This document shows positions 1 through 33,174 of a stretch of 33,174 bases of DNA, piece after piece. Source of the stretch: a bacterium. Its GTDB lineage: Bacteria > JAJVIF01 > JAPKYR01. The notes beneath the pieces were generated by a model, which did no database searches, was not told where the DNA came from, and was given only the letters and a program-made list of their open reading frames with translations. The stretch's first letter is position 1, and each line of letters starts with the position of its first letter. The DNA lies in the NCBI GenBank assembly GCA_036397475.1, contig DASWIV010000148.1, positions 1-33,174 on the forward strand, given 5' to 3'. The translations under genes were made by a program, and so were the position numbers.

Positions 1-13
1 AATTAAAACTCTT

Positions 14-793
14 TTGCCATTACCAAAGGAAGAAACTATCTTCAACTACGATAGTTATGATATCGGTTACACTCCTGAAACAGATTCTACATACAGTTCT
101 TTTTGGATGAAATTGGATGAATCGAGTGATATTAATCATCCGCGAAATATATTGCGGCGCATAATTAGTCTTCTATCTTATAATGAATTTGAAGCAATAG
201 AAATTGCAGGTGAATCAGGCAATAAAAGTCAATACAAGATGAACATAGGAAAGTCAATTTACAAAGGCTATTCCCATTTGCGATTTAGCGATTATAAATT
301 TTCTACTTTGCAAATCAATCTTAATTCTATCCAAGCTACTGCTATTGCTATTTTTAGGAATGCACTTATTAATAACAGTCCCCCTCTTAAATTTGTGGAG
401 TATTCGAGAATTTTAATGCTTCAACTGCCAAGAAATAGTCAAGGTACACCTTTTATGCAATATATAAATAACGTTATAGAGCAAGTGTTAAATGGTGAGC
501 TTACACCATTCAAAGGATGGGCGCATTACCAAATTAAGGAACATGCCAAAATACATGAAAATATTGGAAGATACCTATGGGAAAGTTGCAGATCTGCTGC
601 CGCACACACAAGCCTAGACGGAGATTTTGCTAATCCTGATGATGTCGCAGATAATGGTAGATATTGGCATGCACTTGCAATCATGGAATGGCTAGCTTGT
701 TATTACATAGAAAATACACTGAACTTGCAAAGAAATCCGCAATGGCAAAAAATAGAATTGCCCCTAGAATATTACGAATCTCCGATTGCATAA
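14..793 (+). CDS. hypothetical protein in an AT-rich, foreign-looking segment; possibly MauJ-like family; 5' end may lie outside the window
   Basis: The ORF is open from the window edge, with no in-frame stop upstream of position 14, and the listed start is TTG. The segment is visibly AT-richer than the rest of the window. C-terminal features (IGRYLWESCRSAAAHT...NPDD) resemble what I recall of MauJ-like proteins; this is unverified. Confidence 0.55.
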   Translation: MPLPKEETIFNYDSYDIGYTPETDSTYSSFWMKLDESSDINHPRNILRRIISLLSYNEFEAIEIAGESGNKSQYKMNIGKSIYKGYSHLRFSDYKFSTLQINLNSIQATAIAIFRNALINNSPPLKFVEYSRILMLQLPRNSQGTPFMQYINNVIEQVLNGELTPFKGWAHYQIKEHAKIHENIGRYLWESCRSAAAHTSLDGDFANPDDVADNGRYWHALAIMEWLACYYIENTLNLQRNPQWQKIELPLEYYESPIA

Positions 794-817
794 GGTCATT
801 AAAATAGACTAACTATC

Positions 818-1192
818 ATGTTCTCCTCATCCACAACCCGACTCGTACTCCTCGTCAAAGACTTCCGGAAGTCCCTCCATTTTTACCGCGACCTTCTCAA
901 TCTCACCCCCTCTTACCCTCCCTCCGAAAACTGGGTCGAGTTCAAGATCGGCGACCTCCTCCTGTGCCTCCATGGACCGTGGGACGGCATGCCCTACAAT
1001 TTAAACGATTTCGCGCGATCCCCCGACGAACTCCTGTTCCGTGTAGATGACATACAAAAAGCGACGGACTTTTTAACCGCCGCCGGAATTGAAGTCTCCG
1101 AGCCGCATAATCCGTCGCCTGAAATTGTCGTTGTAGAAATCTCCGATCCCGACGGTCGCCGCATCGGAATCGAATCAATGGTTAAATCCTAG
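818..1192 (+). CDS. VOC family protein (glyoxalase/bleomycin-resistance/dioxygenase fold)
   Basis: 124 aa. It has the typical single-module VOC layout: N-terminal LVLLVKDFRKSLHFYRDLL and C-terminal EISDPDGRRIGIES. Confidence 0.8.
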   Translation: MFSSSTTRLVLLVKDFRKSLHFYRDLLNLTPSYPPSENWVEFKIGDLLLCLHGPWDGMPYNLNDFARSPDELLFRVDDIQKATDFLTAAGIEVSEPHNPSPEIVVVEISDPDGRRIGIESMVKS

Positions 1193-1788
1193 AGAATTTC
1201 AGTGCCGTCGATATCGATGGTCCACTCGAATTCCCCTTCGATCTCGGTACCATCGGGATATGTGTACCTGTAGCGCACAAACCTGGAAAAATCGCCCTTC
1301 ATTACCGGAACAGTCCCGGACTCATCGACAGACAATCCGAATGAATCGGTCGTGGTGATAAGGTACACATCGCCGTACGAAGTCTCTGTCGTGTTGGAAC
1401 CCCAGAAAATAGTGCCGTACTTATGGCTGTAGAATTGCCATCCCTGGACAGTCGCGCCTAAATACGGGTATGAATCGTAGGCGAATGTTACTTCAACCTT
1501 GGTCTTCGACGCATTGCAGTTGAAGATCTTGATGTTGATATCTCCATCGGAATTGAACTGGTAGTATCCACCTGGATAGGTAATTAAATTTTCGGTATCG
1601 AAATTTCTCTCGCAGTCCCATCCCGGATTCTCGAGGACATCGTTGGGTCCCATGGTCAGGAGCCGCTCGGGATTCGCCTGGATATCTTCCGGTGTGATTC
1701 CCGGGTCGGTCGGTGTGCCTGATGAACAGCTTACGCCTAAAATCAGTGCCAGTAGCAGGAACGGAAAGAAGTAGTTTCTCGGCTTCAT
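1189..1788 (-). CDS. lipoprotein, function unknown
   Basis: Signal peptide ending in a lipobox-like LGVSC. AGGAGG lies 8 nt upstream of the ATG. The gene is convergent with the VOC gene, with overlapping stop codons. Confidence 0.75.
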   Translation of the reverse strand: MKPRNYFFPFLLLALILGVSCSSGTPTDPGITPEDIQANPERLLTMGPNDVLENPGWDCERNFDTENLITYPGGYYQFNSDGDINIKIFNCNASKTKVEVTFAYDSYPYLGATVQGWQFYSHKYGTIFWGSNTTETSYGDVYLITTTDSFGLSVDESGTVPVMKGDFSRFVRYRYTYPDGTEIEGEFEWTIDIDGTEIL

Positions 1789-1898
1789 GTGTGTTGCCTC
1801 CTGTGTTGTATATGTGGAATTACCCGAAAATTGTATTAAATGAATGACAATTCGTCAACCGTAATAATGAATCCGATCTTCCCGAAAGCTGACTAAAG

Positions 1899-1925
1899 AA
1901 AAAATCCCGCACTCGACATGCGGGA
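1899..1925 (-). terminator. rho-independent terminator (minus strand)
   Basis: 7-bp stem TCCCGCA/TGCGGGA (1905-1911 and 1919-1925). On the minus strand it is followed by a U-run (plus-strand A-run 1899-1904). It lies just downstream of the small ORF ending at 1951. Confidence 0.5.
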
Positions 1926-1950
1926 ACCATGTGTTTCATTACAGAAAACT

Positions 1951-2115
1951 TTAATCCGGGACTCTTTCAAACCACGACGAAAAGTCCGTACAAACCTGGT
2001 CGTCGAACATTACTAATCCGGCTTCCCGCTTCCTGAACATCTCGATGGCTACCTCCACCAGGCCGGCACCAGTAACTGTGAGAATTGCGATACCGATAAT
2101 GTAAATTAACAACAT
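1951..2115 (-). CDS. small membrane protein (54 aa), hypothetical
   Basis: One hydrophobic helix (LLIYIIGIAILTVTGAGLV). I chose the internal ATG at 2115 because GGAGG lies 7 nt upstream. A terminator follows. Confidence 0.35.
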   Translation of the reverse strand: MLLIYIIGIAILTVTGAGLVEVAIEMFRKREAGLVMFDDQVCTDFSSWFERVPD

Positions 2116-2237
2116 TCCTTTACCTCCGTGCATTAAGAGACGTCATTACTCATCAAGAGACCGGGTAAACTTCACTCCCAGCCCTTAAATCAGACACGCC
2201 AAATCCTGTAAAGTTTAGAAATAATGGGAAAACGTCA

Positions 2238-2645
2238 TTAAAAACCTGCCCAGTTCCTCTTGACCTTCTTCTTCTTCACATGCTCAGGCAGGTCGAGATA
2301 GATGCCTTTCTGAATATTATCCGGACGCATCGCCTTTTTTTCCACGATATCGTAGCTGTCCTCGACCAGGTGCACCAGGTTGTGGTGTTCCCTTGTCATG
2401 AGGACCAGGTTTCCAGGCGTTTCATCGTTCATTTTCCTGCTGCGATGATGAACTACCATCCCGTTATACTCGTAACCGTCCACAAACAGCGCTATTCCAT
2501 GAACCTGCACATAATGATGCCCGTCCCATACCACTACACTGGATTTTTTGCCCTTTGTGAAAAATCGGAGAAATCTCGACATGATGATGTCGGTCACTTC
2601 CCCTAAATCGGAGAACCATGCAATTATATTTCTAAGTACAATCAT
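2238..2645 (-). CDS. HNH endonuclease domain protein
   Basis: HNH-type motif VVHHRSRKMNDETPGNLVLMTREHHNLVH. It is small and stand-alone. The start is uncertain (M1 at 2645 or M22 at 2582). Confidence 0.7.
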   Translation of the reverse strand: MIVLRNIIAWFSDLGEVTDIIMSRFLRFFTKGKKSSVVVWDGHHYVQVHGIALFVDGYEYNGMVVHHRSRKMNDETPGNLVLMTREHHNLVHLVEDSYDIVEKKAMRPDNIQKGIYLDLPEHVKKKKVKRNWAGF

Positions 2646-2799
2646 CGGGACGTGTCGGGAGTCAAGCCAAAAGGTTCAATCGGGAGTTATATTTAATTAT
2701 AACATCAAGTATACGACCGGAAAATGGCTCAATTCCTTTTAATGCCTGCTTTTCTTCGAGTTCCATCAGGATTAATGGGTTAACCTGCATTATTTACAC

Positions 2800-2827
2800 T
2801 TGACAATGCAAAAGCCCGCGCTAATCT
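2800..2827 (+). promoter_or_regulatory. sigma70-like promoter candidate for the lipoprotein gene
   Basis: TTGACA (2800-2805), 16-nt spacer, TAATCT (2822-2827), about 30 nt upstream of the ATG at 2858. Confidence 0.4.
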
Positions 2828-2857
2828 GTTACCCGTACAATTCTTTATAAAAAGGAA

Positions 2858-3508
2858 ATGAAGATGAAAGCAGTGAAATTCTTAGTCTATACCATGTTCG
2901 TTGCGCTGATCGTTGGGTCCTTCGCATGCGATAACAAGGAGCCCGGCGAAGATCCCGCGCATACGCAACAAGGCGTCACGGAAACTGATTCGGACACCGG
3001 AATGTCCGATGCCGATTCCATTACAGGCGAAACCCCGGTAGAGTCTCCTGGCGGCGACGAAACGGTCTCAACCGTTAAAACGGAAGACAACACAACCACA
3101 GTCACAATAGAGGATGAATCCGGCAATACGGTAGTCCAGAACAGCGACGGCGGTTCAACGATGGCGCCTGACGGCGGGCAGAAAATCTATACTTCCCCTG
3201 GAAAACTTCCCGAGGGCTGGCCCGAAGATATTCCAATAATTGAAGGACTTGAAATATTAAACGGTACAGCGATAACAATTGATGAAACCACAAGATTGAT
3301 AGTCGAGATCCAGGCGGACGGCATGGCTCTTCAGGATATCCTTGATTCTTACCTTGCACTTTCAGGATGGGAGCGGGATATGGATCAGCCCTATACCAGC
3401 ACGAGTGACAATCTTAATATCCAGCTGATAAATGGCGACAGGAAGCTCACCATTTCAGGAGTATGGGACGGCACGTCTTCAAGGGTTACATTCATCCATG
3501 AGGGATGA
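2858..3508 (+). CDS. lipoprotein with acidic low-complexity linker, function unknown
   Basis: Signal peptide with Cys (LIVGSFAC), then a D/E/T/S-rich linker and a globular C-terminal part. Confidence 0.7.
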   Translation: MKMKAVKFLVYTMFVALIVGSFACDNKEPGEDPAHTQQGVTETDSDTGMSDADSITGETPVESPGGDETVSTVKTEDNTTTVTIEDESGNTVVQNSDGGSTMAPDGGQKIYTSPGKLPEGWPEDIPIIEGLEILNGTAITIDETTRLIVEIQADGMALQDILDSYLALSGWERDMDQPYTSTSDNLNIQLINGDRKLTISGVWDGTSSRVTFIHEG

Positions 3509-3512
3509 CCGA

Positions 3513-4826
3513 TTATTCTTTCTCGATCAGATCGATAAGTAATTTCGCGGACTCACCTGGAGGATCGTCCTTTATGGTGAGTCTTCTTATATCCGCGAGT
3601 TCCTGCCTCATATGTCCCGCGACCGCGGGATCATCAAGAAGCTCGGTGCATGCGACGTAAAGGTTCGGAAGATTAAAATTCGACTGGATTAATTCCTTCA
3701 CAACTTCCCGTCCTGCCAGCAGGTTTGGAAATGCGTAGAACGGGAGATCCTGGAAGAATTTTCTGCCGATCTTTTCCATCCATTCGCTGGTGATCTTGTA
3801 AAAAGTTACTGCCGGGACAGCCATCAGGAGCGCCAGCTGCACACTGGTCCCCGACTTCACTATCATCAGGTCGGCTTCGTTCATGAGATCGTAGCAATCA
3901 TCGGGCACAAAGAATATTCTGGATGAAACACTGCCAAAGCCTTCCCTGATAACCGACTCGAGCTTTGGCGACGGCACCGGGCAGAAGAACCACAGGTCCG
4001 GATACCTCTTATCCAGGCGCTCTACCGTCTCTCTCAGAACGGGAATATGATATTTCAGTTCGTGGAGCCGGCTTCCGGGAGCGATGCAGATCAGGCGTTT
4101 GCCATCGATCTCGGACGAGTACTTTTCAAGGTATTTCCGCTTTTCAACATATTCCTTGATAATAGGCATCAACGGATGCCCGATATACCTGAAATTCACT
4201 CCCGCATTTTCATAGTGGTTGAGGTTGAACGGATAAGCGACAAGGCAGAGGTCGCACAATTCTGACATGGCGTCGAACCTGTCCCTCGCCGATTTTTTCA
4301 TTCCGGGTATTTTGCGAGCGGTATCGACTGCAGCGTTGATGGCTTTCCTTTCGGCGGTCTTTTTATCCCCGGTCCACCATAGTACAGGTGAAATATAATA
4401 AGCCGTCTTCTGCCTCGCCCCGTCCGGATGAGTCCTGACATCCTTCAAAAGCGACATATTGAACGACCGGTAATCGACCGTTATCACCAGGTCCGGTTTC
4501 TCGATGAAAATCCTCTTCTTCATTCGCTTTTTTGCCGCCAGAAGCTGCGGAAGAATTTTGATTCCCTCAAATATCCCCATTGCGCCCCAGTATGTGGTGT
4601 CTTCCCATATCTCCGCGCCCGCGTCCTTGAGGTGCGACGCGCCCGCTGCAGCGAATCTCAATGGTGGAGCATCGGGATGCCGGTTTCTCCATTCTTCCTG
4701 CAGCCTAGGGAGCAGATGCGACGCGTGCATGTCCCCGGACAGGTCGCCGGTTGAAAAAAGAATCAGGGGAGATTTTCCGGTTGATGATTGTTCTGGCTGG
4801 CTATGGTCGGAAGCTGGCAGTGGCAT
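3513..4826 (-). CDS. lpxB: lipid-A-disaccharide synthase
   Basis: N-terminal STGDLSGDMHASHL (GE/D-SGD motif). YISPVLWWT, APGSR and the near-invariant PNLLAGREVVKELIQ block match E. coli LpxB from memory. It is the last gene of the lpx operon. Confidence 0.9.
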   Translation of the reverse strand: MPLPASDHSQPEQSSTGKSPLILFSTGDLSGDMHASHLLPRLQEEWRNRHPDAPPLRFAAAGASHLKDAGAEIWEDTTYWGAMGIFEGIKILPQLLAAKKRMKKRIFIEKPDLVITVDYRSFNMSLLKDVRTHPDGARQKTAYYISPVLWWTGDKKTAERKAINAAVDTARKIPGMKKSARDRFDAMSELCDLCLVAYPFNLNHYENAGVNFRYIGHPLMPIIKEYVEKRKYLEKYSSEIDGKRLICIAPGSRLHELKYHIPVLRETVERLDKRYPDLWFFCPVPSPKLESVIREGFGSVSSRIFFVPDDCYDLMNEADLMIVKSGTSVQLALLMAVPAVTFYKITSEWMEKIGRKFFQDLPFYAFPNLLAGREVVKELIQSNFNLPNLYVACTELLDDPAVAGHMRQELADIRRLTIKDDPPGESAKLLIDLIEKE

Positions 4827-4889
4827 TATTCGGGATATGAAATTTTTTTGACGCTTCTGACCATCAGTGCGGCCGCGATGCTGTTTCAG

Positions 4890-5876
4890 CTAAATATCCT
4901 TGCCCTTGGCAAGCATTTCCGGACGAAAATCGAGTGCTCCTTCGCCCTTGATCTTGATTGGAAGATGGACCTGGCTGGACGTTACCGCAGCGAGTGCCAC
5001 TCCGAGTGCGTGGACGGAAGCGTCGCCGCCTATGTGTGGCTCTTTTCCATTGTTTATGCAGCTGTAAAATTCAACGATCTCTTCTTTAAGCGGTTCCGCT
5101 CTCTTGACCGGTATTTCATACGCGGCGTTATCGTCATAGACGATCAGGCTCTGGTCTATGAAATCAATCAACACGAATCCGGCTTCAAACGTCGCGAATA
5201 ATTTCCGCGCCTTGATGTTGGAGAGCCATGATGTCTCGATATGTCCCGAGCCACCGGACTCAAATGAGAGTGAAATAGATGCGGTGTCTTCGTAGTGATG
5301 GATGGTGCTGGATGCAGTACAGTAAACTTCCCTTATCTTCTCGCCCGAAACATACGACATGATGTCGATATCATGGCAGCCTAGGTCGATGATTATGCCG
5401 GTATCGACAATTCTCTTCGGGTACGGCGCGACACGCAGTGTGCTGATCGAAACAAGATTCCCGAGCCGTCCGGTCCCGATAAGCTTGATAAGTTCTCCGA
5501 TGGCGGGATTGAATCTCTCGATATGCCCGACCATAAGTGTCACTCCGGCATTGTTAGCGCTGCGGATGATGTCCTGGGCGTGCTCGACAGTGTCGGCTAT
5601 CGGTTTCTCGATCAGTAAATGGATACCCTGATCGATCACAGTCGACGCGATCTCGTGGTGGATGAAGGTAGGCACCACGACATGAACGGCGTCCAGTCCC
5701 TGTGAGAATAATTCACCGGGTTTGTAGAAAGGTATGGAATTGAAACTGGACGCGACCTCGTCGGCAGTTTGCCGATTTGTATCGCAAACGCCAACCAGGT
5801 CGATCCCGGGCATCTCATTGAGAACCCTCGCGTGGTTCCTGCCCATTACCCCTACACCTATCACACCAACTCTCAT
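4890..5876 (-). CDS. Gfo/Idh/MocA family NAD(P)-dependent oxidoreductase (possible GnnA-like UDP-GlcNAc 3-dehydrogenase)
   Basis: N-terminal Rossmann motif MRVGVIGVGVMGRNHARVL and an EKP motif (LLIEKPIA). It sits between lpxA and lpxB. Confidence 0.85.
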   Translation of the reverse strand: MRVGVIGVGVMGRNHARVLNEMPGIDLVGVCDTNRQTADEVASSFNSIPFYKPGELFSQGLDAVHVVVPTFIHHEIASTVIDQGIHLLIEKPIADTVEHAQDIIRSANNAGVTLMVGHIERFNPAIGELIKLIGTGRLGNLVSISTLRVAPYPKRIVDTGIIIDLGCHDIDIMSYVSGEKIREVYCTASSTIHHYEDTASISLSFESGGSGHIETSWLSNIKARKLFATFEAGFVLIDFIDQSLIVYDDNAAYEIPVKRAEPLKEEIVEFYSCINNGKEPHIGGDASVHALGVALAAVTSSQVHLPIKIKGEGALDFRPEMLAKGKDI

Positions 5877-5968
5877 GACAAATGTCCTTTTCAGCTGCCG
5901 GATTCTTCTATTATTAACATCAGGCAGCCGCGTGATTTATTCCCATCCCAATGGGATTTAATACATTT

Positions 5969-6811
5969 TTATACTTCGACAGCATTGCTGTCGCTTTCAT
6001 CCTTTTCCTCTTCTCCCCTTAAAAGAAAGCCCTTTACTCCGGTTGAAACTCCACGTTTGCTTGTTTTGAAAAATTCGATTATGTGCTCAATCTCCGGGGT
6101 CCTGTCCAGGTCCCTTTCGATCTTGCTCAAGCCGTCATGGAAATTTATCCCCGATCGATAGAGTATTCTGTACGCCTGCCGAATAAGCTGACGTGTCTCG
6201 ATTGGTATGCCCGCGCGCTTTAATCCGATCGTGTTCAGGCCATGTACCTTCGCGGGCGGCGATCCGGCGGTGAGCATGTACGGCGGCGCGTCCTTACGCA
6301 TACCCGCGAATCCACCCACCATCGCATAGGTGCCAACCCTTAAAAACTGGTGAAGTCCGGCTCCGCCACCGAGTGTCGCGTAATCCTCGATCGTGCAATG
6401 GCCACCCATCGCCACTCCGCTTGCCATCACGACATGGTTGCCAACCCTGCAGTCATGCGCAATATGCGTGTAACTCATCAGGAAAACTCTCGATCCTATA
6501 ATTGTCGCGCCCGACGCTTTCGTCCCACGGTTGATTGTGCAGTATTCCCGGATAACCGACTCTTCTCCGACTTCGCAGATTGTCTCCGCGCCATCGTACT
6601 TGTAATCCTGCGGCTCGGTCCCGATAATTGCACCGGGAAAAATTCTCGCTCCCTTTTTAATAGTCGTATTTGGCCCAATAATTACATTCGGGCCAAGCTC
6701 CACACCTGACTCAATCGAAGCATTTCGACCAATTACTACACCTGGTCCTATTTCAGCATCATCGGCTATCTTCGCCGTGGAATCGATCTCTGTCCGGGGA
6801 TGAATTGCCAT
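5969..6811 (-). CDS. lpxA: acyl-ACP--UDP-N-acetylglucosamine O-acyltransferase
   Basis: Hexapeptide-repeat beta-helix followed by the LpxA helical C-domain. Matching blocks are HIAHDCRVGN, VGGFAGMRKDAPPY, GLNTIGLKRAG and AYRILYRSG. Confidence 0.92.
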   Translation of the reverse strand: MAIHPRTEIDSTAKIADDAEIGPGVVIGRNASIESGVELGPNVIIGPNTTIKKGARIFPGAIIGTEPQDYKYDGAETICEVGEESVIREYCTINRGTKASGATIIGSRVFLMSYTHIAHDCRVGNHVVMASGVAMGGHCTIEDYATLGGGAGLHQFLRVGTYAMVGGFAGMRKDAPPYMLTAGSPPAKVHGLNTIGLKRAGIPIETRQLIRQAYRILYRSGINFHDGLSKIERDLDRTPEIEHIIEFFKTSKRGVSTGVKGFLLRGEEEKDESDSNAVEV

Positions 6812-6815
6812 CTTT

Positions 6816-7856
6816 TTATTTCTTCTCCCCCATTTTTCTGATTTGCTCTTCCAGTTCCTCGACTTTTTTTATCAACTCCGGAAGCCTGTTAGTCGCTGCC
6901 AGCAACTGGAGCGATTTCTTGTGGTCCCGTGCGGGATACCCGGACACCCTTGTTCCAGCCGCCACATGCCTGGTAACCCCCGCCTGTCCACCAACCATGC
7001 TTCCTTCGCCTATTTTTATTCCGTTCTGAAAGCCGGCCTGTCCGGCGATCACTACATTGGCTTCCACCATCACCCGTCCGCTCAGTCCTGCCTGCGCCGC
7101 GATCCTCGTGTGCTTCCCGATGCGGACGTTATGAGCGACCTGCACAAGATTGTCTATTTTTACATCGTCCTCGATGATCGTGGAATCCAGTGTCGCCCTG
7201 TCCACACTGCAGTTGGACCCGATCTCCACATCGTTGCCGATCACGACATTCCCGATCTGAGGGACCTTGTAATTTCTTTCATCCGTCGGCGTGTATCCGA
7301 ATCCGTCGCTCCCGATTACAGTTCCCGGGTGAATGATGCACCTGTTCCCGATAACGCAGTCATGTAGAACAGTTACGTTCGGAGACACCACGGTGTTATC
7401 ACCGATGCTCACATTTTTTCCGATATACGATCCGGCACCGACTCTTGTTCCGGCACCGATCCTGGCGTTTGCCTCTATCACCGCGAAAGGCCCTATGAGC
7501 GCCGTGTTATCGATCTCAGCCGTTTCATGGATCGAAGTATCGTGGTGAATTCCGGATTCTTCTTCCGTCTCCGCGTACATCCTCTGCAGAATTCTTGTGA
7601 ACGCAAGCCTCGGATTCTTATGCACAAGGAATGGAATGCTCAGAAACTCTACAGGCTTTTCAACTATCAAAGCCGCCGGCTGGTTCAATTCATCGGGGAA
7701 AGTCTCCGGCGACGGATCAAGCGCAAGCGCGATATATCCCGGCTTCGGAAAATCATACGAGCAAACACCGCTGATCGTGACATCCGCGTTCCCGCGTACT
7801 TCGCCTTCAGCGATATCCGCTAATTCCGACAGTTTGTATGTCCTGGTCTCAGTCAT
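6816..7856 (-). CDS. lpxD: UDP-3-O-acylglucosamine N-acyltransferase
   Basis: Blocks GSDGFGY, KVPQIGNVVIGNDVEIGSNCSVDRATLDSTII and VAHNVRIG match LpxD. I trimmed the start to the ATG at 7856 (MTETRTYKLSELA), which overlaps the upstream gene's stop in ATGACTGA. The stop lies 4 nt before the lpxA start. Confidence 0.92.
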   Translation of the reverse strand: MTETRTYKLSELADIAEGEVRGNADVTISGVCSYDFPKPGYIALALDPSPETFPDELNQPAALIVEKPVEFLSIPFLVHKNPRLAFTRILQRMYAETEEESGIHHDTSIHETAEIDNTALIGPFAVIEANARIGAGTRVGAGSYIGKNVSIGDNTVVSPNVTVLHDCVIGNRCIIHPGTVIGSDGFGYTPTDERNYKVPQIGNVVIGNDVEIGSNCSVDRATLDSTIIEDDVKIDNLVQVAHNVRIGKHTRIAAQAGLSGRVMVEANVVIAGQAGFQNGIKIGEGSMVGGQAGVTRHVAAGTRVSGYPARDHKKSLQLLAATNRLPELIKKVEELEEQIRKMGEKK

Positions 7857-8874
7857 TTTTAAATAGTTCCAGCCTGGACTCCTCGATTTCGACCCACGAA
7901 TTGTCCCCGGCGCCATATGGCGAAATTTCCGGCGCCTGAATCGAACCAACCGACGAAGAGTGAATATTCCTGATCCTGTCGGCAATTTCCCGGATCAACC
8001 CCAGCTCCGATTCATTAAATCCGGATGCTCCGTCGGTGGTTTCTAATTCGTGAAGATAATCCTGGATAATTGCGTCCAATTCAGCCATGTACGATTCATT
8101 TATTGAGCCGTACGATTCCAACTGGTCGAGAACCGCGACTTCGCGCGTGAGCTGATACCTGTCGTACGCAGTGGAATACCTGTTGTTATTCGAGTTCGGG
8201 CTTATTCCAAGATACGATTTCAGCTCTTCGTTCGCCGTATTTCTTAACGCGGCTATCTCGTTCCTCAGATTCGTCTTTTCCTGGAGGTAAAGATCCTTTT
8301 TCTGCGAGTGCACGAGCAGTTCCGGATCGTCCTCGCGGTAAAACAGGACATCGCGCCCTACCGTGATCCACAACTGGTCATAAACTCTCTGCCTGAGATA
8401 CTCGTCATGTACCGATTCGGCAAGCCGCGTCAGGATATCTTCCGCGACGGCAGTTTCTTCTTCCACTTTATCCCACCACAACTGATCGGCTTCATCGAGT
8501 ACCGCGTTCAAACCCTCGGCCGACCCGCCGCCCGATTCGGATATTCCGGACGCGTACTGCATCTGGAATTCGATATCGTCGATTAATCCATTCTGAATCC
8601 TGTTGAATTCATACCCGGCATGACCGGTAACCCCCGTCTTGGAAGAAACTCCAGCTACGGGCGTCCCGGCAAGCTTCTCAAGCTCCGCGCCGCGAGCAGC
8701 CAAGAGGATATCCGTTGCAGCCGCGATATCGAGACTGACAACCTCAATATCGTCCGTCGCGGGAACCGGCGGGGTGACATCGAGAAGGTTCACGACCAGG
8801 ACAACCGCGAAAATCGCTGCCACGAAGATCGTGTAAAGAAAAATTCTCGATATGTCGAACCTTTTTTTCTTCAC
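7849..8874 (-). CDS. membrane-anchored, mostly helical periplasmic protein, function unknown
   Basis: GTG start sharing one nucleotide with the skp stop (TAGTG). N-terminal TM segment IFLYTIFVAAIFAVVLVVNLL. The stop overlaps the lpxD start. Confidence 0.65.
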   Translation of the reverse strand: MKKKRFDISRIFLYTIFVAAIFAVVLVVNLLDVTPPVPATDDIEVVSLDIAAATDILLAARGAELEKLAGTPVAGVSSKTGVTGHAGYEFNRIQNGLIDDIEFQMQYASGISESGGGSAEGLNAVLDEADQLWWDKVEEETAVAEDILTRLAESVHDEYLRQRVYDQLWITVGRDVLFYREDDPELLVHSQKKDLYLQEKTNLRNEIAALRNTANEELKSYLGISPNSNNNRYSTAYDRYQLTREVAVLDQLESYGSINESYMAELDAIIQDYLHELETTDGASGFNESELGLIREIADRIRNIHSSSVGSIQAPEISPYGAGDNSWVEIEESRLELFKND

Positions 8875-9338
8875 TATCCACCGCCGTTAATTCTATCGAT
8901 AACCAGTGGAGTCAGGTTCAGTCCGCCCCACATTACCGAGCCGGATTCCAGGATTATCTCTATCGACTGCGACTCTTCAGCCACATCCGCGGTCGCCTGA
9001 AGGATGTCATCTATCAATGGATTGGTAAGGCGGGTTCTCTCCTGGTCGACCTCAGCCTGAATCCTGTACAGATCTTCCATCATCTGACTGCGCTGTTCCG
9101 CAGTCAGTGTGCTTTGCGACGTGTACTGGTTGAGCTCTTCCTTTCTGCTGTCCTCGTAAACCTGTATCTGATCGAGAACGTTCTGCAGATCGGGATGAGC
9201 CTGAAGCGCGGCCTGGACATCGATGTATCCAACCGACGCGAAAGCCGACTGCGCGCGCACGGGAGCGATTATCATCCCAACCATTACTCCAACTGCAATG
9301 CATGATCCAAGTATCAGTGTCTTTACGTATCCGTTCAT
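8874..9338 (-). CDS. skp: OmpH/Skp family periplasmic chaperone
   Basis: Signal peptide, then VGYIDVQAALQAHPD and Q/E-rich coiled-coil arms typical of OmpH. The position between bamA and lpxD fits. I chose the start at ATG 9338 (MNGYVK), which has GGTGGAG upstream. Confidence 0.8.
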   Translation of the reverse strand: MNGYVKTLILGSCIAVGVMVGMIIAPVRAQSAFASVGYIDVQAALQAHPDLQNVLDQIQVYEDSRKEELNQYTSQSTLTAEQRSQMMEDLYRIQAEVDQERTRLTNPLIDDILQATADVAEESQSIEIILESGSVMWGGLNLTPLVIDRINGGG

Positions 9339-9385
9339 ATTGTTGTCATCTCCACCTGTTCCGTGAAATTGTTTTCGGAAACCCC

Positions 9386-10789
9386 TCACAGTGAGAAAAT
9401 CGCCCTGACCCAGAACTCGCTGTTCCCGTTGGTGAAAACTCCACCGGACAGGTACTGCTGGAACTGGTACGTCAGGCCGTATTCACTCATTTCTTTCTCT
9501 TCGAAAATTTCCCCCCGGATCTTTATCTCATTTGAGATTGAATGCTCGATAAAATACTTCGCGTCGTCACGGCGCACATCGTAGCCAAGCGCGAGGAATG
9601 TCCCCGACGATGGCCATACCCCAATCGCTACATCCGAGTACAATTCCGAGTCATTGGTGTAAAAATTCAAATTAGCAAGGACTTCTACCCACTTAGAAAG
9701 CAGAAATCCCAGCCGCGCCTGTACTTCGCTCGAATCGCTCGTCTCATTGCCGAAATCGACAAAGGTCTCCAGGCTCATGTGATACGACCCACTCTCTATT
9801 ATCGCGTCAACCTGCACCCCGGGCTCTTCAGCGAGGACATTTATGTTCACTTTCGAATAAGCGTTCAGCGTTTTGGCAAGCGCGTCGTTGTCTATTACTT
9901 CAACAAGCCTCGATTCAATTTCCTCCGACGCATTGTCGATTTCCGACTTTGGCATTCCGATCATGATGCGGTCCGCTTCCGCGACTATTCGCTCCCTGAA
10001 CCGGTCGAGAATCACATTGTACAAAGTGTGGGAGTACATCCTTGGACGCACGATCTCGACGGGCTCGTCCCTTGGTATCACCGTCACGGTGACCGTTGCT
10101 GCCCGGCTGATGATGTAATCCACACTGACATCGCAGCATGGGAATATCTGTTTGAAGTATTCCGCTTCCCATGCCGTGTGAAGCGCGCTGTTTATAGTCA
10201 GGTCTCTCGACCAGTCCGGCAATGAAGCGAATGTCGGGAGCCCGATCAAACTGTCATAGAGGTTGCTTTCCAGGTCCCCCCGGAAATTGTCCAGCCGGAC
10301 CAGGTACTCTTCGTACCAGAACTGGTTCAGGCCTTCTTCACTAAGGTTAATCTCAATTTCAGACACAGCGTGGGGATCTGTTTCGGTCCATCCGTACGGA
10401 TGCACATAAAAATCGGCCTGAAGCGATTCAGGCGCCACTATCAGATCCAGGTTGTATACGGAGTACCCGCGTGGCTCTATTACAAGATTGATGCCGGATT
10501 TTATCGCGTCTGCGATCTCCGGAAGATTCTGGTCCAGCTCCACATTGGACTGGCCGATATCTTCCAGCACCTCGATCAGGGTCTCCTCAAACAGCGATTT
10601 GAGCTCGGCTTCGACCGCACGCGGAATTCCGGGAGTACTGAAGATTGTAACCGAAATATCTGCGCCTATAGCATCAGAATTGTAAGGGTTGGATAATACA
10701 AGCAGGAGAATCGCTAAAGAGAGGACATTTACCCGGCGGATATATCCGCGACCGCCATCTCTCCTCCGTTTGTTACGATTCCCAATCAT
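9386..10789 (-). CDS. secreted or outer-membrane-associated protein, function unknown
   Basis: Basic N-terminus plus a hydrophobic segment (VLSLAILLLVLS). The C-terminal roughly 110 aa show alternating hydrophobic beta-strand-like patterns ending in FWVRAIFSL. It lies in the operon between bamA and skp. Confidence 0.65.
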   Translation of the reverse strand: MIGNRNKRRRDGGRGYIRRVNVLSLAILLLVLSNPYNSDAIGADISVTIFSTPGIPRAVEAELKSLFEETLIEVLEDIGQSNVELDQNLPEIADAIKSGINLVIEPRGYSVYNLDLIVAPESLQADFYVHPYGWTETDPHAVSEIEINLSEEGLNQFWYEEYLVRLDNFRGDLESNLYDSLIGLPTFASLPDWSRDLTINSALHTAWEAEYFKQIFPCCDVSVDYIISRAATVTVTVIPRDEPVEIVRPRMYSHTLYNVILDRFRERIVAEADRIMIGMPKSEIDNASEEIESRLVEVIDNDALAKTLNAYSKVNINVLAEEPGVQVDAIIESGSYHMSLETFVDFGNETSDSSEVQARLGFLLSKWVEVLANLNFYTNDSELYSDVAIGVWPSSGTFLALGYDVRRDDAKYFIEHSISNEIKIRGEIFEEKEMSEYGLTYQFQQYLSGGVFTNGNSEFWVRAIFSL

Positions 10790-10826
10790 TAAATTATACG
10801 CTCTAATTCAACGCCGGTTGACGGGT

Positions 10827-12647
10827 TCAGAACAAATGCCCGAAACCGAAAACTATCTGGCTGTCATTATTTTCAAAATCAAACCCGTAATCCAGCCTTA
10901 TCGGTGCCACTCCGAAGAATGAGATCCTGTACCTTACGCCGAGTCCCACTGTGGTAAGCAGATTGCTGAAATTCAGGCTGCTGCCCGGCTCGGCAGCGGT
11001 GCCGGCATCGAAAAATACCGCTCCGCCCAGATTTCCTCCAAGTGGAAATCGGTATTCGCCGTTAAACAGGATTGCTGTGTCTCCCGACTGGGCAGTCTCC
11101 TTGGTTCCTCTCACCGAATTCTGCCCGCCGATCTCGAATCGCTCGAATATCGGAAGGTCCCCGGTCGAACCGCCGTAAAGAACCCTGAAGGCAAGGACAT
11201 GGCTGCTGTGAAACTGCCTTGGAGACAGGTCGGACACATCCTGGGGCGGACTCGATAACGGGTAAAAATTCTTGTACTCGAGAATGTACTTGAACGCATC
11301 GAAATCTCCGCCGAGAAACTGTCCGAACATTGACAATTCGGCACTTGCGACCTGTCCACGTGTCGGATCAAGTGTGAAATCGCGTGTATCATGGGCGATC
11401 TTTGTCGTCAGCGAATTAGCCGCGCCATCCACCAGTCCGTTCCTTAGCCACACCGATTCGTCAAGCTCGGGAACATCCTCAGGGGCAAGTACATTTCCGT
11501 CCTCGTCAAGGAATGTCACATTGCCTTCAAGGAATTTCAGTGTAAGCGCGATCGTTACATTTTCAGATGTAGGCCGGACCACACCGATCGAACCCCCTGT
11601 TCGCTTCAACTCGAATCTCGTCAGAAGGTCGGGATCGTCAGGATTACGGATCCTGTCAGACTCATTAAGGCTGAATATATCAATATTAAAACTCGTTCGA
11701 TGATTATCTATTACGGGATTTGCGAATGTGAACTGAAAATCCGGGCTCGGACCGCCGATCTGCCCGAGTGCCTGCAACTGCTGACCACGTCCGCGGAAGT
11801 TTCTCTCGGCATATGAAATCGTTCCAAGGAATCCTTCGTTCGACGAATACCCGGCTCCAAAACCGATCTGACCGGTTCTCGATTCCGTGACGTTTATCTT
11901 AAGTACGACCTCACGATTTTCATTTAATTCGATCTCAGGACGGATATCCTCAAACAACTGCAGGTTGTAAATTCGCTCGAGGTCGCGACGGAAAGTCACC
12001 GCGTTGAATACCGTACCTATCTCGGTGCGTATTTCACGCATGATCACGTATGTTTTGGTTTTGGTATTTCCCTCGATAACGATATCGCCTATGACACCTT
12101 CGTTCAGCACGATGTAAATTATGCCGTCATCCGACACATCCACATCGGTTATCGTCGCAGCGGTATATCCGTCTTCGCGATATCGCCTTTCAATCGCATT
12201 TACACCGGTGGTTACCGCATTATTATTGATTACACCGCCGGCTTCGATGTTGAACAGGATCGAAAGTTCTCCCGGCGCGTAAATCCCGGGACCTTCCTGC
12301 GTTATGTTCACCCCGACAAAGGTCGGGTTCTCGAGGACGATGATTATTATCTTGACACCGCTCTCGAATGGCTCAAGTATATGCTCGGGCTCGGCCGCGA
12401 ACCATCCAAGAGCCTCTATTGCGGAAAGATCGGCACTCAGCGTGTTTAAACTGAATGTCGTGCCCGCTCTTCCGGTCATCGCCGACAGTATTTCCTGGTC
12501 GGTGACAACCTCGTTTCCGCGAATCTCGATCGCGGTAATCATCAGATCGTCGTCCTGTGCGAACGACATCGCCGGGAATACCAATCCCCATGCGAACAGG
12601 ATCATAGTAACCGGAATGATCAGTTTTCGGCTATGCATTTGCTCCAA
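10827..12647 (-). CDS. bamA: outer membrane protein assembly factor BamA (short form, 606 aa)
   Basis: Signal peptide. POTRA-like start (ITAIEIRGNEVVTDQEILSAMTGRAGTTF). Omp85 barrel with a RGT..ET region and a C-terminal aromatic signal ...VFGFGHLF. It lies upstream of skp-lpxD. Confidence 0.9.
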   Translation of the reverse strand: MEQMHSRKLIIPVTMILFAWGLVFPAMSFAQDDDLMITAIEIRGNEVVTDQEILSAMTGRAGTTFSLNTLSADLSAIEALGWFAAEPEHILEPFESGVKIIIIVLENPTFVGVNITQEGPGIYAPGELSILFNIEAGGVINNNAVTTGVNAIERRYREDGYTAATITDVDVSDDGIIYIVLNEGVIGDIVIEGNTKTKTYVIMREIRTEIGTVFNAVTFRRDLERIYNLQLFEDIRPEIELNENREVVLKINVTESRTGQIGFGAGYSSNEGFLGTISYAERNFRGRGQQLQALGQIGGPSPDFQFTFANPVIDNHRTSFNIDIFSLNESDRIRNPDDPDLLTRFELKRTGGSIGVVRPTSENVTIALTLKFLEGNVTFLDEDGNVLAPEDVPELDESVWLRNGLVDGAANSLTTKIAHDTRDFTLDPTRGQVASAELSMFGQFLGGDFDAFKYILEYKNFYPLSSPPQDVSDLSPRQFHSSHVLAFRVLYGGSTGDLPIFERFEIGGQNSVRGTKETAQSGDTAILFNGEYRFPLGGNLGGAVFFDAGTAAEPGSSLNFSNLLTTVGLGVRYRISFFGVAPIRLDYGFDFENNDSQIVFGFGHLF

Positions 12648-12779
12648 CCTCGTAGGTCCTCCACGTATTTACACATCGGAAACAGGCATGCGAATAGCGC
12701 CGCGAGCCAATTTCACCGTGTAAGCCGTGCAGCCTACCATTTTTAAAGCCTGTCATTCCAGCAGAATTTAACGCGATTC

Positions 12780-13517
12780 TCATTCAGTGTGCTCTCCAAG
12801 AATCCTCTCGGACAACGACCTTACGACATTCAGCGATATCTTGTCTGAGTCCACCTTTTCCCCGCCACGGACATGTTCAGTCGACGCCATATCGGGCTCG
12901 TCTGCGGTAATAATCACCGCAGGCTCATCGGCAGCGGTATCCACAGGTTCCATGGTATCAGGCACCCGGGAAACTGCCGGAGGGGAATAAACCGTATTGG
13001 TGAATGCAGGATGATCATTGGTTACCGGAGTCTCGGCTGAAGGATCCGCTCCGGCAAGCAGGATTGGATCCTCATTACTTATATCATTGGTTAATTCAGG
13101 CAATATCGAAAAGTTCGGAATTGAACCGGTATCATTTCCTGCTTCCGGCACCGAAGTATTTTCAGCTAACATCGACTGATTAACAGAATCAGGAATTTCT
13201 ACCGCAGGTGCGACTACAGTAAATTTCCCTAACGCCAGTCCTATTACCAGGCACGCTGCCATAGCCCCGACCGTTACGAGCTGCCGGATCGGTAATACCG
13301 CTTTTTTCGCAGTTTTGGATTCTTTTCGCATCGGAGCGACAGTCAACGCGGTCCGCTCCACAACAATTTTGAGCTCAGCCTGTGCGAGAAGGAGAGTCGA
13401 CGACGCGAGGATTCCCTGCCCGTCCGAAAATTGCTTTTCGGCTCGGCCAATCCAGTCGCGCGCGGCAACTAAATGCACGTTGATGTCCCTTGACAATGGT
13501 CGGGGGTTACCGGACAT
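12780..13517 (-). CDS. bitopic membrane protein with low-complexity periplasmic tail, function unknown
   Basis: Cytoplasmic helical N-domain, one TM segment (LVTVGAMAACLVIGLALG), and a P/D/E/T-rich C-terminal half. It is the first gene of the bamA operon. Confidence 0.6.
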   Translation of the reverse strand: MSGNPRPLSRDINVHLVAARDWIGRAEKQFSDGQGILASSTLLLAQAELKIVVERTALTVAPMRKESKTAKKAVLPIRQLVTVGAMAACLVIGLALGKFTVVAPAVEIPDSVNQSMLAENTSVPEAGNDTGSIPNFSILPELTNDISNEDPILLAGADPSAETPVTNDHPAFTNTVYSPPAVSRVPDTMEPVDTAADEPAVIITADEPDMASTEHVRGGEKVDSDKISLNVVRSLSERILGEHTE

Positions 13518-14122
13518 GATATACCTCTACGCTTAACTCTAATAAATAAAAAAAATGAGGCTCTGAACCAAAAATGCTGCATGGTTCTATCCCTGGCCTC
13601 ATAATAATGTCGCGATCAGTAAAACGTTTTTGAACCGGAATTCAGCTTTTTTTGAATTTTTTTTTACATCCCCCCGGATTGATCAGTTCAGGTGATTATT
13701 CAGCATCACAAATGACCCCATCACTTACCCCACGGTTGACCAACTCAACCCCTTATACCAGGAACAGGCGTCAAATTGCTGGTTTAAAGCGTGACGAATA
13801 TAATGAATATCTTATTTTTTTGAGTTTGAATTACCCTTATGCTGGCAACTGACTAATAACTATGTTGAATTACGTAAGGAAATTATCATTATTAAATTCA
13901 ATATTATAATAACAGTGATCACAACAGCAGGCTTCCCTACGCCATTTCCAGAACCACTTTATTTGCGGATATTGGCAAATCATATAAATCAATAGTATTA
14001 TTTTTAATAATAACTACTTGTTTACTGCCTCAAGATTAAAAATATTGGAGAATATAATGGAATTATGATTATCTTTCGAGTAAATGATTACTTTAGTTTA
14101 GGTGTTTACTATAATATGCCCT

Positions 14123-14674
14123 CTACCCGATCAAATGCTTTCCCATCAATATCAAATCCAGGTACAACCCGTCCAGACATATCTGGTCAACCAGCAATCC
14201 CTCGTACTCAAATCCATTCTTCCTGTACAAATTGATCGCCGGGCCATTTGTCGCGAATACGTTCAATGTTAGTTTCCGGATCCGACCCGTCTCTTTTGCC
14301 CACGATTCCGCTACCCTCAATAATTCGGTACCGATTCCCTGCCTCCTGTATTCCCTGTGCACACTCATCCCGATCTCCGCGGTGTGGCGAATTTTTCTCC
14401 TGCGCCCGCACTCGCATGTGAGAAATCCAATAATCTGGCCGTCCGACTCAGCTACAAAAACTGTCGAGAGTGGATTATCGAGGATCCGTCGCAGGTGCTC
14501 CCTCTCGGTCATTACGTCGAGCACCATCTCGTCCTGGTCCGCGATCGACGACTGCCTGTCGAGAAGTATCTCCCTGAGATAATCTACAATCTTCCTCGCG
14601 TCGGCGGGTACAGCGATACGTATTCGCCATTCGCTGCCGGCGCCCGATTCAGTTCTCTTTTCGAGCTGGGTCAT
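14123..14674 (-). CDS. GNAT family N-acetyltransferase
   Basis: Acetyl-CoA binding motif REYRRQGIGTELL and the typical GNAT C-terminal NGPAINLYRKNGFE. Confidence 0.85.
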   Translation of the reverse strand: MTQLEKRTESGAGSEWRIRIAVPADARKIVDYLREILLDRQSSIADQDEMVLDVMTEREHLRRILDNPLSTVFVAESDGQIIGFLTCECGRRRKIRHTAEIGMSVHREYRRQGIGTELLRVAESWAKETGRIRKLTLNVFATNGPAINLYRKNGFEYEGLLVDQICLDGLYLDLILMGKHLIG

Positions 14675-14731
14675 TTCCTCGGTTAAATAATATCATGAGA
14701 TATCGGAAATTAGGCAGGAAAATCCGGTTTC

Positions 14732-16024
14732 TCATTTATTTTCAACCACTTTTTCATGCGGGAAGAATTTGTTGGCAAGTATCCATACCGTGAATGGGAC
14801 AATTACCATCGACGAAAGTATCCATAGTGTGCCGCTGATCTGAAGCCCAAGGTTCTCGGTCATCCATCCTGTCATTGCCGCACAGATAGCGTAGCCGACT
14901 GTGAAGAACGCGAATTCAGCCGCGAATATGCGTCCCCTGACCTCGTTTGGAACGAGCTGCATCAGAAGCTGAGTGGTAAACACCCATACCACTCCGATCC
15001 CGAAACCATTGATGAACAGGCCGGCAAATACAAGAACAAAGATTGAGTGAAATCCCGCAAGCGCGGTCCCCAGGGCGATACACACGTAACTGGCAGCTAC
15101 CAGCTTTCTCATTAATTCATGATTATCCCCGGTGAATCGCCTTGCCATTATCGGTCCGACCCCGGATCCGATCCCCCATACTGAGAACATGATCCCTGTA
15201 CTTATCGCTCCCCCCTCTCCCATACTGAATATTTTTTCAGAGATCGCCACTATTACGACAGGAATTCCGCCCATGGTGGAAAGATAGATAACCGCTTTAC
15301 TCAGGGAAATGTTCAGAATATCAAGCTTTCCTGCGAGGTATTTCAATCCATCTAAATGCTGCCTGACACCGTCTGAGAATGTACGTCCATCAGCCACATC
15401 CTTTTCCGACGGCAGGTATAAAATACGATAGATAATTATTGCCGATAAGATAAACGACAGCGCATCGACCGTATACGAGGTGTGCAATCCGAACAAGCCC
15501 GCGACCAGCCCTCCAAGCGCCATTCCGAGTGAGTACATCACCGACCATGTCACCGACGATAACGCGTTCGCTGTACCGAGGTCTTTCTGTTCGACTATTT
15601 CCGGAAGCATCGCGTTATATGCCGGAATGAAAAATCCACTGGTGCCATGGAGAAGCCCAAGCAGTACAAACAGGATCCAGATATGCGACGAGTCTTGAAT
15701 CAGAAAAAATCCGAAAACGATAAGCGCGCGAATAATATCTGTCCCTATCAGGATCCTCCGGCGGTTGTACCTGTCCGCAACTACCCCCGCAACCGGGCTG
15801 ATAAGAAATGGCGCGAGCGCACGTACCACAAACAGGTAACCGATGCCTTCCGCCGATCCCGTTAATTTGTATGTGAGTGTAGTTGTCGCTACCAGATTGA
15901 ACCAGTCGCCAAGTAGGCTGATTATCTGGCCGGTCCATAAGAGCCGGAAATTTCGGTTTCGGACTATGAGGCTGGCATATGAAGACAGAGTCCTGCTATT
16001 TTCGATTGATGGAGCTTCTGACAT
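14732..16024 (-). CDS. MFS transporter
   Basis: About 12 predicted hydrophobic helices. MFS signature-like VADRYNRRRIL lies between TM2 and TM3. Confidence 0.85.
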   Translation of the reverse strand: MSEAPSIENSRTLSSYASLIVRNRNFRLLWTGQIISLLGDWFNLVATTTLTYKLTGSAEGIGYLFVVRALAPFLISPVAGVVADRYNRRRILIGTDIIRALIVFGFFLIQDSSHIWILFVLLGLLHGTSGFFIPAYNAMLPEIVEQKDLGTANALSSVTWSVMYSLGMALGGLVAGLFGLHTSYTVDALSFILSAIIIYRILYLPSEKDVADGRTFSDGVRQHLDGLKYLAGKLDILNISLSKAVIYLSTMGGIPVVIVAISEKIFSMGEGGAISTGIMFSVWGIGSGVGPIMARRFTGDNHELMRKLVAASYVCIALGTALAGFHSIFVLVFAGLFINGFGIGVVWVFTTQLLMQLVPNEVRGRIFAAEFAFFTVGYAICAAMTGWMTENLGLQISGTLWILSSMVIVPFTVWILANKFFPHEKVVENK

Positions 16025-16263
16025 TTATTTCTCAATAACAGTTCGCGGGCCCGGTTCGGGAGCGTGCTGTTCGAGCTTTCCGGAATTCCGTAAATGTATC
16101 ACACACAACCCTGTTTGTGCGTGGATTTCCGCCATCAATCCGTAAGATGAACCCGATAATAAAAGGCATTGTCGGATTAACGTTTTTCATTTTCGCGTTT
16201 ATGTGGTTAAATAAACAAATCTAAAACTAAATTAATTTATTTTTCACAGGAGATTTTTTAATA

Positions 16264-16698
16264 ATGAAAGAAATTTTCAGATGGATGACGTCCAGAAATC
16301 CACGTGCCATCGATGTCGGACTTTTGATCCTGAGAGTACTTATCGGGTTTGGGATAGCCTATCTTCATGGTAAAGGCAAGGTAACAGGAGGAGTCGAGGG
16401 GATGGCTGAGAATATCGCGGGATGGGGCTTGCCCGTTCCGTTGCTGTGGGCGTGGCTGGCAGCGCTTACTGAATTCCTCGGAGGTATTTTTATCGCTCTG
16501 GGCTTTTTAACTCGTCCTGCAGCGGTGGCGCTACTTATCATGATGCTGACGGCCGTCGCGAAGTCTCATGGCGACGATGTTCTTGGAGCTGGCGAAAAAG
16601 CTTTACTCTACGGGGTCCCTGCAATGTCGTTAATATTTGCAGGCGCGGGAAATTTCAGTATTGACGCGATGATCAATAAAGCGATAACGAAGAAGTAA
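16264..16698 (+). CDS. DoxX family membrane protein
   Basis: 144 aa with four hydrophobic helices. DoxX-like LLILRVLIGFGIAYLHGKGK and LAALTEFLGGIFIALGFLTRPAA. AGGAG lies upstream. Confidence 0.85.
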   Translation: MKEIFRWMTSRNPRAIDVGLLILRVLIGFGIAYLHGKGKVTGGVEGMAENIAGWGLPVPLLWAWLAALTEFLGGIFIALGFLTRPAAVALLIMMLTAVAKSHGDDVLGAGEKALLYGVPAMSLIFAGAGNFSIDAMINKAITKK

Positions 16699-16738
16699 CA
16701 GATTGATTAAATAACATAATTCCCCATGAATTTGAGAT

Positions 16739-17004
16739 CCTGAGCCCAGGTGTCAACCTGGAGCTAATCTCAACACATTCCTGAATATACCCATAACTAT
16801 ATGCGCCAATTCATTAGCGCCACGCTGACGGATCTGTTGAAAAAGTCCAAACTTAACGAAATAAGTCCTGGTGCCGCTGACAACCTCAAGTGAGAATAGA
16901 GATTAACCAGCGAGATCTGACACCGGGTTGTCGTCGGCACCCGTACTTCAAATCAAAGACTTCTTCAACGGCGCCTGCCGTGTGGGCTCAGGTACCAATT
17001 TTTT
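16739..17004 (+). other. structured intergenic element (candidate ncRNA, long leader or MITE-like element), unidentified
   Basis: Perfect 10-bp inverted repeat CCTGAGCCCA (16739-16748) / TGGGCTCAGG (16983-16992), followed by T6 (16999-17004). Inner 16-bp stem at 16870-16885 / 16926-16941 with 2 mismatches. Small hairpins at 16745-16761 and 16802-16820. Confidence 0.3.
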
Positions 17005-17070
17005 CATGCCTGTTTCCTCAAGATTCATCCCATCCTGACGAATAATTTCATAGAAGGAAGGTGGGCCGGT

Positions 17071-17304
17071 ATGAGTATCTATGGAATAAACCCGGGAGCG
17101 CAGGTGGCGGCGCTTAACCAGGCTGTCCAGTCAATAAACAGCGCTAATCTGAAGCTCCTGGAAGCGACAAAACAAATAAACGACGGCGATATCATCGACG
17201 CGGTCCTGCTGATCCAGCAGTCGAAGATCGAGGCGAGTGCCGGTGCAGCTGTCGCGAAAGTGTCTATCAAGGTCTCGGAATCGCTCCTGGATATACTTGC
17301 TTAA
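17071..17304 (+). CDS. small (77 aa) all-helical protein, function unknown
   Basis: RBS GAAGGAAGGTGG upstream of the ATG. A strong terminator follows immediately. Ala/Gln/Ile/Ser-rich with no TM segment and no signal peptide. Confidence 0.55.
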   Translation: MSIYGINPGAQVAALNQAVQSINSANLKLLEATKQINDGDIIDAVLLIQQSKIEASAGAAVAKVSIKVSESLLDILA

Positions 17305-17362
17305 AGACCGGTTAAACAGATTAAATTTTCATATCACTAGCCATCTAACCCATTTCAGGACC

Positions 17363-17400
17363 GGTCCGCCGTCTCCCACGGCGGACCACTTTTTATTTTT
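17363..17400 (+). terminator. rho-independent terminator
   Basis: Perfect 10-bp stem GGTCCGCCGT / ACGGCGGACC with loop CTCCC, followed by TTTTTATTTTTT. Confidence 0.85.
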
Positions 17401-17419
17401 TATTATATCGTCATATATC

Positions 17420-17448
17420 TTGCCAGATACAATATAATATGGTATACT
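17420..17448 (+). promoter_or_regulatory. sigma70-like promoter
   Basis: TTGCCA (17420-17425), 17-nt spacer, TATACT (17443-17448). The predicted start falls at the 5' end of the closing helix of the downstream leader. Confidence 0.55.
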
Positions 17449-17452
17449 CACA

Positions 17453-17612
17453 CTGTCGGAGAAGGTTTTCCGATGGATAAAGGCACTCCCGTCGCGAGGC
17501 GGGTTCGCAAAGCCAGGAATCTCTCGTAGATAGTCCGGTTGCCCGAAAGTTAACCCTTTCCACAGGTCTTAGAGGGCTCCGGACATAGTGCCGAAGAGCC
17601 CATTTTGTGTTT
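17453..17612 (+). promoter_or_regulatory. structured 5' leader: candidate c-di-GMP-I (GEMM-I-like) riboswitch aptamer plus intrinsic terminator
   Basis: The closing helix pairs 17453-17465 with 17555-17565 (11 bp, two 1-nt bulges). Hairpin CCCGUC-GCGA-GGCGGG (17488-17503) has a GNRA loop and is preceded by AAAGGCAC. The linker is CGCAAAGCC (17506-17514). A second hairpin spans 17513-17538. The terminator GGGCUC...GAGCCC plus a U-tract spans 17574-17612. Confidence 0.45.
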
Positions 17613-17677
17613 ATTTACGAAAATATAAGATTCTGGCATCTAAGACAGGAAGCACTGATTAGCAATGGAGGTGTCCT

Positions 17678-18121
17678 ATGACCAGGAAAAATACTTTTAA
17701 AATATTCAGAAACAGGGACGAGAGAGGGCAGAACCTGCTCGAATTCGCCCTTGTTGCGCCAATTCTAATCTTTCTCTTTATGGGAATGGTCGATTTCGGA
17801 TGGGTTCTGCACCAGCAGATCCAGCTCGATAACGCCACCCGTGAGGGAGCGAGGCGTGGCGCGGTTGGCGAAACATGTGAAGAAATCATCGATACCATGA
17901 TGGCTTCTACAGATATGGGGCTTTCAGTTGACGATATCACCATCGAAGTGAGATTGCCCGGCGGAGGAGTCTGTGACGACAATAGCGACCGGACTCCCGA
18001 GAACAAAATAGCGGTTATGGTCGAGATGATCGACATACCCATGCTTACGCCTGTTGGCAACTTCATATCAGGATTTTCACCTCTCGATCTGACCTCGGAA
18101 TCCGAGTTCCTGATCGAGTAA
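17678..18121 (+). CDS. TadE-like pseudopilin family protein
   Basis: The N-terminus ERGQNLLEFALVAPILIFLFMGMVDFG carries the G/XXXXEF Flp-type prepilin processing motif plus a hydrophobic helix, then the typical NATREGARRG. RBS GGAGGTG. Confidence 0.85.
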   Translation: MTRKNTFKIFRNRDERGQNLLEFALVAPILIFLFMGMVDFGWVLHQQIQLDNATREGARRGAVGETCEEIIDTMMASTDMGLSVDDITIEVRLPGGGVCDDNSDRTPENKIAVMVEMIDIPMLTPVGNFISGFSPLDLTSESEFLIE

Positions 18122-18167
18122 GTGAATTTATTTCGGGTTATATGTATAACCGGTTGGAGGGTAAATT

Positions 18168-19310
18168 ATGACGCTTATGAATCTGTTCAAAAAATTAAGG
18201 GAAAAGGGTAATACCCTTGTCCTTTTTGCGATAGCGATCCCGGTTGCTGTAGGTGCGACAGGACTGGTCCTCGACTGGGGACGTGGTGTCTGGACCCGCA
18301 CTGAACTGCAGCGTGCGGCTGATGCCGGCGCGTTATCGGGATGCTCATTTATGAAAGACAGCCAGACAATGGCTGATTACCAGGCATTTAAAAGCGTTCA
18401 GGCAAATTTTGACGGGCCTGATGGCGCTACTTATACTGCCGATGCGGCCCAGGAAACCTACACGGTTCAGCTTAACGAGACCGTTCCCACATTATTCATG
18501 AGGATCTTCGGACGGGAAAACATGGAAGTCGGCGTTTCCGCGACAGCATTAGGACCTCAGCCGATTGGTGGTCTTCGCGGCGGCGGATTTCCATTCGCCA
18601 TTATAAATCCCGACCTGAATAGCAGCCCATGCGACGACCTGGTTCCAAGTAACTGGGGACGTCCGTACATTATCGGATACGGTGAGAATAACGTCATTGT
18701 CGCCGATTGGGCTAATGACTGTGGAGCCGTACCTCCAAATCCCGGTAACGGGGTTGGTAATGGTAATGGTTGGCGAGGGGCATTAGGCCTCAATCAGGAC
18801 GGAACTTACCACGAAGGTGGTGGTGGTTCAGACCTGAAAGAAAACATGATAAACGGCTGGCCCGGGGAAATGAAGCTGGATGATGTTGTTCCCACTGAGA
18901 CCGGTAATATCTCTGGTCCTATCACACAGGGCAGGGACGCCCTGCTTGGATCTGAGCCACTGCCATGGGGCGAATTCGACATCGATACCGACACTCTGGA
19001 ATCGAGAGTTGTCCTCGTTCCCATTGTCCACCTGATCAACACTTCCAGAAACGATACCTTTACGGTACAGGACTGGAATAATGGAGCGGACTGGGATCAG
19101 TCGGAAGTGGTTGTCGACGGATGGGCTCCATTTTTCATCCTGACGACATCTGAACAGGGCGATGTTGACGGTGATGGCAATGCCAACGATCCTGACTGGA
19201 TTGTCGGGTTGTACATACCCGGAGTCGAGATAAACAACTACCTTCCTCCCGAAGAAAATCAGTCTACGGAGGAATGGGGTGTTTACTCAACCAGCAGGCT
19301 GATCGACTAA
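18168..19310 (+). CDS. TadG-like (Tad N-terminal domain) protein, paralog 1
   Basis: N-terminal GNTLVLFAIAIPVAVGATGLVLDWGRGVWTRTELQRAADAGALSG is typical of the TadE/G-like N-domain. The C-terminal part contains VVLVPIV, DGWAPFFILT and an Asp-rich DVDGDGNANDPDW loop. RBS GGAGGG. Confidence 0.85.
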   Translation: MTLMNLFKKLREKGNTLVLFAIAIPVAVGATGLVLDWGRGVWTRTELQRAADAGALSGCSFMKDSQTMADYQAFKSVQANFDGPDGATYTADAAQETYTVQLNETVPTLFMRIFGRENMEVGVSATALGPQPIGGLRGGGFPFAIINPDLNSSPCDDLVPSNWGRPYIIGYGENNVIVADWANDCGAVPPNPGNGVGNGNGWRGALGLNQDGTYHEGGGGSDLKENMINGWPGEMKLDDVVPTETGNISGPITQGRDALLGSEPLPWGEFDIDTDTLESRVVLVPIVHLINTSRNDTFTVQDWNNGADWDQSEVVVDGWAPFFILTTSEQGDVDGDGNANDPDWIVGLYIPGVEINNYLPPEENQSTEEWGVYSTSRLID

Positions 19311-19399
19311 TTGTGCACTGAAGCGTCGTAATAAATATTGGGACTCCATAGACGATATTGGGACAATTTTGAATTGCATCTCCTCCTGTCTTACTTTGC

Positions 19400-19434
19400 G
19401 GCGCCTCCTCACGGGGGCGCCTGCTTTATTTATT
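19400..19434 (+). terminator. rho-independent terminator
   Basis: 9-bp stem GGCGCCTCC / GGGGGCGCC (one G-U pair) with loop TCAC, followed by TGCTTTATTTATT. Confidence 0.7.
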
Positions 19435-19448
19435 CAAATTATGTGTAC

Positions 19449-19751
19449 ATAGGCTCATCCGTAAGGATGGCGCCAATGCATCCGCTTCACCGTGGTAACA
19501 TGACAATCCGATAAGCCGCAGCATTAGCCCCAGGTTAACACCTGGGCCTAGGTGCCGGGACCCGACTTTCATAGGCCCATCCGTTAAGCCGCAACATTAG
19601 CCCCGGGTTAACACCTGGGCCTAGGTGCCTGGACCCAACTTTCATAGGCCCATCCGTAAGGATGGCGCCAATGCATCCGCTTCACCGTGGTAACATGACA
19701 ATCCGATAAGCCGCAACATTAGCCCCAGGTTAACACCTGGGCCTAGGTGCC
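19449..19751 (+). repeat. 122-bp tandem repeat, copies R1 (19449-19570), R2 (19571-19643, 49-bp internal deletion), R3 (19644-19751)
   Basis: Read directly from the sequence. Each unit begins ATAGGCCCATCCGTAAGGATGG and contains hairpins CCATCC-GTAA-GGATGG and CCCAGGT-TAAC-ACCTGGG. Confidence 0.9.
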
Positions 19752-20264
19752 ATTATAAAATTCCATTGGCTCTCCTTGTTTATGTAACACATAATCAACC
19801 GCATTCTTTACCTCTTCAAATGTCCATTTATACATCGTACTTCCATGTCGTGCCCATCGTTTTCTATGATTATTTTCGAATCCAGCGAGGTTCAAATGCC
19901 GGCTTGAATATGCCTTGAAATCTCTCAGGATATTGGATGGATCAGTAGCCGCCTGAACCACAACATGAACATGGTTTGACCTCACATGAACTGCGAACAA
20001 TCTCCATTTCCTGTACTCACATACTTCAATTATAGCTTTCAGAACGATTTTTCTACGTGATTCATCCATTTTATAGGCAGGCTGGGTCATCAGAGATTCT
20101 TCATGTGATGCTATTCCTGGTTTATTTCCAGCCTGGTATTCGCTGTGAGCGACACCTGTTCGGTAGCGAGAGTATTTTTCGCGACCATGCATTACTTTTC
20201 CGTAGCATGAAAAAGTGATGTGGTATGCCATTGGGTATTTTGAGAAATGTTGATTCTTACTCAT
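19743..20264 (-). CDS. Y1/HUH transposase, IS200-like/REP-associated tyrosine transposase (RAYT)-like
   Basis: YHITF N-terminal strand, HUH motif SNHVHVVVQ and a C-terminal catalytic-Tyr region AVDYVLHKQ. I chose the start at ATG 20264, which has AAGGAG 7 nt upstream. The last codons and the stop lie inside repeat R3. The gene is AT-richer than its neighbours. Confidence 0.8.
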   Translation of the reverse strand: MSKNQHFSKYPMAYHITFSCYGKVMHGREKYSRYRTGVAHSEYQAGNKPGIASHEESLMTQPAYKMDESRRKIVLKAIIEVCEYRKWRLFAVHVRSNHVHVVVQAATDPSNILRDFKAYSSRHLNLAGFENNHRKRWARHGSTMYKWTFEEVKNAVDYVLHKQGEPMEFYNGT

Positions 20265-20359
20265 CAACCTACTCCTTATATTTAGCTTTTTATAAGTAGT
20301 ACGTATCTGAGGCATTAAAACTGACAGGAAAATTCAAGTTATTAAAAAATAATTGAGTC

Positions 20360-20809
20360 TAGGCCCATCCGTAAGGATGGCGCTAATGCATCCGCTTCCC
20401 CGTGGAAACATGACTATCGCAAAAGCCGCAGCATTAGCCCCAGGTTAACACCTGGGCCTACGTGCCTGGACCCGACTTTCATAGGCCCATCCGTAAGGAT
20501 GGCGCTAATGCTTCCGCTTCACCGTGGTAACATGACAATCTGATAAGCCGCAACATTAGCCCCAGGTTTACACCTGGGCCTACGTGCCTGGACCCAACTT
20601 TCATAGGCCCATCCGTAAGGATGGCGCTAATGCATCCGCTTCTCCGTGGAAACATGACAATCTGATAAGCCGCAGCATTAGCCCCAGGTTAACACCTGGG
20701 CCTACGTGCCTGGACCCGACTTTCATAGGCCCATCCGTAAGGATGGTGCCAATACATCCGCTTCACCGTGGTAACATGACAATCTGATAAGCCGCAGCAT
20801 TAGCCCCGG
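20360..20809 (+). repeat. 122-bp tandem repeat, copies R4 (20360-20480), R5 (20481-20602), R6 (20603-20724), R7 (20725-20809, truncated)
   Basis: Same unit and orientation as R1-R3. These copies carry side-specific substitutions: CCTACGTGCC versus CCTAGGTGCC, GCGCTAATGC versus GCGCCAATGC, and AATCTGATAAG versus AATCCGATAAG. Confidence 0.9.
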
Positions 20810-20841
20810 TTGCCAAATATCCATATATACCTTTTTATATC

Positions 20842-20870
20842 TTGCCATTTTTATTATATTATGAAATAAT
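20842..20870 (+). promoter_or_regulatory. sigma70-like promoter candidate for TadG-like paralog 2
   Basis: TTGCCA (20842-20847), 17-nt spacer, AATAAT (20865-20870). The context TATATCTTGCCA is shared with the promoter at 17420. Confidence 0.4.
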
Positions 20871-21106
20871 TTCCGTGTGGATCGGTTGGTTCCGGGTAAA
20901 AGGCGTCCCCTTGACCAGGTAGTCAATTAAACCATTGCTGAACATCATGAGTTGGTTCCACTGTCTGATTTTCTGTTCCGGGCAGTCTAACGAGCGGCAT
21001 TCATTGAAATTTTTATGAGATTCAATAGTTGTTGCATCTAATTTGGTGACTGGATAGCAGGGTTTATCACAGCGTTTCTAAATTGTTCGAGGTATTGAGG
21101 AAAAAA

Positions 21107-22228
21107 ATGAATTTAACGAGTTTCTTTGGAAGAATCCGCGAGAAGGGTAACACTCTCGTTCTTTTCGCGATCACGGTTCCCGTACTGGTCGGCATGACTG
21201 GACTCGTGCTAGACTGGGGAATGGGAGTCTGGACACGTACAGAGTTACAGAGAGCCGCCGACGCCGGTGCGCTGGCCGGATGCCACTGGCTTGACGATGA
21301 GACTATGGCTGATTTCAAAGCCCGCGAGCTCGTCAACAGCAACTTCGATGGCTGCGACTCTATTACCTGCTCGGCAAACCTTGTCGATGAGACATTTACG
21401 GTCGAATTGACAGAGGATGTCCCGACCATGTTCATGAGGATCTTCGGACGCGATACGATGCACGTCCGTGTCGACGCTACCGCCATCGCTCCAATGGAGA
21501 TCGGCGGACTCAGAGCCCACATCTGGCCCTTCGGACTCATCAACCCGGACTTCAACAACGACCCGTGCGACGATCTGACGTCAGCGAATTACGGCACCCC
21601 GATCATCATCGGCTACGGCGAACCTAACACGATGGTTGAGCATTGGTCTAATGGAACCTGTTCACCTGTACCGCCGGCGCCAGCAGGGAATAAGTCTGCC
21701 AATGGCTGGCGCGGTGCGCTGTCTCTCGGAGCTAGCGGCGGAAACACTCTTAAGCAGAACATGATATTTGGATATGAAGGTGATATTCAGATCGGCGATA
21801 CCGTTCTGACTGAAACAGGAAATATGGACGGTCCGTTCTCGCAGGGACGCGAACAGCGCCTTGGTCTTGAGCCTTCACTATGGCAGGATTTTGACCCCGA
21901 ATACGATAAATACGATAGCCGTGTTGTGCTTGTGCCTATCGTTCACCTGATAAATGTGAACCGGCAGGATGAATATACTTCACAGGATTACCTCAATGGC
22001 GCTAAATGGGATAATGGCCGGGCGGTTGTTGACGGATTCGCGCCTTTCTGGATTCTTACCGAAGAGGAACAGGGCGATGTTAATGGCGACGGCAATCCCA
22101 ATAACGATGGCGACTGGATTGTCGGATATTTTATCCCGGGAATCAACGTCAACGATTACCTGCACCCGGACCCGGTTCCTAATCCTGAAGATTGGGGCAT
22201 CCGGTCAACACCGCGACTGATCGATTAA
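21107..22228 (+). CDS. TadG-like (Tad N-terminal domain) protein, paralog 2
   Basis: It is collinear with 18168-19310 over its whole length, including GNTLVLFAI..GLVLDWG.GVWTRTELQRAADAGAL, SRVVLVPIVHLIN, EQGDVNGDGNPNNDGDW and the C-terminal RLID. I chose ATG 21107 (GAGG upstream) rather than the TTG at 21083. Confidence 0.85.
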   Translation: MNLTSFFGRIREKGNTLVLFAITVPVLVGMTGLVLDWGMGVWTRTELQRAADAGALAGCHWLDDETMADFKARELVNSNFDGCDSITCSANLVDETFTVELTEDVPTMFMRIFGRDTMHVRVDATAIAPMEIGGLRAHIWPFGLINPDFNNDPCDDLTSANYGTPIIIGYGEPNTMVEHWSNGTCSPVPPAPAGNKSANGWRGALSLGASGGNTLKQNMIFGYEGDIQIGDTVLTETGNMDGPFSQGREQRLGLEPSLWQDFDPEYDKYDSRVVLVPIVHLINVNRQDEYTSQDYLNGAKWDNGRAVVDGFAPFWILTEEEQGDVNGDGNPNNDGDWIVGYFIPGINVNDYLHPDPVPNPEDWGIRSTPRLID

Positions 22229-22285
22229 AAACGATAAGCGTCATACCCTCTATCGCCGGAAACTGTCATACTATTTTCCGACAAT

Positions 22286-22313
22286 AACGCCTTCATCACC
22301 GGGGGCGTTTTTA
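22286..22313 (+). terminator. rho-independent terminator candidate between convergent genes
   Basis: Stem AACGCC (22286-22291) / GGCGTT (22304-22309) followed by Ts. It overlaps the stop codon of the convergent hydantoinase B gene. Confidence 0.5.
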
Positions 22314-23870
22314 CTTCTTATTTTCCGCATCGCTTCCATATCCTCCACCACCCGGTGTTTCTATCCTCAGTTTATCCCCTTCCCTTAATTCCATCATCAC
22401 CCTTGAATCCAACTCCAACTCGACTCCTTCCCTGACCAACAGGTTTTTTCCTGCCTTCCCATTTCCCCCGCCATTCATTCCCTCGACCCCTGCCTCCCTG
22501 TGATTACTCAATACGGTGCACTCGCAATCTTCCAGTATCTCAAATTCTCTTACCACGCCATTTCCGCCATAAAACAGCCCGCCTCCGCCGGAATTTTCAC
22601 GAACCATGTACCGGACAATCCTGAGCGGATATTCCCTCTCTATGGATTCAACCGGTGTACTGCGGGTGTTGGTCATGTGCGTCTGGATCCCGCTCGCGCC
22701 ATTGCAGCCATCCGACGCTCCCGCACCCCCGCCGATTGTCTCGTAAAAACTGAAGTTCCCGTTTCCGAAAAGTACGTTGTTCATTGTCGACTGGCTCGAC
22801 GCAGCGCTCTCCCATCCAATATTTCCCAAAGCCTTGAGAAGCGCCTCGACAATCGCCTGGCTTGTCTCTACATTCCCTCCGGCAACCGCCGCGCCATCCG
22901 ACGGCTTCAGCACGCTTCCATCCCGGATTAGAATTTCTACCGGACGCAGCAGCCCTGAGGTAGATGGTGTGTCGGCCGGAAGAAATAACCTCAATGCATA
23001 CAGTACCGCTGACCGCGTTATCGCTTCATTCGCGTTCAGGCATCCCGGATGCTGATCGGACGATTCCGAAAGATCGACCTTTAGTTTTGAATTGGAAAGC
23101 GAAATTTCGCAATGTATTTTCACTCCCGGCTCTCCGGGAATTGAGTCCATCAAGGCGACTCCTGTCCCCTTACTTTCCGGTTTTGAGTCCAGGAATGATG
23201 TAAGTATCTTTTCACTGTGATCGAGAAGCGCGTCGGCTTCATTAATTATCCGGCCGATGCCCCGGCTGCTCGCAAGCTCAGTCAGGCGCTTCAATCCTGT
23301 AGCACCCGACGCTACCTGCGCGCGAAGGTCGCCGTTCCGCTCTTCGGGCTGCCTCGATGCATTCCTGATTTCAGCAAGTACATCCTCCCTGATATTTCCG
23401 CCCTCGATAATTTTCACCGGTTTGATGATGATTCCTTCCTCAGACAGGTATTTCGAAAGTGGTAGGCTTCCCGGAGCTATCCCCCCGACATCGGAATGGT
23501 GAGCCCTGACCCCGAGATAAAACGACGGGGCGGAATTCGGGTCATGAAAAAATGGGAATATGACGGTTATGTCCGGAAGATGCGTCCCTCCGGAAAATGG
23601 ATCGTTCAATACGACCGCGTCGCCGGGATTCATCCGGACATTGTCAATCGCTGCCCGGCAGGATGTATCCATGCTTCCCAGATGCACCGGGATGTGATTC
23701 GCTCCGGCTATCAATTCACACGAACTGTTAAATAACGCGCACGAATAATCCCGCCTTTCCTTGATGTTCTGGCTGAACGCGCCGTGGCACAGCGCTTCGC
23801 CCATCTCCTCGAGAATGGATTTTGAAAGCGCGTGGAATACTCCTGTTTCTACCGGACTGACGCTATTCAT
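22311..23870 (-). CDS. hydantoinase B/oxoprolinase family protein
   Basis: 519 aa. Typical family blocks include LNDPFSGGTHLPD and the C-terminal ETPGGGGYG. It shares a 4-nt overlap (ATGA) with the upstream A-subunit gene. Confidence 0.9.
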   Translation of the reverse strand: MNSVSPVETGVFHALSKSILEEMGEALCHGAFSQNIKERRDYSCALFNSSCELIAGANHIPVHLGSMDTSCRAAIDNVRMNPGDAVVLNDPFSGGTHLPDITVIFPFFHDPNSAPSFYLGVRAHHSDVGGIAPGSLPLSKYLSEEGIIIKPVKIIEGGNIREDVLAEIRNASRQPEERNGDLRAQVASGATGLKRLTELASSRGIGRIINEADALLDHSEKILTSFLDSKPESKGTGVALMDSIPGEPGVKIHCEISLSNSKLKVDLSESSDQHPGCLNANEAITRSAVLYALRLFLPADTPSTSGLLRPVEILIRDGSVLKPSDGAAVAGGNVETSQAIVEALLKALGNIGWESAASSQSTMNNVLFGNGNFSFYETIGGGAGASDGCNGASGIQTHMTNTRSTPVESIEREYPLRIVRYMVRENSGGGGLFYGGNGVVREFEILEDCECTVLSNHREAGVEGMNGGGNGKAGKNLLVREGVELELDSRVMMELREGDKLRIETPGGGGYGSDAENKK

Positions 23871-25834
23871 TCAATATCGATCTCCAGGTGTCCCGACGAA
23901 TTCATCGATGCGCTGCAATCCGGTGGAAGATATACAGTCGAATAATCATCGGCGATTATTCCGGGACCATTTATCCTTTCACCCACCGGAAGCAGGTATC
24001 TGTCATATACCGGGCAGTCGACATAATTTTTATCGATGAAAATTTCCTGTGTGGCAATTTTCGACGATTCCAGGTTTCGATTTCCATTTGTTAATTCAGG
24101 GAAATTGATCGGTGGTGCCGCTATTTCACCTCGAACTCTTACTGTTACAAGTTCAACTGGCGTGCCTGAGTGAAGATACGTGTATCGCTCCGCGTACGCT
24201 TTCTTGTACCTGATTTTCAGATCTTCCGGGTTAACCAGCTCAATCTCAAGCGCATGCGATTGTCCAACATACCTGCATTCACATGTCACTGAGAATTCTG
24301 TCGAGCCTGTTTCCCCCCATTCAGATAATTCGTCTTCAACATCGCTCTTCAGATTTTCAACGACTGAATTCAAAATTTCATTCGATCCGTCAACCTGAAC
24401 AAGAAGCGCCCTTTCCTTCTCAACGGAGATCGGAGCTGCCAGTAATCCAACCGCGGAATATACTCCTGCCGCGCATGGATGAATCACTTCTCTTATTCCC
24501 AATTCTCTCGCGCATTCGACAGCGAACACCGCCCCGGCGCCTCCAAACGGCACCAGCGTAAACGGCTTGTCGCTTCTCGACGGGTCGATCCCTCTTGCTA
24601 CGGAAATTTTCCTGAGCGCTCCGACAAGATGAATTTTCGTAAGCTCGATCACCCCTTCCAGGAAATCTTCCCTTTTCATCCCGTCCGGACAAACTTCGCT
24701 GAATGCCCTTTCCGACAGGCGCTCATCCAGGCTCATTTTCCCGCCAAGGAATTTAGACTTGACGATCCTCCCGGACAGCATAGCGATATCGGTAAGTGTC
24801 AGCGGTCCGCCATTTCCATAGCATGCCGGTCCGGGATCAGCCCCCGCGCTTCCAGGTCCCAGTTTCAGCATTCCTCCCGAATCGATTTTAACGATCGATC
24901 CGCCCCCGGCGCCGATCGTGTGTATATCCATAGCAGGCATCGGGTACGGGATCCCGTCGATCTCACTTTCGCGGGTGCGCGGAAGATTGCCAGTTATCAT
25001 TGTTACATCTGTCGACGTGCCCCCCATATCGAGTGCGAGTACCCTGCCGCGCCCGGTCAATCTTGCCGCGTACGCCCCCCCTGCAGGTCCAGAGAGCACA
25101 CATGCTGCCGGATTTCGATTCGCGGATTCGCCCGAAATCAGCCCGCCCGATGAATTCATCAGCGCGAAATTGGATTTGATCTCGCCGGATAAATTTCTGA
25201 TGTAACTGTCCAGGACAGGGGACAGGTAAGCCGCGATCGACGCAAGCGACCATCGCTCATACTCTCGCGGATAAGATGTCAACGCGCTGGATGTGAACAC
25301 ATTCAATCCGGTGAGTTCAGATAATTTTTGGCCCAAACTGATTTCTTCATCGGGAAATTGGCCTGAATGAATCATCCCGACAGCAACACTTTTCATTCCC
25401 GTCTTTTTCAGTTCTTCTGCGATCTTTTCAATCTCAGATTCACCCGGTGACAATATTGCCGTCCCCGACTTATCGAGTCTAAGATTAATTTCAAATATAT
25501 TTTCTCTTTCGATTAATGGAACATGCCGTCGCGGATTCAATGAATACAGATTCTTCCTGTCTCCTCTTCCAAGTTCCAGAACATCGGCAAATCCCTTACT
25601 TACAACCATCCCCGCCATTCCACCCGACCGTGACAATATCGCGTTTGTCCCCACTGTCGTACCGTGACATAGCAAATTGAAACTTTCACCCACTTTTTCA
25701 ATCCCGTTTAAAACTGCGCGAGCGGGATTGTCCGGAGTCGAAGGCACTTTGGCTGTCTTAAGTGCGCCATTTGATATCCATGCGATATCCGTGAAAGTCC
25801 CGCCGGTATCGATCCCAATTCTGTCCATTTGCAC
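23867..25834 (-). CDS. hydantoinase/oxoprolinase (A subunit) family protein
   Basis: 655 aa. N-terminal IGIDTGGTFTD and LDMGGTSTD actin-fold ATPase motifs. Confidence 0.9.
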   Translation of the reverse strand: MQMDRIGIDTGGTFTDIAWISNGALKTAKVPSTPDNPARAVLNGIEKVGESFNLLCHGTTVGTNAILSRSGGMAGMVVSKGFADVLELGRGDRKNLYSLNPRRHVPLIERENIFEINLRLDKSGTAILSPGESEIEKIAEELKKTGMKSVAVGMIHSGQFPDEEISLGQKLSELTGLNVFTSSALTSYPREYERWSLASIAAYLSPVLDSYIRNLSGEIKSNFALMNSSGGLISGESANRNPAACVLSGPAGGAYAARLTGRGRVLALDMGGTSTDVTMITGNLPRTRESEIDGIPYPMPAMDIHTIGAGGGSIVKIDSGGMLKLGPGSAGADPGPACYGNGGPLTLTDIAMLSGRIVKSKFLGGKMSLDERLSERAFSEVCPDGMKREDFLEGVIELTKIHLVGALRKISVARGIDPSRSDKPFTLVPFGGAGAVFAVECARELGIREVIHPCAAGVYSAVGLLAAPISVEKERALLVQVDGSNEILNSVVENLKSDVEDELSEWGETGSTEFSVTCECRYVGQSHALEIELVNPEDLKIRYKKAYAERYTYLHSGTPVELVTVRVRGEIAAPPINFPELTNGNRNLESSKIATQEIFIDKNYVDCPVYDRYLLPVGERINGPGIIADDYSTVYLPPDCSASMNSSGHLEIDIE

Positions 25835-25980
25835 CGGACGATGTTATCAGTATGTAATGAATCGTTCAATGACATGGCACCCAGGTCCAGGTGTAAGAGG
25901 CTTTTGCTATTATTTCGATCATCAATCTACCATTTCAACATTGAGGGAGAACCAATGGACTCTAGTGAGGCGTTTAGCAG

Positions 25981-26061
25981 CATGCCGGGTATGCCGGGAA
26001 GCTGATCCCGCTATGGCATCTCTTCCGGCAAAAAAACACTGACCATATGCGTCTCCCCTGG
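25981..26061 (+). repeat. 81-bp direct repeat, copy 1 (relic of the 3' end and downstream region of the lipoprotein gene)
   Basis: Near-identical to 26606-26686 except for a short divergent patch (AAAAAAACACT versus GGAAGACGCT). Confidence 0.85.
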
Positions 26062-26195
26062 CTTTTCGTTGAGCTTTATCATATTGCCTTCAGATTCACA
26101 GGCAGATTCATCTATCCTGAAATTATATTTTTACTAATAAATAAAATGTGTTATTATTTCGCCATTAACCAACCATCTCTTCAAGGGGAAGACTC

Positions 26196-26630
26196 ATGAA
26201 GAAATCTTTCATCTCAATTCTGCTAATTGTCCCATTAGCGCTTGCTTTGTTCATTCCATCCTGTGGAGGAGGCTCTCCGGAATCTGTCGTGGCAAATTTC
26301 AGCATGGCGGTAATGGATGGCGATATGACCAAGGCCAAAAAATACTGCACCGATACCTTCAACGGCACCTATTTGGCCGGCGCTTCCGCCATGGAGGATA
26401 TGATGCCGGACCTCGGCGAGGATAAGCCAAGTAAATCTGATCTTCTGGAGAATCTTGAGAGCGAGATAAACGGCGAGACCGCCCGGGTATGGTCAAGCGA
26501 CGCAGCTTTTCTTGTATATGAATTAAAAAAGGAAGCTGGTGGATGGAAGATCAGCGGCTTCGACATGAGCGCCATGATGGAAGGCTTAGGCGATGTGATG
26601 GGAGACATGCCGGGTATGCCGGGAAGCTGA
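26196..26630 (+). CDS. lipoprotein, function unknown (possibly DUF4878-like)
   Basis: Signal peptide with lipobox FIPSCGGGS. SPESVVANFSMAVMDGDMTKAKKY resembles small SnoaL/DUF4878-type lipoproteins. The tail is Met/Gly/Pro-rich. Confidence 0.75.
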   Translation: MKKSFISILLIVPLALALFIPSCGGGSPESVVANFSMAVMDGDMTKAKKYCTDTFNGTYLAGASAMEDMMPDLGEDKPSKSDLLENLESEINGETARVWSSDAAFLVYELKKEAGGWKISGFDMSAMMEGLGDVMGDMPGMPGS

Positions 26631-26686
26631 TCCCGCTACGGCATCTCTTCCGGCAGGAAGACGCTGACCATATGCGTCTCCCCGGG
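26606..26686 (+). repeat. 81-bp direct repeat, copy 2
   Basis: Covers the last codons of 26196-26630 and about 55 bp downstream. It matches 25981-26061. Confidence 0.85.
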
Positions 26687-26755
26687 ATTCCCGTGGAGAA
26701 CTACCATATTTCCTTTCACAAAACTTCTCGACGCATCCGCAATTTTCGTAAATGC

Positions 26756-26782
26756 AAAAAAAAAATACGCACTTCCGTGCGC
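26756..26782 (-). terminator. rho-independent terminator (minus strand)
   Basis: Minus-strand RNA UGCGCAC-GGAA-GUGCGUA (7-bp stem, GNRA loop) followed by a run of 9 U. It lies about 30 nt downstream of the stop at 26815. Confidence 0.75.
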
Positions 26783-26814
26783 AGAAACACTGGCTCTTTA
26801 TCTTCCCGCTCTCT

Positions 26815-27585
26815 TTACATCAACGGTATCTCATTTCCTACCGGACCAAGCCTCTCTTCAACATAAGCTTCCGACATTGCCATGAAATTTTCAGCAAGCG
26901 GTGAATCGCTTGAATCATCCGCCCACTCATTCAGCACCCTCTTATTGTCATTCCACCAATTAAACGCATCGTCCGCTGTCCCGACCGTCAGCGGCAGAAT
27001 GATAGCGTCCCATTCCTCCGAGTTGTGGACCTTGTTCAACGCGTCCGGAATATCAAGAACGTAGCCTCTCGTAATTCGATCCGATAACTCCCTCATACGG
27101 CTCACGAGGTTATCCGGGTATTCCCAGCTCGGGGTCCCGCCAAAAGGAAAATTCGCCACCGTGAAAAATCCGTTCTTCTTGCCTCCGGCTGTTACCCATC
27201 GATGGTCCTTCGGCAAAGGATTCTGGCTGTTATACCATTCGGTCCATGGTGAATCCTCCGGTGCGGTCTGCCATTTCCAGGCTCCCCACGCGACTGTGTT
27301 GCTGGTTCGCCACAGCCCACATCGCGGACAATATTCTGCCGAAACCGTGCTTGGCCCTATTCCGAGTAAGATGATCAGGGTGATTGTCCAGAATACGATG
27401 GTCTTCGCGCGGGCTTCCCTCTGGTGCTGGAGATGCCCGTAGTACGCGACATTAAGTTTTTCGGCTTCCTTCTCGTTGGCTTCGATGTACGGATTTTCCT
27501 CGACATAACCGCCGTCGTTGACGTTACTGTCCCCGCTGCCCGAGCCGTTTTTGTATCTGTCCCGTTCTTTTTGCGTAAATGCCAT
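26815..27585 (-). CDS. membrane-anchored Trp-rich protein, function unknown
   Basis: 256 aa with one TM segment (IVFWTITLIILLGIG). A terminator lies downstream and the promoter region is divergent. Confidence 0.65.
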   Translation of the reverse strand: MAFTQKERDRYKNGSGSGDSNVNDGGYVEENPYIEANEKEAEKLNVAYYGHLQHQREARAKTIVFWTITLIILLGIGPSTVSAEYCPRCGLWRTSNTVAWGAWKWQTAPEDSPWTEWYNSQNPLPKDHRWVTAGGKKNGFFTVANFPFGGTPSWEYPDNLVSRMRELSDRITRGYVLDIPDALNKVHNSEEWDAIILPLTVGTADDAFNWWNDNKRVLNEWADDSSDSPLAENFMAMSEAYVEERLGPVGNEIPLM

Positions 27586-27823
27586 GGATTACACCATTTC
27601 CAATGGTAATTCCTTTACTACATTACCTTTCACCGGCACGCAATTAGTATCTTAAATAAATTTGTCCGGTATACTTAAGTTTCTTAATGATGATTCTCTA
27701 ATGTTGAATAAATCGATGTTAGAACGACATGCCCTTCGTTCCTGATATTCACACCCGTCCATTATAAATAAAAAACAGCCCCTGACAATCCCTGCCGGGA
27801 TTTTGACGGCTCATTTTAGCGTT

Positions 27824-27852
27824 TTCGACCTTTCGACATCCTACGGTATAAT
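27824..27852 (+). promoter_or_regulatory. sigma70-like promoter candidate for the DUF362 gene
   Basis: TTCGAC (27824-27829), 17-nt spacer, TATAAT (27847-27852). Confidence 0.45.
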
Positions 27853-27904
27853 ACTCTCTGTCTAATTCGGGGCATCATTAAAGCAGTACGGAGTAATTTT
27901 AACT

Positions 27905-29038
27905 GTGACACAGTCTAAAGTAGCAGTCATAAAAACCACACCGGAAACAGTCGTCGACGATTACCGTCAGGCGATGAAACTCGCCGACATCGAAAAGCAC
28001 ATCGACGTCACCAAAACCACCATCCTCAAAGACAACATTTCGTGGCATTACCCGTTCCCCGGATCGAACACCACACCGTGGCAGATGGAAGGCTCCATCC
28101 TTGGACTTCAGGACGCCGGTAACACGGATATTGTCTGCGTCCAGAACGAGACAGTCGTAACTCGCGCGAAAAAAGGCGAGCAGCTTAACAAATACGACAT
28201 CTGCTTCGAAAAACACGACATCCCGGTCCTGTACAACTTCCGTAAGGACCACATGAAATGGATCAAGTACAAACCCAAGGCGAAAATGCGTGTCCTCGAC
28301 TTCATTTTTCCGAAGGGATTCATCATCCCCGATTACTTCCTCGGGAAAAATATCCTGCACCAGCCGACAGTAAAGTGCCACATTTACACCACAACCACCG
28401 GAGCGATGAAAAACGCATTCGGCGGCCTTTTGAACACCTCCCGGCACATGACACATTCGGTCATACATGAAACTCTTGTTGACCTTCTCGCGATCCAGAA
28501 GGAAATTCATACCGGCATTTTCGCCGTGATGGACGGCACCACCGCGGGAAACGGTCCGGGTCCAAGGACAATGATCCCTGTCGAGAAGGATGTCATTCTC
28601 GCGAGCGCCGACCAGGTCGCGATCGACGCTGTCTCGGCGTCGATGATGGGATTCAATCCGATGGACATCGGATACATTCATATCGCGCACCACGCCGGAC
28701 TCGGTATGGGTGAACTCGATGGAATCGAAATTGTAGGCGACAAAGAGGTAGCTAACGAACAATGGGGATTCCACGTCGGCGCGAACGCCGCCGCCCGCTA
28801 CGGTGGCCATCCGCTGTGGTTCGGTCCCGGAAAACACATCCAGAAACTGTTCTTCCAGACACCGCTTGTGTATTTGTTCATTCTCGCGTCATATGTGTAC
28901 CACGACGCGATCCAGTGGCCATTTGTGAGTAAGAAGATTTACGATAAGTGGCTGGTCGAAAGCAAATGGGGACGTTTATTTGATGATTACGGCAAAATGG
29001 AAGAACCCCGGGAAATATCTGTCGAAGTCGGCACCTGA
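27905..29038 (+). CDS. DUF362 domain-containing protein with C-terminal hydrophobic extension
   Basis: GTG start. SKVAVIKT at the N-terminus and the VKCHIYTTTTGAMKNAFGGLL block are typical of DUF362, as is the later DQVAIDAV motif. Confidence 0.8.
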   Translation: MTQSKVAVIKTTPETVVDDYRQAMKLADIEKHIDVTKTTILKDNISWHYPFPGSNTTPWQMEGSILGLQDAGNTDIVCVQNETVVTRAKKGEQLNKYDICFEKHDIPVLYNFRKDHMKWIKYKPKAKMRVLDFIFPKGFIIPDYFLGKNILHQPTVKCHIYTTTTGAMKNAFGGLLNTSRHMTHSVIHETLVDLLAIQKEIHTGIFAVMDGTTAGNGPGPRTMIPVEKDVILASADQVAIDAVSASMMGFNPMDIGYIHIAHHAGLGMGELDGIEIVGDKEVANEQWGFHVGANAAARYGGHPLWFGPGKHIQKLFFQTPLVYLFILASYVYHDAIQWPFVSKKIYDKWLVESKWGRLFDDYGKMEEPREISVEVGT

Positions 29039-29115
29039 AAATCCCAGGCACGACAGTAATGGAGTGCTCTGCTAGCGCAAATTTTCATACTCAATTGATG
29101 GTTGGTTATGTTCGG

Positions 29116-30282
29116 TCATTTCCCCTGACTCAGCCACCTTACGTACTCCACTACATCCACATTCCAGACCTCAAACCCCCTCCTGCTCGCTTCAAATTCA
29201 ATCACTTTCTCCCCCCCACTAATTCCCGAAAACTCTACACTCTCGATAACAGCGTCATTGTCGCTTTCAAAAATCTCGAAGCAGCACCGCAATCCTGTCC
29301 CGCATTTCATCCTCTCCCACAACTCTGCCCTCTCTACATCAGTTAATTTCACTCCCTCCATCTCCTGCCCGTTCCCGACCTGCCTGACTTCCTTCACCAG
29401 CGGCATCTTTTCTATCCCGGGCAATTCGCATTTCACTTTCAGGTGTTTTGTATTTTCAAGGTACTCAAACCCATACGCCTGTAGAAACTCGACCGGATAA
29501 TCCGACATCCCCATGACCATCTCCGCGTACGCTTCCACTCCCTCCGCGTTTCCGCTCGAGTACTTGAGCTTCAACTTATCGATAATCTCATTCCGCTCGA
29601 CAACTTCTTCCTGGAACCTGGCGTGTTTCTCCTCCCATTTCTTCAGCCTCTCACCGTACTCCCCCATCACCTCGTCGCGCTTCGTTTCCCACACCTTCAG
29701 ATTTTCAAGATACCTTTTCTTAGTCTCATCAAGCTCCCTGACCTGCGCCTCCCATTCATCATAGTCCTTCTTCCATCGTGCCTTAGCCTGCATTTCCTTC
29801 AGCCCTTTGAATAATCCGCCGCCCTCGACCTTGTACTTTTCACCATTTTCTTTCGGTTCATGCGGAATTTCCCCTTCCGGCTCTTTCGGTTTCGGATTCA
29901 GCTTTGGCTCATCCGGCCTCTGCGTACGAAAAACCGCCTTCGACTTTAAATTCTCCCACACTAACGGCTTGTAGTTATCGATCCCGTACCTTAGCACTCC
30001 GGCATATTTTTCGATTTCTTTTTTCGCGTCCGACGTCAGGTGCTCAGCCCAGACGTCCCACTCCCCACGGGTTTCAGCGATCCCTTTTTTCACTCCGGCG
30101 ATCTGCGACGCAAGCAGCCATTCCTCCGCATGCTTCTCAAAGCTTGCCTTCAGCGAATCGGCTATCGCCTCGACAATAAACGCGTGGCGTCCTTCGATCG
30201 TACGTTCAATCCCTAATTCGCTATTGGAAATTTCCGCGGTGTAAATCTTTGATCCGTCTTCTTTATCTATTTCTTTCAACAT
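29116..30282 (-). CDS. coiled-coil protein related to the N-terminal module of Mrr-type restriction-system proteins; no nuclease domain
   Basis: K/E/W-rich coiled coil, then GNAEGVEAYAEMVMGMSDYPVEF...LKVKCELPGIEKMPLVKEV...CCFEIFESDNDAVIESVEFSG. I recall this module preceding Mrr_cat domains in other bacteria (unverified). It starts 18 nt downstream of recN. Confidence 0.65.
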   Translation of the reverse strand: MLKEIDKEDGSKIYTAEISNSELGIERTIEGRHAFIVEAIADSLKASFEKHAEEWLLASQIAGVKKGIAETRGEWDVWAEHLTSDAKKEIEKYAGVLRYGIDNYKPLVWENLKSKAVFRTQRPDEPKLNPKPKEPEGEIPHEPKENGEKYKVEGGGLFKGLKEMQAKARWKKDYDEWEAQVRELDETKKRYLENLKVWETKRDEVMGEYGERLKKWEEKHARFQEEVVERNEIIDKLKLKYSSGNAEGVEAYAEMVMGMSDYPVEFLQAYGFEYLENTKHLKVKCELPGIEKMPLVKEVRQVGNGQEMEGVKLTDVERAELWERMKCGTGLRCCFEIFESDNDAVIESVEFSGISGGEKVIEFEASRRGFEVWNVDVVEYVRWLSQGK

Positions 30283-30300
30283 TATTGAAATCCAGAATTT

Positions 30301-32007
30301 CTACTGTCTCGACTCCATTCTCTGTTCTTTATCAAGAAAACTTCTCGCGAGAACATCGAGCGCTTCCTTATCGCCACGGGACCCCAGCATCCTCGTTATC
30401 TCCAGAACCCTTTCATCCCCTGTTACTCGTTTCGCCTCCGCCCACGTCCCCTTCCCGTTGCCGCTTTTCATCACGACCCACTGCTCATCGGCCTGGGCAG
30501 CGACCTGTGGAAGATGGCTTACAAGGATCAATTGATGCGATTTCGATAACTCCGATAATTTTTCCCCGACCCTGAACGCCGTCTCGCCGCCGATCCCAGC
30601 CTCCGCTTCGTCGAAAACAAGCGATGGCACCTTGTCCCTTTTCGAAAGCACAATTTTCAATGCGATCAGTAACCTCGACAATTCGCCGCCCGACGCTATC
30701 TTCCTGAGCGGACCCGGATCCTGAGCCTTGTTGGTGGAAATAAGCAATTCAACCTTGTCCATTCCGCTCTCGTGGAAAAAATCATCATCCTTTACCATCT
30801 CGATATTCACGATAAACTCGGCATCTTTAAGATCAAGATCCTTCAAGTGCGATTTCAATTCCCTGGATATTTTCTTCCCGAGCTTATCCCTCAAGCCGGA
30901 CAATTTCTCGGCCTCATCCACATAGTTAATCTTCGCTGCATCTACATTTTTCTGCAATTCGGCAAGCCGCGACTCGGAGTGCGTCACCCTTTCAAGTTCC
31001 AGGCCAAGTTCATCCCTCAGAGTGATCAAACCGGCCTCATTCGTTTTATATTTTCTTTTCAACTGGTGGATGATTGAGATCCTCGACTCCACCTCCTCCC
31101 TTTTCTCCGGATCGTCGACAACATCCATCGCGTATTTTCTGAGATAGTCCGAGATTTCCTCCACCGAAAACAGGGCTTCCTTCAGCTTGGACAGATGATC
31201 ATTGACCGATTCATCCGACTCTTCCAGTTTCTCAAGGAAATTAACGGCTTCTACCAGGAGATCCCTCGCACTGGCGCCGTCCTCCGATTCTCCCGCCAGG
31301 ATCTCCGATCCTTTTTCGGCGAATTCGATCCGCTCTTTCGCGAGCGATAACAGCTTGTGCTCTTTTGTGAGTTCTTCTTCCTCGCCCGCACTCAATTCAG
31401 CCTTATCGAGTTCCGAATGCTGGAACTCGACCAGGTCCCGCCTCTCCCTGGCTTTTTCAATCTCCGATCTTTCCCCCGCGAATTCCTCAACCGACCTTTT
31501 CCATATTCGGAACAATTCTCCGGTTGTTTCCACATTCGACGTATGCTTTTCATCCCCGAACGAATCGAGAATTTCAACCGGCGACCTCCTGAGAATATCG
31601 GCCCTCGCGTTCTGCCCCAGGATATCGATCAGTCTCTCACCTACATCCGAAAGCACCCCTATCGGGACCCTCCGTCCATTCAATCTGCCCGTACTCTGGC
31701 TTCCCTTCTTCACCGTGCGCTCAAGTATCAGTTCCTTTTCTTCCTCATCGATAATCCCGTCCTGAATCAGAATTCTTCCGATATCCTGGCGTTCAGAGAT
31801 GTCGAATACCGCTGTGACAGTGCATTTATCCGCACCCGACGCTATCACGTCCTCTCCTGCACGCTCACCTATCGCGAGCATCAGCGCCTGCAGGCACTGG
31901 GTCTTGCCGGCTCCGGTCTCTCCCGTAAGCGCTGTCATACCGTTAGAAAAATTCAGGTTAACATCGGCGAGGAGTTTGAAATCGGATATGATGAGTTCCT
32001 TTAGCAT
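30301..32007 (-). CDS. recN: DNA repair protein RecN
   Basis: N-terminal Walker A LTGETGAGKT, long coiled coil, C-terminal signature SGGELSRL and Walker B LVFDEAEAGIGG. The nadK-recN pairing is conserved. Confidence 0.93.
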   Translation of the reverse strand: MLKELIISDFKLLADVNLNFSNGMTALTGETGAGKTQCLQALMLAIGERAGEDVIASGADKCTVTAVFDISERQDIGRILIQDGIIDEEEKELILERTVKKGSQSTGRLNGRRVPIGVLSDVGERLIDILGQNARADILRRSPVEILDSFGDEKHTSNVETTGELFRIWKRSVEEFAGERSEIEKARERRDLVEFQHSELDKAELSAGEEEELTKEHKLLSLAKERIEFAEKGSEILAGESEDGASARDLLVEAVNFLEKLEESDESVNDHLSKLKEALFSVEEISDYLRKYAMDVVDDPEKREEVESRISIIHQLKRKYKTNEAGLITLRDELGLELERVTHSESRLAELQKNVDAAKINYVDEAEKLSGLRDKLGKKISRELKSHLKDLDLKDAEFIVNIEMVKDDDFFHESGMDKVELLISTNKAQDPGPLRKIASGGELSRLLIALKIVLSKRDKVPSLVFDEAEAGIGGETAFRVGEKLSELSKSHQLILVSHLPQVAAQADEQWVVMKSGNGKGTWAEAKRVTGDERVLEITRMLGSRGDKEALDVLARSFLDKEQRMESRQ

Positions 32008-32028
32008 TTGAATCTACCAGTGCCGATT

Positions 32029-32913
32029 TCAACGTTCGAACCTGCTTTTATCGAGCGGAATTCCACCGGACCATCCAAGTTTATCCCTGAGCACATCCGA
32101 AAAAATTACCTCTTCGAATCTCACCAGCCCCGCGTCCCTCTCAGCCTTTCCGATCGATACCTTGACCTCGCTATCTTCCGGGTCAAGCTTCGACGCTTCC
32201 TGCCCGTCAGCCATCATTAATATATCCGCCGACGATCTATCGAATTTCGGCCTGAGTACGACATGCGACGAATCGTCCACCACAAGCGGACGGGCACTCA
32301 TCGAATGCGCGCAGATAGGGGTAATAATGAACGCGGGAAGTGTCGGTGACAAAATCGATCCGCCTGCCGAAAGCGAGTACGCTGTCGAGCCGGTCGGTGT
32401 CGCTATGATAAGTCCATCAACTTCGTAACTCGCCAGGAATCTTCCATCCAGTTCCGCTTCGAGCACCGCGATCCCGGAGTTAAACCTGCGATGAAGCACA
32501 ATGTCGTTCAGGGCGAGTATATCGTCCCGGTCCTCTTTTGTTCCCGTTACTTTTGCGTGAAGTCGCGACCTGTACTCCACAGAGTAATCGCCCTCAACCA
32601 GCTTCTCCACTCCATCCTCAATCTCATTGATACCGCTTGTCGTAAGAAATCCAAGCCTTCCGACATTTACTCCCCAGACCGGGATGTTCTGTGCGCATGC
32701 TGTCTGGAGCGCTGTCAGAAGTGTACCGTCGCCACCTACCGATATCACAACCTCCGGAAGCCTGTTGCCTGACTTGTCGCAGATCTCATCGATCGTGATA
32801 ACATCCACCCCGTGCTTTTCGCAGCAGGCGATAACCCGGTCGACAGCATCTGTCGCACGCTGAAATTGCGGATGGACAGCGAGTCCAATGGATTTGACCG
32901 GAGCAGCGCTCAT
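32029..32913 (-). CDS. nadK: NAD+ kinase
   Basis: GGDGTLL motif, NxGxLGFL (NVGRLGFL) and TPTGSTAYSLSAGG. Confidence 0.92.
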   Translation of the reverse strand: MSAAPVKSIGLAVHPQFQRATDAVDRVIACCEKHGVDVITIDEICDKSGNRLPEVVISVGGDGTLLTALQTACAQNIPVWGVNVGRLGFLTTSGINEIEDGVEKLVEGDYSVEYRSRLHAKVTGTKEDRDDILALNDIVLHRRFNSGIAVLEAELDGRFLASYEVDGLIIATPTGSTAYSLSAGGSILSPTLPAFIITPICAHSMSARPLVVDDSSHVVLRPKFDRSSADILMMADGQEASKLDPEDSEVKVSIGKAERDAGLVRFEEVIFSDVLRDKLGWSGGIPLDKSRFER

Positions 32914-33001
32914 AGGGTGGTCAATTTAGCATATAAAGGTGGATGGGTAAATTCGATTGCCATCTTTCAGAAGTCCCGGGCATCAGCCCGGACATCCCGA
33001 C

Positions 33002-33174
33002 TGGGAACCCTAAACGCCGGAGCGCGGGATTCCCATCACGCATGCATAATAAAAAGAAATGCGTGATGGGAGCCCTAAACGCCGGAGCGCAGGATTCCCA
33101 TCACGCATGTATAATAAATAGAAATTCGTGATGGGAACCCTAAACGCCGGAGCGCGGGATTCCCATCACGCATG
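33002..33174. repeat. 65-bp tandem repeat of long hairpins (at least 2.7 copies), running off the right window edge
   Basis: Unit starts at about 32996 (partial), 33061 and 33126. Each unit has a 12-bp stem GCGTGATGGGAA / TTCCCATCACGC around CCCTAAACGCCGGAGCGCGGGA, followed by an AT-rich 16-nt linker. Confidence 0.85.

Follow-up and report, generated by a model that had tools for sequence, protein, structure and literature searches.

What does a small set of minor pilin genes do on a contig that encodes none of the machinery of a pilus? The window analysed here is the entire contig C148, 33,174 nucleotides long, of the metagenome-assembled genome (MAG) G000 (83.7% complete, contamination 0.23%, 3.3-Mb assembly). 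It contains a tadE gene and two TadG-like genes, which have genes for GNAT, MFS, DoxX and hydantoinase A/B proteins as neighbors. An initial annotation had described these genes as a minimal, orphan module gated by a second messenger, which would either use a Tad apparatus encoded elsewhere or act independently of a pilus. In our interpretation, the minor pilins encoded at this locus probably belong to a Tad (type IVc, Flp) pilus, the only one of this organism.

The minor pilin module and its leader

Every open reading frame in the window lay where the initial annotation had placed it. The features of the module and its surroundings are as follows.

17071..17304, plus strand: gene for a 77-aa helical protein that travels with the module; homologs upstream of riboswitch-tadE
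17363-17387, plus strand: the 77-aa gene's own terminator (sequence scan)
17420..17448, plus strand: promoter-like site TTGCCA-N17-TATACT with TG extension (10/12 consensus matches)
17472..17547, plus strand: c-di-GMP-I riboswitch aptamer, 5' of tadE (RF01051, 50 bits)
17574..17616, plus strand: candidate intrinsic terminator or expression platform, GGGCUCCGG...CCG(AA)GAGCCC, then AUUUUGUGUUUAUUU
17678..18121, plus strand: tadE, Tad minor pilin, 147 aa (PF07811, E = 2.6e-17; site G/QNLLEF)
18168..19310, plus strand: tadG1, TadG-like large minor pilin, paralog 1, 380 aa (PF13400, 36.4 bits)
19400..19431, plus strand: terminator after tadG1 (9-bp stem, 8 GC pairs, T-rich tail)
19449..20811, no strand: REP-like arrays with a RAYT-type Y1 transposase gene (TRF, PF01797)
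19743-20315, minus strand: Y1/IS200-like (RAYT-type) transposase (PF01797, 34.1 bits; weak NF047646 REP_Tyr_transpos match)
20842..20870, plus strand: second promoter-like site, TTGCCA-N17-AATAAT with TG extension (10/12 consensus matches)
20871..21106, plus strand: tadG2 leader, a putative relic of the riboswitch leader (~87 nt align with leader 1)
21107..22228, plus strand: tadG2, TadG-like large minor pilin, paralog 2, 373 aa (PF13400, 41.4 bits)
22286-22309, plus strand: terminator after tadG2 (sequence scan)

The TadE protein matched PF07811 with 63.1 bits (cut-off 22.9) over residues 17-59 and has, ahead of a hydrophobic helix, a prepilin peptidase site of the Flp type, G/xxxxE[YF] (ERG/QNLLEFALVAPILIFLF), which confirms the pseudopilin with a G/QNLLEF motif that had been noted before. 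The motif (R/K)GQ(S/N)(I/L)(V/L)EFA is kept in 10 relatives with Glu5 retained, and with Glu at position +5 the protein would be cleaved by a prepilin peptidase. Both TadG-like proteins scored above the PF13400 cut-off of 22.3 bits. In their family, all 40 sequences with a residue at the site have the Gly preceding the hydrophobic helix, and none has Glu at position +5; in the window proteins the site reads G/NTLVLF. TadE and the TadG-like proteins alike retain the Gly of a class III/Flp-type cleavage site and a hydrophobic alpha-1 helix; no TadF was seen beside them.

The AF2 model of TadG1 (pLDDT 88.4, pTM 0.81) consists of an N-terminal helix (residues 2-60), a pilin-like sheet to about residue 128 and a beta-rich C-terminal domain (135-380). 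No PDB fold relative was found for this domain of ~245 residues (best Foldseek E = 0.33), and searches of Pfam, NCBIfam and PDB folds identified no vWA/MIDAS domain in the TadG-like proteins. Within it lies an acidic loop of the DxDxDG type, EQGDVDGDGNAND. The head domain of these TadG-like proteins is thus confidently modelled, but has no solved relative.

The riboswitch that had been suspected upstream of tadE and paralog 1 is present: the aptamer matched RF01051 at 17472-17546 with 50 bits (gathering score 35) and a lineage model, R1, with 73.2 bits. Across 28 aptamers of the lineage, pairing holds for 96.8% of cells and 14 of 18 pairs show changes of both partners, a level of covariation that was reached by none of 500 shuffles. 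The CAAAG block is invariant and the two-hairpin architecture is conserved, as in the c-di-GMP-I (GEMM-I) class RF01051 of the Vc2 type from Vibrio cholerae. Some copies scored slightly higher with the GGC-variant RF03167, yet they lack its G at that position. The candidate terminator hairpin at 17574..17616 was recovered in RNAfold of the post-aptamer leader and does not overlap the aptamer, and an anti-terminator test on the leader was not significant. Since the terminators lie downstream without aptamer overlap, and since a U-run comes directly after an extended P1 in some relatives, the sequences lean slightly toward an OFF switch.

The 77-aa protein matched no family in Pfam or NCBIfam. 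Its homologs, with 38-55% identity and the C-terminus ...LLDILA kept, are found directly 5' of the riboswitch-tadE unit on four metagenome contigs (L029, L033, L034, L037) and in genome G001, where the outer flanks differ.

The TadG-like paralogs and their divergence

The two TadG-like proteins are collinear from end to end and identical at 221 of 382 positions (58%, E = 1e-154), in line with the earlier estimate of more than half. Their DNA identity is 59%, and synonymous sites must be near saturation, since just 91 of the 221 identical residues are encoded by the same codon. A tree of 42 family members places the paralogs as mutual sisters (support 98/90) and divides the first and second tandem tadG copies of other genomes between two older clades. 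The earlier claim of an old duplication thus stands for the sequences, but the topology of the tree refines it to an event specific to this lineage.

The sequences upstream of the paralogs suggest that promoter and leader were copied along with the gene in this duplication. The 12-mer TATATCTTGCCA occurs exactly twice in the window (17414 and 20836, against 0.18 expected) and nowhere else in the 3.3-Mb assembly, and both copies belong to promoter-like sites, TTGCCA-N17-(TATACT/AATAAT); paralog 2 has, as proposed, a putative promoter of its own in the same sequence context. Leader 2 aligns with leader 1 over about 87 nt that span the promoter and extend through the first aptamer hairpin (z = 8.5 with lenient scoring). 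Neither Rfam (E <= 10) nor an unfiltered search with the lineage model detected an aptamer in the tadG2 leader. Tandem tadG genes in the relatives are just ~40-100 bp apart; here, the REP/RAYT island, with repeat arrays of periods 73 bp and 122 bp (93% matches), lies in between. Because the aptamer has been lost and the island separates tadG2 from tadG1, tadG2 is probably expressed independently of c-di-GMP.

It could be argued that tadG2 is a decaying, redundant copy, severed from its operon when the REP/RAYT island inserted and now carrying a dead leader. Compared with tadG1 its branch is 2.3-fold longer (0.77 vs. 0.33), its leader has no aptamer, and comparable decay is seen in relatives, such as the tadE remnant on contig L039. 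We nevertheless consider decay unlikely, since the open reading frame of 373 codons is intact (ATG at 21107; a TTG at 21083 would give 381 aa), with a good ribosome-binding site (GAGGA, 7 nt 5' of the ATG), a promoter matching the consensus at 10 of 12 positions and its own terminator, and since the protein keeps every invariant column of the family. Furthermore, an identity of 58% after saturation of the synonymous sites points to long purifying selection.

A Tad core on other contigs

A profile search of contig C148 for T2SSE, T2SSF, Flp and Peptidase_A24 gave zero matches, which agrees with the initial annotation that the window is devoid of Tad machinery; the 17 kb upstream and the 11 kb downstream of the module encode none. 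The search of the whole genome recovered flp, cpaF, tadB, tadC and secretin genes on three other contigs. On the minus strand of C130, a riboswitch precedes two flp genes and genes for RcpC/CpaB, a secretin (domains AMIN, T2SS-T3SS_pil_N, BON and Secretin) and a REC-ParA TadZ (TadZ/CpaE). Contig C249 encodes CpaF, TadB and the 5' part of TadC, and C215 the 3' part of TadC and DUF192. The assembly has one TadB/TadC pair and one CpaF only, and no TadE or Tad (PF13400) genes were found in G000 beyond the window. The Flp pilin is 51 aa long with the site G/QGLTEY, and its Pfam score of 29.3 bits is just under the cut-off of 32.2.

There are exactly two c-di-GMP-I riboswitches in the assembly, one before flp and one before tadE. 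Likewise, the tadE promoter resembles the flp promoter on C130 (TTGCCG-N17-TATAAA), with ATAC...TGGTATA common to both. The link between the module and the Tad core within G000 would thus be a regulatory one, through the sister riboswitch. No Peptidase_A24 gene or dedicated TadV/CpaA was found in the 83.7%-complete MAG; exactly one Peptidase_A24 gene of PilD size (320-376 aa) is present in five of eight relatives of the same family, and the missing prepilin peptidase is probably explained by assembly incompleteness. It is binning that places C130, C249 and C215 in one genome with C148, and this assignment is supported by the MAG contamination of 0.23% and by related genomes that carry both units.

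The riboswitch precedes flp-flp(-cpaB) in eight related genomes and tadE-tadG-like genes in eight relatives and G000, and the pairing of the two units spans three families of one class; the same riboswitch arrangement is found on metagenome contigs L029, L033, L034, L037 and L041. The TadG-like genes of close relatives are likewise located outside a tad locus. The pair of tadE and tadG-like genes does recur away from a tad locus, which the initial annotation had proposed to survey, and riboswitch-linked flp units are found in related genomes too. More distant full-length homologs of the TadG-like proteins (24-31% identity, matches reaching residue ~290-355) sit between flp/tadE and cpaE/cpaF/tadB/tadC in canonical contiguous tad loci of five lineages: Ureibacillus, Salirhabdus and Neobacillus (Bacillales), Dehalococcoidia and a delta-proteobacterial MAG. 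Relatives of genus g3 and several contigs have solitary TadG-like genes with neither tadE nor riboswitch, so that their coupling to these is not universal. The tadE remnant on L039 is degraded.

We also considered an autonomous surface or secreted system, in which the TadE and TadG-like proteins are membrane-anchored or released and do not enter a Tad pilus. The long flanks of C148 without tad genes, the solitary TadG-like genes of the relatives, which lack flp as well, and a C-terminal domain without a known fold relative could all be taken in its favor. We find it highly improbable, because the genome itself encodes a Tad core behind the sister riboswitch, both proteins retain the cleavage-site Gly and alpha-1 helix, the distant homologs reside inside canonical tad loci, and no other export signal is evident. 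Service in another type IV filament (type IVa pilus, T2SS-like or Com-like) is just as improbable. The assembly does contain 12 matches to ATPases of the T2SSE type and three more platform genes of the PilC/GspF type, but PF07811, PF13400 and the G/xxxxE[FY] motif, seen here also in Flp, are specific to Flp/Tad, and the riboswitch and promoter are common to the flp operon only.

A tad locus elsewhere, behind the sole other riboswitch and a closely similar promoter, identifies the module as part of a dispersed tad locus. Gating by a second-messenger riboswitch, of the c-di-GMP-I class, is supported, and so is the use of a Tad apparatus encoded elsewhere, with the single core set on C130, C249 and C215. 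"Minimal" and independent of a pilus are no longer suitable descriptions, "orphan" applies to the contig alone, and the stand-alone reading does not hold. The tad locus elsewhere in G000 is essentially the finding that the initial annotation had said would refute its reading.

A proposed dispersed tip operon and its possible roles

We read the tadE/tadG operon as a dispersed operon for the minor pilins of tip and priming complex, co-regulated with the machine by c-di-GMP. Binding of c-di-GMP to both leaders would set transcription read-through at the downstream terminators, and we propose that machine, major pilin and tip are in this way made together. TadE and the TadG-like protein, which like GspK or CpaL has no Glu5, would prime Flp polymerization and end at the pilus tip, where the beta-rich C-terminal domain with its EQGDVDGDGNAND loop would be displayed as a contact or adhesion module. 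The minor pilins GspK-GspI-GspJ and PilVWX-FimU reportedly prime and cap T2SS and type IVa filaments, and the logic of small minor pilins and one large one without Glu5 is the same, but those proteins are of other families, and none was matched here by sequence or fold.

For Caulobacter, CpaL/TadG is predicted to come first, at the very tip, accompanied by two small minor pilins (10.1101/2025.02.12.637803). The window proteins resemble Aggregatibacter actinomycetemcomitans TadG and Caulobacter crescentus CpaL in being large minor pilins with an N-terminal pilin module and without the conserved +5/+6 residues. They differ from CpaL, which has a vWA/MIDAS domain and is encoded in or near the cpa locus, in having an acidic DxDxDG-like loop, no vWA, and a location on another contig. 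In the Kil (Tad-like) pilus of Myxococcus xanthus, four dispersed KilLMN tip clusters (TadE/F/G) serve one pilus (PMC12075869). As for KilL, KilM and KilN, the genes for TadE/TadF/TadG-type minor pilins here lie away from the Tad core, paralogous sets would serve one pilus, and the C-terminal domain of the large TadG-like member has no PDB relative. Unlike in Kil, the set consists of TadE and one or two TadG-like proteins, a c-di-GMP-I riboswitch stands at the head of both the tip operon and the flp-core operon, the fold of the C-terminal domain is a different, beta-rich one, and nothing points to predation. Compared with Vc2/GEMM-I, two copies here wire two operons of one Tad machine, and the platform is a downstream, non-overlapping terminator.

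That the paralogs may be alternative tip or adhesin variants, as had been suggested, is plausible, and the four KilLMN tip clusters of Myxococcus offer a precedent (PMC12075869). A more far-reaching and unlikely version is that TadG1 and TadG2 are differently controlled alternative tips whose head would be a calcium-binding fold not seen before, with the 77-aa protein as a dedicated partner. TadG1 would then be made only in the c-di-GMP state that permits pilus synthesis and TadG2, having shed the aptamer, constitutively, and the 77-aa helical protein would be a chaperone or adapter of the tip cassette. If so, c-di-GMP would change which head caps the Tad pilus, not merely whether pili form.

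Our findings leave the current understanding of Tad pili standing. They indicate that "orphan" TadE/TadG cassettes in fragmented MAGs are better regarded as pieces of a Tad pilus that have become detached, and that scattered operons of one machine can be linked again through the riboswitch class they share. With these uncultured MAGs, labelled Planctomycetota, they also add a lineage in which c-di-GMP riboswitches precede both the pilin and machine operon and the putative tip operon.

The TadE and TadG-like genes and the Tad core of the genome

The module was initially annotated as an orphan, possibly independent of a pilus, and all of the open reading frames then reported are present. TadE matches PF07811 (63.1 bits), and the two large reading frames both match the Tad N-terminal domain PF13400 (36.4 and 41.4 bits). 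Pattern scans resolved three transcription units in the window, with GNAT, MFS and DoxX genes on one side of the module and hydantoinase B/A genes on the other.

Features of the module (forward-strand coordinates)
17071-17304: gene for a 77-aa protein, with its own terminator (unit 1)
About 17472-17547: c-di-GMP-I aptamer, between promoter and tadE (unit 2)
17678-18121: tadE (unit 2)
18168-19310: tadG1 (unit 2)
19400-19421: terminator of unit 2
19743-20315: RAYT-type Y1 transposase gene, within 73-bp and 122-bp repeat arrays
20842-20870: promoter of unit 3, followed by a 236-nt leader
21107-22228: tadG2 (unit 3)
22286-22309: terminator of unit 3

The 77-aa helical protein was assigned to no family in Pfam or NCBIfam. 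In at least five other genomes or contigs, its gene stands directly 5' of the riboswitch-tadE unit; the homologues are 38-55% identical and share the C-terminus ...LLDILA, and their outer flanks differ.

The window takes up all of contig C148, on which the module is an orphan; in the genome it is not. The assembly (G000) is a 3.3-Mb MAG of 396 contigs, with 83.7% completeness and 0.23% contamination, and a Tad core set was recovered from three other contigs.

Tad core genes on other contigs of the assembly
C130, minus strand: two nearly identical 51-aa Flp pilins (G/QGLTEY), RcpC/CpaB, an 841-aa secretin (AMIN, T2SS-T3SS_pil_N, BON and Secretin domains) and a REC-ParA type TadZ/CpaE whose gene runs off the contig end
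C249: CpaF, TadB and the 5' part of TadC
C215: the 3' part of TadC at the contig start, then a DUF192 gene (499-849)

The assembly holds one CpaF and one TadB/TadC pair, and family searches of all its contigs recovered no further TadE or Tad genes. A search for a prepilin peptidase found none in the MAG; this is probably an assembly gap, because five of eight same-family relatives carry exactly one PilD-sized peptidase gene, and a single prepilin peptidase is likely to be shared. The initial annotation had set its reading against that of a plain dispersed tad locus, and the latter is what we found, with the Tad core encoded elsewhere in the genome behind a sister riboswitch and a similar promoter. 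The observation underlying the annotation was correct and careful, although the independence of the module was overstated.

A divergent third Flp gene (C377:13454-13627; 57 aa, 60% identical to Flp1, with G/QGLTEY) stands alone, without a riboswitch, between murC/ddl and a manC-like gene; by analogy with KilK/KilO of Myxococcus, it may encode an adapter or minor Flp. RAYT-type Y1 transposase genes adjoin both riboswitch-controlled Tad units (the second at C130:6058-6564), and contig C31 holds two further copies. This may be a coincidence, or the element may prefer these intergenic regions.

Paired c-di-GMP riboswitches

The placement of c-di-GMP riboswitches before pilus genes is an established theme since the original GEMM reports; our literature search found no paper linking them specifically to tadE/tadG. 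The c-di-GMP-I aptamer is the only Rfam family above its gathering score in the window, and the assembly contains exactly two such riboswitches, one before tadE and the other on C130, 173 nt 5' of flp. The promoters of the two units are also alike (TTGCCAGATACAATATAATATGGTATACT for tadE and TTGCCGAATACGCTATATTGTGGTATAAA for flp). Among 28 aptamers from the lineage, 96.8% of cells are paired and double-sided changes occur in 14 of 18 pairs, which none of 500 shuffles equalled. For some lineage aptamers, the c-di-GMP-I-GGC variant model (RF03167) outscores RF01051, as examined at window 17473-17547, C130:5652-5728 and a relative's contig (L029, 9305-9379). We judged this question by the invariant CAAAG block, which is canonical in all 28 aptamers, with the G of the variant absent.

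Terminators lie downstream of the aptamers without overlapping them in all 13 leaders folded with RNAfold, and two related families (f2 and f4) have an extended P1 with U8 directly after it, an architecture that fits an OFF switch. Complementarity between aptamer and terminator arm, tested as a sign of an anti-terminator, was not significant: shuffled arms did at least as well in 97/500 and 140/500 cases. We lean slightly towards the OFF direction.

A second riboswitch, before tadG2, was considered and rejected, as neither Rfam (E <= 10) nor, with filters off, a lineage-specific covariance model gave any match there. When the two leaders were aligned locally under strict scoring, the score fell short of significance (26 vs 19 +/- 2.6). 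Lenient scoring recovered a homologous block of about 87 nt (z = 8.5), running from the promoter through the first aptamer hairpin, and the leaders have a unique 12-mer in common. Given this homology, yet no aptamer, the tadG2 leader is best regarded as a relic rather than a working switch. The remainder is at best weakly collinear, and the signal of a tadE remnant in it is weak (z = 2.7).

Head domain and history of the TadG paralogs

TadE retains the motif (R/K)G/Q(S/N)(I/L)(V/L)EF. The TadG-like proteins have Gly at the cleavage site in all 40 sequences with a residue there, and position +5 is always hydrophobic. In GspK, the lack of the conserved acidic or aromatic residue is the mark of the first, tip-most subunit, and the same has been argued for CpaL (10.1101/2025.02.12.637803).

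TadG1 was modelled confidently by AF2 (pLDDT 88.4, pTM 0.81), with an N-terminal helix of 60 residues, then a pilin-like sheet that ends near residue 128 and, after it, a beta-rich domain. That the C-terminal domain might fall in a well-characterized family had been raised as a check, and none was found: Foldseek against the PDB gave no fold relative (best E = 0.33, TM < 0.15), a PDB sequence profile search reached only E = 0.89, and Pfam and NCBIfam matches were confined to the N-terminus. With phmmer, the domain has 34 matches at E <= 1e-3 among 1.84 billion representatives, 10 of them at E <= 1e-10, and its middle part is also found in TadG-like proteins about 300-350 aa long. Both paralogs contain an acidic loop, EQGDV(D/N)GDGN, which we take to resemble DxDxDG calcium loops.

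The paralogs align end to end with 58% identity at the protein and 59% at the DNA level. The reported divergence at synonymous sites was borne out, since the same codon is used at only 91 of 221 conserved residues, which implies saturation. Across the other genomes, first and second tandem copies separate into two old clades of the family tree. An ancient shared duplication was rejected for this genome, as its two copies are sisters (support 98/90), their next relatives in the tree being P0002, P0031 and P0004; the tadG2 branch is the longer (0.77 vs 0.33). In the simplest history, the whole promoter-riboswitch-(tadE)-tadG unit would have been duplicated, after which copy 2 lost tadE and the aptamer. 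The REP/RAYT island now separates the two copies. At a relative's locus (L039, 7520-8000), a riboswitch is followed by a degraded tadE remnant (RRGQSLVEFAL..., beyond which the reading frame breaks down) and an intact tadG-like gene. This locus is a natural intermediate for the loss of tadE from the cassette, comparable to the history suggested for copy 2.

Conservation and a proposed mechanism

The close TadG-like family is small, comprising about 45 clusters among 5.8 billion proteins, and every one of these comes from a metagenome or from a MAG with the label "Planctomycetota bacterium" or "bacterium". Where contigs are long, the unit consists of the small ORF, the riboswitch, tadE and one to three tandem tadG genes, surrounded by housekeeping genes (GDPD, recR-ybaB-dnaX). 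It recurs there, as the initial annotation had proposed to survey, and tad machinery is absent within 10 kb. Among 25 relatives, the riboswitch lies 5' of flp-flp(-cpaB) in eight genomes and 5' of tadE-tadG-like genes in eight, the same arrangement as in G000, and the genomes concerned belong to three families of one class. Solitary TadG-like members without a riboswitch also occur (L031, L035, L036, L038, L040, L042; genus g3).

Distant homologues (24-31% identity, coverage out to residue 290-355) lie within canonical contiguous tad loci of Ureibacillus, Salirhabdus euzebyi, Neobacillus, one Dehalococcoidia chromosome and one delta-proteobacterial MAG; the gene order there is flp-tadE-tadG-cpaE-cpaF-tadB-tadC, and cpaB and DUF192 may or may not be present. 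The DUF192 gene, 3' of tadC in G000 and also found with the tad loci of Neobacillus, Salirhabdus and Dehalococcoidia, appears to be a conserved, uncharacterized Tad accessory gene.

Other riboswitch targets were also seen. In this family, a conserved 42-44-codon ORF lies about 200 nt downstream of a c-di-GMP-I riboswitch at L131, L124, L132, L133 and L134 (genomes G006, G003, G001, G005 and G004); its C-terminus is DTVVGP(F/Y)(S/I)(R/H)(D/E), most often ...TFDTVVGPFSRD, and no copy was seen in G000, itself an incomplete assembly. In families f2 and f4, such riboswitches also lie 5' of lipoprotein-like genes of about 450 aa (L119, L129 and L138; genomes G013, G012 and G010).

Family membership, the Tad core elsewhere in G000, the paired riboswitches and their conservation across relatives are direct observations. 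We hypothesize that a prepilin peptidase processes TadE, and probably TadG too, that a priming or tip complex would then form and display the TadG head, and that c-di-GMP control may be coordinated via transcription attenuation. In Myxococcus, dispersed TadE/F/G "Tip" clusters come in paralogous and partly redundant sets and serve a single Tad-like pilus; there, too, the heads of the TadG-type proteins are without PDB relatives (PMC12075869). The locus belongs to this already known kind of system, dispersed Tad pilus genes; its notable features are the wiring through two riboswitches, a second paralog that lacks the aptamer, the unassigned TadG head fold and the conserved 77-aa companion gene.

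Follow-up and report, generated by a model that had tools for sequence, protein, structure and literature searches.

The window analysed here, the whole 33,174-nt stretch of DNA, carries a Y1 transposase gene with copies of a 122-bp unit on both sides, and the question raised by this locus is whether the repeats belong with the enzyme and, if they do, whether the pair is of a known or a new kind. The sequence-only reading had regarded the architecture as unusual and had offered a new REP/BIME-like class or an RNA-encoding repeat as explanations.

The open reading frame of the transposase (19743-20315) encodes 190 aa, and the ATG at 20264, the start used by homologues, gives an intact protein of 173 aa with an AAGGAG 7 nt upstream. 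The sole Pfam match of the 173-aa protein, for which this check had been proposed, was Y1_Tnp (34.1 bits against a cut-off of 23; E = 3.4e-8). Solved structures searched with a sequence profile gave no Y1 transposase match, so that folds had to be compared. The AF2 model (mean pLDDT 83.8) had its best Foldseek match in the PDB to 4ER8 (E. coli TnpA_REP), followed by IS200, IS608 and ISDra2 (top matches 4ER8, 2F4F, 2VJV). The Pfam match and the closest fold bear out the earlier identification of a RAYT-like HUH/Y1 transposase. More than 1,276 homologues were found, mostly of 164-180 aa, and the conserved motifs in the window protein were NHVH, RWA(R)HGS and YVLHKQ. In a 28-sequence alignment H100 (...VRSNHVHVVV...) was the same in every sequence, and H98 and V99 were conserved at 90% or more; the protein also contains RWARHGS and DYVLHKQGEP, with W137, Y158 and Q163 invariant. 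The inner residues L-H-K of the Y----Q motif depart from the published consensus YV[VI][AENY]EQ, and the N-terminal segment is without the GSVD motif typical of its homologues.

TnpA_Y1 class 3 was described, with "atypical secondary structures with a CnGA foot", by Quentin, Siguier, Chandler and Fichant 2018 (PMC6006769); its proteins consist of the core domain only, measure about 175-178 aa and carry the signatures NHVH, W[TA] and Y----Q (PMC6006769). The window protein shares this length, these motifs and the lack of an accessory domain, and on its sequence it is a member of class 3. The marks of class-2 TnpA_REP, a GT[AG]G foot among them, were lacking, as the foot in the window is CnTA and the NCBIfam model REP_Tyr_transpos gave 26.7 bits, under its cut-off of 80.

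The seven copies of the unit comprise one with a 49-bp deletion and two truncated copies (Table 1). TRF detected a 122-bp array at 20360-20811 (3.7 copies, 93% matches, score 792) and likewise the left copies, and mean column identity among the seven copies was 85% (MAFFT). The unit limits given by the sequence-only reading agreed with TRF and MAFFT to 1-2 nt. The measured length of R2 corresponds to an exact 49-nt internal deletion, as had been claimed, and the proposed side-specific substitutions reappeared in the seven-copy alignment, with TAGGTGCC and GCGCC in left copies versus TACGTGCC and GCGCT in right copies. Hairpin cores of 21-22 nt had 6-7 matches against 0.00 expected. An unrelated 65-bp palindromic tandem array lies at 33002-33174 in the window.

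Table 1. Features of the transposase locus and related elements in the window.
Feature	Position	Strand	Details	Basis
Class-3 TnpA_Y1 (RAYT-like HUH/Y1 transposase) gene	19743..20264	-		ORF list, Pfam Y1_Tnp
Spacer, gene start to R4	20265..20357	-	unique, AT-rich, GC 0.38-0.43; holds ribosome-binding site	
Intrinsic-terminator-like hairpin	19400..19431	+	ends TadE-TadG1 operon, just before left array	
Left BIME-like array (R1, R2, R3)	19448..19751	+		TRF, alignment, regex map
R1	19449-19570	+	122 nt	
R2	19571-19643	+	73 nt	
R3	19644-~19751	+	truncated past iREP foot	
Left-array REPs	19448-19473, 19643-19668	+		regex map
Left-array iREPs	19527-19552, 19600-19625, 19722-19747	-		regex map
Right BIME-like array (R4, R5, R6, partial R7)	20358..20809	+		TRF, alignment, regex map
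R4, R5, R6 starts	20360, 20482, 20604	+		
R7	20726-~20809	+	partial, ends within second hairpin	
Right-array REPs	20358-20383, 20480-20505, 20602-20627, 20724-20749	+		regex map
Right-array iREPs	20437-20462, 20559-20584, 20681-20706	-		regex map
Example REP	20602..20627	+	foot CATA	regex map
Example iREP	20681..20706	-	foot CGTA	regex map
Solitary canonical class-3 REP (GCAC-GA-CA-GTAA-TG-GA-GTGC)	29041..29070	+	22.3 bits, E = 0.002 in whole window	covariance model R1
Solitary degenerate 122-bp unit copy, opposite orientation	16730..16840	-	DoxX-Tad intergenic region	

Each 122-bp unit is an inverted REP/iREP doublet with linkers: one strand carries a REP, the opposite strand carries its diverged copy (iREP) about 53 nt further on, and a 21-nt linker leads to the next unit. 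The REP is a 26-nt stem-loop on the plus strand with foot CATA, arm GGCCCATCC, loop GTAA and arm GGATGGCGC. The iREP is a homologous 26-nt stem-loop on the minus strand with arm GGCCCAGGT, loop GTTA and arm ACCTGGGGC; its foot is CGTA, but CCTA in the left array. All arms measure 9 nt. The iREP and REP arms were identical at 22 of 31 positions, a value reached by none of 2,000 shuffles (0/2,000), and their differences in the apical stem were compensatory changes. The sequence TAGGCCCA occurred 12 times (six on each strand, the strands alternating) against 0.49 expected. When both hairpins were read on one strand as a direct doublet they gave 12/26 identities versus 17/26 for the inverted reading, which was adopted because of this figure, the 22/31 identities with basal flanks and the compensatory changes. 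The statement that the copies lie all on the same strand is thus right for the units and wrong for the palindromes inside them, where the inverted arms span 41 nt and are 71% complementary. Since each unit is an inverted doublet, the array is a series of regularly spaced palindromes in alternating orientation. Folded as single-stranded DNA, the REP copy at 19643-19668, identical to the example REP, reached -6.8 kcal/mol (z = -2.9) with 5 nt unpaired at the foot, and the example iREP reached -9.8 kcal/mol (z = -5.5).

Gene and repeats overlap. R3 holds the stop codon (plus strand CTA, 19743-19745) and the last two codons of the transposase gene, as the earlier reading had it, and the stop TAG falls in the foot of the last iREP of the left array. 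Both arrays in the window start at the foot, a start point that is at most suggestive as a marker of the cleavage site, and array edges in relatives had no consistent phase marking such a site.

The window shares with class 3 several small flanking stem-loops, a 4-nt foot, arms of 8-9 nt, a GTNA loop and a REPtron-like layout. It differs in its foot, CnTA in the window and CnGA as published, in having A-T/T-A or A-T/G-C pairs where the canonical hairpin has tandem G·A, and in the basal stem; the regex map and the ssDNA folds found neither a CnGA foot nor a G·A internal loop in the flanking stem-loops. The class-3 hairpin is given as CCGAGCCGCGACCGTAAGGGAGCGGA with the structure .....((((..((....))..)))). 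in Table S1 (PMC6006769). A covariance model built from 84 canonical class-3 hairpins (model R1) and searched with filters off over 19440-20820 covered only the apical 8-nt CCGTAAGG (4.2 bits, E = 1.5 in 1.4 kb), and a score-based identification of the first hairpin as a canonical class-3 REP was rejected since the model covers only its apex. Given that no score was significant, the homology of the window hairpins to class-3 REPs rests on geometry, loop and foot. The same model located a canonical class-3 REP between convergent ORFs (Table 1), and the current substrate of the enzyme could therefore be of that type. The CnTA hairpins and this canonical hairpin 9 kb away offer a ready natural pair with which substrate recognition could be tested.

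The published hairpin (CnGA foot, CCGC-GA-NN-GTNA-NN-GA-GCGG) was found beside the gene in 85 related loci, often in short tandem arrays, and five of its six pairs covary among relatives. CnGA-foot stem-loops stood on at least one side of the gene at 74/85 loci, and one copy upstream with an inverted copy downstream was the usual arrangement (45/85). Additional copies elsewhere were seen at 19/81 loci; class-3 stem-loops can be present in many copies per host genome (PMC6006769). Within 150 bp of the gene, tandem arrays occurred at 1.45 per kb versus 0.087 per kb elsewhere (about 17-fold; 25/81 loci). A same-orientation neighbour was found for 51 of 184 gene-proximal hairpins versus two of 93 distal ones, and distant copies that have a partner mostly form inverted doublets. 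The closest relatives (L003, L086, L087; 53-55% identity) have arrays of 49-67 bp, and in five others (L017, L031, L043, L047, L051) the gene stands between doublets or same-strand arrays. Hairpins of the GA/GA, GC/AA and fully paired types are distinguished; the stem of L037 is fully Watson-Crick, a precedent for the window's hairpins. In several relatives the downstream repeat abuts or overlaps the 3' end of the gene. Conservation across relatives is limited to the hairpin and extends to no longer unit; the sole match to relatives' units, a 13-nt CCCGACTTTCATA in the downstream flank of L003, was too weak for unit homology. This distribution of tandem repeats fits the amplification models for E. 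coli BIMEs. The concentration of tandem repeats beside class-3 genes and the association of same-orientation arrays with the gene's vicinity are not mentioned in the papers compared (class 3, E. coli BIMEs). The word "tandem" is absent from the main text of PMC6006769. A search with the hairpin sequence as literature text returned no relevant paper, the motif being found only in the PMC6006769 supplement.

The arrays could instead be unrelated to the enzyme, a tandem satellite or structured-RNA array arisen by slippage or unequal recombination with the Y1 gene inside it by chance. The canonical class-3 model leaves the units unscored, unit R6 folds better than its shuffles (z = -2.6 to -3.5) and the window has its second, unrelated palindromic array, all of which would suit this explanation. 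Against it stand the enrichment of tandem repeats at class-3 genes across the 81 loci, the agreement with the family REP in hairpin geometry, in the GTNA loop and in the Cn(T/G)A foot, and the overlap of stop codon and foot together with the repeats that meet the gene's 3' end in relatives. The explanation is further opposed by a 122-nt period that is not a multiple of 3 and by the Rfam searches: the arrays had nothing at the gathering threshold, the only overlapping match being mir-1304 (E = 6.9, noise in a search reporting E up to 10), and 12 related loci had no match. No covariation was found among the seven copies, which are too similar to each other. We consider a chance association quite unlikely, and the suggestion of an RNA-encoding repeat is not borne out by the Rfam result, the lack of covariation among copies or the conservation of the hairpin only. 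That the repeats are the transposase's REP/BIME-like partners is the reading supported here.

In E. coli, BIME-2 are tandem REP/iREP copies that are alike at a given locus, differ in number from strain to strain and border tnpA_REP, and amplification models exist for them (PMC3333891); the REPtron and BIME layouts are treated by Ton-Hoang et al. 2012 (PMC3333891) and Nunvar et al. 2010 (PMC2817692). The window has the same regularly spaced palindromes in alternating orientation, homogeneous copies per locus and arrays on both sides of the gene, and its copy number varies between assemblies, which may be short-read collapse, where that of BIME-2 varies between strains. The E. coli enzyme, however, is of class 2.2, with a YxxxNP-type motif and a foot that reads GTAG, whereas that of the window is of class 3 with a CnTA foot, and the window unit is longer, measuring 122 bp and having a spacer of about 53 nt. 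TIRYT genes in TIRtrons are Y1 genes flanked by non-GTAG inverted repeats, an acidobacterial group of which has been singled out, and REP clusters are often reiterated in tandem along with flanking DNA (Di Nocera et al. 2013, PMC3733652); most TIRYTs belong to class 2.1 and carry DnaA-like HTH domains as well as a GGGGWSAS motif (PMC6006769). The flanking non-GTAG inverted repeats are common to the window, but its protein has neither the HTH domain nor the GGGGWSAS motif. The locus is thus probably of REPtron type: a catalytically intact and apparently single-copy class-3 gene whose own palindromic repeats form BIME-2-like arrays to its left and right. It belongs to a known kind and a new class is not supported, as domesticated transposases of this sort have been described with the same layout. 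Inverted doublets in tandem are the published BIME-2/REPtron layout (PMC3333891) and recur in related loci, so the architecture loses its unusual character, and both the protein family and its atypical hairpins had already been described as TnpA_Y1 class 3 (PMC6006769).

The resemblance of the enzyme to IS200/IS605 TnpA (IS608, ISDra2, IS200) raises another possibility, an autonomous insertion sequence made of the gene and same-strand hairpin ends, moving as a "peel and paste" unit, with the arrays as multimerised ends. The HUH/Y1 fold is common to both, class 1 has a related Y----Q motif, and recognition of hairpins with a 5' guide tetranucleotide, established there, is predicted for the window. 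Class 3 has been likened to insertion sequences as well as to REPtrons, with three related genes in Solibacter (PMC6006769). The units have the same orientation on both sides, the gene is AT-richer than its neighbours and the module splits an operon that relatives have without a break: it occupies an intergenic gap of the Tad-pilus operon, with the terminator on one side and a promoter-like copy on the other, where distant relatives have only 60-100 bp. Upstream of TadG2 no second c-di-GMP riboswitch scored, only a degenerate promoter and leader copy being present. The promoter of the transposase gene presumably lies in the spacer before R4, in which a minus-strand promoter scan scored no match. 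Yet the score with the IS200 equivalog model (NF033573) was 29.6 bits, under the cut-off of 55, and the exact protein was seen at one locus only, in four assemblies, with no sign of multiple copies. As each unit has hairpins on both strands there is no strand-specific left-end/right-end pair, and as flanking hairpins are inverted in most relatives, excision of the gene on one strand does not fit. An autonomous insertion sequence is therefore improbable, and the REPtron-type reading, with which insertion into a conserved operon also agrees, is retained.

High-copy dispersal is a hallmark of REPs, but the 33-kb window holds only one further unit copy, which is degenerate (Table 1); its second hairpin matches at 16743-16764 on the minus strand with three mismatches, and 25-nt inverted matches lie at 16809-16833. 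A scan with a 24-nt core in one metagenome collection recovered the same locus only, and this absence of dispersed copies proves little because the collection evidently did not include the L001/L002 samples. The same locus was present in three other metagenome contigs (L001, L002 and L004, the last being Ga0214471_10415530). L004 reproduces the R1-R2(73)-R3 spacing (73 nt, 122 nt), and L001 and L002 are without R2 and two right-hand units and break inside the arrays, so that their fewer units are either real polymorphism or short-read collapse. These breaks would suit an assembly artefact in which a single unit was inflated into an array, but repeats stand on both sides of the gene in four independent assemblies, L004 repeats the left-array spacing, and the copies are told apart by specific substitutions and the clean deletion. 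An artefact is accordingly very unlikely indeed.

How such arrays arise may be proposed by analogy with E. coli TnpA_REP and IS608 TnpA. At replication forks, where DNA is single-stranded, the enzyme would bind the folded hairpin together with the tetranucleotide foot on its 5' side, cut nearby with formation of a 5'-phosphotyrosine intermediate, and rejoin the strands. Repeated cleavage, priming and strand transfer beside the gene would lead to whole units being gained or lost, and copies on each side would thereby stay homogeneous while their number varied. Slippage during replication, or unequal recombination, may also contribute. The repeat of the window lineage has probably diverged from the canonical hairpin by a change of foot from CnGA to CnTA and by Watson-Crick pairs replacing the tandem G·A. 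We advance only tentatively, and with some doubt, that class-3 Y1 enzymes make tandem arrays beside their own gene in cis, either by re-synthesis primed at a nick or by way of unit circles that are excised and inserted again, and that in the window lineage the enzyme co-evolved with the CnTA foot and the G·A-less stem.

Among the branches of the Y1 (IS200/RAYT) superfamily, class 3 has received the least study, and a position midway from insertion sequences to domesticated REP transposases has been proposed for it. None of its proteins has been tested for binding, cleavage or transposition (PMC6006769). Neither the window locus nor the survey changes the existing picture of such loci. The locus adds a class-3 member whose hairpins have drifted from the consensus in two ways, in the foot and in the G·A internal loop, and if array-building in cis with co-evolution of the enzyme is true, it would provide a natural substrate pair for how class 3 reads its hairpin and picks its cleavage site.

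The minus-strand ORF between the left array (R1-R3) and the right array (R4-R7) of the 122-bp unit passed the Pfam Y1_Tnp model (34.1 bits; cut-off 23), in line with the sequence-only reading, and gives a protein of 173 aa from the start used by homologues. More than 1,276 homologues were found, mostly of 164-180 aa. Among those with taxonomic names, Acidobacteriota and Planctomycetota predominate and several other phyla contribute some, and the H-V-H, RW[AT]RHGS and Y-x4-Q motifs were kept in an alignment of 28 homologues. By sequence, the family profile matched no solved structure. The best structural match of the AlphaFold model (mean pLDDT 83.8) was 4ER8, the E. coli TnpA_REP bound to a REP hairpin, followed by the IS200, IS608 and ISDra2 transposases. 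In length, in motifs (NHVH, W[TA], YV..EQ) and in taxa the protein matches TnpA_Y1 class 3 (Quentin et al., 2018; PMC6006769). Residues 25-46, the sole low-confidence part of the model, carry KYSRY in place of the family's conserved GSVD segment, a loss that may go with the altered hairpin of this locus or reflect drift. The gene is AT-richer than its neighbors (GC 0.38-0.43 across gene and upstream spacer, 19743-20359; 0.50-0.57 in the flanking Tad and hydantoinase genes; about 0.55 in the repeat units).

Features of the window at the transposase module and elsewhere
Feature	Position (strand)	Observation
Solo unit copy	about 16730-16840	degenerate; opposite orientation
c-di-GMP-I riboswitch RF01051	17472-17546 (+)	50 bits; GGC variant model 56 bits, slightly short of cut-off 59; upstream of TadE/TadG pilus genes
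First TadG-like gene	18168-19310	
Terminator-like hairpin	19400-19431	just before module
End of R3	19751	...GGTGCC (alignment)
Transposase ORF	19743-20315 (-)	homologues' start ATG at 20264; AAGGAG 7 nt upstream
Right array	20360-20811	3.7 copies, 93% matches, score 792 (Tandem Repeats Finder)
End of R7	about 20809	within second hairpin (alignment)
TadG2 leader	20826-21080 (+)	promoter-like site TTGCCA-17-nt-AATAAT; 20826-20868 72% identical to 17404-17446; no second riboswitch scores
Second TadG-like gene	21083-22228	
110-nt direct repeat	25981-26090; 26606-26715	86% identical, 625 nt apart, around DUF4878-like ORF
DUF362 ORF	27905-29038	convergent with next ORF
ORF	29116-30282	
Solitary canonical class-3 hairpin	29041-29070 (+)	GCAC-GA-CA-GTAA-TG-GA-GTGC; 22.3 bits, E = 0.002; between the two convergent ORFs
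Unrelated 65-bp tandem repeat	33002-33174	2.7 or more copies (93% matches), each unit an imperfect, roughly 50-nt palindrome (ATGCGTGATGGGAACCC...GGGATTCCCATCACGCAT) plus AT-rich linker; adjoins NAD kinase gene; runs off window end

The earlier description of the region was borne out: Tandem Repeats Finder, which also reported the left-hand copies, and alignment confirmed seven copies (mean column identity 85%), R2 being a 73-nt unit with an internal deletion of exactly 49 nt, and a few fixed positions separating left from right copies. For the two hairpin cores of the unit, the window has 6 and 7 occurrences (0.00 expected). The same locus was present in three further metagenome contigs, one of which (L004) reproduced the left-array spacing of 73 nt and 122 nt, so the repeats are real; with four assemblies carrying the locus, an assembly artefact is highly improbable. 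The other two (L001, L002) break inside the arrays and are short of one unit on the left and two on the right, and the exact unit number may vary between assemblies or have been collapsed by short-read assembly.

Each unit forms an inverted repeat whose 41-nt arms are 71% complementary, the left arm matching the reverse complement of the right at 22/31 positions (0/2,000 shuffles as high), and on this basis two unrelated hairpins on one strand were rejected. In the window the octamer TAGGCCCA has 12 occurrences (0.49 expected), all within the arrays and strictly alternating between the strands, six on each. Head-to-tail copies on one strand, as first described, thus hold for the units but not for the palindromes within them. 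The plus-strand element (REP) consists of foot CATA, GGCCCATCC, GTAA and GGATGGCGC; the homologous minus-strand element (iREP) has foot CCTA in the left array and CGTA in the right, this variable position being one of the side-specific substitutions already noted, followed by GGCCCAGGT, GTTA and ACCTGGGGC. Both fold with an unpaired 5' foot of four to five nt, then a stem with a 4-nt GTNA loop, and their apical stems show compensatory changes (TCC/GGA versus GGT/ACC). As the sequence-only reading had stated, R3 contains the last two codons and stop of the gene, and the TAG falls within the foot of the closest minus-strand element.

Related class-3 loci (80 from species-representative genomes and several from metagenomes) mostly carry an inverted repeat of 25-35 nt, 10-30 nt from each gene end. 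It is one conserved stem-loop, C-n-G-A-G-C / CGC-GA-NN-GNNA-N'N'-GA-GCG, with covariation in 5/6 pairs (0/500 shuffles reached the observed score), and is exactly the class-3 hairpin published in Table S1 of Quentin et al. (2018; PMC6006769), CCGAGCCGCGACCGTAAGGGAGCGGA, with structure .....((((..((....))..)))). Hairpins were forward upstream and reverse downstream in 45 of 85 loci, all reverse in 7, all forward in 5, reverse upstream and forward downstream in 4, on one side only in 13, and without a strict match in 11. The flank repeat was found again elsewhere within 4 kb in 19/81 loci, and the strict pattern was seen 30 times at distances above 400 bp from the gene (7.5 expected by chance). 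Both window elements fold as this hairpin does, with a foot of CnTA instead of CnGA, whose variable second position varies in the window too, and Watson-Crick pairs in place of the family's tandem G·A. The related locus L037 (gene 4001-4498) provides precedent for such a stem, its flanking hairpin being fully paired (CGCGGGC-GTCA-GCCCGCG). Further subtypes in L005 and L024 and in L073, L074, L081 and L044 include a CCGC-GC-GC-GTCA-GC-AA-GCGG type and a GAGCCGCGCACGAAGTAAGCGG type, so one published consensus does not capture the variety of the class-3 repeat. When the arrays were searched with a covariance model built on the canonical hairpin, only the 8-nt apex CCGTAAGG was matched (4.2 bits). 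The hairpin type of this locus is diverged, and any genome-wide dispersal of it is putative; the solitary canonical hairpin at 29041-29070 may point to another REP type, second or ancestral, in the genome.

Tandem arrays are characteristic of class-3 loci as a family. Tandem repeats of period at least 15, present in 25/81 loci, reached 1.45/kb within 150 bp of the gene versus 0.087/kb in the rest of the loci, and a same-orientation neighbor within 130 bp was found for 51/184 gene-proximal hairpins versus 2/93 distal ones, partnered distal hairpins being mostly inverted doublets. Canonical hairpins form 49-67-bp arrays in the closest relatives (53-55% identity): five (L086) or at least three (L003) upstream of the gene, or three downstream (L087). 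In L043 all units, two upstream of the gene and four downstream, share one strand. Inverted doublets flank the gene on either side in L017, L031, L047 and L051. Satellites of 16-19 bp (6 to 14 copies; L029 4357-4618, L068 4533-4713, L019 4528-4621) lack the hairpin within the repeat and directly adjoin the class-3 hairpin by the gene. Given this family-wide association and the hairpin geometry, an unrelated satellite or RNA array is quite unlikely; Rfam gave no match in the arrays or in the related loci searched (n = 12) and no covariation was detected among the seven copies, results that also speak against the RNA-encoding repeat proposed earlier.

Two paralogous TadG-like genes enclose the module, and after it the promoter and leader of the operon recur in degenerate form. 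As TadE-TadG-TadG is contiguous in three distant relatives (spacers 60-100 bp), the module looks like an insertion into, or expansion of, this gap. Such a position in an operon gap, together with the insertion-sequence-like traits of class 3, would suit an autonomous IS200-like element, which we nevertheless consider unlikely: hairpins occur on both strands, the protein was seen at one locus only, and it scored under the IS200 transposase cut-off of NCBIfam. Its score for the NCBIfam model of REP-associated transposases likewise fell short of the cut-off.

BIMEs are tandemly repeated, regularly spaced palindromes in alternating orientation, with linkers. The arrays have this form, and the locus is therefore probably a class-3 REPtron (a REP-associated transposase gene with its repeats) with arrays resembling BIME-2, the tandem REP/iREP doublets of E. 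coli. The architecture had been judged unusual and outside the textbook, a view we do not retain since the unit proves to be an inverted doublet and such doublets in tandem have already been published around a REP-associated transposase. Copies at one BIME locus are well conserved, TnpA_REP can cut and join BIME single strands in vitro, and models for unit gain involve either synthesis primed from a nick or rolling replication of a unit after its excision (PMC3333891). By analogy with TnpA_REP-type enzymes, the class-3 enzyme would follow the same catalytic steps. The interest of the locus lies mainly in the natural variation of the substrate and in the clustering of tandem arrays by class-3 genes that the survey revealed.
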